Source of the DNA: Nitrospira sp. CG24E
Lineage (GTDB): Bacteria > Nitrospirota > Nitrospiria > Nitrospirales > Nitrospiraceae
Assembly (NCBI GenBank): GCA_002869895.2
Contig: NEWP02000009.1
Span: 24,601-88,600 of the forward strand
DNA length: 64,000 bases
Direction of reading: 5' to 3'
Part shown: positions 1-64,000 of the stretch, piece by piece
Layout: the number at the start of each line of letters is the position of its first letter
Position numbering within the stretch: the first letter of the stretch is position 1
Made by a program: the position numbers and the translations under genes
Notes under the pieces: generated by a model
Told to the model about the DNA's origin: nothing
The model's database searches: none
Seen by the model: the letters and a program-made list of their open reading frames with translations, nothing else

Positions 1-344
1 TCTCGACCGAATCGCGGACGCTGATCGTCCGGGCCAGAAGCAAACGCCTGCAACCGCAGGAATACACGGACGCCACCTTCTCGATTTCAAACCTGGGCAT
101 GTTCGACGTGGAAAATTTCATCGCCATCCTCATCCCTCCTCAGGCAGCATCCATCGCTGTCGGTAGCATCCGTGACGTACCGGTCGTCAAAGACGGCACG
201 GTCAAGGTAGGCCATCGGATGAAAGTGACGTTATCCTGTGACCACCGGGCTCTAGATGGTGTGCAGGGAGCCGGTTTCCTGAAAGAGTTCAAACGTATTC
301 TTGAGCACCCCACGGAGTTACTCCCATCGAAGGAGACTCCATGA
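1..344 (+). CDS. 2-oxoacid dehydrogenase E2 (dihydrolipoyl acyltransferase), C-terminal fragment; 5' end lies outside the window
   Basis: Frame is open from base 3. Translation ...TFSISNLGMFDV...LSCDHRALDGVQGAGFLKEFKRILEHP carries the E2 catalytic DHR..DG motif. Stop overlaps the lipA start (ATGA). Confidence 0.85.
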   Translation, partial: STESRTLIVRARSKRLQPQEYTDATFSISNLGMFDVENFIAILIPPQAASIAVGSIRDVPVVKDGTVKVGHRMKVTLSCDHRALDGVQGAGFLKEFKRILEHPTELLPSKETP

Positions 345-1279
345 GTTTTATCCCCCTAAGCCAACTCCGATCTCCTGCAGCTGATGCTTCCTCTGCGATC
401 AGCCTTCAGCCTTCAGCCTTCAGCCACCGGCGCCTCCCGCCCTGGTTCAAAGTCGAAGCAAAAACCGGTCCAGACTATCTCGACGTCAAGCAGACAATGG
501 ATCGGCTTCAGCTCCATACCATCTGTGAAGAAGCGCGTTGCCCGAATCGATGGGAATGTTGGAACTCACGCACCGCGACGTTCCTCATCCTGGGCGATAT
601 CTGCACGAGACGATGCCACTACTGTTCCGTTGAGACCGGCCGGCCGGGGGCGATCGACCATGAAGAGCCGCAACGTGTTGCGGAAGCCATTCAGGCGTTG
701 GGCCTTCGCCATGCTGTGATCACATCGGTGAATCGGGACGAACTGGAAGACGGCGGCGCCGCAATCTTTGCTCAAACCATCCGGCAGACGAGACAGCTCA
801 GTCCTGGTTGTACAATCGAAGTGCTGATTCCGGATTTCGAAGGGAATGAGGCTGCGCTTGCAGCAGTCTGTAGCGAGAAGCCGGAAATTCTCAATCACAA
901 CATCGAAACCGTTCGGCGGCTATTCCCGGCAATTAGGCCACAGGGAAAGTACCAGCGCTCGATCGAGTTACTCGGTAAGGCGAAGCAGTTGGGCATGAAG
1001 ACCAAGTCCGGGTTGATCCTCGGGATGGGAGAAACGCTGGACGAGGCCCGCGGGGTCATGCGCGATCTCCGCTCTGTCGGTTGCGACATCATGACCATCG
1101 GGCAATATCTCCAGCCGACGAGAGAACATTTGCCGGTCGCCCGTTTTTACAATCCCAGCGAGTTTGCTCAGTTAAAGGAGGAGGGGATGGCCCTGGGGTT
1201 CAGCCACGTCGAATCAGGCCCGCTGGTCCGCAGTTCCTATCACGCCGAACAGCACGCAACAAGCGATCGTAGGATCTAA
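341..1279 (+). CDS. lipA: lipoyl synthase
   Basis: CPNRWECW and radical-SAM CTRRCHYCSV cysteine motifs; 312 aa; translationally coupled to the E2 gene. Confidence 0.93.
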   Translation: MSFIPLSQLRSPAADASSAISLQPSAFSHRRLPPWFKVEAKTGPDYLDVKQTMDRLQLHTICEEARCPNRWECWNSRTATFLILGDICTRRCHYCSVETGRPGAIDHEEPQRVAEAIQALGLRHAVITSVNRDELEDGGAAIFAQTIRQTRQLSPGCTIEVLIPDFEGNEAALAAVCSEKPEILNHNIETVRRLFPAIRPQGKYQRSIELLGKAKQLGMKTKSGLILGMGETLDEARGVMRDLRSVGCDIMTIGQYLQPTREHLPVARFYNPSEFAQLKEEGMALGFSHVESGPLVRSSYHAEQHATSDRRI

Positions 1280-1338
1280 CTGGCTATAGTGCTGTGCGAA
1301 GGATGCCGGCTGACCAAGCTGCTCAATGGCCATTTGCT

Positions 1339-1554
1339 TCACACCCGCACAAAGTACGGAATGGCCATTAACAATATACCGACAGCGACTAGAAGGTACA
1401 CGTTGGCAATGAAGTAGGGCACGACACAGAGCGCGATCCCTGCGATGAGAGGCACGACGGCCTTTTGCTTTTTGCCATAGAGGAAAAAGCCGAAACCAAT
1501 TGATCCAAACAGTAATCCCCACAGCAACACCGATATGCTGCCAGTCTCAAACAT
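1339..1554 (-). CDS. small hydrophobic membrane protein (two predicted TM helices), unknown function
   Basis: 71-aa ORF that is almost entirely hydrophobic (LLWGLLFGSIGFGFFLYGKKQK...). It fills the gap between lipA and vapC. Confidence 0.45.
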   Translation of the reverse strand: MFETGSISVLLWGLLFGSIGFGFFLYGKKQKAVVPLIAGIALCVVPYFIANVYLLVAVGILLMAIPYFVRV

Positions 1555-1615
1555 CTACAGATCTCATACCGATCACAAGCGCGAACCAGTCCCTCTTTCC
1601 CACGAGATCGGCCGC

Positions 1616-2029
1616 TCAATTGAGGATATCGACCTTCATAGGGCGGTGCCCACGGCGGATGCGGTATCGCTGAAAATCGGCGAGGTCGAGCGTGAAAATC
1701 TTGGTGGTGCGCAGAGATTCTGCCGCCACAATGAGCGAGGCGTCCGCCAGATCCATCGGGTGGTCTCCATACTGTTCCATCAACTCGAACGCTCGCGCTA
1801 TGGCCGCGTGGTCCATGAACCAGGGGGAGACTCCTCCATTAACAACGAAATCGCGTAATCGATCGGCCCCAATACTGTTCGGGGTCAGAAGATGGAACGC
1901 TTCGGTCAGCACTGGAATAGTGGTGAAGAGCGTATCTCGAATGGTGCTCAGGATCTCTCTACATCGGCCATGTTCCGCATCTTGTGGATCGAACAGTGCC
2001 ACGAACGGCCCGGTATCCACGAGAATCAT
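1616..2029 (-). CDS. vapC: PIN-domain toxin, VapC family
   Basis: N-terminal MILVDTGPFVALFD with acidic PIN residues; 137 aa; 4-nt overlap with the upstream RHH gene. Confidence 0.8.
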   Translation of the reverse strand: MILVDTGPFVALFDPQDAEHGRCREILSTIRDTLFTTIPVLTEAFHLLTPNSIGADRLRDFVVNGGVSPWFMDHAAIARAFELMEQYGDHPMDLADASLIVAAESLRTTKIFTLDLADFQRYRIRRGHRPMKVDILN

Positions 2030-2286
2030 CGGCGGGATTTCTTCCGCAGGGCAATCTGCATTCCACGGCGCGTTTCGGTCGACGGCGCCAGCGCATAGCC
2101 GCCAGGTCCGAGATCGAGACTCCGGTAGATCTCGAACGGGGATTGCGGTGCACGACGACCCACTTCATCGCGCAAGACCAATACACCACGCTTCAGCGCA
2201 GAGGACACAGACCAGCCTGTTTTCTGAGTCACCTGTTTCAGCACTTTTTCAGTTTCATCGTCTAATCGAACTGTCCGAATCCCCAT
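2026..2286 (-). CDS. vapB: ribbon-helix-helix (CopG-like) antitoxin, VapB type
   Basis: MGIRTVRLDDETEKVLKQV... is a typical RHH N-terminus; 86 aa; overlaps the vapC start. Confidence 0.7.
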   Translation of the reverse strand: MGIRTVRLDDETEKVLKQVTQKTGWSVSSALKRGVLVLRDEVGRRAPQSPFEIYRSLDLGPGGYALAPSTETRRGMQIALRKKSRR

Positions 2287-2343
2287 CGAACCCTCCCAGC
2301 ATTACAAATGTCATACGTAATGTAATACACGTGCGAGGTTACG

Positions 2344-4041
2344 TCAACTTACGATTGATCCATGACTTGCCGAAGCATGAGACAGGCCCGGCTGCTTGCC
2401 CCCGGCCAGAGCTTTGCCGATCAAGGCCTGAGCCTCCTCCTGAATTCTCTTCAGATGATCTTTCCCCTTGAAGCTCTCGGCATAGAGCTTATACACATCC
2501 TCGGTGCCGGAGGGGCGGGCGGCGAACCACCCTTGCTCGGTCACGACTTTCAATCCGCCGATTGAGGCGCCATTACCAGGGGCTGCCGTGAGTTTGGCGA
2601 CAATTGTGTCGCCGGCCAGCTCTGCGGCCTGTACTTGATCTGCTGAGAGTTTCGACAGGATGGTCTTCTGTTCCGGCGTCGCTGGCGCATCGATTCGCTC
2701 GTAGACCGGCTCTCCAAGTTCTTTCGTCAGATCTCGGTACAGTTCACCGGGATCACGGCCGGTCTTGGCCATCATCTCGGCTGACAGAAGATTCATAATG
2801 ATGCCGTCTTTGTCCGTAGTCCAGACTGTGCCATCACGACGTAGAAATGACGCCCCGGCGCTTTCTTCACCACCGAAGCCAAGCGTCCCATCAAGCAGCC
2901 CATTGACGAACCACTTGAATCCAACCGGCACTTCGAGCAGCTTGCGTGGGATCTTCATGGCCACACGATCGATCAGGCTGCTACTGACGAGCGTTTTCCC
3001 AATGGCTGCCTCTTTTTTCCACCCAGGGCGCTGAGCAAAGAGGTATGCGATCGCGACAGCGAGATAATGGTTGGGGTTCATGAGGCCGGACGTGCGGGTG
3101 ACAATCCCATGCCGGTCATTATCCGCATCGTTCCCGAAGGCGACATCGAAACGATCTTTCAGGGCGATAAGATTCGCCATGGCAGAGGGAGACGAACAGT
3201 CCATACGAATCTTGCCGTCCCAATCGAGCGGCATGAATCGGAAGGTTGGATCGACGGCAGGATTCACGATCTCGATGTTCAACCCATATCGCTCTACTAT
3301 CGGTTGCCAGTAGGCGACACCGGATCCGCCGAGGGGATCGATACCAAGTTTCAGTTTCGTGGATCGGATCACGTCCATGTCGATGATCTGCGCGAGATCG
3401 TTAATGTAGGCAACGAGGTAATCATGAGGCTTGGTGGTTGAGGCTCGTTTGGCACGATCATAGGAAAGGCGCCGGATACCCTGCAGATCGGCCTTTATCA
3501 GATCGTTGGCGCGGCCCTCAATCCATTTCGTCACCGCTGCGTCGGCCGGTCCACCATGCGGTGGATTGTACTTGATGCCACCGTCCTCCGGCGGGTTGTG
3601 CGACGGTGTGATGACAATACCGTCTGCTAGGCCTAAATTCCTGCCTCGATTGTATGTCAGGATCGCATGGGAGATGACGGGGGTCGGCGTATAGCCGCCA
3701 TCCCGGTCCACCATCACCTCGACAGCATTGGCCGCCAGTACCTCGAGGACCGTGGCAAATGCCGGTTCAGACAGGGCATGTGTGTCCATCCCTAGATAGA
3801 GCGGGCCGGTAATATTTTGCTGACTCCGATACTCATAGATTGCCTGCGCAACGGCGACAATATGAACTTCGTTAAAGCTTTGCTTGAAGGATGTGCCTCG
3901 ATGTCCCGATGTCCCGAAGGCAACGCGCTGTTCGCGCAAATTCGCATCCGGCTTTTCTGTGTAGTAGGCGGTGATGAGACGCGGGACATTGACCAGCATT
4001 GACGCTGGTACCGGTTGACCTGCAAGAGGATGATTGGCCAC
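2344..4041 (-). CDS. pgm: phosphoglucomutase, alpha-D-glucose-phosphate specific
   Basis: [10 protein letters not shown] and [15 protein letters not shown] active-site motifs; 565 aa; N-terminus is collinear with the enterobacterial Pgm pattern. Confidence 0.92.
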
Positions 4042-4282
4042 GATCTGGTCCTTTGGTTTGAGGGGTCAACGACGTATGATCGCGCTGTGTATCCCCTCGG
4101 CAGTACCACTGTCAAGGGGGAGGATCGATGCACAAGAGAGAGGTGTAATTGCAAAGCCTGAGGTGGCCCCATCTCTTTTCCCCTTTGACTCTCTCCGCAA
4201 AACTCGTAGAATCCTCTTCAAGCCACGCGGGGCATGTGTGATTGCAAGACCCCATTTTCGGTCCAGAAAGTGGAGCTGGCGT

Positions 4283-4310
4283 GAGAAAACGTAGAATGTC
4301 CCCGTTTTCT
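4283..4310. repeat. solo copy of the terminal motif GAAAACGTAGAATGTCCCCGTTTTCT (GTAGAATG..CCCCGTTTTC family)
   Basis: Same about 26-nt stem-loop motif as at 26122-26148, 27484-27510 and 29422-29448, and inverted at 5871-5895. It abuts the truncated 5' end of the Rhs tip. Confidence 0.75.
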
Positions 4311-4356
4311 GCACCAACGATTTATTTCACAAGACCCATTTGGAATCGCTGGTGGA

Positions 4357-4905
4357 GTGAATCCCTATTCCTATGCGCGTAATAATCCGATCCAGTTTAT
4401 GGATCCAGATGGATTATTTTCGGGAGGCAACCATAAGAAGATTGCGACGCGAGCACTGAAGGAGGAAGAATGCAGTGATAATTTTATTGAGAAAGCTGTT
4501 AATGCAAATGTGAAGGAAGATAAGGATCTTAAGGCCCCAACTCTTAAGCCTGAATGGGCCAATCGGCATGGACAGTTAGAATACGAAGGTCAACCGATAA
4601 ACCAGGCCCTAGCCAATTGTGCCAGCCGCGTGAATGAGCAGTTGGCGTTGGGAACAGCTGAAGGTCTCGGAAAGGCGATGCATTCAGTGGAGGATCCTTA
4701 TTCTCGTTCGCACCAATGGAAACCCGCACTTCCCGAACCTTCTATTCTGGATCCAGAACACTGGGGAGACTGGCTTGAGCATGCAATAGCAGATTACTTC
4801 CCCAGTGGTGATGAAATTGGTGCAGCCGTTAAAGAGGATATCAAGCTGATTCGTAAGTGGAAGGATCTGATGCGGAAAAAAGGAAAGGATGATTCCTGCC
4901 AATGA
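4357..4905 (+). CDS. orphan Rhs C-terminal tip plus toxin domain (Zn-dependent phospholipase C-like by motif)
   Basis: Frame is open from 4285. It reads RFISQDPFGIAGGVNPYSYARNNPIQFMDPDGL, the Rhs core-end motif, followed by a variable domain with GGNHKKIATRAL and LGKAMHSVEDPYSRSH. AT-richer than its flanks. No Rhs body lies upstream. Confidence 0.75.
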   Translation: MNPYSYARNNPIQFMDPDGLFSGGNHKKIATRALKEEECSDNFIEKAVNANVKEDKDLKAPTLKPEWANRHGQLEYEGQPINQALANCASRVNEQLALGTAEGLGKAMHSVEDPYSRSHQWKPALPEPSILDPEHWGDWLEHAIADYFPSGDEIGAAVKEDIKLIRKWKDLMRKKGKDDSCQ

Positions 4906-5750
4906 GCGGCGCACTCCTTTCAGCAGTCGTATTTTCTGCTGCGCTGATGAATGTGGAAGCGGATTCGCTGCCCTTTCTTGATCCGCCCTCTCCCTGGTGG
5001 CCGTCCTATTCCTACGCCTTTCGTGGAGGTAACTCCATCTTGCGTGAACAAGGAGAAAAGCTACTTCTTCAAGACTACAAGCGACCAGGGTATAGCGCGT
5101 ATGCGATCATCGCGCTTATCGACTTCGACTATGAAGGAGTCCGCGATACGCTAAGACTATTAGTCAGGGAACGGTGGGGAATCGTAGAGGAACAGGACAA
5201 CAGCACGGGGCCGATACGAGACGATTCAACGATGTATAAAGCAGAGGGCTACCACTCACCCATCAATATCATCAACGACAATCTCCGCTGGCCCATCCTG
5301 GGCCAAGGACTCACGCGGCTTGCCGGCCCGCTTGCTTCAGGAACGGCTCGAGAATATCAGCTGACGAGTCAGCCGTACAACAAGATTGAATCGTTGAACG
5401 GCTTTTCGCAGGTGGTGATTCGGGTCAGTGACGGGAATCCACTATTTGACTACCCTGTCACGATCTTGCAATTGACTCGCACCGACCGGTCTCGTGAATG
5501 GGCACGGACACACGACTTTCACGGCGTCATACCGCTTCCATACAAAGAGGAATGGTGGAGCGTGGGCATCGTCACCAGCTCAGAAATTGACCTCATCGAA
5601 GAGTTGAAGCGATCCATACCTGGGATTTCTGTTCGGTACTTTGTGGTTTCAGGAGGGTTTCTATCGGACCTTCCAGAAGAACGGTTAAAGAACGTAGAAG
5701 CAATCCGGAAGAAAATGGAAGAAGTCGTTGAACAACTTAACAAGCGATAA
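4902..5750 (+). CDS. putative cognate immunity protein of the Rhs-tip toxin
   Basis: ATGA start/stop overlap with the toxin ORF; 282 aa; no recognisable motif. The call is by position only. Confidence 0.5.
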   Translation: MSGALLSAVVFSAALMNVEADSLPFLDPPSPWWPSYSYAFRGGNSILREQGEKLLLQDYKRPGYSAYAIIALIDFDYEGVRDTLRLLVRERWGIVEEQDNSTGPIRDDSTMYKAEGYHSPINIINDNLRWPILGQGLTRLAGPLASGTAREYQLTSQPYNKIESLNGFSQVVIRVSDGNPLFDYPVTILQLTRTDRSREWARTHDFHGVIPLPYKEEWWSVGIVTSSEIDLIEELKRSIPGISVRYFVVSGGFLSDLPEERLKNVEAIRKKMEEVVEQLNKR

Positions 5751-5870
5751 TCCCATACCGAAATAGGGGTGCCTATGAATAGGGAAAGGAGAGGGAAGAT
5801 GAAGCTTTCGAAGTGTTCTGTTCTTGCTTTAGCCGGGTTATGTATTGTTGCGGCAAGTGTAATTAGCAGG

Positions 5871-5895
5871 GAAGAAAACGGGGACATTCTGCATT
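5871..5895. repeat. inverted solo copy of the GAAAACGGGG.CATTCT.C motif
   Basis: GAAGAAAACGGGGACATTCTGCATT is the reverse complement of the motif at 26122-26148. Confidence 0.65.
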
Positions 5896-5920
5896 GTTTG
5901 GACGACCAATCGGGATAGAC

Positions 5921-6028
5921 GGAATTACTCATGACAGCTGTGGCTGAAATAGAAACAAAGAGCGCTGAGCGACGTTGGGGCGCAATGGCTCGCGTGAGCG
6001 CTGACGCCAGCGGAAACTTTCTGTTCTC
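5921..6028. repeat. repeat Q (CTGAATTACTGATGGCTGCTGTGGCTGAAATAGAAACGAAGAGC...), copy 1
   Basis: About 105-nt near-duplicate of 6508-6613. Its first about 60 nt recur at 8260-8325. Confidence 0.85.
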
Positions 6029-6450
6029 GACTGTCCCGACGGGACCACAAGTCCTGCTAATCGATGGCCCGTCCGCACTCTATCCCGGAAGCCTGCCGGT
6101 GCAGACAACCATTCAACCCGGCATCGCAAACGTGTTGCCCTATCCGGTGTTCCTGCATGAAGTCGGACAGAACTATGTGCCGATTGCGCAGGGTGGGCAA
6201 ACCATCGTCGCGCCGCCCGATATTCCTGGCTTTAGCATGTTGATTCCGGCAGGCACCACGATCACCGGCTGGGACGGCCAGCCTAATGTGAAGGTCTCGG
6301 TGGTGCCGGTGCCCAACGATCGCTTGCCGATTCCGCAATTGCCGGCAAACGTCCCGGCCAAACAGGTCTACATGTTCAACTTCGGCAAACCGGGTGGCGG
6401 CTACCCGAGTCGGCCGATCCCCATCATCATGCCGGGGAAGAAAAAGGTGG
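5985..6450 (+). pseudogene. fragment of the N-terminal region of an Rhs-family / carboxypeptidase-regulatory-like wall protein
   Basis: ARVSADASGNFLFSTVPTGPQVLLIDG... reads as a beta-sandwich-type sequence. Both ends of ORF 5931-6491 are made of repeat sequence (Q on the left, P on the right). Confidence 0.45.
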
Positions 6451-6452
6451 GG

Positions 6453-6496
6453 GAAGAAAAAGGTGTCAGGAACCATTTTCCTCATGAATGAGAAAA
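6453..6496. repeat. repeat P (GGAAGAAAAAGGTGTCAGGAACCATTTTCCTCATGAATGAGAAA), palindrome-containing REP-like unit, copy 1
   Basis: Identical 44-mer at 8371-8414. Contains the imperfect palindrome TTTCCTCATGAATGAGAAA. A related AAAAAGGTGTCAGACAC sits at about 29546. Confidence 0.85.
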
Positions 6497-7285
6497 GTAT
6501 GGACAGTCTGAATTACTGATGGCTGCTGTGGCTGAAATAGAAACGAAGAGCCCGAGCGAAGTTGGGACGCGATGGCTTGCGTCACCGCCGACGCTAGCGG
6601 GAACTTCCTGTTCACCAGGGAGAAGAAGAAAAGGGGCCAGCAACTTTATGTTCGGGGGGCGCCCGCGTCGGCGCAACGTGGATTCCAGTCCCAGCGTGGC
6701 AGCGAGTTGTTGTTGCCACTCGGGTGCGCCAAACGGTTGTTGACGGTTCACACAGGTGCGGAGTGCGGTGAGTTCATGATCAACGAGCGGCTGATCCATC
6801 CACGTCGTCCAATCCTCTGGCAGCGGAATCGGCGACGGATCGGTGAGGTGGGGCCGGTGCAAACTCGACCAGGGCCATTGGCTGGTGTGTGCAACCAGCC
6901 CGGCACGGACCGGATTGCGGAGCACATAGCGCAGGACCGTGAGGAGATGGCCGTCCTCTTGAATGGGGAAGCTTTTGAAACGCCCTTGCCACACATGCCC
7001 CTGACTGCGGTAGTGCCGATGATAGCGGCGGACATGACTGGTCATCCACCACTGCATGAAGGGACTGAGCGCGGCGTCCGTCAGAGGTTGCACGACGAGA
7101 TGAAAATGATTCGGCATCAGACAGAAGCCCAAGAGTGTGACGGGATGCTTGGCTTTCGCCGTGGCGAGCAGGTCGAGGAAGGCGGTGTAGTCACCCTCCT
7201 TGTGGAAGACCGCAGCACCGCCGTTCCCGCGATTCAGGACATGGTAGGCGTGCCCGGCCACTTGACCGCGAGGAATCCGAGGCAT
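6482..7285 (-). CDS. IS200-like Y1 (HUH) transposase, REP-associated RayT type
   Basis: MPRIPRG..YHVLNRGN, HUH motif in LMPNHFHLVVQP, catalytic-Tyr region LRYVLRNPVRAGLV, then LGLESTLRRRGRP. The last about 45 codons read through repeats P/Q, so the true C-terminus is uncertain. Confidence 0.8.
   Translation of the reverse strand: MPRIPRGQVAGHAYHVLNRGNGGAAVFHKEGDYTAFLDLLATAKAKHPVTLLGFCLMPNHFHLVVQPLTDAALSPFMQWWMTSHVRRYHRHYRSQGHVWQGRFKSFPIQEDGHLLTVLRYVLRNPVRAGLVAHTSQWPWSSLHRPHLTDPSPIPLPEDWTTWMDQPLVDHELTALRTCVNRQQPFGAPEWQQQLAATLGLESTLRRRGRPPNIKLLAPFLLLPGEQEVPASVGGDASHRVPTSLGLFVSISATAAISNSDCPYFSHS
6508..6613. repeat. repeat Q, copy 2
   Basis: Near-identical to 5921-6028. Overlaps the 3' end of the transposase ORF. 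Confidence 0.85.
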
Positions 7286-7605
7286 GGCGTGAACAGGGTA
7301 GGGGAAATCGGGGGCTCAGGCAACAGAAAAGTAGCCTTGTATCTTACTTCGGTGTTCCTTCACGATATGTCTTCCGGTAACCCAGACGTGATAGACCGAC
7401 GTAGCCGAGGTCTTCAAAGACCGTGGGACAGCGCGGGTCGTCACGTCTACATTCTGAACAAGCCCGAACAGTTGCGTGGGCCATTGAGCCCGCATCGCAA
7501 GGCTGGGACACAGAATTGGGAGGCCGGGGTCTCTGGTCCGTCAGTTGTGGCATGCGTGCCTCTGAGTACGCAGGGGCGCCTCTGCGTGCTTGACAGTCAA
7601 GAAAG

Positions 7606-7917
7606 TTGCTGTCCCCTGCGCTCCCCCATGTAGTTGTGAGGGGTGGAACTAAGGATCTCCCACCGCCAGGTCAAACATTTTCTGGCGCAGCCGGACCAAC
7701 CTTAAATGATGCAGCAGCTGGAGTACCACATAACCAAATAAGAGCGACTACGGCTGGTGAGATCAGAGCTAGTGGTGGAACAGTAGTTCATGCTCCTGAA
7801 CCAACCAGGTCAGGAGCCATTAATGACAAGCATGTAAATATTTGTTCCGGATCTGGCCCTTGTCCTTTCGGGCCACTTCAACCCAATCCTGTGCCAAAGT
7901 CAAGGAGAGTGCAATGA
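7606..7917 (+). CDS. orphan polymorphic-toxin C-terminal fragment (family unknown)
   Basis: Markedly AT-richer block; ATGA overlap with a small downstream ORF; no N-terminal delivery domain. The start codon is arbitrary (frame opens just upstream). Confidence 0.4.
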   Translation: MLSPALPHVVVRGGTKDLPPPGQTFSGAAGPTLNDAAAGVPHNQIRATTAGEIRASGGTVVHAPEPTRSGAINDKHVNICSGSGPCPFGPLQPNPVPKSRRVQ

Positions 7918-8231
7918 GTAACAGAAAAGAAATCTGGCTCCAAATCGAATACGGTGAATTTCACGACATCCCTAGAGCATTTGTCGTGAATTGGAATGGT
8001 GAGTCGTACTTCTTTGACTGTGCCTTTAGTGGTGCAATAGATGACTATCCTGATGAATTTATCGTTTACAAATTGCGCCAAAATATTTCACGCAATGGAA
8101 ATACACTTCCTTGGACGGAGCTTCACACGTATGGAGAACGTGTTGGGTCTGTCAGAACTCAGGATGTAGTGTTTGATGAGTCTAAAAGAAAAGCAATTCG
8201 CGGGGATGTGTTTGACACATTCGTAATTTGA
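7914..8231 (+). CDS. putative immunity protein (105 aa)
   Basis: AAGGAGAG Shine-Dalgarno 6 nt before the ATG at 7914, which overlaps the toxin stop. Sequence is acidic and aromatic (YFFDCAFSGAIDDYPDEFIVY). Same low GC as the toxin fragment. Confidence 0.55.
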   Translation: MSNRKEIWLQIEYGEFHDIPRAFVVNWNGESYFFDCAFSGAIDDYPDEFIVYKLRQNISRNGNTLPWTELHTYGERVGSVRTQDVVFDESKRKAIRGDVFDTFVI

Positions 8232-8259
8232 TAACGTGAATTAGCAAAATAGGGACAGG

Positions 8260-8325
8260 CTGAATTACTGATGGCTGCTGTGGCTGAAACAGAAACGAAG
8301 AGCGCCGAGCGACGGGGGAATGCGA
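8260..8325. repeat. repeat Q, copy 3 (short)
   Basis: CTGAATTACTGATGGCTGCTGTGGCTGAAACAGAAACGAAGAGCGCCGAGCGACGGGGG. Confidence 0.85.
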
Positions 8326-8370
8326 TGTCCCGTCCGCGTGTCCGCGATGGAAAGGCACCGACCGTTGGGT

Positions 8371-8414
8371 GGAAGAAAAAGGTGTCAGGAACCATTTTCC
8401 TCATGAATGAGAAA
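8371..8414. repeat. repeat P, copy 2; flanked by the 26-nt direct repeat TGTCCCGTCCGCGTGTCCGCGATGGA (8326-8351 and 8428-8453)
   Basis: Exact 44-mer match to 6453-6496. Confidence 0.85.
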
Positions 8415-8658
8415 GATGGAGACAGGCTGTCCCGTCCGCGTGTCCGCGATGGAACGGCACTGAGCTTTGAGAGAGTTTTTCGACAAATGGCCCGGCTGAA
8501 GCAGCATCATGATGGGTTTTCTGAGCGCTGAAATGTCTCGAGATGAAATGACGATGACTGGTTTTTCTTCAAAAACACGCGTGCGACCAACGATGAACGT
8601 ACTTCGGCCCCGCCGCGTCTGCTCGCGGCCCGGACAGCGCTGGTCTACTTCCCTGTAC

Positions 8659-8826
8659 CTAGCCATCGCTGGTGAAGGAATGCTCGATGGTGGCTTCCCA
8701 TTGCCGTTCCCAGCGGCGCAACCAGCGGCGACTCTGACGAGTGGATGTGAAGACATCGACGCCCGCCCAGACTTCGGCGGGTGTTCTTCCCCGGAGATGC
8801 TGATGCGGACGAAGGTTGCGGGTCAG
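8659..8826 (-). pseudogene. C-terminal remnant of an rve-type integrase/transposase
   Basis: Reverse-strand translation LTRNLRPHQHLRGRTPAEVWAGVD...* matches the ..RPH..L.G.TP...W end of integrase core domains. No upstream body is present. Confidence 0.5.
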
Positions 8827-8869
8827 GTTGTCGGTTCTTGGTTGCCGGTTGCTGGTAGTGGGTTGTCGG
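8826..8869. repeat. left inverted repeat flanking the four-helix-bundle gene (GGTTG.C phased units)
   Basis: GGTTGCCGGTTGCTGGT pairs with 16/17 positions of AACCAGCAACCGACAACC in 9251-9277. Confidence 0.7.
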
Positions 8870-8878
8870 AGGGACAGG

Positions 8879-9244
8879 ATGGAGAAAAAAGCCGATTACA
8901 CGGAGCTGGTTGTGTGGCAACGGGCGATCGCCCTCGTTCCGGAGGTCTACAAGCTGCTGAAGGCATTTCCAGCGGCGGAAACGTATGCGCTTGCGGATCA
9001 AGTTCGACGGGCCGCCGTGTCGATTCCGGCCAATATCGCCGAGGGACAAGCACGGCAGCATCGGAAGGAATTTCTGCAGCACCTGTCCATTGCAAAGGGC
9101 AGCTTAGCAGAGCTCCATACGCTGCTCATCGTGGCGCAGCAGGTGGGATACATCAATGGCGATCGTCTGCGGGAGATCGAAGCGGTGTTGCAGACTGTCG
9201 GCCGTCCGCTCGCGGGGCTGATCAATCGTCTTCGGCAAGGCTGA
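8879..9244 (+). CDS. four-helix-bundle protein (23S rRNA intervening-sequence protein family, TIGR02436-like)
   Basis: MEKKADYTELVVWQRAIALVPEVYKLLKAFPAAETYALADQVRRAAVSIPANIAEGQARQHRKEFLQHLSIAKGSLAELHTLL is the signature sequence of this family. Confidence 0.85.
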   Translation: MEKKADYTELVVWQRAIALVPEVYKLLKAFPAAETYALADQVRRAAVSIPANIAEGQARQHRKEFLQHLSIAKGSLAELHTLLIVAQQVGYINGDRLREIEAVLQTVGRPLAGLINRLRQG

Positions 9245-9250
9245 CCGTGA

Positions 9251-9277
9251 GCAACCAGCAACCGACAACCGGCAACG
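9251..9277. repeat. right inverted repeat flanking the four-helix-bundle gene
   Basis: GCAACCAGCAACCGACAACCGGCAACG is complementary to the left arm. Confidence 0.7.
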
Positions 9278-9282
9278 GGGCG

Positions 9283-9456
9283 AATGAGTTCGTCTCGGAC
9301 CCAGCGCGGCTTGGGCGGCGCGTGCGGCCGGCGAGTGGGACCGCCAGCTCTTGGATTCGGCCAGAAACGCTGAGCACATGGGTGCATCCACCGGAACATC
9401 CATTGGCACAGGAGCCGGCAGTAGCGTACGACCCAATACACGAGACTCCGCAGCAT
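9283..9456 (-). pseudogene. N-terminal remnant of the same (or another) transposase/integrase
   Basis: MLRSLVYWVVRYCRLLCQWMF...RRPHAPPKPRWVRDELI resembles transposase N-termini. The reading frame then runs straight into the inverted repeat. Confidence 0.35.
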
Positions 9457-9486
9457 GCTCCTCGCTTGTTACCACTGTGGATCGAG

Positions 9487-9895
9487 CTACGGATGGCAGG
9501 ATGGCGGAAGTCGATGAAGGATGGCTGCGTGGAGTGCGTCGGCGACAGCGACATATTCGCATGTTTCCGCCATGGAAGGTACCTGCGTGTCTCCTGGGTA
9601 ACGGAATTCCCATGCGAAGACCGGTCAGCGTCGTGGCTGGGCGTACGGTCTCGCTCAAGGTGGTATCCAGCTCAAGGCAGGCGCGTCCCAACTCGTCCAG
9701 GTCATGAGTTTTCTTGAACGGCTTGTCGTGCGCGGTGAGGAAGGCTTTCAAAGATTTTTCCGCTGCTTGCTGACAATGAAACAGCGGGTCTTCAATGAGT
9801 GGGGGATCTGCGTCGAGATCAATGTGGGCGCCACGCAAGTCGTTGGCTGCTTTGCTCAGCCAGCCCCTGACTACCGCAGCCTTGTCAGGCTGCAT
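9487..9895 (-). pseudogene. HEPN-domain toxin partner of MNT, interrupted by a 1-nt frameshift near 9620-9630
   Basis: Frame 0 gives MQPDKAAVVRGWLSKAANDL...AAEKSLKAFLTAHDKPFKKTHDLDEL...ATTLT. The conserved end VFAWEFRYPGDTQ...* lies in the adjacent frame (WEFRYPG = 9592-9612). The combined length of about 136 aa is normal for the family. Confidence 0.65.
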
Positions 9896-10217
9896 AGAGC
9901 AGCACGCCTTCTCGCTCCACCGTGGCCGACAACGAGCACACGATGGTCCGCTGGCGCTCAAATTCGTCATGAGTCAGCACGAGCACATCCTTGGCGACAC
10001 CGACTCCCAGTAAGGCTTCAAAGGCGGCCTGGTCACGGCGATACCGAGGTAGTGTCGATGCGGGGACGACGACGAGCAGATCGTAGTCACTGTCTGGCCC
10101 CGCTTCCCCTCGGGCCTGTGAGCCAAACAGGTAGATGCGCTCAGGGGACAACGCCGCGACGAGACGCTGCACGATTTTCTCAATCACCGAATCGCTGGCT
10201 TGGATGGCCATGGTCAA
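9885..10217 (-). CDS. minimal nucleotidyltransferase (MNT) antitoxin-type protein
   Basis: LFGSQARGEAGPDSDYDLLVVV NTase motif; 110 aa; 11-nt overlap with the HEPN start. Confidence 0.85.
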   Translation of the reverse strand: MTMAIQASDSVIEKIVQRLVAALSPERIYLFGSQARGEAGPDSDYDLLVVVPASTLPRYRRDQAAFEALLGVGVAKDVLVLTHDEFERQRTIVCSLSATVEREGVLLYAA

Positions 10218-10250
10218 CGTGGCTCCAACGTGGGCTGATTATACCGGGGT

Positions 10251-10487
10251 ATGTGCTCGATGTCTAAGGTTCTACGACAGCTGACACACAAGGGTTGGCT
10301 CTTGGCCGTCTTCTGTTGTGTTCTTCAATTGATCACACTGCCGGGCTTGCCTGCGGCACTCCATGCCGATCAGGCGCGATACATCTACGACGATCTCGAA
10401 CGTGGTGACGGCTTTCACGTCGAACAGCGGCAATGCAGGGGCGCTGGTTACGATAGTTCTAATGCATTTACTTCCTTGAGTAAGTAG
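10251..10487 (+). pseudogene. possible N-terminal stub of an Rhs/YD-repeat protein (signal peptide plus first YD-like repeat)
   Basis: MSKVLRQLTHKGWLLAVFCCVLQLITLPGLPAALHADQARYIYDDLER..., after which the frame degenerates. Speculative. Confidence 0.25.
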
Positions 10488-10581
10488 CGTAAAGGGGAGG
10501 GAGGGACTCGATGGCGACGGATGGATGATTGATCATTGAGTTGACATAATAGTTCTTATCAGACGTGGCAGGTTTTGAATT

Positions 10582-11253
10582 ATGTCCCTTGAATTACTCG
10601 GTCGCATACAACAGGAACTGTCCGTTACTGGAAGCGCCATCTATGAAACCGTTCTCGCTCTGGCCGAACGGGCTAATCGCAAAGTGCAAGTCCTCAGATT
10701 ACACAATCAGGCATCAACTGTCTTGACCCAAATGGAACAGGTCCATGGAGAGCTCGGGCGCGAGATTGCCACCCTCTGCGCCAGACGACCGCCCTTTAGC
10801 CATGAGTCAACCATGCCATCCGATCAATTGGAACAGTCCCTCGTTCAGGCCAGCCTCCGGGTTCAGCAGCTTAAACAGACCTTGCTGAGCGTCGACAGCC
10901 TTATCCGTGAGCTCAAGCTGGAGACAATCCACCAGGAACTTATAACCCTGCAACAGGACTTGAGTCTTCGCGCCGCTGCCATCGAGCGGTTTCCGATCTC
11001 CAAAGGATCGCCGGTTATTGGAAAATCACTCGCCGCGCTGGTATTGCCCACATCGGTTCGCCTCGTCACCATCCTTCGGGGGCCAATTCTTGTGCCGCCC
11101 GATAGTAACCTAACAGTGCGCGTTAACGACGTCCTGGTGTTTATCGGTCTGCAAGCAGATCTCGCACAGGTGATCACGGAATTTACCCCAGCACCGGATA
11201 CGAGACCCCGCTCAATCGAATCTGTGATCGCATCGAGTGCTCGAAGACCCTAA
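10582..11253 (+). CDS. coiled-coil protein with C-terminal TrkA-C (RCK_C) domain
   Basis: C-terminal ...GSPVIGKSLAALVLPTSVRLVTILRGPILVPPDSNLTVRVNDVLVFIG pattern. Confidence 0.55.
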   Translation: MSLELLGRIQQELSVTGSAIYETVLALAERANRKVQVLRLHNQASTVLTQMEQVHGELGREIATLCARRPPFSHESTMPSDQLEQSLVQASLRVQQLKQTLLSVDSLIRELKLETIHQELITLQQDLSLRAAAIERFPISKGSPVIGKSLAALVLPTSVRLVTILRGPILVPPDSNLTVRVNDVLVFIGLQADLAQVITEFTPAPDTRPRSIESVIASSARRP

Positions 11254-12685
11254 GAGCAGTAAGGCTGCTAGACGTCGGATGATGCCCATGCCACAAATTC
11301 TCATCTGCCTCATATGTTTAGCCTGGCTCAATATTCACTTAGCTGCCACTGCTGCTGAGCCAGCCATGCCAGAGTCCAATAGTTCAACTGGCATCCGCCT
11401 GATGGAAGAGATGCAAACGGTCATCATCAATTTGGCCGAATCGACCAAGCCCTCGGTGGTGAATCTTATTCCCCTTTCAGAAGCAGGGAAAGGTCGGGAA
11501 TTGTCTCGTGAGCGGACTCCCAACGCTTCAGGATCGGGATCCGGTGTCGTCATCGATCCTGATGGATATATCATCACCAACAACCATGTCATCGGTGACG
11601 CGACGGCAATCGAAGTGCGTTTTTCCGATACGTCTAAGCTGATTGCGCAGGTTATCGGCAAGGATCAGGATACGGACTTAGCCGTCCTCAAGGTGAGCGC
11701 CGACCATCCTCTCCCCAGTGCCAAATTCGGAGACTCGTCGTCCGTACGGGTCGGCCAATGGGTCCTTGCCGTGGGGAATCCCTTCGGACTCGATCGAACG
11801 GTGACCCTCGGCGTCGTCAGCGGAACCGGCCGAGAGAACATCAACCTTTCTCGCTACGAAAACTTCATCCAAACGGACGCATCGATCAATCCCGGCAACT
11901 CGGGAGGCCCGCTTTTCAATCTGCGCGGCGAAATAATCGGCATCAATACCGCCATCATCAACTTCGCCCAAGGGATCGGTTTCGCTATTCCCTCCAACAT
12001 GGTCAAGCAAGTGATGGAGCAACTGCTGACTCAGGGACGGGTGACAAGAGGATGGCTGGGCGTCAGCATTCAACCGCTGACGATCGAGTTGGCCCGTAAG
12101 TTCGGCGTCAACGAAGGCGAAGGGGTACTGGTGAACGAAGTCTTCGAAAAGGATCCGGCTGCGGCAGCCGGCATCAAACCAGGCGATATCCTCACCCGGA
12201 TCGACGGTTCCGTGATCGACACGCCGAATCGCCTCTCGCGCGTCGTGGCAGGATTGCGCCCAGGTATGACGACGAAAGTCGAGATTGTTCGTGATCGGCA
12301 ACGCCTGATCCTTGACGTGGCGTTGATTGAACGTCGAGACCAAGCAGTGGCCACGTCGCTTCCCCAGGCACAAATGGAAACTCCTCGACCACGTACTGAA
12401 ATCAACCTCGGCCTGGATGTGCAAGATCTGACGCCAAGCCTCGCCAATATTTTCAAACTGCAGGAAACTCGGGGTGTACTGATCACCAAAGTGGAACCAG
12501 GCGGCCTCGCCCAATCGGAAGGCCTCCATGAAGGCGATCTGATCAAGGAAGTCAACCGCGTTGCAGTAGGATCGGTTGGAGAATTCAATGTCGCTCTCTC
12601 CGGGGTCCGGCGTGGCGATACCATTCTGCTCCGCGTCCAGAGAGAAGGCCGCGCCTTTTACGTCGTGCTCAAATCGATCGACTAG
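11237..12685 (+). CDS. htrA: periplasmic serine endoprotease, HtrA/DegP/DegQ family, two PDZ domains
   Basis: His (TNNHV), DLAVLKV and GNSGGPLFN catalytic motifs. The start may be the internal Met at about 11279. Confidence 0.9.
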   Translation: MLEDPKSSKAARRRMMPMPQILICLICLAWLNIHLAATAAEPAMPESNSSTGIRLMEEMQTVIINLAESTKPSVVNLIPLSEAGKGRELSRERTPNASGSGSGVVIDPDGYIITNNHVIGDATAIEVRFSDTSKLIAQVIGKDQDTDLAVLKVSADHPLPSAKFGDSSSVRVGQWVLAVGNPFGLDRTVTLGVVSGTGRENINLSRYENFIQTDASINPGNSGGPLFNLRGEIIGINTAIINFAQGIGFAIPSNMVKQVMEQLLTQGRVTRGWLGVSIQPLTIELARKFGVNEGEGVLVNEVFEKDPAAAAGIKPGDILTRIDGSVIDTPNRLSRVVAGLRPGMTTKVEIVRDRQRLILDVALIERRDQAVATSLPQAQMETPRPRTEINLGLDVQDLTPSLANIFKLQETRGVLITKVEPGGLAQSEGLHEGDLIKEVNRVAVGSVGEFNVALSGVRRGDTILLRVQREGRAFYVVLKSID

Positions 12686-12686
12686 C

Positions 12687-12791
12687 CCGGTCTATCTGGT
12701 TTCTTTGGTTCATCTGGCTTGTTTGGTTTATCTGGTTGGCTGGTTAGTTTCGTTCAACCAAATAAACAAACAAACCAAATAGACCAACCAA
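12687..12791. repeat. phased-unit long hairpin repeat (core TTCAACCAAATAAAC)
   Basis: GGTCTATCTGGTTTCTTTGGTTCATCTGG...GTTCAACCAAATAAACAAACAAACCAAATAGACCAACC, between the convergent htrA and EF-G-like genes. Confidence 0.85.
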
Positions 12792-14891
12792 CTAATGCGT
12801 CGCCGCGTGGGCCGGCGCCTTATGTGTTTCAATGATGCGCACCGCAAGCTCGTGCGGCACCTCGTCGTAGCGCGAATGTTCCATTGTATAACTGCCCCGT
12901 CCAGCCGTTAAGGAATTCAGCGCGGTGGCATAGGTAAGCATCTCCGCCATTGGCACAAGAGCCGTGATCTGCTCAGTCTGGCCTTTGGCTTCCACATGGA
13001 GAATGCGCCCTCGGCGCGCATTCAAGTCCCCGATCACCCCTCCGATGTGATCCGCCGGCGCCTCGACTTCTACCGACATGATCGGCTCTAAGAGGATGGC
13101 GTGGGCCGACTCCAATGCCTTCTTAAACCCCATAGACGCGGCGATCTTGAAGGCCATCTCCGATGAATCTACTGCGTGGTATGATCCATCGTAGACCGCA
13201 ACCCGGCAATCGACGATCGGATGCCCGGCCAGACTCCCATGCTGCATGGCGTCGAGCACCCCCTTCTCCACCGCCGGAATGAAGTTGCGTGGAATGGCTC
13301 CGCCGACCACTCTATTCTCAAACTTGAATCCCTCCCCTCGCGACAAGGGCGCAAGCTCCAGCCAGCAATCACCGAACTGACCATGTCCACCGGTTTGCTT
13401 CTTGTATTTTCCCTGTGCCTGTGCTGTAGCACGAACGGTTTCTCGGTACGGAATCTTCGGCGTATGAAGCACGACTTCCGCGCTGTACTTGCGCCGTAAT
13501 TTTTCGAGCGCGAGATCGATGTGCAGTTGGCCCATCCCGCTCAACACCATTTCCTTCGTATCGGCATGTCGAGAAAATTCGAGGGTAGGATCTTCTTCGA
13601 TCAATTTATGCAGCCCAAGACTGACTTTCTCGATATCGGCGCTGGACTTCGGCTCGATCGCAAAGGACAACACAGGCCGTGGAAGCGCCGTCTTCGGATA
13701 GCAGATAGGATCATGTTCGTCGCAGAGCGTGTCGCCGGTTTGCGTTTCTTTGAGTTTGCCAATAGCGACGATATCCCCCGCTCCGACTGAAGGCACAACG
13801 GTATGTTTTTTCCCCAACACTGTATAGAGATGTCCACTCTTCTCCTTGCTGCTCCGGGAACTATTGAAGACTGTCGAGTCTGCGTGAAGCATCCCAGATA
13901 AGACCCGCAGATACGACAAGCGGCCGACAAACGGGTCGATCAGTGTCTTGAAGACGATCCCTGAAAATGGGTCCTCTTGGACGGCACGGCGGCTCACAGC
14001 CTCTCCTCTGCCAGGATGCAGGCCTTTCAGCGGAGCTCTCGTAGCCCGATCCGTCGGTGAGGGCAAGAACTCGACGATGCCATTGAGGAGTGGAACGATT
14101 CCGATATTCTTGATTGCGGAACCGCCGTAGAGTGGGACAACGGTGCCGGCCTGGACCCCAAGGCGAAGCCCGTTGATGACCTCTTCCCGCGTCAACTCCC
14201 CCGAAGCAAGATACTGTTCCAATAATCGATCGTCGCACTCGGCCGCTCCCTCCTGAATACGCTTCCGTGCCTCTTCTACCGAGGTTTTCACATCCGTAGG
14301 TATTGGCAACTGTTGAACGACGGGAGTCTCCTTGCGCGAAGTAACGAGACTCTCTTGAATGAGATCCAGCACCCCTTCGAGTTGGGCACCGCTGCCAAAA
14401 GGCAACGACATCGGCAAGGGCATCATTCCAAGGTCAAGGTGACAGGTCGCTGCTATCCCATCGAAGGAACTGCCGTCTTTATCCATTTCGTTGATGAAGA
14501 GGAGGCATGGCAAGCCGAGCGCGGTGACTCGCGCCCAGACCCTGATGAGTTCGCTTCGTATCCCCGATGAGGCGCCGACGACCAGGACCACCCCATCTAC
14601 CGCGCTCAATGTCATAAACGCCTCTCCGCGCAGGTCCAAAGCCCCGGGTGGATCGACAAGATTGATGGTGCGGTGATTCCAGGAACAACGGAGGAGACTG
14701 GTACTGACGGAACTACGCCGGTGCAGTTCTTCCGGCTCAAAGTCCGAAACGGTCGTGCCTTGCGCGATCGAACCGAGGTGAGGAACAGTGCCGGTGGCAA
14801 AGAGCAGAGCCTCTGCCAACGAAGTTTTTCCGGCGCCGGCGCTGGAGATTATGGCGACATTTCTGAGCGACTCCCTCTGTAGTTCGGTCAT
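12792..14891 (-). CDS. elongation factor G-like GTPase (EF-G paralogue)
   Basis: G1 AGAGKTS, DPPG, NEMD motifs and EF-G domains II-V. Start assigned to MTELQRE (AAGGAGGG SD upstream); the 32 extra N-terminal codons in the ORF track come from the hairpin repeat. Confidence 0.85.
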   Translation of the reverse strand: MTELQRESLRNVAIISSAGAGKTSLAEALLFATGTVPHLGSIAQGTTVSDFEPEELHRRSSVSTSLLRCSWNHRTINLVDPPGALDLRGEAFMTLSAVDGVVLVVGASSGIRSELIRVWARVTALGLPCLLFINEMDKDGSSFDGIAATCHLDLGMMPLPMSLPFGSGAQLEGVLDLIQESLVTSRKETPVVQQLPIPTDVKTSVEEARKRIQEGAAECDDRLLEQYLASGELTREEVINGLRLGVQAGTVVPLYGGSAIKNIGIVPLLNGIVEFLPSPTDRATRAPLKGLHPGRGEAVSRRAVQEDPFSGIVFKTLIDPFVGRLSYLRVLSGMLHADSTVFNSSRSSKEKSGHLYTVLGKKHTVVPSVGAGDIVAIGKLKETQTGDTLCDEHDPICYPKTALPRPVLSFAIEPKSSADIEKVSLGLHKLIEEDPTLEFSRHADTKEMVLSGMGQLHIDLALEKLRRKYSAEVVLHTPKIPYRETVRATAQAQGKYKKQTGGHGQFGDCWLELAPLSRGEGFKFENRVVGGAIPRNFIPAVEKGVLDAMQHGSLAGHPIVDCRVAVYDGSYHAVDSSEMAFKIAASMGFKKALESAHAILLEPIMSVEVEAPADHIGGVIGDLNARRGRILHVEAKGQTEQITALVPMAEMLTYATALNSLTAGRGSYTMEHSRYDEVPHELAVRIIETHKAPAHAATH

Positions 14892-14918
14892 GGGGCCCTC
14901 CTTTAACTGGATGCTGAT

Positions 14919-15015
14919 ATTTGGTTTGTTTGGTTTGTCTCGTTTGTTTGGTTGAAAGCAACTAACCAGATGAACCAAATCAACCAAATAAACAAAACAA
15001 ACCAGATGAACCAGG
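14919..15015. repeat. phased-unit long hairpin repeat
   Basis: TTTGGTTTGTTTGGTTTGTCTCGTTTGTTTGGTTGAAAGC...AACCAAATAAACAAAACAAACCAGATGAACCAGG, between the radC stop and the EF-G-like start. Confidence 0.85.
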
Positions 15016-15046
15016 CCTGTTTACATTTCTGTTACTCTCCCTTCAC

Positions 15047-15763
15047 TCACGTCAGTTCACCAGGGTTTGTCAGCCAGCCCTGATCGGCAAAGCTGATATA
15101 GCGGCCATCGCCGACCACGAGATGGTCAAGGACTCGAATGCCCAATACTTCCCCTGCCGATACCAATCGCGCCGTCAGAACACGGTCTTCCTGGCTTGGA
15201 GTAGGATCGCCGCTCGGATGGTTATGCAAGAAGATGACTGCCGCAGCCGATTCCCGCACGGCGAGTGTGAAGACTTCGCGGGGATGGACAATGCTCAGTG
15301 TCAGGCTGCCTTCCGATACCGTCGCGTCGCGCATGATGGCATGTTTGGCATCCAGCAACACCACTTTGAAAATTTCATGACGCAGGTCGCGCAATGTCGG
15401 ATGGTAATGGAAAAAAAGATCCCGACTGGAGGTAATTTTCGTCCCCTTTGTCAGCGGGCTTGCAAGGGCGCGCTTCCCCAATTCAAGTGCCGCCTTCAGT
15501 TGAGCCGCTTTAGCCTCCCCCACACCTGGGACCGCACAAAGTTCTTCGATGCCGCATTGCGCAAGTCCTCCCACACCTCCGAAACGATCCAGGATATCCA
15601 TAGCAACCTGCACCGCTGAAGACCCCTGCCGGCCTACTCGAAGAAGAATCGCCAGTAGTTGGGCATTAGAGAGCGTTGGTGGGCCATGAGTCAATAGTCG
15701 TTCGCGCGGTCGTTCCGTTTCAGGCCATTGCGTAATGCCTTGCCCCCCTTTCTTGCCGGCCAT
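15047..15763 (-). CDS. radC: RadC-family JAB/MPN domain protein
   Basis: ERLL..G...LS..ELLAILL N-terminus, HhH segment, HNHPSGDPTPSQED JAMM motif. Confidence 0.9.
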   Translation of the reverse strand: MAGKKGGQGITQWPETERPRERLLTHGPPTLSNAQLLAILLRVGRQGSSAVQVAMDILDRFGGVGGLAQCGIEELCAVPGVGEAKAAQLKAALELGKRALASPLTKGTKITSSRDLFFHYHPTLRDLRHEIFKVVLLDAKHAIMRDATVSEGSLTLSIVHPREVFTLAVRESAAAVIFLHNHPSGDPTPSQEDRVLTARLVSAGEVLGIRVLDHLVVGDGRYISFADQGWLTNPGELT

Positions 15764-15943
15764 TCATCCCCCCAGAACAAAAATTTGACAGTCTGAACGT
15801 TTTCGTACTAGCGCAACCCTTCCTGGCGCCCCCCTGCTGACAAATACGTACCCCTAAACTGTTGAAATTACGTACAGACAAAAAATGGTTCGGTACTTGC
15901 TTTGGAGTGCCAACAGCAACTCACCGCAACCCTGGAGGATTCA

Positions 15944-16117
15944 ATGGAATGTCCGAAGTGCAAAGGGCTCATGATGCTCGAGCGGTTCTCCGATTTCTTC
16001 TTGATATTCTATGCCTGGAAATGCATTAACTGCGGAGCGATCATCGATCGCACCATCTCAAATAATCGGCGAAAGAGTTTGGCCACCCGTAAACCTCAAA
16101 CAGTGGCAACCCCATAA
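15944..16117 (+). CDS. small zinc-ribbon protein (57 aa)
   Basis: GGAGG SD 6 nt upstream of the ATG; CPKC...CINC pair. Confidence 0.45.
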   Translation: MECPKCKGLMMLERFSDFFLIFYAWKCINCGAIIDRTISNNRRKSLATRKPQTVATP

Positions 16118-16392
16118 CATACGAGACATTCGTCTATAAACAGAGCGGAGAAAACCTACTTCATCTCAACATATGGCGGCATTCCAATCCTTCGCCGTCA
16201 GATCGCCAGCTGCCATTATAGGCATCGATTCAAAAGTCGTCAAAACGCTTCCATTTACTCTCCTGCATCCTCCTGATTGCACGTCGATATAAGCCAAGAT
16301 CTACAGAGGTCTCTTCCGACGCTGTTATCTTGACCCCTTCAAAAACGCTATGTTAGAGTCATCAGCGTCAGAAACATGTCTCACCATCACCT

Positions 16393-16965
16393 ATGCGTGT
16401 TATTGCCGGATCTCACCGAGGTCGACGCTTAAGTGGGCCAAAAGGGACTAGTCTACGTCCCACATCGGATAAGGTTCGCCAGGCTATTTTTTCAATTCTT
16501 GGAACCCAGGTATCAGGAGGCCGCTTTCTAGACTTGTATGCAGGCACAGGCGCCGTCGGAATCGAAGCGCTGAGCCGCGGAGCATCGTCCGTCACCTTTG
16601 TCGAGTCAGATCCTAAGGCCGTGAAGCTATTACAGAAAAATCTACACTCCTGTCAGCTGCTCGATCGAGCTCAGGTTCATGTAGGACAGACCGCCTCGTT
16701 TCTTGACCAGAAAGACTGTTGGGATAGTCCCTATGATGTCCTGTTTGCCGATCCACCCTATGCAGCCCTGGATGAGTTGGAAATCATGATTCATTCCTGG
16801 AGGCCCGGGCTATTATCGGACCGCGCCACCATAATCATCGAACAAGATTCACGGACCGAATTGCCTGCATCGCTCGACCATGCCACGCTCGTGCGGCGAT
16901 ACGTCTATGGCGATACGGCGCTCTACCTATATGGTTTGTCGACCTCACACAAGACCGCCATATGA
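16393..16965 (+). CDS. rsmD: 16S rRNA (guanine966-N2)-methyltransferase
   Basis: MRVIAGSHRGRRL, LDLYAGTGAVGIEALSRGA, LFADPPY motifs. Confidence 0.9.
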   Translation: MRVIAGSHRGRRLSGPKGTSLRPTSDKVRQAIFSILGTQVSGGRFLDLYAGTGAVGIEALSRGASSVTFVESDPKAVKLLQKNLHSCQLLDRAQVHVGQTASFLDQKDCWDSPYDVLFADPPYAALDELEIMIHSWRPGLLSDRATIIIEQDSRTELPASLDHATLVRRYVYGDTALYLYGLSTSHKTAI

Positions 16966-17450
16966 AAATCGGCATCTATCCAGGAACTTTCGATCCCATT
17001 ACCCACGGACACACCGACATCATCACTCGAAGCTTGCGAGTATTCGATAAGGTGGTCGTCGCCGTCGCACCCAATCCTTCCAAACATCCACTCTTTACCC
17101 TGACCGAGCGACTGGAGATGATCCGCATCGTGATGGAAAAGATGAAACAGGTCGAAGTAACCCATTTCGATGGGTTACTCGTAGACTATGTTCAGCGATA
17201 CGGCGGTCATGCGATCATCCGGGGTTTGCGGGCGATTTCGGACTTCGAACACGAATTTCAGATGGCCCTCATGAATCGTAAAATTGCCAAACAGGTTGAG
17301 ACTGTATTCCTGATGCCCAGCGAAGAATACTCCTATTTATCGTCAACCATCATTAAAGACGTGGCCAACCACGGCGGAACGCTTACGGAGTTCCTACACC
17401 CAGAGGTTGCACACCAGCTGCAGGAACGGATCAGGAGTTTAAAAACATGA
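16962..17450 (+). CDS. coaD: phosphopantetheine adenylyltransferase
   Basis: YPGTFDPITHGH and ISSTIIKD motifs; overlaps the rsmD stop. Confidence 0.93.
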   Translation: MKIGIYPGTFDPITHGHTDIITRSLRVFDKVVVAVAPNPSKHPLFTLTERLEMIRIVMEKMKQVEVTHFDGLLVDYVQRYGGHAIIRGLRAISDFEHEFQMALMNRKIAKQVETVFLMPSEEYSYLSSTIIKDVANHGGTLTEFLHPEVAHQLQERIRSLKT

Positions 17451-18640
17451 AGCTTGCCGCACGAGTCGGGCGAATTGCCCCCTCCCCCACCTTGGCCATG
17501 GCCGCCACCGCAAAGGCGATGGCAGCGCGCGGGATCGATGTCGCCGACTTTTCCTCCGGAGAACCGGACTTCGATACACCCGCGCCGGTCAAAGCCGCAG
17601 CAGAGGCTGCCATTCGCGCAGGGTTTACAAAATACACGCCGTCCTCCGGCATCGACGAACTGCGCCAAGCCATTATCGACAAGCTGCAAACGGAGCAGGG
17701 GCTCCGCTACGAAAAGTCTCAAGTGCTCGTCTCCTGCGGAGCCAAACATTCACTCTACAACCTTGCCGAAGCGCTGCTCGAAGCGGGAGATGAAGTCATC
17801 ATTCCCGTTCCCTATTGGGTTTCCTATGCCGACCAAACCCTGCTAAACGACGCCACGCCGGTGTTCCTGCCGACCCGTGAGGAAGAGGGGTATGCCATTG
17901 ATGTCCACGTTTTGGAGAAGCTGATTACGGCTCGCACCAAAGCGATTATCCTCAACAGCCCCTGCAATCCAACAGGCGCGACCTATGATCGGAAAACCCT
18001 CGAGCGCCTTGCTGAGCTGGCTCTCCGCCGTGACCTGCTTCTCATTTCAGACGAAATCTATGAAAAGGTCCTCTATGATGGAGGGACCCACACGAGTATT
18101 GCCGCTCTAGGACCGGAGATCGCGGCCCGCACCGTCATCATCAACGGCGTCTCCAAAGCCTATGCGATGACTGGATGGCGGATCGGCTATGCGGCCGGCC
18201 CGAAAGATCTGTTGACCGCCATGGCCAATATTCAAAGCCAGAGCACATCGAACCCCTGCTCCATTTCACAAAAAGCCGCTGTCGTGGCCTTGCGCGAAGG
18301 GGAGACATTCACAAAAACCATGGTGTCGGAGTTCGATCGGCGTCGACGCGTGATGGTCGAGCGCCTGAATGCCATGCCCGGCATTCGGTGCAGCATGCCC
18401 ACCGGCGCATTTTATGCGTTCCCCAATGTGAGCGGGTTGCTCGGACGGAAAAGTTCAAGCGGAACGATTGCAACTCCAACCGACCTCGCTAACTATCTAT
18501 TGCAGGAGTCGAAAGTCGCGGTGATTCCCGGCGAACCCTTTGGAAGCGCTCAGCATATTCGGCTATCCTATGCGACCAGTATGGAAACGATCGTCCGTGG
18601 AATGGATCGCCTTGATGCGGCCTTCAAACAGCTGACTTAG
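17447..18640 (+). CDS. PLP-dependent aminotransferase class I (aspartate aminotransferase-like)
   Basis: GEPDFDTP, NSPCNPTG, NGVSKAYAMTGWRIGY (PLP lysine); 397 aa. Confidence 0.88.
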   Translation: MKLAARVGRIAPSPTLAMAATAKAMAARGIDVADFSSGEPDFDTPAPVKAAAEAAIRAGFTKYTPSSGIDELRQAIIDKLQTEQGLRYEKSQVLVSCGAKHSLYNLAEALLEAGDEVIIPVPYWVSYADQTLLNDATPVFLPTREEEGYAIDVHVLEKLITARTKAIILNSPCNPTGATYDRKTLERLAELALRRDLLLISDEIYEKVLYDGGTHTSIAALGPEIAARTVIINGVSKAYAMTGWRIGYAAGPKDLLTAMANIQSQSTSNPCSISQKAAVVALREGETFTKTMVSEFDRRRRVMVERLNAMPGIRCSMPTGAFYAFPNVSGLLGRKSSSGTIATPTDLANYLLQESKVAVIPGEPFGSAQHIRLSYATSMETIVRGMDRLDAAFKQLT

Positions 18641-18650
18641 CAGAAGAGAA

Positions 18651-18745
18651 CCGTTATTTAGTTTATTTCGTTTGTTTCGTTTGTTTGGTTGAATGACACT
18701 AGCCAGATAAACTAAATCAACCAAATTAACAAAACAAACTAGGCC
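18651..18745. repeat. phased-unit long hairpin repeat
   Basis: CCGTTATTTAGTTTATTTCGTTTGTTTCGTTTGTTTGGTTGAATGAC...AACCAAATTAACAAAACAAACTAGG. Confidence 0.85.
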
Positions 18746-18763
18746 CATTGGAGGGAATGAATC

Positions 18764-19153
18764 GTGCCGATCTACGAGTACCAGTGTGAAGGCTGCGCAG
18801 ATAGATTTGAGGTCAAGCAAAGCATGAAGGACGATCCGATCACTGTATGCTCAAAATGCGGAAAGCGCGTACAGAGGTTAATCTCTTCGCCCGCGATCAT
18901 GTTCAAAGGGAGTGGCTGGTATGTGACGGACTACTCCGACAAAATGAAGCCATCAGCGGGCAACGAAGCGCCGTTACCGACCACCGGTGAAAAGAAAGGG
19001 GCAGCGCCAAGCACATCAGAAAATGCGGCAGCAGCAACTTCTACGACGCCGGCTCCGCCATCAACGGCCACTCCTGCAAGCACCCCATCAAGCACGACTT
19101 CCAGCACCTCAACCACGCCCACAGCGACACCCTCTTCCCCTACAGCCAAATAG
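18764..19153 (+). CDS. FmdB-family zinc-ribbon protein with Pro/Thr/Ser-rich tail
   Basis: GTG start; MPIYEYQCEGC...CSKCG signature; low-complexity C-terminal half. Confidence 0.8.
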   Translation: MPIYEYQCEGCADRFEVKQSMKDDPITVCSKCGKRVQRLISSPAIMFKGSGWYVTDYSDKMKPSAGNEAPLPTTGEKKGAAPSTSENAAAATSTTPAPPSTATPASTPSSTTSSTSTTPTATPSSPTAK

Positions 19154-19172
19154 CTGAAGAAACGGAGTACTA

Positions 19173-19589
19173 TCAGCGGGTGCGTGTCGCCTTGGCCGGC
19201 GCTTTCTTCTTCGCTGGGGCTTTCGGCGTCACTTTTGCCGCTGGTTTGACCGGAGCCGCTTTCGGCGGTGCGGCTTTTGCCGATTTTGACAGCCGTCCCT
19301 GCGCGGCGGTGAGGCTGCTTTGCAAACTGTTGATCATGACCGACTTATCGCGACTCGCCCGGGAGAGATCGTCTACTTGCGCCTGAAGATCCTCTTTCAC
19401 CTTCGTAAAGGAGGCCAGTTGATTCTGCAACTGAGTCTTTTCCATCGTGGCCATCTGCAATTCAGAGCGCAATTGTTCAATTTGGGTTTGGAGCGCCGGT
19501 GGCCAGTAATCACAGCCGGACAAACTCACCGAAGCAATCGTGATAGCAGCCACCGCAAACAAATTTTGCACCGTTACAGTTCGAGTCAT
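19173..19589 (-). CDS. lipoprotein with coiled-coil segment and Ala/Lys/Pro-rich tail
   Basis: AAGGAGAAG SD before MTRTV; lipobox LSGC; tail KAAPPKAAPVKPAAKVTPKAPAKKKAPAKA. Confidence 0.6.
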   Translation of the reverse strand: MTRTVTVQNLFAVAAITIASVSLSGCDYWPPALQTQIEQLRSELQMATMEKTQLQNQLASFTKVKEDLQAQVDDLSRASRDKSVMINSLQSSLTAAQGRLSKSAKAAPPKAAPVKPAAKVTPKAPAKKKAPAKATRTR

Positions 19590-19625
19590 CAATCTTCTCC
19601 TTTCCATGGGCACGATACCACAGCT

Positions 19626-20294
19626 CTATCTACTATCTGCTTCCAGATGCAGTCCGTGAGCAGCTAACTGCATTGCAATGGCGCCTCGATCGACCGATCC
19701 AGCGCGAACAATCCTAATTGGGCCTCGAACGTCGATGACGGTAGAGGGTTGGCCGCCTGGGGTTGGCCCAGCATCAATGATCAAATCGAGCCTGTCTCCA
19801 AGATTGCGCTGGACTTCTTCAGCGGTCCTGGGCGGCGCCATACCTTCACGGTTTGCGCTGGTGCCGGTCACTGGTCCGACCAGACGCAAGAGATTAACCA
19901 GAGGTTGCCAGGCGCTGAGACGGATACCGACGGAACCAGTTCCAGCGGTCACCGCATCGGGAAGGCCCTGTGCTGCGGGAAACACAATCGTGAGAGGTCC
20001 TGGCCAGAAGGCATTCATCAATAGGGTGGCTGCATAGGGAATACTTCGAACCAATGGCTCCAACTGAGACCTCTCTCCGATCAGCAGGAGAATCGGCTTG
20101 CCCTCCGACCGGCCCTTGACCTCCCACAGTCTGGCGAGCGCCTGCTTGTCGGACGGGACTACAGCAAGACCGTAGAAACTTTCCGTCGGCAGGGCGATCA
20201 GCCCGCTCTCTTTGAGCAGGCAACGAACTGAATCTGCCAGCACAGGCGCGGTGGAAACGGCGTAGCGCTCGATCGTTGCCATAACAGGAACCAC
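19626..20294 (-). CDS. tsaC: L-threonylcarbamoyladenylate synthase (YrdC/TsaC/Sua5 domain)
   Basis: ALPTESFYGLAV, KGRSEGKPILLLI, TSANREG motifs. The start may be Met at 20279. Confidence 0.85.
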   Translation of the reverse strand: MVPVMATIERYAVSTAPVLADSVRCLLKESGLIALPTESFYGLAVVPSDKQALARLWEVKGRSEGKPILLLIGERSQLEPLVRSIPYAATLLMNAFWPGPLTIVFPAAQGLPDAVTAGTGSVGIRLSAWQPLVNLLRLVGPVTGTSANREGMAPPRTAEEVQRNLGDRLDLIIDAGPTPGGQPSTVIDVRGPIRIVRAGSVDRGAIAMQLAAHGLHLEADSR

Positions 20295-20308
20295 CCGCCC
20301 CTATTGCC

Positions 20309-21583
20309 TTATGCATGATGGGAAAACGCCCGATGCGCAATATCCGTCCGATAGTGCGCATCTTCAAATGAAATCATCCTCGTTACGCGGTAGGCTTCTG
20401 CTTGCGCCTCCGCCAGAGTTTTCCCACATCCTGTAATTCCCAGCACTCGCCCCCCCGCCGTCACGATCTCAGTCCCAGCGCGTCTTGTACCGGCATGAAA
20501 CACCATGGACTTCTGATCGGTCGAAGCAGGCAATCCGTAAATGGCGCGTCCTGTCTCATAGGCGCCGGGATAGCCTCCCGAGGTCATGACGACACAGACC
20601 GCCGTCTCACCATGCCAGTCCACGGTCAATTGATCGAGGCGATGCTCGACGACTGCTTCGATCACATCCAGCAGATCGGTCTTGAGCAATGGGAGTACAA
20701 CCTGCGTCTCCGGATCCCCCATGCGGGCGTTAAACTCCAAGACGTAGGGCACCCCTTTCACAACCATCAGGCCGGCATACAGAACGCCTTGAAACGGACA
20801 ACCCATCCGGGACAGGGCTTCGACAGCAGGATAGAGAACCTGTTTGGCGACCTGCTCGCGCAAGGCCCTATCGCCGAGCGGCGCGGGGCAATAGGCCCCC
20901 ATGCCTCCAGTATTGGGTCCGGCATCTCCATCCCCGAGTCGCTTATGATCTTGCGCCGGCAACATCGGCACGACAGTCCGTCCGTCCGTGAAGGCCATGA
21001 TCGTCAGTTCCTCACCGTCAAGAAACTGTTCGATCAACACCCGCTGACCGGCCTGACCGAACACTGCATGCTCCATCGAATCGCGGACAGCTTGTTTTGC
21101 CTCTTCTCTGGTCTTTGCGACCACCACACCCTTCCCCTGCGCCAGTCCATCGGCCTTCACGACTACCGGTAGCTCGTGCTGGTCCAGATAGGCCAAGGCG
21201 GAAGCGACCCGATCAAAACTCTGCGCTCTCGCCGTGAGAATTTTTGCGTTGGCCATGACCTCTTTGGAAAAGACTTTACTGGCCTCGATGCGCGCAGCAC
21301 CCCTTGTCGGTCCGAATATCTTCAGCTTGGATTTGCGAAATTCATCCACAATGCCCAATGCGAGGGGGGCTTCAGGCCCCACGACCGTCAGATCGATCTT
21401 CTCCGTCTGAACAAATACCTTCAGCCCCGCGACATCATCGGCCTTAATCGGCACACAAGTGGCCAGTGATTCGATACCAGCATTGCCTGGCGCGCAGAAG
21501 AGCGTGGGCTTACGGGGACTACGCGCAAGCGACCACACCATCGCATGCTCACGTCCTCCACTGCCAACGATGAGGATTTTCAC
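20309..21583 (-). CDS. purD: phosphoribosylamine-glycine ligase
   Basis: MKILIVGSGGREHA start; ATP-grasp; 424 aa. Confidence 0.95.
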   Translation of the reverse strand: MKILIVGSGGREHAMVWSLARSPRKPTLFCAPGNAGIESLATCVPIKADDVAGLKVFVQTEKIDLTVVGPEAPLALGIVDEFRKSKLKIFGPTRGAARIEASKVFSKEVMANAKILTARAQSFDRVASALAYLDQHELPVVVKADGLAQGKGVVVAKTREEAKQAVRDSMEHAVFGQAGQRVLIEQFLDGEELTIMAFTDGRTVVPMLPAQDHKRLGDGDAGPNTGGMGAYCPAPLGDRALREQVAKQVLYPAVEALSRMGCPFQGVLYAGLMVVKGVPYVLEFNARMGDPETQVVLPLLKTDLLDVIEAVVEHRLDQLTVDWHGETAVCVVMTSGGYPGAYETGRAIYGLPASTDQKSMVFHAGTRRAGTEIVTAGGRVLGITGCGKTLAEAQAEAYRVTRMISFEDAHYRTDIAHRAFSHHA

Positions 21584-21589
21584 TGGATA

Positions 21590-21778
21590 GCCTTCAGCGT
21601 GAAGTCTTTCTTCGGAGGATGTTCAAACGGCTTTCCAGCAAGGCCGCAGGCGAAGGTAAAACCGGAAGCGTAACTTTCTCACCCGCCCTCCCCGAGCTGC
21701 AGAGCAGCTCCTTCCTCAATGGACTACGTTGAGGATTTTGCCGAGCCGAGAACGACGCTGGAGAGTCGTTTCAACATT
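21590..21778 (-). mobile_element. MITE-like structured repeat (core CCAGCGTCGTTCTCG...CTCAACGTA), copy in the purD-purH spacer
   Basis: The reverse complement aligns with 26845-27045. Shared blocks are CCAGCGTCGTTCTCG, CTCAACGTA and CTGCGGCCTYGCTGGA..G..TTTGA.CA.CC. The termini are mutually complementary. Confidence 0.7.
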
Positions 21779-21780
21779 CG

Positions 21781-23334
21781 TTAATGTCGGAAGTGCCGCA
21801 TGCCCGTCAGAATCATCGCCAACCCATGCTCATCCGCAGCCTTGATGATTTCAGAATCGCGAATTGAACCGCCTGGCTGAATGACCGCTGTAATGCCGGC
21901 TTGCGCCGCTGCATCCAATCCATCCCGGAATGGGAAGAAGGCGTCAGACGCCATTACGCAGCCCTTCACCGGCATCTGCGCTTTCATAGCCGCGAGCTTG
22001 ACGGAATCGACCCGGCTCATTTGACCGGCGCCAATCCCGACCGTCTGGCCAGGCTTGGCGTAGATGATTGCATTCGACTTCACGTGCTTGCAGACTGTCC
22101 ATGCAAAGGCACAGGCTGCATATTCCTCGTCCGTCGGTTTGCGCATCGTCGGGACTGGCAAGGATCGTATATCGGTCAGCACACCCAAATCCCGATCCTG
22201 CACGATCAACCCGCCGACCAATTTCTTCAGATCGAAGCCTTCCTGCTTCACCTTCGTGAGCGGGCCGACATCCAGCAATCGCAGATCCTTTTTGCGCTTG
22301 AGCTCTGCCAGCGCATCGTCTGCAAAGCCCGGCGCAATGACCACTTCGACGAACGTTGAAGTAATTTCCTTTGCCGCAGCCAAGTCTACGGGACGATTAA
22401 ACGCCAGCACACCCCCGAAGGCCGAAATGGGATCGGTCTCCCGGGCCTTCACATAGGCTTCCACCGCCGTAGTCCCAAGCGCAACACCGCAGGGATTGTT
22501 GTGCTTGATGATCGCCACGGCACAGTCGTCATACTCTTTGGCAAGTTCGAGCGCCGAGTTCGCATCGAGAAAATTATTATAGGACATGGCCTTGCCGTGC
22601 AGGATTCTCCCCCGCGACACAGACGGCTCGTTGGAATGCAATTCACGATAGAACGCGCCCTGCTGGTGCGGGTTTTCTCCGTAGCGAAGCGATTCCGCCA
22701 ATTCAAATTGCAACGACAGCACTTTTGGAAACTTCGTCTCGCTGCCTTGCACCTGCTTCTCAAGATACCCGGCGATCAGACTGTCATAACGAGCCGTATG
22801 TTGAAACACCTTCATCGCCAGCTCGCGTCGCAACTCGCGCGAGACAGTTCCACCCTTTGTCGCATCGAGCACGCGCTGATAATCGGTCGGGTCCACGACG
22901 ACCAGAACATCTTCATGGTTCTTGGCGGCAGAACGCAGCATCGACGGCCCGCCGATATCGATATTCTCAATGGCCTCTTCGAAAGGACAGTTCGGTTGTG
23001 CGATCGTCGCCTCGAACGGATAGAGATTGACCACGACCACATCGATGGGGCCGATCCCCTGCTGCTCCATCTGCTGGAGATGGGCAGGCACCGAACGCCG
23101 GCCGAGTAATCCGCCATGAATCTTGGGATGGAGTGTTTTGACACGGCCGTCGAGGATTTCCGGTGACCCAGTATAGGCTGCCACATCGGTCACCTTCACC
23201 CCGGCCTCGCGCAAAGCCTTGGCAGTTCCTCCAGTCGAGAGGATCTCTGCGCCAAGCGCCTCGAGACCCTTTGCCATCTCCACGACTCCGGTCTTGTCAG
23301 AAACACTGATCAGCGCCCGCTTGATGGCGGCCAT
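21781..23334 (-). CDS. purH: bifunctional AICAR transformylase / IMP cyclohydrolase
   Basis: [32 protein letters not shown]; 517 aa. Confidence 0.95.
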
Positions 23335-23741
23335 GGTTCAACTCCTTAGATCAACTGAAAATGGAATGGTGAATTTCAACTCGTGAAAGGCGGGCGAAGA
23401 ATAACAAATGGGTTGGAGAAGTTCAAGGACAAGCCCGGTGCCTTATCTACTCGTCTCCATCGATCACGATAGGATACTTTCTGTCGTGAGACCCAATCGC
23501 ATAGGCCTGCAGTAGTATGCATAGTCCAATGACAACGAAACCAATCATCTGCTTACTGGTCGTTGACGATACCTTCCTCCCATATGGCGCGCGTCGTATA
23601 GCCCTTCAGAAACCCTTCAACCTATAGTCTAAGTTTTGGATAAAAAGAGCCTCAGGTGATGGGAAATCAGTCTGGCATGAGTGGATGTATTATGGTACTG
23701 TCACAGGACCTATCAGGCAGTATCCGCTAGAGAGTTGATTC

Positions 23742-24614
23742 ATGATGCGTGCAGCGATTCTCGCTTCAGGCGCTGTTGCACTAACCATCCTTGCAGTTCT
23801 TTGTGTTCCAAGCCACCTTCCTCCTCCTGCAGCATCGAAGCCCCTCACGCCTGCCAGTTTTCATGCACTGTTAGAACACAGGACTCTGACTCTCCGTGGC
23901 TCCCTCCCCAGTGAGAGCAGCAAGGCTGCCATCCTCCAGCGGGCACGAGAACTCTATGGGGCGGCTCCTGGTCGTGTCGTCGACGAACTGACGGTGGACC
24001 CAAGGGTGGGACCGGCAGCCTGGGTCGGCAATGTTCCCAAGACCCTCCCCATCTTAGGCCAGATGGCGGAACGAGGGTCCATCATCATCGATGGGCGTTC
24101 CGTTGTCCTCAGCGGCCGAGTCGACGGCGATCGCACCAAAGCCACCCTGTTGCGTGAAATTACGCCTCTTACGCAGACGGGACTCGTACTGGAAGATCAT
24201 ATTCTGGCAGCTCAAGCCCCGGTCCAGACCCAGGCCTCGGCCTCCGCGCTCCAAAAGAAATTGAACGAGGTCCTCGCTCATGCTTCTATCGAATTCGACT
24301 CCAATACCGCAACGATCACCCCCCGTAGCCGCGCCACATTGGACCAGCTGATCACCCTTATACAGCGAGCTCCCAGTACTCCCATTGAAATCGGTGGCCA
24401 TACGGACAAATACGGCGCGCCTGACTATAACCTTCAACTCAGCCGCCTCCGAGCGGACGCAGTGCGACGCTACTTCCTCAGCCATGGTTTGGCCAACCAG
24501 TTCACCTCCGTCGGCTATGGCGCGTCACGCCCCCTATCGGCGGCCCAGACGCGGGCCGGCCTCCAGCACAACCGGCGCATCGAATTGCACATAAAAGGAG
24601 TTGGCGACCTATGA
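23742..24614 (+). CDS. OmpA-family peptidoglycan-binding protein with N-terminal BON-like region
   Basis: C-terminal GHTDKYGAPDYNLQLSRLRADAVRRYF..GYGASRPL..NRRIEL. Confidence 0.8.
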   Translation: MMRAAILASGAVALTILAVLCVPSHLPPPAASKPLTPASFHALLEHRTLTLRGSLPSESSKAAILQRARELYGAAPGRVVDELTVDPRVGPAAWVGNVPKTLPILGQMAERGSIIIDGRSVVLSGRVDGDRTKATLLREITPLTQTGLVLEDHILAAQAPVQTQASASALQKKLNEVLAHASIEFDSNTATITPRSRATLDQLITLIQRAPSTPIEIGGHTDKYGAPDYNLQLSRLRADAVRRYFLSHGLANQFTSVGYGASRPLSAAQTRAGLQHNRRIELHIKGVGDL

Positions 24615-25939
24615 TTCTCATCGGCCAGATCCTAGGATGTCTTATCGTCGCGGCAGGCATCGGCGGCGTGATCGGATGGCTGCTGCAATATCTGCCCACC
24701 AGGCAACTGACACAACAGTTCAGGGACCTCACCGCCACCCTGCGTCTCAAAGAGCAACGGCTCGAGAAGGCCCAGTATGAGTTGAAGGTCCAAACCGCGT
24801 CGATGCACCTGATCGAGAGCAAGACGCTCGAAGCGGAGACGCTGCTGCAATCCGCCAGGCAAGAGGTCTCGACACAGCAGGACCGTCTCCAGGCCCTTCA
24901 ACAAGAGTTGGCTCTCCGCACAGAGCGGTTGGCAGCTTTGGAAGCAAAAGACTCCTCTGCACGCCTCACACAGGAGCATGAGACGGCCATCGCACCACAA
25001 GAAGAAGATATCCGCCAACTGCATCTCGCGCGCCAAGACGCTGAACAGGCGCTCGCATCTCACAAACAAGAACAGCAGGAGCTTCAGCATCGCATCACAG
25101 AATTGGAAACCGTCGTGGCAGAAACTGCGTTGCTACGAGCCCGCGTGGAAGAACTCGAGCCGGCTCAAGGACGGGTCCATTGGCTTGAAGTCCAACTCAG
25201 CGAACGAGACGTCGAACATCGGGCAGCGCTGCATCAACGCGACGACCAACTGGCTGAACGAGATCGCAAGATTTGCGAACTCGAACGGCTCCAGCCTCAA
25301 GTGCAAGAACGAGAAACGGCATTGGCTCAACGAGAAACACAATATGCCCATACCCTCAAGCAACATGAAGCGCAGATTGCCAAGTTACAAAAACAGCTTG
25401 CGGTGCAGGACACACTCAGCGCTCAACTCCTGCTCAATAAGAAAATCTTGCGCGAACGAGATGAACGGATCGACGGCTTGCAGCGCCAGATTCAAGGATT
25501 CGAAGCGCAGCAGCAGGACCAGGCTGCGCAGGCAAAGGTAGTAGGAGAAAAGGAAGAGGAGATCGCCCGTCTTCGAAAACGCCTTATTGAAACGCGGGCC
25601 GCACTTCGCATTAAGATCGATGGGGAGGCCACGGCCCCTCGCCAGCCCCGACAGAATGGCAGCCAATTAAGTTTGCTGGCGGAACAGGCACAAGCAGCGC
25701 ATACGGCCAAGGAAGGGCAGAAAGACGACCTGAGTAAGATTCACGGAATCGGTCCTGCCTTTGCCAAGACCCTCAACAAGATGGGGCTGTACACCTATAT
25801 CCAGATCGCGCGCTGGAAGCCGGAGGACATCGACAAGGTCGCGAAGAAGCTCTACACGGCCCCTGAACGGATCAAACGGGATAAGTGGATCGAGGAAGCG
25901 AAGAAGGAACATTACCGCAAGTACGGCGAGCGGCTCTAA
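24611..25939 (+). CDS. membrane-anchored long coiled-coil protein with C-terminal helix-hairpin-helix-like module
   Basis: One N-terminal TM helix, about 330 aa of Q/E/L/R heptad-rich sequence, and the end LSKIHGIGPAFAKTLNKMGLYTYIQIARW. ATGA overlap with the ompA-like gene. Confidence 0.6.
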   Translation: MILIGQILGCLIVAAGIGGVIGWLLQYLPTRQLTQQFRDLTATLRLKEQRLEKAQYELKVQTASMHLIESKTLEAETLLQSARQEVSTQQDRLQALQQELALRTERLAALEAKDSSARLTQEHETAIAPQEEDIRQLHLARQDAEQALASHKQEQQELQHRITELETVVAETALLRARVEELEPAQGRVHWLEVQLSERDVEHRAALHQRDDQLAERDRKICELERLQPQVQERETALAQRETQYAHTLKQHEAQIAKLQKQLAVQDTLSAQLLLNKKILRERDERIDGLQRQIQGFEAQQQDQAAQAKVVGEKEEEIARLRKRLIETRAALRIKIDGEATAPRQPRQNGSQLSLLAEQAQAAHTAKEGQKDDLSKIHGIGPAFAKTLNKMGLYTYIQIARWKPEDIDKVAKKLYTAPERIKRDKWIEEAKKEHYRKYGERL

Positions 25940-26148
25940 CGGAGTGCGTATCTCGTGAAGCGTGAAGCGTATCGCGCAGGAAGTTTCGAGTTTCGGGTTT
26001 CTAGTTTCAGGCACAGACGGTTTAGGCAACATGAAACCTGGAACTTGCAACCAGAAACCCTAGACGATGAAAGCCAAACGATGAGAATATATTCAGTCGG
26101 CGGCTGCAGGAGTGAGACATCAGAAAAGTAGAATGGCCCCGTTTTCTT
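25928..26148. repeat. about 220-nt repeat ending in GTAGAATGGCCCCGTTTTC, copy 1
   Basis: Collinear with 29228-29448: CGGCTCT.AC..G.GCGTATCTCGTGAAGCGTGAA.CGTATCGCGCAGGA.GTTTCGAGTTTC.GGTTTCTAGTTT....AAAAGTAGAATGGCCCCGTTTTCTT. Confidence 0.85.
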
Positions 26149-26306
26149 TGCCTCGAACACGACGGCTTCAAGCCGGGCGAACGCGCAGGCGAATTCACAT
26201 AGAATATGAGCCAGGCGACGTAAGCCGGCATTCTTGCCTTTTACCCTTCGAGGGTCTATTCAGACTGAAGAAGTTCCGTTGCGGTCGTGCATGGAGAGCA
26301 ATTGCT

Positions 26307-26636
26307 ATGCTGAGTGTAGAGCAGGATCCTTTGTCGTTCGTTGAGCAAAACGCCTGCGAAGTGGCGTGCACTCTTCTGGCATCTGAACCACGGGTCAAGG
26401 TGTTTCTCTTTGGTTCAAGCGCGACCGAGCGTGCCAGCTCCCGATCGGACATCGATCTGGGTATCGATCTCGGTCACGCGATTGCACCGGAGATGCTTGC
26501 GTCATTACGCGATGCGTTCGATGAGTTGCCGATCATGCAGAAAGTCGACATTGTCGATTTTTCCGTACTCGACGAAGCGTTTAAAGCAGGGGCCCTTCAG
26601 CAAATCGAGAGTGTCTATGAGCGACAAGCTGCATAA
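26307..26636 (+). CDS. minimal nucleotidyltransferase (MNT), partner of an HI0074-type HEPN
   Basis: VFLFGSSATERASSRSDIDLGIDL motif; GGAGAG SD; 109 aa. Confidence 0.8.
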   Translation: MLSVEQDPLSFVEQNACEVACTLLASEPRVKVFLFGSSATERASSRSDIDLGIDLGHAIAPEMLASLRDAFDELPIMQKVDIVDFSVLDEAFKAGALQQIESVYERQAA

Positions 26637-27210
26637 TTTGTTAAGGCTTCCAGGTCTTGCGCTGACGCGCCTTGATGGGGCGTTAGCTCAGCCTGTCAAC
26701 GAATTCGTTCGTGATTCTGCCATCCAACGGTTTGAGTTTACCTTTGAATTATTCTGGAAGAGCCTGAAGGCATATGCCGAGGAGTCGGGGGTAGAAGCCT
26801 ATTGACCGAGAGACAGCGTCAGGACGGCATTTCAGCTAACAGGGTGCTGAAAAAGTCCGCCAGCGTCGTTCTCGCATCGTTCAGACCCTCAACGTACCCC
26901 AGAGGGTACGCTTCGGCCCTTCACTCACTGCGGCCTCGCTGGACAGTCTTTTTGAGCACCCTGGAGGTGAATTCTCCTGGTATGCCTCGCGCTCACCGTC
27001 GAAGTTCTTGCGCGTCAAACATAGTTTTCCAGCAGCCTGATCGGGGTGATCCAGGAACACCCCGATTGGCTTCGGATGTTGCAAGATCGCAACCTCACCA
27101 GCCATACCTATAACGAAGCGACGGCTAAATCGATCTACTCCCATCTCCCGGCCTATTGCCGCCTTATCCGCCAGGCGCATGCTGAGTTGTCTCAGAGGGT
27201 CACGCGCTAG
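26617..27210 (+). pseudogene. HI0074-family HEPN (nucleotidyltransferase substrate-binding protein), inactivated by an in-frame TGA (26803-26805) and a 201-bp insertion (26845-27045)
   Basis: N-part ..RDSAIQRFEFTFELFWKSLKAYAEESGVEAY*PRDSVRTAFQLTG; C-part VIQEHPDWLRMLQDRNLTSHTYNEATAKSIY...*. Both are in the same frame and together make a normal-length protein. Confidence 0.8.
26845..27045 (+). mobile_element. MITE-like structured repeat inserted in the HEPN gene; possible GGGTG target duplication
   Basis: Flanked by ACAGGGTG|CTGAAAAAG... and ...GATCGGGGTG|ATCC. Termini GGGTGCTGAAAAAG and CTTTTTGAGCACCC are complementary. Internal hairpin GTACCCcagaGGGTAC. Homologous to 21590-21778. Confidence 0.75.
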
Positions 27211-27350
27211 TTGTTTGGCAGCTCTCGCTCTATCTTTATGGCGAGCGAGGCCTCTTCAAGCCTGGCGAACTTGCCGCACAGTTCCGGTCAAAGTCCGTTC
27301 CCAACTCACCTACGCGTGGCGCAGCAGTCACCATCCATCGAAGAATGAGT

Positions 27351-27770
27351 CTAAAAAAGACACCCGGTACATCTGCTCTTTCCCGAACTTACACCGGAAT
27401 ACAATTCCCAAACAGAATACCCAGGCAACGAGAGCCGAGCGACGCAAAGCCAAGCAGTGGCTGTCTGGCAGGACTGACGCTCAGATAAGTAGAATGACCC
27501 CGTTTTCTTTCTGCCAGAATGTCCCCCTTCTTTAATTCGGCGCATCTTCCAAAATCCGGACGGCAGCTTCCCCAATCCCAGACGCACCAACCCTGCGCGG
27601 GCCAGACTGCGAAGATGTGCGGACTCCTTTTCGCCACGGTGGGGCAACGGCACCAGCTTGGCAATCGGTTTGCCTCGCTCCATGACGATGACTTCTTCTC
27701 CGGCTTTGACTATAGCCAGACAGGCACTCAATGTCGCCTTCAAGGCAGACACCGCTGCAGACTTCATCAT
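27351..27770 (-). CDS. Phd/YefM-type antitoxin (VapB-like); its C-terminus runs into a repeat and no toxin gene follows
   Basis: GGAGG SD; MMKSAAVSALKATLSACLAIVKAGEEVIVMERGKPIAKLVPLP...LARAGLVRLGLGKLPSGFW. After about residue 85 the codons are repeat sequence. Confidence 0.65.
   Translation of the reverse strand: MMKSAAVSALKATLSACLAIVKAGEEVIVMERGKPIAKLVPLPHRGEKESAHLRSLARAGLVRLGLGKLPSGFWKMRRIKEGGHSGRKKTGSFYLSERQSCQTATAWLCVARLSLPGYSVWELYSGVSSGKSRCTGCLF
27424..27510. repeat. partial copy (3' third) of the 220-nt repeat
   Basis: GGCAACGAGAGCCGAGCGACG...CTGGCAGGACTGACGCTCAGATAAGTAGAATGACCCCGTTTTCT compared with 29368-29448. Confidence 0.75.
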
Positions 27771-27946
27771 CAGACCTCCATGGTCATGTCCAATGTGACC
27801 ACGATAGTCTTCTTTATGATGCTGATCGTGCAAGCCGATGAGGACAATTGCGACGCACAGGCTCCTTGTCGCTTCTCGTCATCTACGATGGCCCGCTGTC
27901 ACCGTCTTTCGTGAGATCGTGCGAGTCTTTCCATCAGGAGAGACTG

Positions 27947-28471
27947 TTATCGTCCTGTCATTCGCTGACAAAACAGGTCCACCGTTTTATTGAATACAAA
28001 CAACATCGTGTCTTGTGGAGAGGCGGACACAGCACTCTCAGCCGCTGCCGCGATCGCTTCTGAAGCGACCTGGAATCGTCCGGCTACCCAAGCCGCATCG
28101 TCCAGATCCAACTCAGTCCCCCTCCGCAACTTCGCAATGATGAAATCGGTCGGGGCGAGCAACCGAATCCGCAGCTTCGGCCGATCGACCAACATGGACG
28201 CTCGCTCACGGTACCCCGGCGGCATTGCGATGACGGACCAGCCGGAAATGTTGGCGCCCAAGTCGGCGGGTACGTGGCGGTCTGTCAGGAATTGTATCAG
28301 CCCGGTCAAATCACCGATAAATTCGCCATCGATGTCCTGAGTGGTTCGATCCGGTGCGCCATATGCTTGAAGAGCAAGCCCCCCCACGAGGATCAGATCG
28401 ACGGAGCCGCCGGTCACGTGGACGTATTCGGTCAGCAGAGAAATCAGTTGATCAGTGGTGAGCTGAGACAA
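27947..28471 (-). CDS. DUF6036-like nucleotidyltransferase-fold protein
   Basis: VDLILVGGLALQAYGAPDRTTQDIDGEF and DFIIAKLRRGTELDLDDA patterns. TTG start; 20-nt overlap with the upstream ORF. Confidence 0.55.
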   Translation of the reverse strand: MSQLTTDQLISLLTEYVHVTGGSVDLILVGGLALQAYGAPDRTTQDIDGEFIGDLTGLIQFLTDRHVPADLGANISGWSVIAMPPGYRERASMLVDRPKLRIRLLAPTDFIIAKLRRGTELDLDDAAWVAGRFQVASEAIAAAAESAVSASPQDTMLFVFNKTVDLFCQRMTGR

Positions 28472-28769
28472 AACGGAGCGCCTCCATCACCGTGCGGTAG
28501 TCACGCTGGTCGATCGGGCCGGGGTCTGGGGGAAGTGGCGTGCGGACGACCAGTGTGGTGATGAGCGAACGATACGTGGTGAACCAGCGGCAGGCTTTCT
28601 GGTAGGCGGCTTGAACCGCCGTGTCGTGAAGCCATGGGGTGAGATCGAGTTGATCGTTCACCAGAATTTCGAGCCACAGCAAGCGCTTCCCTCGCTCGTC
28701 AGCCAGGGCGTCCTTCATCGAGGTGACGCCGGCATAGGCAGAAAGCAATTTAAACTGATCGGTGGCCAT
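28452..28769 (-). CDS. hypothetical protein, upstream partner of the DUF6036-like gene
   Basis: 105-aa ORF overlapping the downstream gene. No motif recognised. Confidence 0.4.
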   Translation of the reverse strand: MATDQFKLLSAYAGVTSMKDALADERGKRLLWLEILVNDQLDLTPWLHDTAVQAAYQKACRWFTTYRSLITTLVVRTPLPPDPGPIDQRDYRTVMEALRFVSAHH

Positions 28770-29227
28770 GAGGTTGTCGTGCCTACGGTGTGATTGACCG
28801 TGCAGATGGCAGTATAGGAGGCACGAGAGAGAGTTGCAAGAAATGGAAAAGGATTGTTATGCGTGCGGTCTAGCGAAGCCGCATGCTGGACAGCGAGGAC
28901 ACCATCCACGACCACTTCAGGCACGTTCGAAGGAAGACCGGCGCCATGAATCGTGGCGGCATCATCTCCCGTGTGCTGGGCCGAGCAGACGTCTACCGCA
29001 ATGGAGCCATCGTTGGCAAGGTGCGTCCTTCGGAGCGGTCGATCCGTTAAGTCAGCGACTTCATTCCTGCACAAAAGAGCATGGCCCTATCTTGGTTCGC
29101 ATCCCCCCCTCCCCCGCGCGGGCACCGCTGCGCTTTTGATCTTCGAATAACGAGGCACCCTGGACTATGGCGCCCTTCGTCTCCAAGGTGTCAAGTCAAG
29201 CAACGACCCCATCACCAGCTCCCCGGG

Positions 29228-29448
29228 GAGCGGCTCTGACAGGCGCGTATCTCGTGAAGCGTGAAACGTATCGCGCAGGAGGTTTCGAGTTTCTGGTTTC
29301 TAGTTTTACGTTCGGAGGTTTGAGTAATGCACAACCCGAAACTCCTAACCAGAAACATCCGGCAACAAGAGACGAACGACGAGAATCTATTCAGCGGGTG
29401 ACTGGCAGGACTGAATCATCACAAAAGTAGAATGGCCCCCGTTTTCTT
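29228..29448. repeat. about 220-nt repeat ending in GTAGAATGGCCCCCGTTTTC, copy 2
   Basis: See 25928-26148. Confidence 0.85.
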
Positions 29449-29680
29449 GGTTCCAAGGTTGTTTGTTATCTTTCAGGGAAGGGGCTTAGTGATCTCCCAC
29501 TGCGCAGATCTTTCTCACCCGCCCACCCCGGCGCGCCAAGGAAAAGAAAAAGGTGTCAGACACTCAGTTTCCGCTGCACGCCTGCTCATTCGCACCCCTC
29601 TGGCCCAGCACCCATTCAGGCCTGACTGCGGCCGTCGAGCGAGGTTATAGATAATCCCTCTAAGCTCACTCGTTTGCTTC

Positions 29681-29785
29681 CAGGGAATGGGGGCTGAGTG
29701 ATCTTCTACTGCGCGCGTCCAACGAGGGCCTTCTCAGGCCGCGCGTTGCGCGAGCACAGAAGATCATCAGGCTCCATCCATCCCT
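29681..29785. repeat. long palindromic element (GATCTTCTACTGCGCGCGTCCAACG ... CGTTGCGCGAGCACAGAAGATC)
   Basis: The arms are complementary over about 30 nt. Same family as the outer arms at 46160-46362. A half copy is at 29474-29506. Confidence 0.8.
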
Positions 29786-29805
29786 CTCCAGGATTTAGCA
29801 TCCTG

Positions 29806-31725
29806 TTAGGGCACGTTTCCCTTCATCAGTGAAATGATGCTCCTCATCGTCACTTGGTCGTCGTCGAATCCGCCGTGTGTCGTGCTCTTCGATTCCTTGC
29901 CGGGCGCTGCACAGGTATAGACGTTTGCCAATTGCTTGGCGGCAATCATGTCGTTGAAGTGTTTCTCCAAGCCCAATATTGGGGTCATCCGTCCCTGTTC
30001 GAGCGACTGCGAGACCAGATAGAGTAGCGAACGGGTGTATCCTAGGATCGGTTTGCAGGTTGGATCCTTCTGTTCGATATCGTCGGAGAGATGGAATTGA
30101 TTGAAGCGTTTGACTCTGCCATTTTTGATGGCTGGGATGACCGTCTCTTCAAAGAGATCGACTCGTACCGCCGGAGCCATAAAGTTCACGGTCTCGAAGG
30201 TCCACCCCTGCTCCCCCATCCGATGGACCACATGGCTGTGTAAGATGGAGCCGGCCGAATGGCCGATGAGATGCAAGCGCACCTTGGAGAGATCGGAAAA
30301 ATGCGGCGATGCTTGGCAGGCCCGATAGAGCTTCATGCCTCCACTCTCGGCCGTACTGGAAATCGCGTCTGCATTCTGTTTCATCTCGCTCCAGATCGCC
30401 GTCCCTGGCGAGGCCAGTAGTTTTTCAAGCCGTTCGTTCCACCAATTCTTGGCGCTGTCGAACAATCCGCCGGTCGGACGCTCCTGCCCCTTGAGGACAT
30501 CCGCAAGCCGCCCCTTCAGCGTCGACCAGAGATCGGTTTCCCACATCAGAAAGATCGGGAAGATCTTCTGTTCATACAGCGCGGGAATCCATTTCGCTGC
30601 GGTTTCTCCCGCATCGTCTTCGGACGTCAGCCCTCCATGCGCGTAAATCGCGATGTCCACTGGATCGTTCTTGCCCAGACCCCATGCGGTTCGAGCCCTG
30701 CCAAGATGGTCCGTAACCAGTGCCGTGATATCGGACTCCTGTGTGCGGAAATCACCGGTGTTGCTGAGCCGGCCATTGTTCTCCATATCGATAATAAAGG
30801 GGCTGATCTCGCGTTTCCGTAACGAGGGCTCCCCGGCCAACTGTACCTTGCCTGCATCCAGACGCAAGGTGGGCGAATGCGCGATTTCCAGATGAAGCTC
30901 CGTCACGACACCCAGCTGAGCCACCCAACAGTCCATCGCATGGTCGAGCCAGTCTTCATAGAGTAATACGGCGCGGCCTCTCATACCCCAGCCGGAGCCC
31001 CAGGAGTTATGAACGATAAATCCGTCCTGGTTGTAGCCGACGATTGCAAAGGCATGGCCGCCGTCGCTGAGACCTGCCTTCCGGTGTGGAATCACCCAAT
31101 AGCGGCCTTTGCTCTGTGATCTCTTCTTGAGTCCCTCCTCCCAACCTGAGTGACAGACAGCGCTGGCATAGAGAATCCCAATCTCGTTGAGGGCGACGTG
31201 CATATCGGCGACCGATCGCGTGTCGACACGGTAATAGGCTCCGAGCGGACGTTGGACTGCATCGAGCCACCAGTCCTCCGCGCACTTTGCCACATGCGGC
31301 AGCGGCATCTTCTCCGAGGTCCAGAGCCGGTCCGAGCAGGCGCCGTGTTTGTACCAACCTTTCATGGCGCCGCGCAGGCTCGATCCTGTATCGACATCCG
31401 GAGCGCCGGGAAATTCATCGTAGCGCCGGGCCATTGAGTACAACATGAAGGGAGAGACGCAACAATCCTTCTGCTTCCGTTTGGCTGCTTGCTGTAAGTG
31501 ACAGACAACGCCGGCCAGCGCAAAGCCGGTGCAGGCGTTGGTCTGTTTTTGATCGAGCACAGGGATGTCGGCTTTCGGATCAAACACCAAGTCCGGCACA
31601 ACCGCCACCGGAGGCATATAGAGCCTGTCCCGTAGATCGAGCCGATCGGGAACCACATTGCGTATCGGGATGGCTGCAGCGTCAGGTTTCCCCGCTCTTC
31701 CAACCGTCGCTTTGCTCTTCGGCAT
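29806..31725 (-). CDS. fusion protein: N-terminal papain-like (C1) cysteine peptidase plus C-terminal alpha/beta hydrolase (lipase/esterase-like)
   Basis: DQKQTNACTGFA (Gln/Cys), GGHAFAIVGY (His), VHNSWGSGWG (Asn). Then AIYAHGG (HG oxyanion motif), HLIGHSAGS (nucleophile elbow), late SDD and THGG. No signal peptide. Confidence 0.75.
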   Translation of the reverse strand: MPKSKATVGRAGKPDAAAIPIRNVVPDRLDLRDRLYMPPVAVVPDLVFDPKADIPVLDQKQTNACTGFALAGVVCHLQQAAKRKQKDCCVSPFMLYSMARRYDEFPGAPDVDTGSSLRGAMKGWYKHGACSDRLWTSEKMPLPHVAKCAEDWWLDAVQRPLGAYYRVDTRSVADMHVALNEIGILYASAVCHSGWEEGLKKRSQSKGRYWVIPHRKAGLSDGGHAFAIVGYNQDGFIVHNSWGSGWGMRGRAVLLYEDWLDHAMDCWVAQLGVVTELHLEIAHSPTLRLDAGKVQLAGEPSLRKREISPFIIDMENNGRLSNTGDFRTQESDITALVTDHLGRARTAWGLGKNDPVDIAIYAHGGLTSEDDAGETAAKWIPALYEQKIFPIFLMWETDLWSTLKGRLADVLKGQERPTGGLFDSAKNWWNERLEKLLASPGTAIWSEMKQNADAISSTAESGGMKLYRACQASPHFSDLSKVRLHLIGHSAGSILHSHVVHRMGEQGWTFETVNFMAPAVRVDLFEETVIPAIKNGRVKRFNQFHLSDDIEQKDPTCKPILGYTRSLLYLVSQSLEQGRMTPILGLEKHFNDMIAAKQLANVYTCAAPGKESKSTTHGGFDDDQVTMRSIISLMKGNVP

Positions 31726-31902
31726 GAGAAACTCCTTTCGGATCTGTATGGACGCCGGCTGAGAGTCTGCTGTTAATATTTAATTCGAAGAAAACCTGCG
31801 CTGTATTATCAGAAGATTCCCACAGCCCGTCAAATACCATTCATTCCCACTCTCTCATACCCCGGTTTGACTTCAGCTTCCTTGCCCTCCTAGAATCGCG
31901 CC

Positions 31903-34900
31903 ATGGCTTCGTCCTTCGTCCATCTCCATCTTCACACCCAGTTCAGTCTCCTCGACGGCGCAAATCAGATCGAGCCGCTCGTCCAACAGATCAAAGCCTT
32001 TGGACAGCCGGCTGTGGCCATGACCGACCATGGCAATATGTTCGGCGCCATCGAGTTCTACCGCAAAGCCAAAGACGCAGGCATCAAACCTATCATCGGC
32101 TGCGAAGCCTATATGGCGCTGGGCAGTCGGCATGCCAAGAAAGATAGTGGGCTTGCCCATAACGACTATTACCACTTGATTCTTCTGGCTCGAAATCTGA
32201 CCGGCTATCAAAACTTGATCAAGCTTGTCAGTAAAGCATACCTTGAAGGATTCTATTATAAGCCTCGAATGGATAAGGAGATACTGAAAGAACACCATGA
32301 GGGATTAATCGCTCTGTCCGGCTGCTTGAGCGGCGAAATCCCCTACCTCATTGGTCAGAAGGACATGACAGGCGCCATGGCTGTGGCCGGTGAGTTTCAA
32401 GAAATATTCGGGAAAGAACATTTCTATCTTGAGGTGCAGGCAAACGGGCTGGAGCACCAGAGAGTCGCAAATAGCGGCCTGCTTGAGATCGCCAAGAAGA
32501 TGGATATTCCCCTGGCCGGCACCAACGATTGCCACTACCTGAAGAAAGAAGATTTCCGCCCGCATGAGTTGATGCTCTGCCTCCAAACCGGCAAGACGAT
32601 CAGCGATAAACACCGGATGAAGTTCGATACGGATCAGCTCTATGTAAAATCGACGGAGGAAGTCTCGGCCGCCTTTATCGAATTCCCCAATGCCGTCACC
32701 AATACCTGTCGGATTGCGGACAACTGCGACCTGCAGCTGGCGCTGAACAAGACCCATCTTCCGCAGTACAGGGTCCCCGAGGGCTTCACAAGGGAAACCT
32801 ATCTGGAGCGTCTCGCGCTGGAGGGATTGGCGGCCAGGCTACAAGAACGGTCCAGCCAGATCTTGCCTGCCACCTATGAGTTTCGCCTGCGTGAAGAGCT
32901 GACGATCATCTGTTCGATGGGGTTCGCGGGCTACTTTCTCATCGTGTGGGATATCATCAAGTTTGCCCGTTCACGCAATATTCCGGTTGGTCCAGGGCGC
33001 GGGTCCGCAGCAGGAAGTCTAGTCGCCTATGCGCTGCGCATCACGGACCTCGACCCCCTCGTCTACCAGCTCCTTTTCGAACGGTTTCTGAATCCCGAGC
33101 GCGTGTCCCTCCCCGATATCGATATGGACTTCTGCATGGAACGCCGGGGCGAAGTCATCAACTATGTGGTCGACAAGTACGGCAAGGACCATGTCGCCCA
33201 GATCATTACGTTCGGGACACTCGGGGCGAAGGCCGCCATCCGGGATGTGGGCCGTGTGTTGGAAATCCCCTATGCCGAGGTTGATCGTGTGGCCAAGCTC
33301 GTGCCAAATCAGCTGAATATGACGCTCCAACAGGCGCTCGAACAAGAGCCGAAACTCCGCGATCTCGTCGAAACCGACACGCGAGTCAAGGAGCTGATGG
33401 GTATCGCCCGTTCGCTCGAAGGCCTGGCCCGCCACGCCTCGACTCACGCAGCCGGCGTGGTGATTTCTGAAGGTCCGCTCACGGACCATGTGCCCCTCTA
33501 CAAGGGAGCCAACGACGAAATCGTCACCCAATATTCGATGGGAGACGTCGAAAAGATCGGGCTCGTCAAATTCGATTTCCTGGGGCTCAAAACTCTCACC
33601 ATGATCAAACGGGCCGAGACTCTGATCAACCAGAGGCATTCCGGCCAGCCCTCCCTGATCATGGAGCAGATTCCTTTCGACGATCCCAAAACCTTCGCGC
33701 TTCTCTCATCGGGAAAGACAATCGGCCTCTTCCAGCTGGAAAGCTCCGGGATGCGCGATCTCCTGACCGGTCTCAAGCCGGACCGTTTCGAGGACATCAT
33801 CGCCATCATCGCTCTCTATCGTCCCGGACCGATGGACCTGATTCCCGACTTCATCAAACGAAAGCAGGGCAAGATTCCAATCGTCTACGAAGTGCCTGAG
33901 CTTGAACCGATCTTGAAGGACACCTACGGGGTCATCGTCTATCAAGAACAGGTGATGGCGATCGCCAACCGCGTAGCGGGCTTCTCGCTCGGCCAAGCCG
34001 ACATTCTCCGGCGCGCCATGGGTAAAAAGAAGCCGGAAGAGATGGAGAAGTTGCGCGCACAGTTCCTGGCCGGCGCCAAGACGAACAAGATTCCCGATAA
34101 GAAAGCGGATAAACTCTACGAGCTGATCCAGAAATTCGCCGGCTATGGGTTCAACAAGTCGCACGCCGCGGCCTACGCCGTCGTCTGCTACCAGACCGGC
34201 TATTTGAAAGCCCATTATCCGACCGAGTTCATGGCAGCTCTGATGACTACCGACATGGGCAATGCCGATAAGATCGTCGGCTACTTCACGGAATGCCGGG
34301 ACTTGAACATCAAAGTCCTGCCCCCTGACGTCAACGAAAGCCATAAGAACTTTACCGTGGCGGATCGCGCCATCCGGTTCGGCTTGGCCGCCATTAAGAA
34401 TGTCGGCGAGGGCGCTGTCGAATCCATCATCGACATTCGGAACACAGGCGGCCCCTTCAAATCCTTCTTCGAGTTCTGCCGGCGCGTCGATCTCCACAAG
34501 GTCAACAAGCGCATGCTCGAAGGGTTGATCAAGACCGGCGCATTCGATTCCACCGGCGCCAAACGTTCGCAGCTGGCAGCGGTTCTGGATCAAGCGGTGG
34601 AAGACGGTGCAGCCGCTCAGCGCGAGCGTGATCTGGGGCAGACCAATATCTTTGGCGACGAGCCGGGTGAACAAGACTCGACCGAGCATCCTGCCATGCC
34701 GCCTCTGCCCAACATTCCCGAATGGGATCAAAGCGAGCGGCTGAAACAGGAGCGGGAGCTGACCGGCTTCTATATTTCCTCCCATCCATTGGCGCGCTAC
34801 GAGGCCACCATCCAAGCCCTTGCCTCGACCTCGACCGTCGGCCTGTCCGAATTGACGGACGGCCGGGAGGTGAAGCTCTGTGGAATCATCACGACCGTGA

Positions 34901-35364
34901 AGAGCATGCTGACCAAGAAGGGCGACCGGATGGCCTACCTCAGCCTGGAAGATCTCCAAGGCATGGTCGAGGTCATCGTCTTTCCCGATCTCTACAAAAA
35001 TGCCGTGGATTTGCTGGTGCCGGAACGCCTTGTGCGGGTCACCGGTACGGTGGACCGTGGAGACAAGGGCATGAAGATTCGAGGGAGCAAGATCGAGCCG
35101 CTCGCCGAAGTGCAGGCGCAAGCGATCAAGCGAGTCCACATCAGGCTGCTGGATCACCCCAACGCAACGGAGCAGTTACCACGCCTTCGTGAGGTCTTCC
35201 TCCGCCACCCTGGAAACACAACGATCGCCCTGACTCTCCGGATGGATGCGGCCCTGGAAGCTGAAACAGCCCCCCTCCCCCGCTTGACCGTCACCCCCAG
35301 CGAACGATTTGTGGCAGATGTTGAAGAAGTGCTAGGCAAGGGGGCCATTTTTCTGCTATCTTAA
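31903..35364 (+). CDS. dnaE: DNA polymerase III alpha subunit
   Basis: FVHLHLHTQFSLLDG PHP start, palm/fingers motifs, OB fold; 1153 aa. Confidence 0.97.
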   Translation: MASSFVHLHLHTQFSLLDGANQIEPLVQQIKAFGQPAVAMTDHGNMFGAIEFYRKAKDAGIKPIIGCEAYMALGSRHAKKDSGLAHNDYYHLILLARNLTGYQNLIKLVSKAYLEGFYYKPRMDKEILKEHHEGLIALSGCLSGEIPYLIGQKDMTGAMAVAGEFQEIFGKEHFYLEVQANGLEHQRVANSGLLEIAKKMDIPLAGTNDCHYLKKEDFRPHELMLCLQTGKTISDKHRMKFDTDQLYVKSTEEVSAAFIEFPNAVTNTCRIADNCDLQLALNKTHLPQYRVPEGFTRETYLERLALEGLAARLQERSSQILPATYEFRLREELTIICSMGFAGYFLIVWDIIKFARSRNIPVGPGRGSAAGSLVAYALRITDLDPLVYQLLFERFLNPERVSLPDIDMDFCMERRGEVINYVVDKYGKDHVAQIITFGTLGAKAAIRDVGRVLEIPYAEVDRVAKLVPNQLNMTLQQALEQEPKLRDLVETDTRVKELMGIARSLEGLARHASTHAAGVVISEGPLTDHVPLYKGANDEIVTQYSMGDVEKIGLVKFDFLGLKTLTMIKRAETLINQRHSGQPSLIMEQIPFDDPKTFALLSSGKTIGLFQLESSGMRDLLTGLKPDRFEDIIAIIALYRPGPMDLIPDFIKRKQGKIPIVYEVPELEPILKDTYGVIVYQEQVMAIANRVAGFSLGQADILRRAMGKKKPEEMEKLRAQFLAGAKTNKIPDKKADKLYELIQKFAGYGFNKSHAAAYAVVCYQTGYLKAHYPTEFMAALMTTDMGNADKIVGYFTECRDLNIKVLPPDVNESHKNFTVADRAIRFGLAAIKNVGEGAVESIIDIRNTGGPFKSFFEFCRRVDLHKVNKRMLEGLIKTGAFDSTGAKRSQLAAVLDQAVEDGAAAQRERDLGQTNIFGDEPGEQDSTEHPAMPPLPNIPEWDQSERLKQERELTGFYISSHPLARYEATIQALASTSTVGLSELTDGREVKLCGIITTVKSMLTKKGDRMAYLSLEDLQGMVEVIVFPDLYKNAVDLLVPERLVRVTGTVDRGDKGMKIRGSKIEPLAEVQAQAIKRVHIRLLDHPNATEQLPRLREVFLRHPGNTTIALTLRMDAALEAETAPLPRLTVTPSERFVADVEEVLGKGAIFLLS

Positions 35365-35384
35365 GCCCTAGTTCTAGACCGTTA

Positions 35385-35452
35385 TCGGGTTCATTTGGTG
35401 TGTCTTGTTCAACAAAAAAACTAAACACACTAGATAAATAAAACAAACCGGT
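35385..35452. repeat. phased-unit hairpin repeat (degenerate copy)
   Basis: GGGTTCATTTGGTGTGTCTTGTTCAACAAAAAAACTAAACACACTAGATAAATAAAACAAACCGG, between dnaE and accA. Confidence 0.65.
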
Positions 35453-35455
35453 TAG

Positions 35456-36424
35456 ATGCCTATGCACGATTACCTCGAATTTGAAAAGCCGATCCGCGAG
35501 ATCGAAGAAAAAATAGAAAAGCTGGCGACGGCTCCTGCGGGAAAATCGCAGGACGAGATTCGCAAGCTGCGGATCAAGCTGGCCCAGGTCGAACATACCC
35601 TCTACAGCAAACTGACTCCCTGGCAACGGACGCAACTTGCCCGGCATCCCCAACGGCCCAGCACTCTCGATTATATCGGTTATCTATTCAGAGACTTCCT
35701 CGAGCTGCATGGGGACCGTTCATTCGGCGACGATCGCGCCATTGTCGGAGGCTTCGCGACCTACAACGACCGGTCGATCATGGTCATCGGCCATCAAAAG
35801 GGAAAGACCCTCAAAGAACGGATGCAACGGAACTTCGGCATGCCGAACCCGGAAGGCTATCGAAAAGCCCTGCGTCTGATGAAGATGGCCGAGAAGTTCG
35901 GACGCCCGATCGTGACCTTTATCGACACACCCGGCGCTTATCCTGGCATCGGCGCGGAAGAGCGCGGCCAGGCAGAGGCCATAGCCCGCAATCTGTATGT
36001 CATGTCCCGGCTCGCAGTTCCGATTATTTCCATCGTCATTGGCGAAGGCGGGAGCGGAGGAGCGCTCGCATTGGGCGTCTCAGATCGCGTGTTGATGCTA
36101 GAGCACGGAGTCTATTCGGTGATTTCTCCGGAAGGCTGTGCTGCCATCCTCTGGGACGATCCAGCCAAAGTTCCCGATGCCGCCTCTGCCTTAAAAATGA
36201 CCGCGAGCGATCTGGTCGATCTTCACATCGTCGATGAGGTGATTCCGGAACCGCTCGGAGGCGCCCATCGGGATCTTAATGCGATGACCGAGCGTGTCGC
36301 CAAGTCCCTCAGCAACCAGCTTGCCCAGCTCAACGATCTCTCTCTCCCTCAGTTGCTGGCTCAACGAGACCAGAAATACCGGTCCATTGGAGCCGTCAAC
36401 GGGCTGGCCGCCACTCTCCAATAA
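35456..36424 (+). CDS. accA: acetyl-CoA carboxylase carboxyltransferase alpha subunit
   Basis: LEFEKPIREIE, FIDTPGAYPG, EGGSGGALA motifs. Confidence 0.95.
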   Translation: MPMHDYLEFEKPIREIEEKIEKLATAPAGKSQDEIRKLRIKLAQVEHTLYSKLTPWQRTQLARHPQRPSTLDYIGYLFRDFLELHGDRSFGDDRAIVGGFATYNDRSIMVIGHQKGKTLKERMQRNFGMPNPEGYRKALRLMKMAEKFGRPIVTFIDTPGAYPGIGAEERGQAEAIARNLYVMSRLAVPIISIVIGEGGSGGALALGVSDRVLMLEHGVYSVISPEGCAAILWDDPAKVPDAASALKMTASDLVDLHIVDEVIPEPLGGAHRDLNAMTERVAKSLSNQLAQLNDLSLPQLLAQRDQKYRSIGAVNGLAATLQ

Positions 36425-36507
36425 CTTTCTCGACCCTCCGCACCACCATCTTTTTTCTGTAACAGAACCGCCGGCAACTCTGATCCCCTCGCACGACGCT
36501 TCACTCT

Positions 36508-37743
36508 TCACGTTTCACGCCTACCACGCTCTGCGAGCCATGCCGCCGCCCCTGCGCCTGCCGCCTGACCGGTGGCAAAACAGGCGGTGAGTAGATAGCC
36601 TCCCGTCGGCGCCTCCCAATCCAACATTTCTCCGGCACAAAACAGCCCAGGCAGCGTCCTGACCATCAACCGTTCGTCGAGCGCCTCGAAAGCCACTCCA
36701 CCGGCCGTGCTGATCGCCTCCTCCAGTGGCCGGGGCGCGACAAGCCGCAAGGGCAAAGATTTAATGGCAGCAGCCAGACGAACCGGATCTGTAAAGTCTT
36801 CTTTCGAGACGACTTCACGAAGCAAGCCCGCCTTCACACCTTCGATATGAGCTTGCCGTTGAAGATGTGTGGCCATGGTGCGCTTGCCGCGCGGACGCGA
36901 CAAGTCATGAATCAAACGGGGCGCATCACGATCGGGAGCCAGGTCCAAACGCAATGTGGCGACACTCTTCGCCGAGATTTCATCGCGAAGAGCGGCGGAG
37001 ACAGCATAGACCACGCCGCCTTCTACTCCGGTCTTGGTGATCACGAACTCCCCCGGATGCCAGGACTCACCGCCGGCAGCATTCCGCATGACAATCGCCA
37101 CCGACTTGACCGGCGACCCGGCAAATTTGGCAAGAAAATGTTCGCTCCAGCCCACGTCGAATCCACAGTTCGCCGGTCGCAACGGTGAAATCCGAAGGCC
37201 ACGTTCTGCCAACATCGAGACCCAGGAAGCATCGGAACCGAGTGCTGGCCAACTGCCTCCACCGAGTGCAAGCACCACTGCATCGGGCTGGACAGAGAGC
37301 TTTCCCTCCGGTGTCGCAAAACACAAAGCCCCCTGCTCGTTCCAGCCGGACCACCGATGACGCATGTGAAATTGCACACCGGCCTGACGCAATCGGCGTA
37401 GCCAGGCGCGCAGCAATGGCGCCGCTTTGAGATCGGCAGGAAATATGCGCCCGGAAGAACCGACAAACGTTTCGATGCCGAGGCTTGCAGCCCAGGTCCG
37501 AAGCGCAGCTGGTCCAAACGACGAAAGCAGCGGCGCTATTTTTGCGCTCCGTGCCCCATAGCGTGAGAGAAACTTCTGAGCCGGTTCCGAATGCGTCAAA
37601 TTCAGGCCGCCTTTTCCTGCCAGAAGAAATTTACGGCCGACCGACGCCATGGCATCGTAAAGATCGACTTGGAAGCCTGCGCCATTCGCCGCCTCTGCAG
37701 CCATGAGCCCGGCCGGCCCTCCACCGACAATAGCAATGTTCAT
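36508..37743 (-). CDS. HI0933/BaiN-like NAD(P)/FAD-dependent flavoprotein (TIGR03862-like)
   Basis: MNIAIVGGGPAGLMAAE dinucleotide fold; C-terminal CAGEMLDWEAPTGGYLL. Start set at the internal Met at 37743. Confidence 0.75.
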   Translation of the reverse strand: MNIAIVGGGPAGLMAAEAANGAGFQVDLYDAMASVGRKFLLAGKGGLNLTHSEPAQKFLSRYGARSAKIAPLLSSFGPAALRTWAASLGIETFVGSSGRIFPADLKAAPLLRAWLRRLRQAGVQFHMRHRWSGWNEQGALCFATPEGKLSVQPDAVVLALGGGSWPALGSDASWVSMLAERGLRISPLRPANCGFDVGWSEHFLAKFAGSPVKSVAIVMRNAAGGESWHPGEFVITKTGVEGGVVYAVSAALRDEISAKSVATLRLDLAPDRDAPRLIHDLSRPRGKRTMATHLQRQAHIEGVKAGLLREVVSKEDFTDPVRLAAAIKSLPLRLVAPRPLEEAISTAGGVAFEALDERLMVRTLPGLFCAGEMLDWEAPTGGYLLTACFATGQAAGAGAAAWLAERGRRET

Positions 37744-37780
37744 CTGAATCCCATCGGTTGTACGGCCCAATGTCTCACAA

Positions 37781-37836
37781 CTGGTCTGTTTGGTTGAACC
37801 GGATTGATGAGATATGCCAGACAATCCAGATCAGCC
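37781..37836. repeat. phased-unit hairpin repeat (short copy)
   Basis: CTGGTCTGTTTGGTTGAACCGGATTGATGAGATATGCCAGACAATCCAGATCAG. Confidence 0.6.
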
Positions 37837-37922
37837 CATAGGCATCACGAGACCCTACACTCAGGAAGGGAGCTGGTCAACCAAGCCTTTGGTGGGTTCA
37901 AGAAATTCTGAGCGTTTCTCGA

Positions 37923-38276
37923 TTGCAAACAGGCTATACTCACACACCGATGGATGAACAGGAGCTGATACAGGTCGTTGAGCTTCGAATCAGCTACCGC
38001 TATGCCACGGCGAACCCCTGGGTGGTGCAGGCCATCGGAGGTTTTTTGTCGGCCTATTTCATGGAGTACCCAGGGTTTCGTGTGCAACGGCACATCGAAG
38101 AGCTGGAATCAGGCACACACCTATGGATTTGCGAGGTCCCTCAAACCATGAAATTCCTGAGGCTGCTGAAACGGCTGAAGGAAGATATTCCCCCTTGCCA
38201 TGCGCATGAGATTGCCATTGATCCATCTGCGCGACCTCGGTATCTCATCGATTGTCTGACTGAGCCGGAAGGATAA
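37923..38276 (+). CDS. hypothetical protein
   Basis: 117-aa ORF in an otherwise empty gap. No motifs; start uncertain. Confidence 0.3.
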   Translation: MQTGYTHTPMDEQELIQVVELRISYRYATANPWVVQAIGGFLSAYFMEYPGFRVQRHIEELESGTHLWICEVPQTMKFLRLLKRLKEDIPPCHAHEIAIDPSARPRYLIDCLTEPEG

Positions 38277-38280
38277 TCCA

Positions 38281-38390
38281 GCGAGACGGGCGAGACAAGC
38301 GAGACTGGTCTATCTGGTCTGTCCTGTCTATCTAGTCGATCTGGATCTCCACTTGGTCTAGTTCAACCAAATAAACGAGATAGACCACCA
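38281..38390. repeat. phased-unit long hairpin repeat overlapping the galE 3' end
   Basis: GAGACTGGTCTATCTGGTCTGTCCTGTCTATCTAGTCGATCTGG...GTTCAACCAAATAAACGAGATAGACCACC. Confidence 0.85.
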
Positions 38391-39427
38391 TAGCCATCGG
38401 GATTCGTACTCTGCCAGCGCCAAGCATCGGCGCACATGGCACTGAGCCCCCGTTCTGCCCGCCAGCCTAACAGTTCAAATGCCCGTTGCGGGTCGGCATA
38501 GCAGGAGGCTATGTCGCCGAGCCGTCGAGGCGCAATCTTGTGAGCCACAGACCGCCCGCTTGCCTGCTCAAAGGCTTTCACAATATCCAGCACGCTATAG
38601 CCCGTGCCGGTACCCAAATTCACGGTCAGACACTCGCTCATCGTTGGCGATCGCTCCAAAGCCGTCAAGGCTTTCAGGTGGCCCAAGGCCAAATCCACGA
38701 CATGAATATAGTCTCGCACCCCGGTCCCATCCGGAGTCGGATAATCGTTGCCCCACACGTTGAGGTAGGCGCGTCGCCCCACTGCCACCTGACCGACAAA
38801 GGGCAACAAATTATTGGGAATACCCTGAGGGTCTTCACCGATTAAGCCGCTCGCGTGGGCGCCGGCAGGATTGAAATATCGTAGGAGACCAAGTCGCCAG
38901 GAAGGATCGCTGCGGTGCAGGTCGCGCAAGATCTCCTCGATGATCAGCTTCGTTCGCCCATAGGGATTAGTGGCAGAGAGGGGATGATCTTCCGTCAGAG
39001 GCAACCGAATCGGGTCGCCATAGACTGTGGCGGAGGAGCTAAACACCAGGGTCTTCACTCCACAAGCCCCCATTGCCTCAAGCAGACGCAGCGTACCGAC
39101 CACATTGTTGTCGTAGTAAGCCAGCGGTTGCGTCGCCGACTCCCCCACCGCCTTAAGTCCGGCAAAGTGGATCACCGCACTAGCCCCACTTTCCCGCAGG
39201 GCCATTTCCAAAGCCGCGCGGTCTCGGATGTCGCCTCGCACCAGGCGCAGCTTCTTCCCCGTGATTCGCTCTACCCGCGCCAGCGCTTCAGGATGGCTAT
39301 TGGAAAAATTGTCGAACACGGTGACATCACACCCCGCGTCGAGCAATTCCACGCAGGTATGTGAACCGATATAGCCGGCGCCGCCGGTGACAAAAATCAT
39401 AGACGCCTCGCTATGAGGAGATGACAC
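38363..39427 (-). CDS. galE: UDP-glucose 4-epimerase
   Basis: VTGGAGYIGSH, YGRTK (YxxxK), extended SDR. Start probably MIFVTGG at 39400. The last about 8 codons and the stop are supplied by the repeat. Confidence 0.92.
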   Translation of the reverse strand: MSSPHSEASMIFVTGGAGYIGSHTCVELLDAGCDVTVFDNFSNSHPEALARVERITGKKLRLVRGDIRDRAALEMALRESGASAVIHFAGLKAVGESATQPLAYYDNNVVGTLRLLEAMGACGVKTLVFSSSATVYGDPIRLPLTEDHPLSATNPYGRTKLIIEEILRDLHRSDPSWRLGLLRYFNPAGAHASGLIGEDPQGIPNNLLPFVGQVAVGRRAYLNVWGNDYPTPDGTGVRDYIHVVDLALGHLKALTALERSPTMSECLTVNLGTGTGYSVLDIVKAFEQASGRSVAHKIAPRRLGDIASCYADPQRAFELLGWRAERGLSAMCADAWRWQSTNPDGYGGLSRLFG

Positions 39428-39616
39428 TAGAACCTAACCAGACAAGAGATCCACGTCAAGAAATGACTGGTAACTCAGCGGACACCGTTGCGGCCTGTCT
39501 CGGTGACAGGGTGCCAGCCGCTTCTTGAAATCGGTAATTGCACATCGCCCTCGGACGTTCAATTACTTGGGGAGGTTCAGATACCTACTCAGGCGAAGGG
39601 CCGCACTGGGAAAGGG

Positions 39617-39967
39617 TTAGGGAGCGGATGATTTATCGTTTCGATAGAATCGGACCTGAACTTTCTCCATAGTAGCCAGCAGGCCTGAGTGAATGTGCTG
39701 CTCGACAAATGAGAGAAAGGTCTCCAGTTTGTCTGTCGTATCCACCAGTTCGATGATCATGGGAAGGTCTTCCGATAGTCGCTCAATCTTGAAGCTGTGT
39801 ATCACGCGAGTAGTGGCGCCAAATCCCATGAGACCGCGGAGAACCGTGGCTCCTGCCAACCCCTGCGTTTTGGCCTGAACCACAATCCATTCGTACAGCG
39901 GCTGTTTTTCATACCGGTCGCTCTCGCCGACGAAGATACGGAGCAATGAACCGTCTGCAGGAAGCAT
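39617..39967 (-). CDS. DUF190 (UPF0166) PII-like protein commonly linked to crcB
   Basis: LLRIFVGESDRYEKQPLYEWIVVQAKTQGLAGATVLRGLMGFG signature. Confidence 0.75.
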   Translation of the reverse strand: MLPADGSLLRIFVGESDRYEKQPLYEWIVVQAKTQGLAGATVLRGLMGFGATTRVIHSFKIERLSEDLPMIIELVDTTDKLETFLSFVEQHIHSGLLATMEKVQVRFYRNDKSSAP

Positions 39968-39970
39968 GAT

Positions 39971-40369
39971 TTATCTCCAGATCGCATAGGCCAATGCATA
40001 GCCGAGCCAGACTGCTCCAAGCCCTAGCAACACTTGTGTGCCGACATTCATCAGCGCGAGTGCGGCTTCCCCATCCCGCATCAAATTCATGGTTTCATTG
40101 CCGAAGGCGGAAAAGGTGGTAAACCCGCCGAGAATACCGACAACCAGAAATGCCCGCGTTTCGGTGCCGAGAAGTGCGCGAGTATCAACCAGTTCTGACA
40201 AGAAACCAATGCAAAAGCAGCCAAGGATATTGACGGCCAGCGTGCCGTAGGGAAACGCGACGCTCTGGCTGAGCGTTTGCACTGTGCCCCCGATTACATA
40301 GCGGAGGACGGAACCAATAAACCCACCGGTCCCAATTAGCAACAGTTTGATTACCATGTGAGCGACCAA
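39971..40369 (-). CDS. crcB: fluoride ion channel CrcB/FluC
   Basis: GGFIGSVLRY, GILGGFTTFSAF motifs; four TM helices. Confidence 0.9.
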   Translation of the reverse strand: MVAHMVIKLLLIGTGGFIGSVLRYVIGGTVQTLSQSVAFPYGTLAVNILGCFCIGFLSELVDTRALLGTETRAFLVVGILGGFTTFSAFGNETMNLMRDGEAALALMNVGTQVLLGLGAVWLGYALAYAIWR

Positions 40370-40448
40370 GCAATCTGGCTACACTATACGAAACATCCAC
40401 TCCTGCAGGAAAGACTGGTTCAGCGATTTTACAAGGCAGAGTTTCGAT

Positions 40449-40545
40449 CCGGTCTATTTGGTTGATCTGGTCTATCTCGTTTATTTGGTTGAACCAGACT
40501 GAATGAAGATTGCGATAGACGAGACAGACTAGATAGACCGGACAG
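40449..40545. repeat. phased-unit long hairpin repeat
   Basis: CCGGTCTATTTGGTTGATCTGGTCTATCTCGTTTATTTGGTTGAACCAGAC...GATAGACGAGACAGACTAGATAGACCGG. Confidence 0.85.
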
Positions 40546-40562
40546 ACATGACCCCGGCCTGT

Positions 40563-41987
40563 TCACCCGTGAGACTTCTCCGATGCTGGAGGTTTGGACT
40601 CGCCCGGAAATTTCTTGCGAAGGAGAGTTCGTCCAAGAATTGTAATCCCCAATGCGAGGCCCAACGAGACGGGAACGAACAATGCCGAAGCAATCTCCGC
40701 ACTGCGGAGCCACCCCATCTCATGAAACCCTTTAAAAATGTAGGCCATGAGCCCGCTGAGGTAGTAGGCAATCACGATTACCGACAGACCTTCAACCGTA
40801 TACTGGAGGATGGCCTGACTCTTCGTCGTCTTATCGACGCTGGTCAGGAGAGTCAGATTTTGCGATTGGAGCGTGAGATCGACACGCGCGCGAATGATGG
40901 AAATGACCCCTTCAAACCCACTGCGAAGGTTGTCGATCCGCTTCAACAGTTGTTGATAGCCCTCGGCTACTCCCGTGATGCCGCTGAGCACGTAGTCCGA
41001 CAGAGGGCGGTACAGGGGCAACGTCCGTTCGTCCAGCGATGCCAACGTCCGTTGCACAATCTTATCGTAAGGGACAGAAGAGGATAATTCGAAATGCAAC
41101 CGGCCGGCCAGACGAGTGGTTTTCAACAAATCTTGCGTCAGCCCATTGAGCCAACGTTGGAGGGTCTGAGAGTCCGCGTGGCCGATATGTCCGGTGATGA
41201 TTTCACGCTGCTTCATGTGCACCTGCTCGAACTTATAGGCCTGATCGACCGCCGCCATAAACAATGGCTTCTGCATGAGCAACAGGTGGTAATAGGTTTC
41301 GATCCGGACAATCGCATCGACGATGTCCTTCAAGTGGGAGCTACTGGATCTGCCGGACCCGACAGTGACCCAATAGCGCTCGCGGCCATGTTCGTCCGGG
41401 GTAAAGCTGGTGAGCAACGATGTCTCCTCATCGAGAATCCGGCTGCCATAGATGACCGGCCCAGGAAACAGAGGGTGCAACGTCTCGCTAGCAGGTACTG
41501 GATCGGTCATGAGCAGAATATCCAGCCGGCACACTTCTGCGCCGAGCGGTGTGATGACGGGCCGCGACTGCGGGAAGGTCATCGGACCAAACGTCACCTT
41601 GTCAGCCTGCCCGGAGGGAATATGCCAGGTTTGATGGCTGTAGTATTCCGTATGAGCTTCCCAGATCATGACCATCCGATCGCCTGATTCGTCCACTTTG
41701 ATGCCATAGCCAAACTCGTCGCGAAGGAGCATCGCGTCTGCGGAGACCTTGAAGGCCTCCAGAAGAGACTTGAACTCGGCTCGGCTCGCCGGTCGCTGCA
41801 CCGGCGGATCGCTCATGCGAAAGGCCTTATAATGGACATGCGCAGGGGCTCGCAGCCATTCAGCCAAGGGCATCTGTGGCCGCTCATGCAATTTCCGCAT
41901 GAACTCGCCTGTATGGGGCTTGGCGATTTCAGGCTCAGCCATACGAGCACTCCCGCGAAGTGGATAAGGAGCAGGAAACGATGCCAA
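40563..41987 (-). CDS. DUF3422-like membrane-anchored protein
   Basis: MIWEAHTEYYSHQTW (ErHTEf-type motif); two C-terminal TM helices; about 460 aa. Start may be MAEPEI at 41942. Confidence 0.5.
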   Translation of the reverse strand: MASFPAPYPLRGSARMAEPEIAKPHTGEFMRKLHERPQMPLAEWLRAPAHVHYKAFRMSDPPVQRPASRAEFKSLLEAFKVSADAMLLRDEFGYGIKVDESGDRMVMIWEAHTEYYSHQTWHIPSGQADKVTFGPMTFPQSRPVITPLGAEVCRLDILLMTDPVPASETLHPLFPGPVIYGSRILDEETSLLTSFTPDEHGRERYWVTVGSGRSSSSHLKDIVDAIVRIETYYHLLLMQKPLFMAAVDQAYKFEQVHMKQREIITGHIGHADSQTLQRWLNGLTQDLLKTTRLAGRLHFELSSSVPYDKIVQRTLASLDERTLPLYRPLSDYVLSGITGVAEGYQQLLKRIDNLRSGFEGVISIIRARVDLTLQSQNLTLLTSVDKTTKSQAILQYTVEGLSVIVIAYYLSGLMAYIFKGFHEMGWLRSAEIASALFVPVSLGLALGITILGRTLLRKKFPGESKPPASEKSHG

Positions 41988-42044
41988 GGCTACTGTCTTG
42001 CCGACAACCCTGTCAACCGACTCTCGACGTCGATCTGGTCCGGC

Positions 42045-42734
42045 TTAGGCCTTCACACGCGAAAGCGTGTTCTGATCACGGTGATGAAATAGATTGGCCT
42101 GGCCGGGAATTTGGAGTTGCGTATCCTGCTCATAGTAAAACCGGTCACCATCGAGAAACGTGACGGTCAACTCATACCGCACCGTCTTAAATGCCTTGTC
42201 TAAAAATAGATTCGAGCAAATGCCGTAGGTATGTGACGAGACATCCGCTGCGAGTGAAAAGGACTTGGCCGACGGCTCGACCGTGCCTCCGGCAATCACC
42301 GAGACTCCTCGTGGCACGATGAAGCAACGGGTGACTTGTTTGGCCTCAGCATCCCACAGCCAATAACCGAGATCCTCATGAAAGGGATCCGCCTCGCCGA
42401 TACGCCAGGCCGTCGTGATATACCGCAATCCATAGAGTGTTTGCTCGTGATTACGCACAGGGTTCAACGGCTCGAAGGCCATTCTCTCTCGAAACTGATT
42501 GCGCTCCGTACCGCGGTCATCCGATGGGGCACTGTCTTCACCCGTCGTCCCTTCCCAAACACCAGCCAAGGTTGCAAGCGGACCAAGCTGCGCGATCAGA
42601 CCAGTATCCATCATTCCCCTCCCATCGTATCCCTGAAAAATTGGCCCATTCCCACGGACGCGCCTCTGTACTTTTGCCATAACTTTGAAAGGAGAAACAA
42701 CCGGCCTGCAGGATGAGTCGAAGAAAACTAGCAA
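42045..42734 (-). CDS. heme-binding beta-barrel (nitrobindin/THAP4-like, DUF1794) protein
   Basis: LGPLATLAGVWEG, LYGLRY, FHEDLGYWLWD, HHRDQNTL pattern. Start uncertain (42734, 42680 or 42614). Confidence 0.6.
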   Translation of the reverse strand: MLVFFDSSCRPVVSPFKVMAKVQRRVRGNGPIFQGYDGRGMMDTGLIAQLGPLATLAGVWEGTTGEDSAPSDDRGTERNQFRERMAFEPLNPVRNHEQTLYGLRYITTAWRIGEADPFHEDLGYWLWDAEAKQVTRCFIVPRGVSVIAGGTVEPSAKSFSLAADVSSHTYGICSNLFLDKAFKTVRYELTVTFLDGDRFYYEQDTQLQIPGQANLFHHRDQNTLSRVKA

Positions 42735-42848
42735 TCATCCCCAGTGACAGGAACAATGTAATAGACCAGGCCGGTTGCAGTCTGCTTCATGATCCTGTGG
42801 CTTTAGTTACAGAATGCGGTGAAGCATGAATGGAAGTGGAAAGAGCGC

Positions 42849-43202
42849 TTAGTACGACGGCAATGACCGGTCAAGAGCAGGAAGCTTGAGAAGAAAACGA
42901 ATACCGACTAGATGCATATCTGCACTGGCCTCTACCGGAATGGGACGGGTCCAACAGACCTCTCCCAGCTTGGCGAGCTGCTCATTCCTTGTCTCTGAAG
43001 GCACTTGAATTTCAAATATCTGTCTCTTGGCTACTTCTTCCGGGAGCAAGAGTAGCATGCCGCCGACGCTCGTATTGATCGAATACCCCGATCCTTCTAT
43101 CAAGCGAACCGTGGAACCATCCACATGCCTTATCAGCGCGTAGGGGTGTTCTTGCATGGAGGAGACACGCTTGTTTTCTCTTTGTTTGTGTTCGGTTGTC
43201 AT
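42849..43202 (-). CDS. possible PilZ-domain protein
   Basis: Weak PilZ-like pattern (..SINTSVGGMLLL...). Start set at MTTEHK. Confidence 0.35.
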   Translation of the reverse strand: MTTEHKQRENKRVSSMQEHPYALIRHVDGSTVRLIEGSGYSINTSVGGMLLLLPEEVAKRQIFEIQVPSETRNEQLAKLGEVCWTRPIPVEASADMHLVGIRFLLKLPALDRSLPSY

Positions 43203-43500
43203 TGTAAGTTCCAAATTGTTGTAAGCTGCTACTGCATGATCCGACAGTGGCAGATTCTGCTCCTGAGCCGCGAGACATAACAAGCCTACTTTCGTAGGCC
43301 GAATTCCACGAAAGATGCCGAGATATGTTTCCGTCTAATTGTCCGCAAATCGCCGAGCCTGCCTAATCGCAAACAAAAATACTCTCTTGCCTGTACCAGC
43401 TTTCCTGCTGCCAGCAGTCCTGTTTCCTGCTGTTGATTTATCCAGCGGTTCAGCGTAGGAATTGGGCCGATAGATACAACCGCCTTACCAGGACCTTTCT

Positions 43501-44793
43501 ATGTCAGAGCCGACAATTACCTGCCCCAACTGCAAAACCGAGATCAAACTGACAGAATCGCTCGCAGCCCCCTTGATCGAGTCCACCCGCAGGGACTACG
43601 AGAAACGGCTGGCGCTGAAAGACCACGACATCGCTCAGAAAGAAGAGTCTGTACGAGCGCGTGAAGAAGCGGTCTCACAAGCCAAACACACCATCGACGA
43701 TCAAGTCGAAGAAAAGTTGCTGTTGGAACGAGCGAAGATCGTCACGGAAGAATCCAAGAAAGCCAAACTCGCCCTGCAGACGGATATCGACCAGAAGACA
43801 AGAGAACTGGCCGAACTGCAGGACGTCCTGAATCAACGTGAAGTCAAACTCGCCGAGGCTCAAAAGGCACAGGCTGATCTCATCCGGCAAAAGCGGGAAC
43901 TGGACGATGCCAAGCGCGAGCTGGAACTCACCGTCGAAAAGCGCGTGCAGGACGGACTCTCCGCCACCCGCGAGCAGGCCAAGAAAGAAGCGGAGGAAAG
44001 CCTCAAGCTGAAAGTCATGGAAGCCGAACAGACCATCGCCTCCATGCAGACCCAGATCGAAGAACTGAAGCGCAGAGCCGAACAGGGATCTCAGCAACTC
44101 CAGGGCGAAGTCCAGGAACTGGAACTCGAAACCCTGCTCAGAGCCAAGTTTCCCAGGGACACCATTGAGCCGGTCCCCAAGGGCGAGTTCGGTGGTGATA
44201 CCCTGCACCGGATCATCGGTCCTCTCGGTCAGCTCTGTGGAACGATCTTATGGGAATCCAAGCGGACCAAGAATTGGAGCGACGGCTGGCTGGTCAAGCT
44301 TCGCGACGATCAGCGGGCGGCCAAAGCCGAAATCGCCGTCATCGTCAGTCAGGTCCTCCCCAAGGGCGTCGAGTCGTTCGATCTCATAGACGGAGTCTGG
44401 GTCACCCATTCACGATCGATGCTCTCCGTCGCAGTAGCGCTACGGCACTCCTTAATCGAGGTTGCATCAGCCCGGCAGGCGCTTGAAGGACAACAGACCA
44501 AGACAGAGATGGTCTACCAGTACCTCACCGGTCCAAGGTTCCGCCATCGGGTTCAAGCCATCGTCGAAGCCTTCTCGTCCATGCAAGAAGACTTAGACAA
44601 GGAAAAGAAAGCCATAACCAAACAATGGGCCAAACGCGAAGAACAGATCGAGCGTGTCATGGGTGCAACCGTAGGCATGTACGGCGACTTACAGGCAATC
44701 GCAGGAAAATCGCTGCAAGAAATAGCGGGGCTCGAACTAACGGCGTTGGAATCCAACAACCCAACGGAACAATTGCTTCTCGATCAGGACTGA
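43501..44793 (+). CDS. DUF2130 protein (N-terminal Zn ribbon, long coiled coil, C-terminal nuclease-like module)
   Basis: ITCPNCKTEIKLTESLAAPLIE, then ILWESKRTKNWSDGWLVKLRDDQRAAKAEIAVIVSQVLPKG..DGVWV. Confidence 0.6.
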   Translation: MSEPTITCPNCKTEIKLTESLAAPLIESTRRDYEKRLALKDHDIAQKEESVRAREEAVSQAKHTIDDQVEEKLLLERAKIVTEESKKAKLALQTDIDQKTRELAELQDVLNQREVKLAEAQKAQADLIRQKRELDDAKRELELTVEKRVQDGLSATREQAKKEAEESLKLKVMEAEQTIASMQTQIEELKRRAEQGSQQLQGEVQELELETLLRAKFPRDTIEPVPKGEFGGDTLHRIIGPLGQLCGTILWESKRTKNWSDGWLVKLRDDQRAAKAEIAVIVSQVLPKGVESFDLIDGVWVTHSRSMLSVAVALRHSLIEVASARQALEGQQTKTEMVYQYLTGPRFRHRVQAIVEAFSSMQEDLDKEKKAITKQWAKREEQIERVMGATVGMYGDLQAIAGKSLQEIAGLELTALESNNPTEQLLLDQD

Positions 44794-45186
44794 TTCTGGT
44801 CACGACGCTGTGGCTGCATAGGAAATAACTAATCTTCGATGCGCAGAAGCGGGGTGGCATAGCCCTCAGCTCCAGCGCCTCCCGGAACAGCCCTTTCGGA
44901 CTTTGCCAGGCGGAAGCCTTCTCTAATTCATTCCTGCCCCACATTATTCATGAGCGCGTATACTGCAATCGCCGATCCGCTGCTCCGACAAGCGCTTGGC
45001 CGACAGCCTCAACCCACGGTGATTTTCGAAAACGGTTTCTGCTACCTCCCCCCTTGGTAGCCTAGTGGTAGCAGAAGTCTCTACCTTGTTCTGATGTTGC
45101 ATGAGTTTTGACCGCAGCGAACTATGAAACCGCAGGTTGTTAGTCATTGTAGCTTTCATTTGAAGCCCTCGGTATAGTGCTCCGCC

Positions 45187-45876
45187 ATGAGCACCAGTTG
45201 GGATTATTGGGCTATTCGTCTATTGCCGTTTCTCTTCCCAGTAGCCGTAACTCTCGCGGTTGTTTTTTACAATAAAGCCAAACCAGAGCATGCCCTATGG
45301 TTAGGGTATACTGCCTTTCTGATTCTAGGACTCTTTACCGTCGCACTAATTCACGACAGGATGTATGCGGAAACGGAAACATCCGGCCTATTACGTCCCG
45401 CCAGTGAGCCAACACCTCCGCATCCAGTGTGTGGAACAGTCCCAGAAGGTGCGGTTGCTCTCTTGTATGGAGATTCGGTTTCATACGTGACTCGGTTTCC
45501 TCACACTGTCCTCCGTGTAGTTGGAGAAGATTTGCTCTCCGTCAACCTAAAGGATGGTGGCATTGCAGTTTCTGCCAAGATATACAGTGGAGACCGAAAG
45601 CTTGTTGCTGAAATTATTGACAACGAGTTTCATATAAACCCAACAAACTACTTCCGCCGAGAGCGGCCAGATCTACATACACTCACGGTGTACGATCAGC
45701 AGGGACAGAGAGCCCTATATGTTCGATATCTCAACTCCACTGCTATCACGGTCCTCGGAGCGTTCCATACTGCAAGAGGTCTTATTCGCATTGAAGAAAA
45801 GGGCGTTCACGTTCAAGGGAATGTGTTTTCAGGTGCCTGCAATATAAATGTCACGATCGCCATCAATATCAATTGA
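45187..45876 (+). CDS. hypothetical membrane protein on an AT-richer segment
   Basis: Two N-terminal TM helices then a beta-rich domain. Composition is visibly lower in GC than the flanks. Confidence 0.4.
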   Translation: MSTSWDYWAIRLLPFLFPVAVTLAVVFYNKAKPEHALWLGYTAFLILGLFTVALIHDRMYAETETSGLLRPASEPTPPHPVCGTVPEGAVALLYGDSVSYVTRFPHTVLRVVGEDLLSVNLKDGGIAVSAKIYSGDRKLVAEIIDNEFHINPTNYFRRERPDLHTLTVYDQQGQRALYVRYLNSTAITVLGAFHTARGLIRIEEKGVHVQGNVFSGACNINVTIAININ

Positions 45877-46159
45877 ACCTTCCCCTGCTACCAGAACAGG
45901 GCAAAACAGCCCCATCTAGCCCCCTGTCGGGAGAGTCGTGGTTTGTAGTTTCTTCTGGGGTTAGGTTGTCGGAGATAGTATCGGGGGGAGTCTGTAAACC
46001 GCAGGTTTTACAGATATCAGCCGAGACCGCGATGGTTCTCTCCAGCACGCGCGTGATCCCGATCCTCTGCTTTATCTTCAATGGCAGTCTGCTCGATCCT
46101 CAATTGCGCGCGTCAAACGATATATATGCTCCCTCCAAGCATGCTCGTGCTCTCTTCAG

Positions 46160-46362
46160 GGATGGAGTCTGATTGATCTCCCACTGCGCGCGTCCAACGA
46201 AGGCTGGTTCATTTGGTCTATTTCGTCTATCTGGTTTGTCTGGTTGATCTGACTGGAAATTCATCCGGAAGAACCAGACAGACCAGATAGACCAGCCGAC
46301 CAGACAGACAAACCCTGACGCGTTGCGCGAGCACAGGAGATCATCAGACTCCATCCCCCCAC
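46160..46362. repeat. composite: palindromic element (as at 29681-29785) with a phased-unit hairpin (46203-46314) nested in its loop
   Basis: Outer arms GATGGAGTCTGATTGATCTCCCACTGCGCGCGTCCAACG / CGTTGCGCGAGCACAGGAGATCATCAGACTCCATC. Inner GGTTCATTTGGTCTATTTCGTCTATCTGGTTTGTCTGGTT...AACCAGACAGACCAGATAGACCAGCC. Confidence 0.85.
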
Positions 46363-46445
46363 ACTCTGCTTGCGACTCTGTTTTCAGCACTCTAGAATGG
46401 CGCTCATTTGAAGGATGACGGCACAGACTCAACCCGCGCCACTCC

Positions 46446-47747
46446 ATGTTGCCAGACTTCGTATATCGTCCTAAATTTCAACGTCTACTGACAGCCTTGT
46501 GCATTGCGGCTGTGACCGGCTATGGAATTGTTCTGGTGTATCTGCGCGCGCATCGTGTTCGCGATTTCGACGTACACCGTACGATCGGGAGTTGGTTTCT
46601 ATCCGGGCAGAACCTCTATGGCAGTGCGGTGAGTTATCCCTATATGCCGACCAGGGCGATGTATTTTTCGCTGCTGGCGTTAGTCGATCGAGGCGTCGGG
46701 TTGGCGCTGCGCTACGCGACGGCGATCTTCTGTTTATGGCTGACCTGTCTGCTCTTCCATCGAATGATCAGGGACCGATTCACAGAATTGGCTCACGCGA
46801 ACCTTATACTTGCCCTCATTGCAATCATGTTGGCCGGCCAGTTCCTGTTGTACGACCTCGACGACGGCGGCCCGCACACGATTTTGATGGGTATGCTCGT
46901 AGGCGCTGTGTACGCGGTCTGGAAAGGCCGAGAAAAGCTTGGAGCGGTCTGGTTTGGATTAGCCATCGCGCTGAAGGTGACACCAGGATTATTTTTGCTG
47001 TTTTTCATCTGGAAACGTCAGTGGCAGCTGGTGATTTACACAGCCGTCGCGACAGCATGCTGGATCATTCTCCCACTAATCTGGATGGGGCCGGCAAGCT
47101 GGTGGTCCCACCAGCAGACCTGGACCCAAGTGGCAGCCGGGTCTGCTCTAGGCTATAAGACGCCGCTTGCGCAATCGAACGAGGACAACATTCGGAACTC
47201 TGGTATCCAAGCCGCGCTGATGCGCTACCTGGTCACTCTTTCTCCCGATCATCCCCTGCGACAGAACGACCCGGGCTATGTAGCATTTCTAGATTTACCT
47301 CCTACGCTTGCGCGCATCCTGGCCAGCTCCGCCATACTCCTGTTGCTGATCGGCTTCGGTTGGCACACCCGACGACCCTATGAAGGACCCGGCGATCCTG
47401 ACTGGCCGCGGGAGTGCAGCGGCCTCCTCATTTTGATGCTGTTCCTGTCTCCCTTAACATGGATTCAGCATCTGCCATGGCTCGTTCCGGCTCTGTACTG
47501 GATCGCGGCGAAAGCCTGTAGCCGCGATGGGCTGAGCCATCTATCCAAAGTAGCGATGGGGCTGTATGTCGTACTGACTGTCATTCTGAATTATGAAGTG
47601 TTGGGGAAACAAAACTTTGCGGTGTTTCTCAGCTTTAAACCGTTTACAATAGGCATGTTATTAATCTTTACTATACTGATGATTCAGAGGAAGAGTACCG
47701 CGAGCTTGCCGCATAGCCCAGCCTCCACGACCATCTATGCCAAATAG
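46446..47747 (+). CDS. polytopic membrane glycosyltransferase, GT87/DUF2029-like (polyprenyl-phosphate-mannose dependent)
   Basis: About 11 TM segments with an ALKVTPGLFLLFFIWKRQW-type loop; adjacent Dpm1-like synthase. Confidence 0.55.
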   Translation: MLPDFVYRPKFQRLLTALCIAAVTGYGIVLVYLRAHRVRDFDVHRTIGSWFLSGQNLYGSAVSYPYMPTRAMYFSLLALVDRGVGLALRYATAIFCLWLTCLLFHRMIRDRFTELAHANLILALIAIMLAGQFLLYDLDDGGPHTILMGMLVGAVYAVWKGREKLGAVWFGLAIALKVTPGLFLLFFIWKRQWQLVIYTAVATACWIILPLIWMGPASWWSHQQTWTQVAAGSALGYKTPLAQSNEDNIRNSGIQAALMRYLVTLSPDHPLRQNDPGYVAFLDLPPTLARILASSAILLLLIGFGWHTRRPYEGPGDPDWPRECSGLLILMLFLSPLTWIQHLPWLVPALYWIAAKACSRDGLSHLSKVAMGLYVVLTVILNYEVLGKQNFAVFLSFKPFTIGMLLIFTILMIQRKSTASLPHSPASTTIYAK

Positions 47748-48729
47748 TACGCCCTCTCCATCTCTACGCGATACCGGGCAAGCAACCGTGCGCTATTATC
47801 CAATCAGCCATGTTAATGGGAAGTCTGTCCCTCAAGAGTTGGGATTGAGAGAAGCGTTTGTGGTGCCGACTTTTGAACTGGCTGAGGCACTGATCGCCGG
47901 CGGCGTCGACAGCGCTCGTATTGCAATCAGCCAAATAGATTCTCCTGGAGCGGACTATCAGGGGCATGCTCAGGATGCTTCGAGTACGGAGCTGGTGCCA
48001 GCAAGGCCATTTCGTTTTGACCGATCGATTCTGATCGTGCTTCCGACCTACAACGAGCGCCAAAATCTTGAACCGTTGATTCAGATGATCGGCAGGCATC
48101 TTGTCGCTGACATTTTGATTGTCGATGATAATTCTCCGGACGGCACCGGACAATTGGCCGATCAACTGAGCCGTCAGCACAACCATGTGCAGGTGCTGCA
48201 TCGGGCCAGAAAAGAAGGACTTGGGCCGGCCTATCTTGGAGGATTCGCATGGGCGCTGGCGCGTGGCTACCAGCTCATCGTTGAGATGGACTGCGATTTC
48301 AGTCATCCGCCTTGGGACTTACCCCGGCTGATTCACCGGAGCGGGACTGCCGACTTGGTCATCGGGAGTCGCTATGTGCCTGGCGGAAGGACTCAAGACT
48401 GGAGCAAACGCAGGCGCCTTCTCTCACGACTCGGCAATGCCTACGTCCGGCTCTTTCTAGGAAAGAATATCCATGACTGGACCGCGGGCTTTCGCTGTTA
48501 TCGTCATGAGCTCTTAGCCAACATGAACCTCGAAAACGTGAAGGCCAAAGGCTATGTCTTCCAAGTCGAGATGACATGGCGTGCGCGCCAATTAGGGGCG
48601 AAGGTATGTGAACTTCCCATCCGCTTTAGCGATCGAGTGCAAGGCCAAAGTAAGCTCGGATGGCAATCGCTTCTAGAAACCATAACCGAAGTGCCCAGAA
48701 TGTCGATGCGGACGACCCCCTCTCGATGA
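47737..48729 (+). CDS. polyprenol/dolichol-phosphate mannose synthase (GT2, Dpm1-like)
   Basis: ILIVLPTYNERQNLEPLI, VDDNSPDGT, EMDCDFSHPP motifs. The GT2 domain starts about 95 codons into the ORF; an alternative GTG start is at 47995. Confidence 0.85.
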   Translation: MPNSTPSPSLRDTGQATVRYYPISHVNGKSVPQELGLREAFVVPTFELAEALIAGGVDSARIAISQIDSPGADYQGHAQDASSTELVPARPFRFDRSILIVLPTYNERQNLEPLIQMIGRHLVADILIVDDNSPDGTGQLADQLSRQHNHVQVLHRARKEGLGPAYLGGFAWALARGYQLIVEMDCDFSHPPWDLPRLIHRSGTADLVIGSRYVPGGRTQDWSKRRRLLSRLGNAYVRLFLGKNIHDWTAGFRCYRHELLANMNLENVKAKGYVFQVEMTWRARQLGAKVCELPIRFSDRVQGQSKLGWQSLLETITEVPRMSMRTTPSR

Positions 48730-48959
48730 ATGAACCAGAGTGCTGCCCCTTCTTTTGATCCAAGCCTAACTCTGCCCCTCTCTCCTTGGTAACATCGTAA
48801 TCGCACGACAGAACATCTCGTAAATTTCGATCTGTTTGATGGATTCAAAAAACAATGAGTCTGCCGCTTCCTTGAAGAAATATGAATGGGATCTGAGCTA
48901 TACTCTCACCTGTCATCGCCTTCGTCAGTGGAACCAGCTAACCAATCGATACACGAGCC

Positions 48960-49490
48960 ATGTCAAAAAAGAAAAAACGACAAGCATCAAGTGAGCAGAA
49001 ACCTCCAGTTTCCACAAAGCAACCTCCGTCAACACTTAAGGAAGTCGTCAAGTGGATATCGATCGGCGTGCTGATATGCACCCTCCTTTCCGGTGCGATG
49101 ACATTTGCCTCCATCCTGACCGTTGAAGCCGGCGCCCCACAAGACGCCAGCAATCCATTTTCTTCCTCTTTCATCGTCGGCAACAACATGATCGTGCCAT
49201 TATTCGGAGTGACTATTGCGTGCAAGTATCACGACGTGGAATTTGAAGGAGGAGGAACACTCGACAATAACGCCGCAGGTTCCGAAGAAACGTTTTTCCT
49301 TATGGCTTCTTACAAAAAGATTACTGCGCCCTGTCCGAAAGACATCAATATGACTGCTCCAATGAAAAGCGGAATTGTCACCATCGCCGTCTCCTATTCT
49401 CCGTTCCTATGGCCCTTCAAAACATCGACGATTCGTCACTTTAAAACCGAACTAGCGGCTGACAAGAAAATCCTCTGGCTCCCCCAATGA
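48960..49490 (+). CDS. hypothetical membrane-anchored protein
   Basis: Lys-rich N-terminus, one TM helix, AT-richer segment; no motif. Confidence 0.35.
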   Translation: MSKKKKRQASSEQKPPVSTKQPPSTLKEVVKWISIGVLICTLLSGAMTFASILTVEAGAPQDASNPFSSSFIVGNNMIVPLFGVTIACKYHDVEFEGGGTLDNNAAGSEETFFLMASYKKITAPCPKDINMTAPMKSGIVTIAVSYSPFLWPFKTSTIRHFKTELAADKKILWLPQ

Positions 49491-49539
49491 AACATTTTTT
49501 ATAGTCTCACCAGTCTGTTGATCTGTATAAGGACCCTCT

Positions 49540-51180
49540 ATGTCTCTGCCGATTGAAAAACCATTGTCCGATGACTTGTCGCGCGAAGTGGCCAGGCGGC
49601 GCACCTTTGCCATTATTTCCCATCCGGATGCAGGAAAGACCACGCTCACTGAAAAACTCCTCCTCTACTCCGGCGCGGTCCACCTGGCCGGGGCTGTCCA
49701 GGCGCGGTCGCATCAGCGAGCGGCGAAATCGGACTGGATGGAATTGGAACAGGCGCGCGGGATCTCGATTACTTCCACCGCGCTGCAATTCGATTATCAA
49801 GGGGTGCGAGTCAATCTGCTCGATACGCCAGGCCACCAGGACTTCAGCGAAGACACCTACCGCACTCTTATGGCGGTGGATAGCGCAGTCATGGTGCTCG
49901 ACAGTGCCAAGGGCATTGAGCCGCAAACCAAGAAGCTGTTCGCCGTCTGCCGCAAACGAAACATCCCCATTATGACCTTCATCAACAAGATGGACCAGCC
50001 TGGGCGCTATCCGTTCGATCTCCTCGAAGAGATCGAACAGACCTTGGGTATGACGGCAGTTCCTTTCAATTGGCCCATCGGAGAAGGGGCCGGATTTCAG
50101 GGCCTGTACGATCTTCAGGAGCCGCAAGTCCTGTTCTTTCAGCGAACGCTCCATAACCAACGACGGGCCCCGATGCGAGTGGAAACGTTTCCCCATCCAA
50201 GCCTGGCGGAGACGCTCGGAGAGGCCTACGGTCCGTTGCAGGAAGAAATCGCCCTGTTGACCGGCGCCGGCACGAAGTTCGACCGCGACCGTTTTCTTGC
50301 CGGTCAACTTACGCCGGTTTTCTTCGGAAGCGCTCTCACGAACTTCGGCGTCGAACCCTTTCTGAATGCCTTTCTCCACCTGGCGCCCCCACCAGGACCG
50401 CGCAGGAGTTCGGAGGGGCTGGTGCCTCCAACGGAGAGCAAGTTTTCTGGATTTGTGTTCAAGATCCAGGCGAACATGGATCCACAACATCGCGACCGGA
50501 TGGCATTTCTCCGCATCGTGTCCGGCCGTTTCGAGAAGGATATGATGGTCTATCATGCGCGTCTGGACCGGAAGATCCGGATGACGCGGCCGCACCGGCT
50601 CTTCGGCCGTGACAGGGAAACCATTGAGGAGGCCTACCCGGGGGATGTCGTCGGGTTGGTGAATCCCGGTCTCTTTATCATCGGCGACACCCTCTGCTCC
50701 GGCAGTCCCCTCTCCTTCGATGCGATTCCGCAATTTCCCCCTGAATGTTTCGGCGTGCTGCGAAGCCAGGACCTCACGAAGCAGAAGCAGTTCCAGAAGG
50801 GACTGCAGCAGCTTGAAGAAGAGGGCGTGATGCAGGTGTTCTATTCACCGGACCATGTGCGCCGGGAGCCGGTGCTGGCGGCAGTGGGAGAACTCCAGTT
50901 CGATGTCGTCGCCTCGCGCCTCGAGAGTGAATATGGGGTCAAGACCCTCGTCGAGCGGATGTCTTTTGTCCTGGCCCGCTGGGTGAGCGGCGATCCCGAC
51001 GCACTGGCAGGCATCTACTGGCCGCAGGACACACGGCGGCTCGTGGACCGGGAGGGCCGCATGGTCATGCTTTTCGGCTCCGAACGGCTACTCGCCTATT
51101 GCATGAAAGAATATCCTGCTCTGAAGTTTCAATTGCGTGAGGAAATGGGAGCTAGCAACTCAGCGAGTCCTATTTCCTAA
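49540..51180 (+). CDS. prfC: peptide chain release factor 3
   Basis: RRRTFAIISHPDAGKTTLTEKLLL, DTPGHQDF, NKMD motifs; 546 aa. Confidence 0.95.
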   Translation: MSLPIEKPLSDDLSREVARRRTFAIISHPDAGKTTLTEKLLLYSGAVHLAGAVQARSHQRAAKSDWMELEQARGISITSTALQFDYQGVRVNLLDTPGHQDFSEDTYRTLMAVDSAVMVLDSAKGIEPQTKKLFAVCRKRNIPIMTFINKMDQPGRYPFDLLEEIEQTLGMTAVPFNWPIGEGAGFQGLYDLQEPQVLFFQRTLHNQRRAPMRVETFPHPSLAETLGEAYGPLQEEIALLTGAGTKFDRDRFLAGQLTPVFFGSALTNFGVEPFLNAFLHLAPPPGPRRSSEGLVPPTESKFSGFVFKIQANMDPQHRDRMAFLRIVSGRFEKDMMVYHARLDRKIRMTRPHRLFGRDRETIEEAYPGDVVGLVNPGLFIIGDTLCSGSPLSFDAIPQFPPECFGVLRSQDLTKQKQFQKGLQQLEEEGVMQVFYSPDHVRREPVLAAVGELQFDVVASRLESEYGVKTLVERMSFVLARWVSGDPDALAGIYWPQDTRRLVDREGRMVMLFGSERLLAYCMKEYPALKFQLREEMGASNSASPIS

Positions 51181-51448
51181 AACCTCTCCTTCTTTACTGT
51201 CATTTCGTAGGCTCATGCCTGCATCGGCTATCCCCAGGGAAAGACTGGGATTACCTCCACTGTCGTACAATCTCCGACAGTGTCTCTATCGTGCCATTTG
51301 ATAGACCTCTCTCCAGAACCAATTTTTTAGACTTTTAGACTGCTTTACCTCAACCTCAGACGGCACGCGCCTTGCTCATCACGAATGCGAAAGATAACCC
51401 CTTCACATCCACGACCGCTGCCGGAAGGTCTACAAGAGGAGTATCCGC

Positions 51449-52150
51449 ATGAACTGGGTGAGGGCCATCGCCAGCGTTCTTGTGTTGTGGTCTAGTGCTG
51501 CATGGGGCGCTACCTTGACGTGGGATGCCAACAGTGAACCGGATCTGGCAGGATACCGAGTCTATCAATGCAGCCAACTACCCTGCACGCTCACCTCCGG
51601 CACGGCCTCGCTGCTCATTACCTTGGGAAAGGTGACGAGTTTCAATATCGGAACGCCGACCGTGACCCAGTACTACTTCGTCACAGCCTATGACACGGCC
51701 ACTAATGAGTCGGCTACGAGCAATCTCGCAACCTTCACGCCCATCGTCGCACCGCCGCCGGTTACGCCGCCGGACATCGGGATCAGTCCGACGAGCCTCA
51801 CCTTCACCGCGATCCAGGGGGGCGGCAACCCTACCACTCAGACTTTGAGCATCGGTAACAGGGGGGGCGGCACGCTCAACTGGACCGCCACAGACAATGC
51901 CACCTGGCTGACGCTGAGCCAGATCTCCGGCACAAACAATGGCGTAATGATTGTGACTGCCCTGACTGGATCGCGAGCCGTAGGAACCTACAATGGCAAC
52001 ATCACAGTCAGCGCCACCGGGGCAACCTCGGTCACTGTGCCTGTGACCTTTACGATCACAGCGCCTCCCGTAATACCCCCTGTCACCCCACCCCCGCCTC
52101 TGGTAGCCCCTCCGGTTCCAAGCGGTCTGCGCATCAGCATCGCGCCGTAA
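51449..52150 (+). CDS. secreted protein with FN3-like and BACON-like Ig domains
   Basis: Signal peptide, LTWDANSEPDLAGYRVY, ISPTSLTFTA..GGNPTTQTLSIGNRGGGTLNWTAT, Pro-rich tail. Confidence 0.6.
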   Translation: MNWVRAIASVLVLWSSAAWGATLTWDANSEPDLAGYRVYQCSQLPCTLTSGTASLLITLGKVTSFNIGTPTVTQYYFVTAYDTATNESATSNLATFTPIVAPPPVTPPDIGISPTSLTFTAIQGGGNPTTQTLSIGNRGGGTLNWTATDNATWLTLSQISGTNNGVMIVTALTGSRAVGTYNGNITVSATGATSVTVPVTFTITAPPVIPPVTPPPPLVAPPVPSGLRISIAP

Positions 52151-52157
52151 AACCTGC

Positions 52158-52260
52158 CCGGTTTGCCTGGTCTATTCGGTCTATCTGGTTTATCCGGTTA
52201 CGTCCGTTCAACCAAATAAACGCGACAGACAAGACAGACCGAATAGACCAGATAGACCTT
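52158..52260. repeat. phased-unit long hairpin repeat
   Basis: CCGGTTTGCCTGGTCTATTCGGTCTATCTGGTTTATCCGGTTACGTCCGTTCAACCAAATAAACGCGACAGACAAGACAGACCGAATAGACCAGATAGACC, between convergent genes. Confidence 0.85.
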
Positions 52261-52264
52261 GCCT

Positions 52265-53824
52265 TCACCCCCGCCCTCCGTCAAATCCAGAATCCCGCCA
52301 CTTTTCCAGCAAGGCAATGCGGCGCGCCAGTTGAGCAACGGTCGCTTGATCGACCCGACCGCCGGTTCGCTTGATGAGTTCTGCATTGAGTTGGCGATGG
52401 TCGAGACCGGTCTTCCGCGCCACGGAACCGACAAGGGCTCGATGCTGGTCTCGCAATTCATTCTTCCTATCATGGAGCGGCACTGCCGGCTCGGCCAGAC
52501 CCTGAGCCTCGTCTGCCGATTCCATTTCCTCCCCCCCGATCAGCGCATCCATTCTGGCCACCCCGTGCAAGGGCATGTACTCTTTCAGCGATGTGGCAAC
52601 CGTATCGAATAGAGTTCGCTGTACCGAGGGCATCACGTCTTCCAGCACATGGTCTCTCTCGGCCTTGATCTGTCTGGCATAGTGAACGAGCGTCGCATCC
52701 TTCGGCAGATACAACCAGGCCCGCTGCGGCTTCGGCAAACCCTCTTGCATTCTGACAAATCGCCCGACGACCTGGCGAAAATACATTTCGGTCAGGACGT
52801 TCGTCGCGTACACACCGACGCGGAGCCTCGGAATATCGACGCCTTCGCTCACCATGTTCACTGCAACCAGCCATTGCTGAGTCTTATGATGCGCAAACGA
52901 AGCGATCGTCTTCGATGCCGACGGATCGTCGGACACTGCCACATGGGCTCGGCTGCCTGTGATGCGCCCCACCAGTTCCGCCACCTGCCTGGCATGGTCC
53001 TGATTCATGGCGACGATGAGCCCTCCGGCATCCGGCTGTTCCTGCTTGCGAAGCCTGCGCAACTCCGCATGGGCATCGGTGATGACCGGCCCCAGCCAGC
53101 TGTCGTGCAACAGTGCGGTCTTGAGCCGTTCCCTCTGCAGTTCGAAGGTCAGCCCATCCGCAAATGTCGCCCGATGTTCGAGACCCTCCGAGAGCCACGT
53201 CAACTCTCCCTCGTAGCTTGGAAAGAGAATCGGACGACAAACACTTTCACGGATCGCCTCGGCATACCCATAGGTAAAGTCTGCCTGGCTCTCGCCCTGC
53301 TCATACCGCACATAGGGAATAGGATTATTATCGGAACGGAAGGGCGTGCCGGAGAGGGCGAGGCGAAGGACTGCTTCGCTAAAGGCCTCACGTAGCGCGT
53401 TCCCCCAATCCTTCCCCTCTCCCGCATGGTGCAATTCATCGAAAATCAGTAAGGTCGGCCGGCTCCGGCAGGCTCGTTGAAATACCCCAGGCGCGAGACA
53501 GACCTGCTGATAGGTCACGACCGCTCCGTGGTAGTCACGCGCTTCGATAGCCTGTTCGTTCGTCAATGCCGGATCCAGATGAATCCCGACCAACCCTGCG
53601 GCGGTCGCCCATTGGGTACGCAGATGATTCGTCGGACAGATGACCAGCACACGGCTCGCTGCACGATCGGCCAGATACTGATGGGCTATCCGTAACGCAA
53701 AACGAGTTTTCCCAGAAGCAGGTGTCGCCGTCGCAAGAAAATCCGGGCGTGCATGGGTCAAAACCGCTGCCGTAGCGCGGGCCTGCCACTCACGTAACTT
53801 GGCTGTCCAGGGAGCTAGAGTCAC
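52265..53824 (-). CDS. superfamily-2 DEAD/DEAH-box helicase (COG1061/SSL2-like) with a C-terminal helical extension
   Basis: Walker A TPASGKT, LLIFDELHHAG (DExH), SGTPFR, later helicase C motifs; 519 aa. Confidence 0.75.
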   Translation of the reverse strand: MTLAPWTAKLREWQARATAAVLTHARPDFLATATPASGKTRFALRIAHQYLADRAASRVLVICPTNHLRTQWATAAGLVGIHLDPALTNEQAIEARDYHGAVVTYQQVCLAPGVFQRACRSRPTLLIFDELHHAGEGKDWGNALREAFSEAVLRLALSGTPFRSDNNPIPYVRYEQGESQADFTYGYAEAIRESVCRPILFPSYEGELTWLSEGLEHRATFADGLTFELQRERLKTALLHDSWLGPVITDAHAELRRLRKQEQPDAGGLIVAMNQDHARQVAELVGRITGSRAHVAVSDDPSASKTIASFAHHKTQQWLVAVNMVSEGVDIPRLRVGVYATNVLTEMYFRQVVGRFVRMQEGLPKPQRAWLYLPKDATLVHYARQIKAERDHVLEDVMPSVQRTLFDTVATSLKEYMPLHGVARMDALIGGEEMESADEAQGLAEPAVPLHDRKNELRDQHRALVGSVARKTGLDHRQLNAELIKRTGGRVDQATVAQLARRIALLEKWRDSGFDGGRG

Positions 53825-54137
53825 TGCAACCTCTTCATATACTGGCTATTGCGACGCCCATAGAAGGACGACAAATGGGAAACCCTACGATTGTAGGAGG
53901 CCAACCCATGCGTTGATACTATATAGCGAAGGACACTCCACAAATTGCGCTACGACATCCCGCAAACGCCCCTTTACCGCTCGCCTTGCCGTCCCTCACC
54001 CTGCCCGCATCATATTGTATTCAGAAGAAAAATTGGGGATTTTATTCACAGCAATAATCGGTCCTTTTCTTGCCTCACTGAGTTTTTACTTTATGATGAT
54101 TTGAGCCTCAGGCCGAACGACCCCAACAGAGCACCAC

Positions 54138-56330
54138 TTGATGGAAGATCAGCAATCAGTTCTAGCCACCCTCCACCCTGCGAAGCCTTCACCCGGACTC
54201 GCAGGCACACCAATCCGCACGTCGTTCACAACAGACCAATTTCCTGCCTGGATGAACCGCCACAAGATCTGGATCGGCACTGGGGTAGCTGGGATCGCTT
54301 TACTCACGCTCCTCTTGTTGGGATGGACCGCGTACGCGGTTCAAAATCGCTTAATCCAGTCCAGTGGACATAGCCTGGTGCAAGCGGCAACGGATGCCGC
54401 CAGCAAATTGGACACGATGGTTCTGGAACGATATCGCGACATTCAGTTGCTCTCCACGGCTCCGCTCACCCTGGGTCAGAACCCGGAGGCTCTGACATCC
54501 TATCTCCGCAATATGGCGCAGGCCCACCCAGAGTATCAGTGGGTTGGCGTCACCGACTCCCACGGGAGGATCGTCGCAGCGACCGATGCGAGGCAGATCT
54601 CCCTTGACCGGAGCCAAAATCGATGGTTCCAACTGGCACAGACTCTCGATCGTGTCGGAATTCTGGATGCACAAGTACAGGACGAATCGGAAGGAACCTC
54701 GGCCTTTACAGTCTTTGCACCCTTGCACAGCCCAGACGGACGATTTCTTGGAGCGGTCGCGGCAGTTGTAGGCATCCCTCCACTGAGACACATCCTTGAC
54801 GACACTATGCAGGTGCTCAAGAACATCGAGTGGACAGATGCATCGCATCTTGAATACCAACTCCTCAATGAAAAGGGTGATTCAATCGTCGACTCCACCC
54901 TACGAGAAGACGGCCAGCCCAATGTAAGACAGCCCGAATCTCCTTCTGCAACCATGCTGAAAAAACAGCAGCAAGGATTCATCCAAGAGACCCATCATCG
55001 ACGTGGAACCCCTATCGTGACCGCCTATGCACAGGTCAACATCGCCCATGCCGACCCGCCGTTGCACTGGGGTATTTTGATCCATGTAGACGAGGCCAGC
55101 ATCCTCACCCCCATTCACTCCTTTCTCAGGGAATTATCGGTCTTCGCCATTCTTATTCTTCTCCCCCTGTTTGGACTTGTGCTGGGAATGCTGAAGGCCC
55201 TGTACGGAGAATGGGCCATCACAAAACGGGAATTTCAAAGAGCGACTGAGGCGGAATCCGCCCTGAGGAAACGGACGGAGGCCCTGGATACGTTGGTCGT
55301 CGCAGCACAGACCCTGTCCGCCCAGCAAGACATCGATGGACTGTTGCACCACCTTCTTCAGCTTGCAAAAAACAACAGCGGCGCACGTTATGCGGCGTTG
55401 GATGTCTACCACGACAACTCGCGCAAGACGACCCGGTTCTTGGCAGCCGGAAACGATGACCAGGCTGCCCAGGCCATTCAGACAGTTCTACTCAAGCAGA
55501 CAGCAGGAGAATCTTTGGGACAAGAAAGCGGCATTATCCGCCTGAATCATCTCAGGGAACATTGGACTGCCCTCGAGATTCCCACCGCCCATGCGCCTCT
55601 CGAATCCTTCCTCGGCGTGTCGATACGGTGCCAGGACCAATTTTTTGGCCGGATTTTTCTCGCGAATAAAATCACGACGCAGGGACTGGCGAACTGCTTC
55701 AGTGAATTGGATGAACAGGCGGTCTTAACCCTTGCAGTCCAAGCCGGCACTGCGATTCAAAACCTACAACTCCTCCATGATTCCAAGGAACAGGCGAGGC
55801 ACGACTCACTGACGGGATTGCTCAATCATTCGGCAACGCTCACGATCTTGGCGCAGGAACTGTCTCGAGCTCAACGTACTGATCATCCAGTAGCGGTCCT
55901 CATCGCGGACCTCGATCACTTTAAGAAGGTCAACGATACCTATGGCCACCCGGTTGGGGATCTCGTCCTTCGAGAGACCGCACGGCGCCTCCATGAAACG
56001 GCGCGGCGATCAGACCATGTCGGACGAGTCGGGGGAGAAGAATTCCTAATCGTCGCTCCCGATTGCGACTTTCATGCGCTACAGGAATGCGCCGAACGGT
56101 TCCGAATCGCCATCAGCGACAAGCCGTTTGAGACCACGAGCGGACCGTTGACCATCACGGTAAGCATCGGAGCGACCATCTGGTCCTCTGAGCACCCCTT
56201 AAATTCTGAACGGTTGAGGAAGATGGCCGACTACGCCCTCTACCGTGTAAAGAGCCGTGGCAGGAATGGGATCAACATCGTCCCCCATCCGAATACAAGC
56301 GAGGCGGATTTGATAAGGAAAGCCGTATAA
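54138..56330 (+). CDS. sensor diguanylate cyclase (periplasmic Cache-like domain, TM, GAF, GGDEF)
   Basis: GGEEF active site preceded by the RRSD I-site; DHFKKVNDTYGHPVGD; two TM segments flank an about 270-aa sensor region. Confidence 0.85.
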   Translation: MMEDQQSVLATLHPAKPSPGLAGTPIRTSFTTDQFPAWMNRHKIWIGTGVAGIALLTLLLLGWTAYAVQNRLIQSSGHSLVQAATDAASKLDTMVLERYRDIQLLSTAPLTLGQNPEALTSYLRNMAQAHPEYQWVGVTDSHGRIVAATDARQISLDRSQNRWFQLAQTLDRVGILDAQVQDESEGTSAFTVFAPLHSPDGRFLGAVAAVVGIPPLRHILDDTMQVLKNIEWTDASHLEYQLLNEKGDSIVDSTLREDGQPNVRQPESPSATMLKKQQQGFIQETHHRRGTPIVTAYAQVNIAHADPPLHWGILIHVDEASILTPIHSFLRELSVFAILILLPLFGLVLGMLKALYGEWAITKREFQRATEAESALRKRTEALDTLVVAAQTLSAQQDIDGLLHHLLQLAKNNSGARYAALDVYHDNSRKTTRFLAAGNDDQAAQAIQTVLLKQTAGESLGQESGIIRLNHLREHWTALEIPTAHAPLESFLGVSIRCQDQFFGRIFLANKITTQGLANCFSELDEQAVLTLAVQAGTAIQNLQLLHDSKEQARHDSLTGLLNHSATLTILAQELSRAQRTDHPVAVLIADLDHFKKVNDTYGHPVGDLVLRETARRLHETARRSDHVGRVGGEEFLIVAPDCDFHALQECAERFRIAISDKPFETTSGPLTITVSIGATIWSSEHPLNSERLRKMADYALYRVKSRGRNGINIVPHPNTSEADLIRKAV

Positions 56331-56398
56331 CAGCCTGTGCAATACCATTGCGACAACGACCGATGACTGATTGCTGACGGCAGAAACATAGAAAAGAA

Positions 56399-56851
56399 CT
56401 ACCCCTGACTCTTCTTCATCAAATACCTCACTCCATGAAGAATCGCAAAAACCGCGAATAGTCCTCCTGTAAATACAGCAGTCCATGTAACGATGGAATT
56501 TATCCCTTGATTGGGCGGATCGAATATTTGCGGATCCGCAGCCACATAGAGTCCACAGACAGAAGCCGCAACCAGCAAACGCCAGAACATTCTTGTATAG
56601 GTCTTCAGTTCACGCGCAAAAAGAGGCTTGGGCTCTTTACAATAGGGGCAGGGACGATGAACGATGCTGGCTGTAGATCGAATTCCATTTTTCCCCTCGA
56701 ACATCTCGCTCGACATACGAGGATTAATCGATAAGTGCGTTGCACAGTCCAGATCCTTGCCGCGCTTGCGGCATGGCTCCATCGCCGTTCCTGTTGTCGC
56801 CGATTTCACTGTCGACATGGCTCTACAATCCCGGAAACACTTGCGGACCAA
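56399..56851 (-). CDS. hypothetical membrane protein with CxxC pair
   Basis: PCPYCK followed by two TM helices. Start uncertain. Confidence 0.35.
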   Translation of the reverse strand: MVRKCFRDCRAMSTVKSATTGTAMEPCRKRGKDLDCATHLSINPRMSSEMFEGKNGIRSTASIVHRPCPYCKEPKPLFARELKTYTRMFWRLLVAASVCGLYVAADPQIFDPPNQGINSIVTWTAVFTGGLFAVFAILHGVRYLMKKSQG

Positions 56852-57705
56852 CCTCTGTAAGTCATCAACCAGAAATCATTCGTAGATTCCACAATGAGAA
56901 TCTCAATGACCAGGCCCCATCGCCCACATCGCCAACCTCCCAGCGAACTAATCGGCTGGCCAGACTGACGCCATGGGTTACATCGACATGGTTCGCTGCA
57001 CGCTCTCTTCTCCCTCGTCTTTGTACCTCAACCAAAGAAATCCAGAACAGACCACTTTCCTCATTACGCAAACTCTGCTATACAAAGAGTAGCAAGATCA
57101 CAATTTGAAATCGAAGGGGGGTGGAGCTCGAATGGCAACGAAGAAAGCAGCAGCAAAGAAACCGGCAAAGAAGAAGAAGTAGTCGCACCATGAGGAGGCG
57201 GCGGCCACGTCGCCTCCTCACCATCCTCCTCCAGCCCCCTCGACCTTGGGCACCTCCATAGATGGACTGAGCAATTCATTATCCTCTACGACGAACTCTC
57301 TCTAACCTTGATCAAGCAAAATAGGCTACGTCGAAAATTCAGTAGAAGAACAGCACAACCGGTTTTCCTGTCAAAGGAAGGCGCGAAGCTCGTCATCCCG
57401 ACGAACGCACAGGCATGGCAAGAGAGAATGTCCAGCGGATTGAGTTCAGCATTATCGGAAGGAAAGCAAAAAAAAAGGGAGGTGACGGCTACATCACCCC
57501 CCTAACTTTCTCTACGCCAGGTGAGAAGCCCTAGCCAGAAGAAAGCAGCGGGCCGATTTTAGCATGAACCTTCCCCAAGAATACAGAAATTCATATATCT
57601 TCGAATAATCAATTGCTTACGATGTCATTCCGCCGAATTCAGGCGCGCCGAATTCCCACCGCACTGTAGAACGCTTGGTTGCGGCATGAAGCCAGTCGCC
57701 TGCTG

Positions 57706-58104
57706 TTACTCCCCGCACGCGATCTTGCGATAGGTCTCGTCTAGACTTCCTCGACTGATCGGCCTCCATGGGTCAGTAGGATAGTTATTACCCCACACAT
57801 AAACTCCATTGCCCATGTGATCAGCATGGGCAATGACAGAATGTGTCCGAACTTTCTCCTTCGTGCAATCATACTCTTCTCGTGTTCGCACGGAAAAAAA
57901 CGGCTTGCCATCAAGCGTCCTTTGAGGAGCCTTATAATCATCGAGGACCCACATCTTGGCAAACTGATCTGTTTTGTTAATGCTCCCCCGGTCGACATAA
58001 TGGCTGAACAGCTCCGTGGAACCGATCGGCTGCCATTCAGCATAAGCAAAGGTTGCGCTTCCACAAGCCCACAAAATTGTAACGACGAATAGTCGGGTGA
58101 TCAT
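57706..58104 (-). CDS. surface-adhesin-E-like small secreted protein
   Basis: AAGGAG SD, signal peptide MITRLFVVTILWACGSATFAYA, W..IG....YVD..SI...REEYDC...W..I....L....C pattern. Confidence 0.55.
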   Translation of the reverse strand: MITRLFVVTILWACGSATFAYAEWQPIGSTELFSHYVDRGSINKTDQFAKMWVLDDYKAPQRTLDGKPFFSVRTREEYDCTKEKVRTHSVIAHADHMGNGVYVWGNNYPTDPWRPISRGSLDETYRKIACGE

Positions 58105-58420
58105 TCCGTCTCCTTGAAAGAGAAAACATATTTCGCCATCAAAGACTACGCTAAATGAAATCGGGAATCTATCCCAAAGACTCCGAGGAGCCCACATCAT
58201 TCCGGGCGGTTCATCACACTCGTCCGGTTTCCAGGGTCACGTGTAGCGTCGATTTGAGCTGTCTCACCTTTGCCAGGCAGTCTGTCGTGACAGCAATCGA
58301 GAGGTAGTTGATCTTGGCGCACACCGGAAAACTCTCAAGCGCGACAGTCGGGGTGGGATGTGCGAGACAAGGCTCAAACTCCCTGGTATACTTTCACTAC
58401 ATCATTGATTCGGAGAAGGT

Positions 58421-59368
58421 ATGGCCACAAAAGGCTATCCTGGACTCGTAGTGGTACCGCCTAGCGATCGATCGATCCTCAGACGTCGATTGTTCTATGG
58501 GGGTGTTGTCATCATCGCTCTTGTATGGGGCGCATCGGCAAGCAAGTTCTGGGTTCCCCCATCAAACAGCAATGACAACTGCCAAACTGCTAGCGGGCAA
58601 GCAGCCTCTTCTCATGCACTTAAAGAATGTGGCCAATCGGGACAATCCGCAGCTGAAACGCAATCCAGCCTGGGCAAGTTCTCCGTTGCGGAAGCGTCAC
58701 AGGGTGGGAGCATGGTCGCATTACGGAGTTCCCTGCCAATACCAAGCAAGCATATGGATCAACTTTCGACATTACACGTTGAGAAACAAGAATTGAGAAT
58801 CAGTCACAATGGTCCTGCAGGCCGCTCCTCGGAACGTGCCATATCGCCCCCCTCTGTGAAAGAGTTAACACCGAGCGCGGTCGCCAAAAGTGCGGAATCC
58901 AGTCCGAGTCCCGACACCCGCTTGGCCCAGCAGGGAGATGCGTTTGCCCAGTATCGACTCGGCCGTTTTTACGCGCAGCTGAGCGGGCCAAAGGCGCCAG
59001 AGTCCGTAAGCTGGTACGCGAAAGCCTCTGATGGTCTACAGCGCTTGGCAGAAGCCGGCAATGGACAGGCGATGTATGTACTTGGCGTCATGTACGCATT
59101 TGGGCGCGGAGTGGCAAAGGATGAAGAACAGGCTCGACTTTGGCTGACCCAAGCCGTTGATCAGCAGGTTCCAGAAGCCCATCAGATACTCGCGAAGCTA
59201 GATGGATATTCTGAGCGCCGCCTCCAGATAGCAGGCGGAACCCCTTCAGCAGAGCAGGTAGAAATAGCGACAAAGCCGGTCTCGGCTCAGTTCCAAGTAA
59301 AGCGGTCGTCTGGGACAAAACGCAGCCCTGACCGCACCTTCCTGACGGACTACACAGATTCACATTGA
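58421..59368 (+). CDS. membrane-anchored Sel1-repeat (TPR-like) protein
   Basis: GDAFAQYRLGRFYA and GNGQAMYVLGVMYAFGRGVAKDEEQARLWLTQA Sel1 repeats. Confidence 0.75.
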   Translation: MATKGYPGLVVVPPSDRSILRRRLFYGGVVIIALVWGASASKFWVPPSNSNDNCQTASGQAASSHALKECGQSGQSAAETQSSLGKFSVAEASQGGSMVALRSSLPIPSKHMDQLSTLHVEKQELRISHNGPAGRSSERAISPPSVKELTPSAVAKSAESSPSPDTRLAQQGDAFAQYRLGRFYAQLSGPKAPESVSWYAKASDGLQRLAEAGNGQAMYVLGVMYAFGRGVAKDEEQARLWLTQAVDQQVPEAHQILAKLDGYSERRLQIAGGTPSAEQVEIATKPVSAQFQVKRSSGTKRSPDRTFLTDYTDSH

Positions 59369-59375
59369 GACAACG

Positions 59376-60104
59376 CTACCGAAATCCTTCTCCGCTCGTT
59401 CCCCCTCCAAACCCTCCAAAGTTTCCACCGAAGCCCCCCTGGCCAGTCCCCCAGTACTCACCTCTTTGTATTCGTGTGTAGGGGTGCCGAAGATCCGGTC
59501 TGCTGATCCACCAGAAAAATGAGAATCCCCCGACAGCGGTAACCAGGGCGAGCCAAACCCCCAAACCTTTTGAATGGGCCTTGGTGATGTCGCCGACACG
59601 CACGTCCTGCGCAGGAGAAGCGAGCGCCACCACGGCGCGATAGAGACCTTCGCCGAAATGTCCCACTGCAATCGAGGGCTGTAGAGACTCGCGTCCGACC
59701 TGATTCATCACGCTAGGAGTAATCACCGGCAACATCTGCCGCCCAAGCGTGATGGCAGCTTGTCGCTCTTCCACCGCGACCAGCACCATCACTCCATATT
59801 CCTGTTGCGTCGATCCGATACCCCATTTTTCATAGAGGGCCGTCGCATACTCATTCGCCGACCCGAAGGGCTTAATGCTCGGCACTGTGACTACCACCAT
59901 CTCGACGCCGGTCTTCCGCTCCAGATCTTGGCAGACGGACCGGATGCGCTCTTTCCAATCCCCATCGATCGCCTGCGCATGGTCGCTGACATAGCCTCGT
60001 GGCTCCGGCAACTTTATCGTTGGTCGCTCGTAGGAGACCGCCTGGGCAAGCCCCTCGAACAAGACGAGACAGAGCAGCATTGCAAGACCCAGGATCTTCG
60101 TCAT
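59376..60104 (-). CDS. TPM-domain protein (YgcG-like) with TM helix and Gly-rich tail
   Basis: YVSDHAQAID..., MVVVTVPSI, GGFGGNFGGFGGG tail. Confidence 0.75.
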   Translation of the reverse strand: MTKILGLAMLLCLVLFEGLAQAVSYERPTIKLPEPRGYVSDHAQAIDGDWKERIRSVCQDLERKTGVEMVVVTVPSIKPFGSANEYATALYEKWGIGSTQQEYGVMVLVAVEERQAAITLGRQMLPVITPSVMNQVGRESLQPSIAVGHFGEGLYRAVVALASPAQDVRVGDITKAHSKGLGVWLALVTAVGGFSFFWWISRPDLRHPYTRIQRGEYWGTGQGGFGGNFGGFGGGTSGEGFR

Positions 60105-60859
60105 CGCTGCTCCGACGGCAATTGTTGTTCGGCTACCCGAGTGAGCAATGTCGTAGCCTGCAGATATCTGTCGAACAAGCGAGGCATTTCATGGGGGCCA
60201 GGAGAGGTCTGTCCTCGCTTGAGCAGCCAGACCTCCAGCAGACTCTGTAAATCCAGATGCAACTGTTCAGCAACATCTTTGATTACTGCATCGGAGAGGG
60301 AGAGGACAGGGCGCCCAAGAAGACGTTGCACCCCGCGTAGCAATGGAATGATTGAGGTGATCGAAAGCGGCAGTAATATTGTCGTCGCCTCGTCGCCACC
60401 ACCCCCTTCGACATACCGTTGACGCAGACGCATCAGATGACTCATGAAACCTTGGGCCACGGCCTCCCTCAGCCGATCGGTTTTCACGTGAAACCCGATG
60501 AAGGGATCGCGCCCTCCTAGGACACGATGTTGTTCCTGGATCTCCAGAAACTCAAGCGGAAATACCCCTGCCGATCGGTGCAGCTCCTCTTCCGTCAGAA
60601 AGAGAGGAGCCACAATCTGTTCTTTGCTCCATTGGCGATGCAACGCGCTGTACTGTTTGAGGACGGCGCTGTCGTACGACGATACCAAGAGTAAGATATT
60701 CAGGTTGGACCGCCCCGAAAGGAATTCTCCTCGAACCGCACTGCCGTACAGCAGCAGGCCTTCCAACTGTTCCCCGAACTTGCCTTCGACCGCCCTCACA
60801 TAGGCCCACAGCAGCTTCTGTGTATTGTCGGGCAACCCCTCGATCAAACGTTCAGTCAT
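60101..60859 (-). CDS. nucleotidyltransferase-fold protein with substituted catalytic residues
   Basis: LLYGSAVRGEFLSGRSNLNILLLV has Asn where the canonical GS..RG....SD.D motif has Asp. Confidence 0.6.
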   Translation of the reverse strand: MTERLIEGLPDNTQKLLWAYVRAVEGKFGEQLEGLLLYGSAVRGEFLSGRSNLNILLLVSSYDSAVLKQYSALHRQWSKEQIVAPLFLTEEELHRSAGVFPLEFLEIQEQHRVLGGRDPFIGFHVKTDRLREAVAQGFMSHLMRLRQRYVEGGGGDEATTILLPLSITSIIPLLRGVQRLLGRPVLSLSDAVIKDVAEQLHLDLQSLLEVWLLKRGQTSPGPHEMPRLFDRYLQATTLLTRVAEQQLPSEQR

Positions 60860-60871
60860 GTCCGTCGTTTT

Positions 60872-62146
60872 TCACGATGACATTGGATGTGGGGATTTCT
60901 CGTTCGCGCAGATATCGGGAAACAGCCCAGCGGCGATCACGCGATCGATTCCATGAAAAGGCGGAGTCGCGCGCAACCCTGCCGTAGTCGACAGGACTTG
61001 ATAGCGCAGCCGCGCATTCCGATCCAGCGTCTGAAACACGCGGTCGCGCAGAAACGCCACCGCTGGATTGGCCGTATTCCAATAGAATACTTGCTGATCG
61101 GCCAACTGTTGCAGCATCGTTACGTGCGGCCGCCTGACTCGCTCAAATGCGCTCAACTTGGCGGCTGAATAGTCCTTCTCTGCAAGACAGCCAGGCAACA
61201 AGTCGGACAGAGCCATGGCATCGACCATGGCCTGCATACGCCCTTGCGAGGCATGGGGATTCATTGCATGGGCTGCATCGCCGATCAAGACGGCTCCATC
61301 TGCAACCCATGTCGGCGTGCGCACCCGCCCGGTCGGCATATAGGCGGTCTGACTCCAATCTCTCAGATGCCGAAACAGACCGGCAAACTGCGGCGCGATC
61401 TCGCTCCATATCTGCTGGAGCGAAGGGATACCCCGTTGTTTCACGGCCTCCATCGAGTCCTTGGGAATCATGTAGAAAATATAAACCTTGTTTCCCGTCG
61501 CTGGGAACAGGCCCAAAATGGTCTTCTGTCCCACGTAGTAAAACGATTCCGATACAGGCTCCTCCGATTCGAGGATCGCAATCAGATACCCATCGGGATA
61601 GAGATACAGGTCCGTGGGAATCTTGAGCGCTTCTCGCACTTTTGAAAATGCGCCATCGGCGCCGACGACAATCTTTGCACGGATCGTACTGGCTCCCTCC
61701 GGACTGTTCGTGGACAAACCCACCACGCGATCGCCTTCGCGCACGAGCCCTGTGAAGGAGGTTCCGTAACGGAGCGTGACGCTCTTTTGATGTTGCACCG
61801 CTGCGACAATGGCGTGGTGAGCCACGTTGGGAAGTGTCACGATAGCGCGGTTGTACGGCGCCGGCAGGTCGCCATAGTCGATGCTACAAAGACGCCTCCC
61901 CCCGGCCCGGCAAAAATGAAAGTGCCGCACGGATCTTGTGGCATCGGTCGGTAAGGCGGACAACACACCCAGGCGGTCAAGCACCTGTTGTCCGTTGGGT
62001 TGTAGTATTTCTCCCCGCAAACCTTTGGGTGGTCCGCTAGCCTGATCCAACACGATTGTGCTGATCTCTTGCTTCGCCAGCGCCAAGGCCAAGACGGCTC
62101 CGCCGCCTCCCGCCCCTACCACCACGACATCGGTCTCCTCAGTCAT
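60872..62146 (-). CDS. FAD-dependent monooxygenase (UbiH/geranylgeranyl-reductase-like)
   Basis: DVVVVGAGGGGAVLALALA, GDAAHAMNPHASQG motifs. Confidence 0.8.
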   Translation of the reverse strand: MTEETDVVVVGAGGGGAVLALALAKQEISTIVLDQASGPPKGLRGEILQPNGQQVLDRLGVLSALPTDATRSVRHFHFCRAGGRRLCSIDYGDLPAPYNRAIVTLPNVAHHAIVAAVQHQKSVTLRYGTSFTGLVREGDRVVGLSTNSPEGASTIRAKIVVGADGAFSKVREALKIPTDLYLYPDGYLIAILESEEPVSESFYYVGQKTILGLFPATGNKVYIFYMIPKDSMEAVKQRGIPSLQQIWSEIAPQFAGLFRHLRDWSQTAYMPTGRVRTPTWVADGAVLIGDAAHAMNPHASQGRMQAMVDAMALSDLLPGCLAEKDYSAAKLSAFERVRRPHVTMLQQLADQQVFYWNTANPAVAFLRDRVFQTLDRNARLRYQVLSTTAGLRATPPFHGIDRVIAAGLFPDICANEKSPHPMSS

Positions 62147-62169
62147 TGCTCCTCATAAAGAAAGGTTAC

Positions 62170-62239
62170 GGTTGAGGCTAAGGTTGGGAAAAAGAACGGT
62201 CCTGCCAACTTTCTTGCAACGTCAACCTTAGCCTCAACC
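62170..62239. repeat. perfect 17-bp inverted repeat GGTTGAGGCTAAGGTTG / CAACCTTAGCCTCAACC with a 36-nt loop
   Basis: Read directly from the sequence. The arms have a GGTT-phased look related to the hairpin family. Lies between the PLD stop and the monooxygenase start. Confidence 0.8.
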
Positions 62240-62252
62240 TCAACCTGCTTGA

Positions 62253-62825
62253 CTATTTCCATTCCCTAAATCTCGCATGATCGTTCCACATCGAGAGGAA
62301 TTTCTCCCTAGCTTTGACGGTGATCTCGCGATCGGTCATGACGTCAAGCCGTTCATCGTTATAGCGATTGCCGCTCGTCGTGTGGTTCATCGAGCCGGAC
62401 ACATTCACTTCATCGTCAATCACGACCTGCTTCAGATGCATCAGCCCATCGTGTTCGTTCACGAGGATAGGAATGCCCGCCAGATGCAGCGTATCGAGAG
62501 CCGTTCGCTGTTTGATGTCCTCTGTGCGCTGCCGGTCGGTAATCATCCGCACATCCACCCCTCGTTTTTTCGCTTCAACCATAGCCTCCACCGCACGGGG
62601 AGAGGTTAACCCATAGACCGCCACAAAGAGATAGCGTGTCGCCTGCCGATAGAGCGTCAGCAGACGATCGAGTGGCGCGTCATCCGGCCCATAATAGACC
62701 TCCACTGTCGCGCTCCACCCGACCCCAACCGGAACCGCCTGCATCAGCAGGACGAGACCGAACGACCAGGCGATCGGGTTGGAAACGGCTGTCCTCTTCG
62801 ATGGCAGAGAGCAGACCTGAGTCAT
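62253..62825 (-). CDS. phospholipase D-family protein (Nuc-like endonuclease/PLD), secreted
   Basis: Single HKD motif MHLKQVVID...GSMNHT; N-terminal signal/TM. Confidence 0.8.
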   Translation of the reverse strand: MTQVCSLPSKRTAVSNPIAWSFGLVLLMQAVPVGVGWSATVEVYYGPDDAPLDRLLTLYRQATRYLFVAVYGLTSPRAVEAMVEAKKRGVDVRMITDRQRTEDIKQRTALDTLHLAGIPILVNEHDGLMHLKQVVIDDEVNVSGSMNHTTSGNRYNDERLDVMTDREITVKAREKFLSMWNDHARFREWK

Positions 62826-63223
62826 TCGAGTTCAAACAACATTTTGAAATGATCGTCCGTGGCCTCCCAGGCCTGGGGCGCCTTAGCCACAAGCCACTGC
62901 TGCAAAAACTGCTTTTGACCAGCTGTCAGCAGCTGTTTGATTTGGTGCGAGCGGCCTTGAAGCGGTTGCAGAAATCCGACCCGCTTTTGAAAATCCAACG
63001 TCGCAGTGCGGACATACATATTCGTGAAAGAGGTCGGTGCTTCACCCTCGCCGTCGCCTTGAATCCAAACCGATAAAAATTTCTCCAAATGGAGCCCAGC
63101 ACTGTCCATGGCAGGATCGGTGTCGTGAAACAACTCATTTTCAGACTCTTTCAGGGGGGCGGCCTCGGTGGACCTGAACATGAAGTTGTGGTTCCACATA
63201 CTTTCGCCCCTCCCAAAAAGCAT
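62822..63223 (-). CDS. hypothetical protein, 4-nt overlap with the PLD gene
   Basis: 133-aa ORF. No motif recognised; start uncertain. Confidence 0.35.
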   Translation of the reverse strand: MLFGRGESMWNHNFMFRSTEAAPLKESENELFHDTDPAMDSAGLHLEKFLSVWIQGDGEGEAPTSFTNMYVRTATLDFQKRVGFLQPLQGRSHQIKQLLTAGQKQFLQQWLVAKAPQAWEATDDHFKMLFELE

Positions 63224-63341
63224 ACTGGCGGCGGATCACGGACAAAGTCAAGGGACCTTGAGTGATGAGAGTCGCTTGTGGCATCTTTCCCCTCAAGCGT
63301 ATAATGCAGTTCCTATTTAAATCATGAAGGAGACTCTCTCT

Positions 63342-64000
63342 ATGGAACAGCAACAACGGAAAGATGGAACTGCAACAGTCGCCGATGATCCAAAGGCGCG
63401 GGACATGCTTCGGCAGGCCTTCGAGAATACCGCTCGGTGGCAGAAGGACTTTAAGGGCTTTACTGCCGATCTGACAGTGAACGTGAACGGGAAGGAAACC
63501 ACTGGGCCAGTCATGGTCAAAGGCCCTCGTGAAGTATCGGTCCAGCTGGGCGAGGCCGAGGTGCAGAAGTGGGCGCAGGAACAGATCGGCATGATCGCGA
63601 CGCACCGGGGGGCGAGAACCTTCGAAGAATCGGACGGGAAATACTCCTTAACGATGGAAGAAGACCGGCACCCGTTCGGCACGAAACTCATCATTCACGG
63701 ATCGCACTCGTTTTATCGCATCAAAGACCGTCGCATTACCCAAATCAATCGAACGATGGCACACCCAGGCATGACCCCCTTTGCCTTTACGATTAATGTG
63801 GAAGAGAGCGCCGTGACTCAAGACCAGAAGAATCTGACGACAAAGTACAGCGTCTATTACTACTCACCGACCGATGGGAAACTAAACAATGTGGAGGTTT
63901 TTACCGATACCCACATACGCGTCGGATCGGCGGATTTGCCTGCGACCCGCCGCATCATTTCATATGAAAACGGCGAAGTAATTGTGAAGAACTTGACCTT
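63342..64000 (+). CDS. DUF3386-like protein, 3' end outside the window
   Basis: AAGGAG SD. Open frame to the window end (not in the ORF track because no stop is reached). ARDMLRQAFENTARWQKDFKGFTADLTVNVNGKE resembles DUF3386 N-termini. Confidence 0.5.
   Translation, partial: MEQQQRKDGTATVADDPKARDMLRQAFENTARWQKDFKGFTADLTVNVNGKETTGPVMVKGPREVSVQLGEAEVQKWAQEQIGMIATHRGARTFEESDGKYSLTMEEDRHPFGTKLIIHGSHSFYRIKDRRITQINRTMAHPGMTPFAFTINVEESAVTQDQKNLTTKYSVYYYSPTDGKLNNVEVFTDTHIRVGSADLPATRRIISYENGEVIVKNLT

What the first reader, a model, noticed from the sequence alone, without database searches (positions are those of the whole stretch)
26617..27210. A 201-bp structured MITE-like element caught inside an HI0074-type HEPN gene; a sister copy fills the purD-purH spacer
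The HEPN reading frame is recognisable on both sides of 26845-27045: ...AFQLTG | VIQEHPDWLRMLQDRNLTSHTYNE.... The junctions share GGGTG, a possible target duplication. The insert has complementary termini (GGGTGCTGAAAAAG / CTTTTTGAGCACCC), an inner CCAGCG/CGCTGG pairing and a GTACCCcagaGGGTAC hairpin. The same conserved blocks (CCAGCGTCGTTCTCG, CTCAACGTA, CTGCGGCCTYGCTGGA) occur in reverse orientation at 21590-21778 between purD and purH. The interrupted gene shows that this element transposes, or did so recently. It encodes no protein, so it must rely on a transposase acting in trans. The HEPN gene also has an in-frame TGA at 26803, where family members have Ser before PR.
Basis: seen in the sequence. 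Interest (0 to 1): 0.6.

Follow-up and report, generated by a model that had tools for sequence, protein, structure and literature searches.

The report
IS5-type MITE splitting a HEPN toxin gene
A 200-base non-coding jumping element, present about 180 times in this Nitrospira genome and throughout its family, has landed in and killed a toxin gene; the insertion is ordinary, but the element carries an unusually conserved folded core that deserves a functional test.

Summary
The HI0074-type HEPN gene (26617-27210) is split by a 200-bp element (26840-27039). An intact paralogue in the same genome and two related genomes show the empty site. The net gain is 204 bp: 200 bp plus a 4-bp target duplication, now decayed. 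The proposed GGGTG duplication is wrong.

The element is a 124-nt hairpin module followed by a 76-nt tail that ends in the true right inverted repeat. The genome holds 183 module hits (0.56% of its bases). Every genome sampled from the genus has copies, as do most of the family. Two more insertion sites have empty counterparts, with clean CTAG or TTAG duplications.

I found the likely helpers: IS5-family insertion sequences in related genomes with the same terminal repeats and the same 4-bp duplications. The only cognate copy in this genome is a pseudogene, so "recent" transposition is not supported.

Three results go beyond a plain MITE:
- The hairpin covaries strongly.
- 44 of 96 copies start within 11 nt of a co-oriented gene's stop codon.
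- The purH-purD copy is orthologous across the genus and better conserved than its coding flanks.

The core also occurs in Desulfosarcina inside different outer arms. Its function is unknown, and no RNA data were available.

The parts
26307..26636 (+). MNT-type nucleotidyltransferase gene (antitoxin partner). It looks intact and overlaps the HEPN start by 20 nt.
   Evidence: Pfam PF18765 and PF01909; ORF table.
26617..26839 (+). 5' part of the HI0074-type HEPN gene (PF08780).
26803..26805 (+). In-frame TGA. It replaces the Ser codon (TCA/TCC) found in the intact paralogue and in the G004 and G008 copies. This is a second inactivating lesion.
26836..26839 (+). Left copy of the 4-bp target duplication, now CTAA. 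The pre-insertion site is inferred to have been CTAG (Leu CTA plus the G of Gly).
   Evidence: Empty sites read cagCTTGggg (paralogue), cagTTGGggg (G004) and cagTTAGggg (G008). The family left-flank logo is Y-T-A-R.
26840..27039 (+). The full-length MITE copy, 200 bp.
   Evidence: Net 204-bp gain against the empty sites. Units of 200-204 bp at 81-86% identity occur in many genomes of the genus.
26840..26963 (+). The 124-nt long-hairpin module with the conserved core (GCGTTCTCG .. CCTCAACGTA-hairpin-TACGC .. CTGCGGCCTCGCTGG).
   Evidence: nhmmer census; RNAalifold and pair counts; fold energy -54.6 kcal/mol.
26840..26855 (+). Left terminal inverted repeat, CAGGGTGCTGAAAAAG (family consensus CAGGATGCTGAAAAAG).
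   Evidence: Matches the left ends of the lineage-2 IS5-family insertion sequences, CAGGATGTTGAAAAAG.
26948..26963 (+). Internal inverted copy of the terminal repeat (CTTTTTGAGCACCCTG). It forms the 3' arm of the hairpin and is not the end of the insert.
26964..27039 (+). 76-nt tail. Its sequence varies between subfamilies but its length is constant at 75-77 nt.
27025..27039 (+). True right terminal inverted repeat, TTTTCCAGCAGCCTG (family consensus TTTTCCGCAGCCTG; reverse complement CAGGCTGCGGAAAA).
27040..27043 (+). Right copy of the 4-bp target duplication, now ATCG (decayed).
27040..27210 (+). 3' part of the HEPN gene, including the RNLTSH (Rx4-6H-type) motif.
21615..21780 (-). Sister copy: module only, with a roughly 42-nt central insertion. 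It starts directly after the purH stop codon (TAA) and ends 31 nt before the purD start (GTG). It is orthologous across the genus.

Best explanation
Window 26840-27039 is one copy of a roughly 200-bp non-autonomous transposable element (a MITE) derived from IS5-family insertion sequences.

**Shown**
- It inserted between the Leu and Gly codons of the HEPN toxin gene of an MNT-HEPN pair, adding 204 bp: 200 bp plus a 4-bp duplication of a YTAR target.
- This destroys the reading frame, because the insert carries four in-frame stops.
- The gene also carries a TCA-to-TGA nonsense change, so it is a pseudogene.
- The element has two parts. The first is a 124-nt hairpin whose arms are the left terminal repeat and an internal inverted copy of it. 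The second is a 76-nt tail that ends in the real right terminal repeat.
- IS5-family insertion sequences of about 1.35 kb in related Nitrospiraceae carry the same terminal repeats (CAGGATGTTGAAAAAG / ..AAAAAC, or CAGGCTGTTGACAAAC) and make the same 4-bp duplications.

**Inferred**
- Copies are cut and pasted in trans by the DDE transposase of those insertion sequences.
- The only cognate insertion sequence in this genome has two in-frame stops, so the copies here are probably immobile now.
- YTAR contains TAG or TAA, and the duplication preserves a stop codon. Insertions at gene ends are therefore tolerated, which helps explain why copies pile up right after stop codons.
- The hairpin core is probably kept by selection for something other than transposition.
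For: **The split gene and its empty sites**
- The joined HEPN protein matches PF08780 in one stretch.
- The intact paralogue at genome contig C2:146307-147031 reads ..AFQLGVIQEH.., and G004 and G008 also lack the insert. The net difference is 204 bp.

**Copy number and spread**
- 183 module hits, 96 near full length, 19.3 kb or 0.56% of the genome.
- Present in all 81 genomes sampled from the genus, with about 30-300 candidate copies each. Present in 64 of 301 genomes sampled from the phylum, mostly the same family.

**Ends and target duplication**
- The left flank logo is Y-T-A-R directly before CAGG.
- YTAR occurs exactly 75-77 nt after the module in about 25 of 93 copies, against a background of 0.66 per offset.
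- Perfect duplications are seen: CTAG/CTAG four times and TTAG/TTAG once.

**Further empty sites**
- Downstream of pup, G000 has CTAG|200 bp|CTAG, where G057 and G075 have a single CCAG or CCGG.
- In the flgN-flgK spacer, G070, G067 and G023 are exactly 204 nt shorter.

**Cognate insertion sequences**
- Both ends of 12 compared elements align with the MITE ends and sit next to NTAN 4-mers. Non-palindromic matching pairs (ATAG/ATAG, CTAA/CTAA) show the duplication is 4 bp, not 2 bp.
- The transposases carry DUF772 plus DDE_Tnp_1. Lineage 2 passes NCBIfam NF033581, IS5 family, at 261 bits against a cut-off of 140.
- The copy in this genome, C35:5437-6783, is flanked by CTAG and has in-frame TGA and TAG stops.
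Against: - The duplication at the HEPN site itself is unrecognisable (CTAA against ATCG). The 4-bp gain there rests on arithmetic against the empty sites.
- Most copies, about 70%, have no recognisable tail or right-hand YTAR. Their right border is undefined. At the flgM site, G000 lacks exactly the 76-nt tail that G012 has.
- Mobilisation by the identified transposases was not tested. They occur in only about 20% of the genomes sampled from the family, while the MITE is nearly universal there.
- A purely selfish MITE does not explain three results. The orientation bias is 44 left ends against about 10 right ends at stop codons. The purH-purD copy is better conserved than its coding flanks. 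The same core occurs in another phylum inside different arms.
Confidence: 0.88

Rival explanations
1. The 124-nt module is a functional structured element that the host has co-opted, and the MITE shell only spreads it. Placed right after a stop codon, the hairpin would act on the upstream or downstream gene as an RNA 3'-end stabiliser, a processing site, a brake on ribosome release, or an operon punctuation mark. This view is compatible with the MITE origin.
For: - 31 of 40 pairs show changes on both sides, in 196 cells. None of 500 shuffles reaches this, and slid controls give 19-55 cells.
- The internal loops are nearly invariant while the stems vary.
- 44 of 96 copies start within 11 nt of the stop codon of a co-oriented upstream ORF, and 20 start exactly at the stop. 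Only about 10 have the other end at a stop codon.
- The orthologous purH-purD copy is 85-96% identical between species, while the 701-nt region around it is 80-86% identical.
- The core recurs in Desulfosarcina inside unrelated, covarying outer arms.
Against:
- There is no canonical terminator in or after the module and no Rfam family.
- Among orthologous purH-purD copies, changes in the 5' arm are not visibly compensated in the 3' arm.
- Arm-to-arm correction in quasi-palindromes can produce covariation without selection.
- The strand test is ambiguous. The strand opposite to the usual transcription direction folds better in 63 of 71 copies.
Confidence: 0.35
2. The tail-less hairpin modules are REP- or PATE-like elements moved as single-stranded DNA by an HUH (RAYT or IS200-type) transposase. 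Such an enzyme inserts 3' of a fixed tetranucleotide without duplicating the target.
For: - Module-only copies have a conserved YTAR on the left and nothing comparable on the right.
- The structure is a hairpin and the copies show an orientation bias.
- An earlier first-stage note reports a RAYT-like gene at 5921-8453 of this window. I did not check it.
Against: - The module's arms are the terminal repeats of IS5-family insertion sequences.
- Every insertion with an empty counterpart is the 200-bp unit plus a 4-bp duplication.
- Loss of the tail can produce module-only copies, as the flgM site in G000 and G012 suggests.
- The arm on its own is not a short REP-type palindrome, and there is no GTAG motif.
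Confidence: 0.07
3. The interruption is not disruptive. The 200 bp would be removed or bypassed (an intron, an intein-like segment or programmed recoding), so the HEPN gene still works.
For: The net insertion of 204 bp is a multiple of three, and both halves lie in one frame.
Against: - Four stop codons lie in frame inside the insert, plus the TGA upstream.
- There is no match to any intron or ribozyme family in Rfam.
- The same element sits in about 180 mostly intergenic places.
Confidence: 0.02

Closest known systems
MITEs derived from IS5-family insertion sequences (ISfinder lists, for example, an IS1106/IS5-type MITE of Neisseria; cited in PMC11602168)
   Same: Small and non-coding. The terminal inverted repeats match those of an autonomous IS5-family element. 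There is a 4-bp YTAR (mostly CTAG) target duplication, a high copy number, and presence/absence polymorphism.
   Different: The interior is not a deleted version of the insertion sequence. It is a conserved hairpin core that is absent from the cognate elements. The element contains a third, internal copy of the terminal repeat. It is spread over a whole bacterial family.
Correia elements (CREE/NEMIS) of Neisseria, and ERIC/IRU elements of enterobacteria (from my own knowledge)
   Same: Imperfect palindromes of 100-160 bp with terminal inverted repeats. Hundreds of copies lie next to genes, are co-transcribed, and fold into long RNA hairpins that affect mRNA processing and stability.
   Different: There is no sequence similarity. 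Correia elements duplicate TA. For the Nitrospira element the RNA-level effects are untested, while a candidate helper transposase is identified, which is not the case for Correia elements.
E. coli REP/BIME elements with RAYT transposases (from my own knowledge)
   Same: Abundant intergenic hairpins, often just after stop codons. REPs within about 15 nt of a stop codon are reported to lower expression of the upstream gene.
   Different: REPs are short palindromes of 20-40 nt with a 5' GTAG, make no target duplication and depend on an HUH enzyme. Here the ends are DDE-type terminal repeats with a 4-bp duplication.
Rickettsia palindromic elements (RPE) (from my own knowledge)
   Same: A palindromic repeat found inside a protein-coding gene, with a length that keeps the frame.
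   Different: RPEs are translated in frame and tolerated. This copy carries stop codons in the host frame. The other "intragenic" hits in this genome fall in spurious ORFs.
HEPN-MNT toxin-antitoxin pairs (HI0073/HI0074 type; Pfam PF08780 and PF18765/PF01909)
   Same: Overlapping MNT then HEPN genes, with an RX4-6H-like motif (RNLTSH) in the 3' half. An intact paralogous pair exists in the same genome.
   Different: The toxin gene here is dead. It carries a MITE insertion and a nonsense codon.

Membership tests
MITE (miniature inverted-repeat transposable element) | Short length (under about 500 bp) and no coding capacity. | tested here: met
   The element is 200 bp. No start codon or ORF is conserved. 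Stems covary, which does not fit coding constraint.
MITE (miniature inverted-repeat transposable element) | Terminal inverted repeats. | tested here: met
   CAGGATGCTGAAAA at the left end pairs with TTTTCCGCAGCCTG at the right end.
MITE (miniature inverted-repeat transposable element) | Target-site duplication, shown by comparing filled and empty sites. | tested here: met
   The pup site has CTAG|element|CTAG against a single 4-mer in G057 and G075. The flgN-flgK site is 204 nt shorter in three genomes. The HEPN site shows a net gain of 204 bp.
MITE (miniature inverted-repeat transposable element) | Many dispersed copies. | tested here: met
   183 hits in this genome, and about 30-300 candidates per genome across the genus.
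MITE (miniature inverted-repeat transposable element) | An autonomous element with the same terminal repeats. | tested here: met
   Insertion sequences of about 1.35 kb share 15-16 nt of terminal repeat and the same duplication.
IS5-family derivative | 4-bp duplication of a YTAR target. | tested here: met
IS5-family derivative | The helper transposase belongs to the IS5 family. | tested here: met
   Lineage 2 scores 261 bits on NF033581 against a cut-off of 140. Lineage 1 is borderline between IS1182 (233.6 against 270) and IS5 (136 against 140). Pfam finds DUF772 plus DDE_Tnp_1.
IS5-family derivative | Actual mobilisation by that transposase. | not testable with these tools
   This needs a transposition or binding assay.
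REP/BIME with RAYT | A short palindrome with a 5' GTAG, no target duplication, and HUH-dependent mobility. | tested here: not met
   A 4-bp duplication and DDE-type terminal repeats are present, and there is no GTAG.
Any Rfam RNA family | A score at or above the family's gathering threshold. | tested here: not met
   No hit in the 64-kb window. A permissive scan of 26780-27100 gave only chance-level hits, E = 0.5 and 7.
HI0074-type HEPN (Pfam PF08780, NTase_sub_bind) | A contiguous match of the joined halves to the family profile. | tested here: met
   E = 1.9e-31, profile positions 9-125 of 126, one stretch. The paralogue is intact at 129 aa.

The most novel reading that the evidence does not exclude
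The roughly 80-nt conserved core (GCGTTCTCG .. CCTCAACGTA-hairpin-TACGCCTCCGG .. CTGCGGCCTTG) is a functional structured nucleic-acid module in its own right. It would be an RNA or single-stranded-DNA motif that binds a conserved cellular factor. It travels between phyla (Nitrospirota and Desulfobacterota) inside interchangeable mobile shells, and hosts retain it immediately after stop codons as a gene-end signal.
Probability: 0.3. Interest if true: 0.7.

Novelty: new member of a known kind. Interest (0 to 1): 0.45.

Why it matters
Nitrospira are the main nitrite oxidisers, and include the complete ammonia oxidisers, in soils, waters and treatment plants. As far as the searchable literature shows, their genomes have no described repeat families.

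- **Annotation.** This element makes up about 0.5% of the genome. It breaks assemblies (17 of 183 copies lie at contig ends), creates spurious small ORFs, and can inactivate genes, as it does here.
- **Markers.** Knowing its ends, its target (YTAR, often a stop codon) and its helper insertion sequences gives annotators a model. It also gives population geneticists presence/absence markers.
- **A testable candidate.** If the conserved core proves functional, it would be a new widespread gene-end element that can be tested directly in cultured Nitrospira or in reporter systems.

Tried and rejected
- **GGGTG as target duplication.** Rejected. The left copy is part of the terminal repeat and the right copy is HEPN coding sequence that is also present in the empty sites.
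- **TA duplication by an IS630/Tc1-like element.** Rejected. Non-palindromic matching 4-mers are seen (TTAG/TTAG, CTAA/CTAA, ATAG/ATAG). The IS630-like element in this genome, on contig C17, has unrelated ends.
- **The classical IS5-group elements as helper.** These carry GGAAGRTCTGAT ends and occur in 49 of 201 genomes sampled from the family. None of 29 loci has MITE-type ends.
- **Autonomous copy inside this genome by pairing terminal repeats 0.3-6 kb apart.** Only chance neighbours turned up.
- **Known RNA family.** None.
- **Intrinsic terminator in the element.** None found.
- **Small ORF on the reverse strand (AGGAG plus ATG in some tails).** The start codon is not conserved between subfamilies.
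- **RPE-like in-frame insertions in other genes.** The nine other "inside ORF" cases fall in ORFs that look spurious (arginine-rich, low complexity) or that merely begin at the element; I translated four of them.
- **Inferring the functional strand from fold energies.** Inconclusive. The minus strand is more stable in 63 of 71 copies, but the consensus structures are alike.
- **Off-phylum pattern hits.** The Woesearchaeota and Prevotellaceae hits are chance matches. The single "Gemmatimonadetes" contig may be mis-binned: its element type recurs in an unclassified genome that holds 118 copies.
- **Sequencing-run search.** Closed, so no read or RNA evidence.

Full report
**1. The observation.** The sequence at 26300-27500 shows an MNT-type nucleotidyltransferase gene (26307-26636; Pfam PF18765/PF01909). 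A HEPN reading frame starting at 26617 overlaps it. That frame runs to a TGA at 26803-26805, continues as PRDSVRTAFQL, and is lost after 26839. It resumes as (G)VIQEHPDWLRMLQDRNLTSHTYNE... up to 27210. Joined, with X at the TGA, the two parts match PF08780 (NTase_sub_bind, the HI0074 family) in one stretch covering profile positions 9-125 of 126, E = 1.9e-31.

**2. Empty sites and true borders.**
- A DNA search with 26300-27300 found a 90%-identical paralogue in the same genome, C2:146307-147031. It lacks the insert and encodes an intact 129-aa HEPN reading ..AYSPRDSVRTAFQLGVIQEHPDW...
- G004 and G008 also have uninterrupted copies.
- The empty sites read cagCTTGgggtg, cagTTGGgggtg and cagTTAGgggtg. 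The window reads cagCTAA[CAGGGTG...CAGCCTG]ATCGgggtg.
- The net gain is 204 bp. That is a 200-bp element (26840-27039) plus 4 bp, not 201 bp at 26845-27045.
- The shared GGGTG is a coincidence. On the left it is part of the terminal repeat (CAGGGTG; family consensus CAGGATG). On the right it encodes Gly-Val and is present in all empty sites.
- The TGA replaces TCA or TCC (Ser) and is a second, independent lesion.

**3. The family.**
- Iterated nhmmer finds 183 hits in the 3.45-Mb genome. Of these, 96 are near full length. Together they cover 19.3 kb, or 0.56% of the genome.
- What repeats is a 124-nt module with consensus CAGGATGCTGAAAAAGTCCGCCAGC ... GCTGGACGGCCTTTTTGAGCATCCTG.
- In about a quarter of copies the module is followed by a tail of constant length (75-77 nt) and variable sequence. 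The tail ends in TTTTCCGCAGCCTG, a second right-hand copy of the terminal repeat, followed by YTAR.
- The left flank of nearly all copies is Y-T-A-R.
- Full-length copies show matching 4-mers on both sides: CTAG/CTAG four times, TTAG/TTAG once, and several 3-of-4 matches.
- The HEPN insert is such a full-length copy, but only 1 of its 4 duplicated positions still agrees (CTAA against ATCG).

**4. Proof of mobility at other sites.**
- The copy downstream of pup (C20:195940) is CTAG|200 bp|CTAG. G057 and G075 have a single CCAG or CCGG there, and several other genomes show the same 5-nt overlap of the two flank alignments.
- In the flgN-flgK spacer, G000, G046 and G047 are filled. G070, G067 and G023 are exactly 204 nt shorter. 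The G070 sequence shows the bare flgN stop..GGCTAG|AGCGG...
- So the 200-bp unit with a 4-bp duplication is the transposing form. A 2-bp (TA) duplication is excluded by non-palindromic matching 4-mers.

**5. The helper.**
- This genome contains a decayed insertion sequence at C35:5437-6783. It is flanked by CTAG, and its right end, CAGTCTGTTGACAAAC, matches one MITE subfamily (CAGGCTGTTGACAAAG). Its transposase frame (DUF772 plus DDE_Tnp_1) has in-frame TGA and TAG stops.
- Searching the family with that protein found intact homologues of about 400 aa in roughly 20 genomes, and a second lineage at about 40% identity.
- Both ends of the 12 elements I compared carry CAGNNNGYTGANAAA next to NTAN 4-mers, including ATAG/ATAG and CTAA/CTAA pairs.
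- Lineage-2 ends (CAGGATGTTGAAAAAG on the left, CAGGRTGTTGAAAAAC on the right) match the main MITE ends (CAGGATGCTGAAAAAG on the left, CAGGCTGCGGAAAAAC on the right), including the left/right polarity.
- Lineage 2 passes the NCBIfam IS5-family model. Lineage 1 lies between IS1182 and IS5.
- The classical IS5-group elements of these genomes have GGAAGRTCTGAT ends, and the IS630-like element has yet other ends. Neither matches.
- No intact cognate transposase was found in this genome. Together with the decayed duplication, the 89.5% identity of the module to the consensus and the extra nonsense codon, this argues that the HEPN insertion is not recent.

**6. Structure.**
- On 71 distinct copies the module folds into one long imperfect hairpin: 40 pairs in 6 helices, with 90.3% of cells paired.
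- 31 pairs show changes on both sides, in 196 cells. None of 500 shuffles reaches this, and slid controls give 19-55 cells.
- The internal loops (GCGTTCTCG, CCTCAACGTA, CTGCGGCCTTG) are nearly invariant. The cognate insertion sequences do not contain this interior.
- Covariation alone does not prove an RNA function, because arm-to-arm correction in quasi-palindromes could mimic it.
- The strand test is ambiguous. The reverse strand is more stable in 63 of 71 copies, but the consensus folds are the same.
- No Rfam family matches, and the scan found no canonical terminator.

**7. Position and conservation.**
- I called genes simply, as non-overlapping ORFs of at least 100 aa. By that call, 54 of 81 intergenic copies have a co-oriented upstream ORF.
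- In 44 of those 54 the element starts within 11 nt of that ORF's stop codon, and in 20 it starts exactly at the stop. Only about 10 copies have the opposite end at a convergent gene's stop codon.
- The YTAR target, which contains TAG or TAA, and the preserved duplication explain why insertions at stop codons are tolerated. They do not explain the orientation bias, which remains unexplained.
- The sister copy (about 21615-21780, minus strand) begins right after the purH TAA and ends 31 nt before the purD GTG.
- That copy is present at the same place in almost all genomes of the genus. In some species it carries a 42-nt central insertion.
- It is 85-96% identical between species whose surrounding 701 nt, mostly coding, are 80-86% identical. 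It is therefore an old, retained copy and not evidence of recent activity.

**8. Distribution.**
- The module is in all 81 genomes sampled from the genus. It is in nearly all sampled genomes of the family (Nitrospiraceae, according to record titles). It is sporadic elsewhere in the phylum: 64 of 301 genomes overall.
These included N. defluvii, N. lenta and comammox bins.
- Unexpectedly, the same core sits in Desulfosarcina widdelii PP31 (28 covariance-model hits) and in an uncultured Desulfosarcina (9 hits). There it lies inside hairpins of about 165 nt whose outer arms differ from the Nitrospira arms, differ from copy to copy, and remain complementary within each copy.
- In a sample of 301 Desulfobacterota genomes, 7 were positive. 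The core is therefore patchy outside Nitrospiraceae.

**9. Verdict.**
- The finding is a real MITE insertion that killed a HEPN toxin gene. That is an ordinary event of a known kind.
- The added value is the definition of a large, apparently undescribed Nitrospiraceae MITE family, including its ends, target, helper insertion sequences and age structure (literature searches).
- There are also indications that its conserved hairpin core is kept for reasons other than transposition.

Noticed in passing
G000 contig C35:5437-6783 (outside the window): A decayed IS5/IS1182-like insertion sequence flanked by CTAG. Its transposase frame has in-frame TGA and TAG stops, and its left repeat carries an apparent 6-bp insertion. 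It is the only cognate helper copy in this genome.
   Followed up: yes
L240 (G009) 1400-1520 and L242 (G065) 2010-2150; also G000 C28:74960-75184, C28:72074 and C6:156988: The same terminal-repeat shell (CAGGATGCTGAA ... GCAGCCTG plus YTAR) carries a different interior. That interior is the phased 9-nt-unit hairpin repeat an earlier agent described as a separate Nitrospira family. The two abundant repeat families therefore appear to be cargo variants of one MITE shell.
   Followed up: partly
G000 C26:37180-38120 and the orthologous loci L238-L244: The stop codons of flgM and flgN (YTAG) are recurrent landing sites. Different genomes have the core-type MITE, the 9-nt-unit type, another hairpin, or nothing, always with the left repeat next to the stop codon.
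   Followed up: partly
G000 C26:37191-37314 compared with L241 (G012) 1830-2040: At the flgM site G012 has the module plus a 76-nt tail, while G000 has the module only, with identical downstream flank. The tail seems to be lost or gained as a precise unit, which may explain the many tail-less copies.
   Followed up: partly
window 21660-21705 (minus-strand copy between purH and purD): A roughly 42-nt GC-rich insertion sits in the apical loop of the module. It is present in G000, G069, G018, G003, G046 and others, and absent in G012, G013, G004 and G059.
   Followed up: partly
G000 C1:49030-50190: A classical IS5-group element (ends GGAAGRTCTGAT, CTAG duplication) has a TAA at codon 3 of its transposase. 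It lies directly beside a full-length MITE copy. Related genomes carry up to 11 identical copies of this insertion sequence.
   Followed up: partly
G000 C2:146307-147031: An intact paralogous MNT-HEPN pair, about 90% identical to the window's pair. It served as the empty-site reference.
   Followed up: yes
L151, L229, L230, L233 (Desulfosarcina): In three of the four forward-oriented copies I read, the long-hairpin element begins at a TAG (ttaG|TGTCC, ataG|TATCG, ataG|TGATC). In the fourth, a TAA lies 2 nt upstream. The TAG may be the stop codon of the upstream gene, echoing the Nitrospira pattern.
   Followed up: no
whole genome G000: 17 of 183 module hits lie within 150 nt of a contig end, so this repeat is a frequent cause of assembly breaks.
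   Followed up: no
window 26840-27039: Two of the three forward frames are open across the whole element, giving translations such as ..LKKSASVVLASFRPSTYPRGYAS.. Such frames are likely to be annotated as small hypothetical proteins.
   Followed up: partly

Follow-up and report, generated by a model that had tools for sequence, protein, structure and literature searches.

A papain-type peptidase fused to a lipase-like alpha/beta-hydrolase in Nitrospira, possibly a latent envelope-damaging effector

Our findings point, tentatively and at somewhat less than an even chance, to a self-contained, zymogen-like effector in Nitrospira that would couple a protease to a lipase and damage the cell envelope. 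The protein is encoded in a stretch of 64,000 nucleotides from Nitrospira sp. CG24E (contig NEWP02000009.1), referred to here as the window. We favor this reading because of the identities of the two domains and their conserved catalytic sets, because an N-terminal motif is conserved at a constant spacing from the catalytic cysteine, and because the protein has no leader, transmembrane segment or disulfides and no adjoining immunity-like or secretion gene. It is favored also because the core is fused to peptidoglycan hydrolases and phospholipase C in some relatives, with peptidoglycan genes adjoining it in rhizobia, because the hydrolase has profile similarity to LcHydrolase while caspase, CHAT or trypsin-Pepco genes lie nearby in three loci, and because the hydrolase has lipase-type fold neighbors and a relation to DUF900, for which a bactericidal phospholipase A is the precedent. 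From this evidence we infer autoinhibition, licensing in cis, a lipid substrate and self-directed action.

Results

The gene and its product

The gene is a complete coding sequence at 29806..31725 on the minus strand, with an ATG start and checked codon positions, that encodes a 639-residue fusion of a C1A peptidase and an alpha/beta-hydrolase; its product has 100% identity to the CG24E record named 'peptidase C1A papain'. It is intact and monocistronic, and has the dnaE promoter region upstream, as the earlier note had described. Between it and the divergent dnaE gene lie 177 nt in which each strand bears a promoter-like site, one for the fusion gene (TTGACG, 17-nt spacer, GATAAT; 31805..31833, minus strand) and one, back-to-back with it, for dnaE (31867-31896, plus strand), each of them a match to consensus only. 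The same note's statement that the protein carries neither a signal peptide nor a transmembrane segment held for the window protein and for 147 family representatives, as judged by a hydropathy heuristic rather than SignalP, and the family has no conserved disulfide cysteines. The N-terminal tail (residues 1-21; 31663..31725, minus strand) is basic, poorly conserved and free of any hydrophobic, signal-like stretch. The full-length AlphaFold model has a pLDDT of 67.2 with a poor N-terminal half, and Foldseek searches with it re-found papain-like folds and nothing else.

The peptidase domain and its N-terminal segment

Residues 46-275 (30901..31590, minus strand) make up a predicted peptidase of the papain family C1A, xylellain type, as delimited by the alignment to PDB entry 3OIS (xylellain), the family profile and Pfam. 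The full C1 catalytic set that had been read from the raw sequence is present, consisting of Q59 (31549-31551), C65 within NACTGF (31531-31533), H224 within GGHAF (31054-31056) and N240 within HNSWG (31006-31008), all on the minus strand and with papain spacing (six residues from Q to C and 16 from H to N). Among 42 diverse members, H224 and N240 are invariant, C65 is kept in 98% and Q59 in at least 90%. The match to 3OIS reaches E=4.8e-10 with the single sequence and E=2.4e-31 with the family profile (profile positions 12-252), and 38 of the 42 diverse relatives match Pfam Peptidase_C1 (PF00112) at E<=0.01; taken alone, the window protein scores 15.7 bits against this model, below the 20.7 cut-off.

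Residues 22-45 (31591..31662, minus strand) form a conserved segment, a putative autoinhibitory plug, that bears the motif PDxxDxRDxxYxP (P26-P38). The motif is kept in at least 118 of the 147 representatives at a constant spacing of 37-50 residues ahead of the catalytic Cys, and where members are extended it marks the junction of accessory domain and C1 domain. The segment is common to xylellain, where it corresponds to residues 35-48 of 3OIS and falls inside the alignment. The N-terminus of xylellain reportedly blocks the active site, and by analogy segment 22-45 probably plugs the active-site cleft of the fusion protein. The model is poor over residues 1-50, and the position of the homologous motif relative to the cleft is not visible in it. 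A zymogen-like occlusion had been suggested earlier, with the linker between the domains as the occluding element; the zymogen idea is plausible, while the linker gives way to this N-terminal segment as the likely plug.

The alpha/beta-hydrolase domain

The C-terminal half, residues 296-639 (29809..30840, minus strand; model pLDDT 93.8), is predicted to be a Ser-Asp/Glu-His alpha/beta-hydrolase of the lipase or phospholipase kind. The HG oxyanion motif, GHSAG elbow and late histidine that the sequence had suggested are found as H363-G364-G365 (from 30637-30639), S490 in G-H-S490-A-G (30256-30258) and H617 (29875-29877), all on the minus strand and all invariant or at least 90% conserved in 42 representatives with 31-61% identity. 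The catalytic acid had been placed at 'SDD' (547-549), which these representatives contradict: the conserved candidates are E551 (30073-30075, minus strand), which is invariant, and D554 (30064-30066, minus strand), conserved in at least 90%. Likewise, the proposed linker of about 70 residues dissolves, with residues 296-355 (pLDDT 96-98) forming an ordered N-terminal part of the hydrolase domain. Within it lies MENNGRLSNTGDFRT (residues 314-328; 30742..30786, minus strand), an ordered element with the motif NNGxLSxxGxFRT that is invariant in closer relatives (alignment A1) and partly kept in the diverse set.

The helical insertion of this domain contains a length-variable, low-confidence loop (residues 398-423; 30457..30534, minus strand) with a semi-conserved R-x-G-G motif (RPTGG), which we regard as a candidate proteolytic licensing site; the motif is present in roughly half the sequences, and there is no second site. 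The best Pfam relative of the domain is DUF900 (PF05990), matched by seven of the 42 members at E<=0.01 (best E=4.9e-6), and since the window protein scores 12.6 bits, under the gathering threshold of 20.5, the hydrolase domain is best treated as a related but separate family. Foldseek searches with the C-terminal model gave lipase, esterase, DDHD, PGAP1 and DUF676-type folds at TM-scores of at most about 0.5, with no close solved or viral relative among them.

The locus in Nitrospira

The window is core chromosome, and the gene order around the fusion gene in Nitrospira is purH, OmpA/BON, hyp442, a variable segment, the fusion gene, a second variable segment, dnaE and accA. Other Nitrospira carry the fusion gene at the same syntenic position; these homologues are stably syntenic, full length in every case and 81-84% identical, and both domains are full length in more than 90 Nitrospira clusters. 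The fusion gene is a vertically inherited, solitary backbone gene in this genus. The MNT/HEPN, Phd and NTase modules reported beside it are indeed there (26106..28769), comprising an MNT NTase, a HEPN-like member that is a fragment of an NTase_sub_bind/HEPN-like gene, Phd/YefM, and a DUF6036 NTase with its partner. They are a local insertion of about 3.5 kb that is missing at the same position in other Nitrospira, and they are incidental to the fusion gene. The repeat elements noted downstream are also real. About 700 nt of repeat-bearing non-coding DNA follow the gene, and the repeat region as a whole (29281..29714) holds an inverted repeat (29281-29356), one copy of a window-wide repeat (29340-29456) whose core occurs four times in the window against 0.09 expected, and a 25-nt direct repeat (29481-29505 and 29690-29714). 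Rfam and tRNA scans of the window returned no matches.

With such neighbors, the protein could be viewed as a single-gene abortive-infection system that is functionally part of a local TA- and repeat-rich defense island, a view that draws on the adjoining MNT/HEPN-like, Phd and DUF6036 NTase modules and on a leaderless protein with two potentially destructive activities. We consider it very unlikely. Other Nitrospira keep the gene without the TA block, the surrounding DNA is core chromosome, and the comparative context largely refutes island membership. PADLOC-DB v2 gave 0 families at E<=1, and the 150 immediate neighbors of family members in 80 genomes fall into 136 Pfam families with at most four members each, with no enriched defense, TA, T6SS or phage family among them. 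All-versus-all clustering of the neighbors at these 80 loci revealed no recurrent partner. The defense-island context drawn in the earlier note, and the enrichment that its proposed neighborhood survey would have looked for, are therefore not borne out.

Family size, spread and fusions

The two-domain core is represented by at least 581 matching stretches in species-representative genomes from many phyla, and the family amounts to 681 clusters at 50% identity (E<=1e-30); a profile search of a large protein collection (alignment A2) added almost no diversity. Family members are annotated as 'C1 family peptidase' only and have no curated whole-protein model, and NCBIfam has no model for core or extended members, giving weak PLC and acid-phosphatase matches to the N-terminal extension only. 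The statement that no member has been characterized stands, and a survey of the papain family explicitly left prokaryotic multidomain C1A proteins unanalyzed. A loss of catalytic residues across the family, or homologues housed in conserved metabolic operons, had been named in advance as evidence against a conflict role; all catalytic residues of both domains are kept down to about 31% identity, and the homologues do not lie in such operons.

Phyletic spread is patchy, which together with 68-74% identity between phyla implies horizontal transfer, and its hosts live in soil and fresh water, with Lysobacter, Acidobacteria and Chitinophagaceae among them. Cultured carriers of the gene include Edaphobacter aggregans DSM 19364, Lacibacter luteus, Lysobacter yangpyeongensis and Eleftheria terrae. 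Extra domains occur in about 15% of the representatives. Most of those recognized are peptidoglycan hydrolases or phospholipase C, and one is a second alpha/beta-hydrolase; the core is found fused to leaderless phospholipase C, muramidase, Amidase_2, GH19, PG_binding_1 and, in one relative, Tlde1 domains. In rhizobia, PG-amidase and PG-binding genes adjoin family members. Caspase, CHAT or trypsin-Pepco neighbors are present in three of about 100 cellular loci. A Peptidase_C14 gene lies immediately upstream of the family member at locus L020, the order at L174 is TPR-CHAT, family member, Trypco1/Pepco plus Trypsin_2, and trypsin-like and caspase-family genes are found near the family member of R. 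leguminosarum; sensitive searches for further caspase, CHAT, trypsin or Trypco neighbors returned only L020, L088 and L174.

These fusions bear on the alternative that the protein is a delivered antibacterial or lytic effector, which would leave the cell without a leader (as T6SS cargo, by a holin-type route, or through vesicles or lysis) and attack the membrane and proteins of a competitor, as well as the wall in the fused relatives. The accessory domains (Tlde1, muramidase, Amidase_2, GH19 and phospholipase C) are of kinds characteristic of interbacterial toxins, the horizontal transfer and the soil and freshwater hosts are in keeping with such a role, a secreted hydrolase of the DUF900 class is a bactericidal phospholipase that is likewise encoded by a single gene in uninformative context, and a T6SS is present in at least one Nitrospira species. 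Nevertheless, no PAAR, VgrG, Rhs, MIX or other trafficking domain was found in the 147 representatives, and no T6SS gene (VgrG, PAAR, Hcp), adaptor, holin or conserved immunity-like gene lies beside the 80 genomic copies. A wall- or membrane-acting toxin would be expected to have an immunity gene, so that this absence argues against delivery, and a survey of downstream genes found no consistent small gene with a signal peptide; a T6SS or immunity linkage was accordingly rejected. The literature contained no paper connecting Peptidase_C1 with T6SS effectors. The two-domain form is also missing from INPHARED phages and IMG/VR viral contigs, which hold single-domain C1 relatives only (23-29% identity) and led us to reject a phage origin, and for an effector the gene is unusually well conserved and syntenic in Nitrospira. 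On balance, we judge delivery to be unlikely.

A second alternative, which we likewise hold to be improbable, is that of a bifunctional enzyme that works in the cytoplasm, turning over proteins and lipids or esters, or remodeling and recycling the envelope or lipoproteins, with no part in conflict. Such a housekeeping role would sit well with vertical inheritance at a fixed position among core genes in Nitrospira, with both domains remaining full length in these Nitrospira clusters, with family neighbors that are mostly metabolic and with the lack of signal peptide and disulfides. Amidase_2 enzymes can be cytoplasmic recycling enzymes (AmpD), which also counts in its favor. It fits poorly, however, with the patchy distribution and clear cross-phylum transfer and with the lack of a conserved operon partner or pathway context, and a metabolic enzyme of the cytoplasm would have little use for fused muramidase, GH19, PG-binding, Tlde1 and phospholipase C domains. 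The caspase, CHAT or trypsin-Pepco neighborhoods of some relatives and the conserved pro-segment, which implies an activity in need of restraint, point away from it as well.

Discussion

In the mechanism that we envisage for a latent envelope-damaging effector, the fusion protein would be made in latent form with its cleft plugged by residues 22-45, until some trigger removes or displaces the plug. The freed peptidase may then cut the R-x-G-G loop in the helical insertion of the hydrolase, after which the hydrolase would act on membrane lipid esters and the peptidase on envelope or cellular proteins. The producer's own envelope would thereby be damaged from inside, and in relatives with muramidase, amidase, GH19, Tlde1 or phospholipase C domains the wall would be degraded next. 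Several observations count against this reading. Known protease-effector modules are tied to sensors, whereas no sensor domain was found in the 147 representatives and there is no adjoining sensor gene. The caspase, CHAT or trypsin neighbors are confined to the three loci among neighbors that are otherwise random, the protein has no PADLOC match, and stable synteny at 81-84% identity in Nitrospira is unusual for defense or suicide genes. The resemblance to LcHydrolase is distant, and the loop motif reads R-x-G-G rather than R|G and is present in only about one sequence in two. The general idea of a conflict effector, put forward in the earlier note, has nonetheless gained from the fusions, the likeness to LcHydrolase and the few caspase, CHAT or trypsin-Pepco loci, whereas its contextual argument has fallen with a TA block that is local and neighborhoods without enrichment.

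We also put forward a bolder, and doubtful, proposal, that of a sensor-less, single-polypeptide, protease-gated lysis module. Here, a papain-family peptidase kept closed by its N-terminal plug would, on some cue, license a phospholipase-like hydrolase in cis by cutting the R-x-G-G loop; the hydrolase would breach the inner membrane from inside, and in relatives the fused, leaderless peptidoglycan hydrolases would then reach the wall, amounting to holin-independent programmed lysis. The gene for it would persist as a stable part of the chromosome in Nitrospira and in many phyla of soil and fresh water. The family is large and spans many phyla with no characterized member or whole-protein model. 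If a fused death or lysis module is indeed what it encodes, 'proteolysis-gated effectors', whose logic has been described only recently, would come to include papain-family proteases that work in cis and without a sensor, a role would emerge for the enigmatic xylellain-type peptidases, and the substrate of alpha/beta-hydrolase death effectors would gain a tractable handle. It would also mean a capacity for programmed lysis in nitrite-oxidizing and comammox Nitrospira, which are central to nitrification and wastewater treatment. Were the protein instead a toxin for delivery, it would represent a new antibacterial scaffold that combines several enzymes and has no known export route or immunity gene.

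Among known systems, xylellain, a C1A cysteine peptidase of Xylella fastidiosa after which the short, xylellain-type bacterial C1A peptidases are named, shares with the family the papain fold, the Q/C/H/N set and the PDxxDxRDxxYxP segment, and both are without a leader and without the classical papain disulfides. Xylellain is a single-domain protein (291 residues in the crystal chain) with only moderate identity in the alignment, whereas the window family is permanently fused to an alpha/beta-hydrolase; phage-borne relatives, too, have the single-domain form only, unlike this two-domain family. The DUF900-class protein cinquedea of Haloferax larsenii, experimentally shown to be a secreted bactericidal phospholipase A, resembles the hydrolase in its HG oxyanion motif, GxSxG elbow, single-gene unit and uninformative context, and differs in being secreted and single-domain where the window family is leaderless and two-domain. 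T6SS Tle lipases and Tlde1 are comparable as leaderless toxins, the lipases with a lipase-like GxSxG, and relatives of the family carry Tlde1, muramidase or amidase domains; in contrast to T6SS effectors, the family has no adjoining VgrG, PAAR, Hcp, adaptor or immunity gene and no trafficking domain.

A further parallel is with systems that likewise pair a protease with a lipase-like alpha/beta-hydrolase, namely LcHydrolase/LcCaspase of Lysobacter capsici (Evans et al. 2025 preprint) and the pairs of caspase and alpha/beta-hydrolase genes described by Kaur et al. 2020. LcHydrolase is a zymogen, and an adjoining caspase-like protease cuts two R|G sites in its equivalent insertion, killing the cell (bioRxiv 10.1101/2025.11.14.688446). 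In conflict systems, a caspase-superfamily gene is reported to be accompanied in every case by a gene for an alpha/beta-hydrolase, and the effectors found in these systems include lysozyme or papain-like peptidoglycan peptidases (PMC7159879). Alignment of our family profile to LcHydrolase with hhalign gave a probability of 71.6% (E=3.5e-5) over 165 columns covering the oxyanion strand, insertion and nucleophile elbow, against 0.1-7.1% for three other alpha/beta-hydrolases used as controls, and jackhmmer with LcHydrolase found no family member. At the profile level, the hydrolase domain thus specifically resembles this protease-activated death effector. The similarity in sequence is remote and needs profiles to be seen. 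LcHydrolase is leaderless like the window protein, both have, between beta4 and the nucleophile strand, a long helical insertion that includes a flexible Arg/Gly loop, and caspase-like genes adjoin a few family members. The two differ in that LcHydrolase has two conserved R|G sites where the family has one R-x-G-G loop, in that no sensor (STAND, WD40 and the like) is attached to or adjoins members of the window family, and in the protease itself, which is caspase-like and encoded by a separate adjoining gene in the case of LcCaspase, and of the papain family (clan CA) and fused in cis in the window protein.

Gene architecture and catalytic domains

The minus-strand gene at 29806-31725 is an intact ORF of 639 aa, identical to a Nitrospira sp. 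CG24E protein named 'peptidase C1A papain', with a promoter-like site of its own divergent from dnaE and repeats downstream. Every Pfam match of this protein alone is sub-threshold. Xylellain, a C1A cysteine peptidase of Xylella fastidiosa (PDB 3OIS), aligns with residues ~22-275 (E=4.8e-10 for the single sequence, E=2.4e-31 for the family profile), and profiles of the separate domains are matched among relatives, Peptidase_C1 in 38 of 42 and DUF900, the best Pfam relative of the C-terminal domain, in seven (best E=4.9e-6). Both halves recognized in the earlier note hold: Q59, C65, H224 and N240 keep the papain spacing, and residues 296-639 form an alpha/beta-hydrolase with oxyanion motif H363-G-G, elbow G-H-S490-A-G and H617. 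In a set of 42 representatives with identities of 31-61%, no substitution occurs at H224, N240 or H617, and conservation reaches 90% or more at Q59, C65, S490, D554 and H363-G364. Two details require revision: acidic residues are conserved at E551 and D554, not at the suggested SDD, and a high-confidence model of residues 296-639 (pLDDT 93.8, pTM 0.92) shows the supposed linker of about 70 aa as ordered and belonging to the hydrolase domain, with helix 300-310, strand 311-314, a loop NNGxLSxxGxFRT that is invariant in closer relatives, and helix 330-347. No Cys besides C65 has a conserved partner in the family, so the papain disulfides are absent. As originally read for this protein, hydropathy scans found no signal peptide or TM helix, nor did they in any of 147 representatives.

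Foldseek returned no close solved structure for the hydrolase domain. Its best matches (E=3e-4 to 1e-2, TM-scores about 0.25-0.5) were the Nir2 DDHD phospholipase-type domain, pancreatic lipase-related protein 2, feruloyl esterase, FSH1, TesA and lipases, and viral structural matches were of PGAP1-like, DUF676, lipase and phospholipase-like kinds. Within the DUF900 class, the secreted hydrolase cinquedea is by experiment a bactericidal phospholipase A.

A widespread family at a conserved Nitrospira locus

An exhaustive search over 1.84 billion representatives gave 5482 matches, 681 with E<=1e-30, and most of the top 150 align over residues ~20-635 as a single block, which indicates an old, widely distributed two-domain core. 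At least 581 stretches in species-representative genomes encode a relative, in Nitrospirota, Acidobacteriota, Burkholderiales, Rhodocyclales, Gallionellaceae, Rokubacteria, Xanthomonadales, Bacteroidota, Verrucomicrobiota, Planctomycetota, Gemmatimonadota and others, and identities of up to 68-74% between phyla imply horizontal transfer under strong constraint. Phages and viral contigs yielded single-domain C1 relatives and no two-domain form. The family is widespread and uncharacterized: PADLOC and NCBIfam hold no model of it, the literature search found no characterized member, as first stated, and a recent papain-family survey explicitly left prokaryotic multidomain C1A proteins unanalyzed.

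In other Nitrospira the gene occupies the same place in a common backbone of purH, OmpA/BON, a ~440-aa protein, a variable stretch, the target, a variable stretch, dnaE and accA. Between the compared genomes it is 81-84% identical, with dnaE, accA and purH at 91-93% and envelope proteins at 60-75%. The wider window belongs to the core chromosome (phosphoglucomutase, HtrA, EF-G, purD, purH, dnaE, accA). The repeats and the MNT-type NTase, HEPN-like and Phd/YefM neighbors noted earlier are present, together with a DUF6036 NTase, and do adjoin the gene; among the compared Nitrospira, however, TA modules occupy the variable stretch only in this window, where some other genomes carry arginase and an amino-acid permease. 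This synteny and the core surroundings reduce the 'TA- and repeat-rich island' to an insertion of ~3.5 kb next to a gene that has been inherited vertically. The observation behind the earlier note is confirmed. Its general interpretation as a conflict effector gains partial support; its specific form, abortive infection tied to the local TA island, is contradicted by the comparative context and seems to us very improbable.

Several features of the locus deserve record in their own right. An interspersed repeat with core AAAAGTAGAATGGCCCC occurs four times in the window on the plus strand (4287-4303, 26106-26157, 27403-27518, 29340-29456) where chance predicts 0.09; the TA/NTase modules are flanked by three of the copies, the TAGAAT hexamer within the repeat recurs in the dnaE promoter-like site, and the repeat may serve as a cassette boundary or as a promoter. 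The partner of the MNT-type NTase (26112-26636) is a HEPN-like NTase_sub_bind remnant (26802-27210, plus strand): a 54-aa ORF, matching the final third of its Pfam profile, is all that survives, and the rest appears to lie in another frame, so the toxin gene has probably undergone a frameshift or decay. The DUF6036 NTase (174 aa) and an upstream 105-aa ORF without a Pfam match overlap by 20 nt (27947-28769, minus strand) and apparently form a second TA-like gene pair of the NTase type. Among related loci (L001-L004, L005), several Nitrospira have the target divergent from arginase beside an amino-acid permease, and one Gallionellaceae genome has it immediately behind argD-argF-argG-ppnP-yajQ; that genes of arginine metabolism recur nearby may be chance.

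Neighborhoods and fusion partners

Clustering of all ORFs within 6 kb at 80 loci revealed no recurrent partner gene. In a Pfam census, 150 immediate neighbors fell into 136 families, each in at most four loci, and no secretion, immunity, phage or defense family stood out; the defense-island enrichment for which the earlier note proposed a survey was not found. Ten divergent homologues, in Pfam-labeled or annotated contexts, are solitary genes amid unrelated, mostly metabolic genes. Such unlinked contexts argue against a defense-island gene, a classical T6SS effector-immunity pair and a conserved metabolic operon alike.

Three relatives adjoin protease modules of conflict systems, and more sensitive searches added no caspase/CHAT/trypsin-type neighborhoods among about 100 loci. 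At a Rokubacteria AR5 locus (L020, contig QHRW01000155.1), the homologue, 59% identical to the window protein, directly follows a same-strand Peptidase_C14 caspase-domain gene (1040-2023) 127 nt upstream. The Rhizobium leguminosarum copy on pRle248d has trypsin-like and caspase-family genes nearby; the C-terminal half of its 'caspase family protein' is 51% identical to the L020 caspase, a similarity that suggests a mobile caspase module. The third, a Tlde1-fused member (P0299), lies in an apparent conflict-system operon (L174 2067-13480, metagenome-assembled contig JBJSWD010074495.1) of a TPR-CHAT protease, four small unannotated ORFs, the homologue, Trypco1 (the Pepco pore-former) and Trypsin_2, together with a 437-aa protein with a weak alpha/beta-hydrolase match.

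In 22 of 147 representatives, all leaderless, the N-terminus is extended by 90 aa or more. Pfam identifies PF04185 phospholipase-C-type phosphoesterase in three (two more are alike by eye), Amidase_2 in four, PF11860 muramidase in two, and GH19, PG_binding_1, a Tlde1 domain and a second alpha/beta-hydrolase (DUF7379) once each, with a weak Vps62 match; one member has a GH19-like motif, seen by eye, at the C-terminus instead. A PDxxDxRDxxY motif marks the junction of accessory enzyme and C1 domain. In R. etli a PG amidase gene lies 80 nt upstream of a family member, and in S. fredii a PG-binding protein gene adjoins one. Together, these fusions and adjacencies tie the core functionally to cell-envelope destruction. 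Six members (P0288, P0297, P0309, P0317, P0320, P0351) share, after a C-terminal Pro/Ala-rich spacer, the motif D-[ILM]-L-x3-G-[WY], which could tag the proteins for docking or targeting. On a Roseivivax marinus plasmid (L180 4924-7800), a 958-aa protein carrying a trypsin-like peptidase annotation also includes the family's C1 domain (query residues 23-409) and is therefore a trypsin-C1 fusion without a complete hydrolase domain.

Delivery into competing bacteria would account for the horizontal spread and for fusion to Tlde1, muramidase, amidase and phospholipase C domains, yet no trafficking domain was seen in the 147 representatives and no secretion-gene linkage or immunity gene at the 80 loci, and we consider it unlikely. 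Lysozyme and papain-like peptidoglycan peptidases are reported to serve as effectors in conflict systems (Kaur et al., PMC7159879), so wall-degrading fusions that lack a leader need not be exported to a competitor. A housekeeping or remodeling hydrolase, in keeping with the synteny and metabolic neighbors, is at odds with the fusions, putative pro-segment and patchy distribution, and we likewise doubt it.

A possible latent hydrolase pair

We tentatively prefer a self-contained latent hydrolase pair through which the envelope fails from inside. The conserved N-terminal segment would probably plug the peptidase, as in xylellain, where such plugging is reportedly the finding of Leite et al. in 2013. 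Some cue would free the peptidase, which may then cut the insertion loop in cis and license the lipase-like domain to attack the cell's own membrane lipid esters; fused relatives would add wall hydrolysis. Against this reading weigh the lack of a sensor among our findings, the rarity of protease neighbors (3 of about 100 loci), the stable inheritance in Nitrospira and the remoteness of the homology to LcHydrolase.

LcHydrolase of Lysobacter capsici is an alpha/beta-hydrolase zymogen that causes cell death after two cuts by a neighboring caspase-like protease (bioRxiv 10.1101/2025.11.14.688446). The family profile matches it at 71.6% probability (E=3.5e-5) over the oxyanion strand, long helical insertion and nucleophile elbow, against 0.1-7.1% for three unrelated alpha/beta-hydrolases, and this apparent, distant kinship is the most telling comparison for the C-terminal domain. 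The counterpart of its cleaved segment is loop 398-423, of low model confidence and variable length, with a semi-conserved R-x-G-G motif. According to Kaur et al., caspase-superfamily genes in conflict systems are always paired with an alpha/beta-hydrolase gene. Protease-gated alpha/beta-hydrolase death effectors are the closest functional analogues of this family, which differs from them in that its protease is of the papain family and joined to the hydrolase in cis, and in having no sensor.
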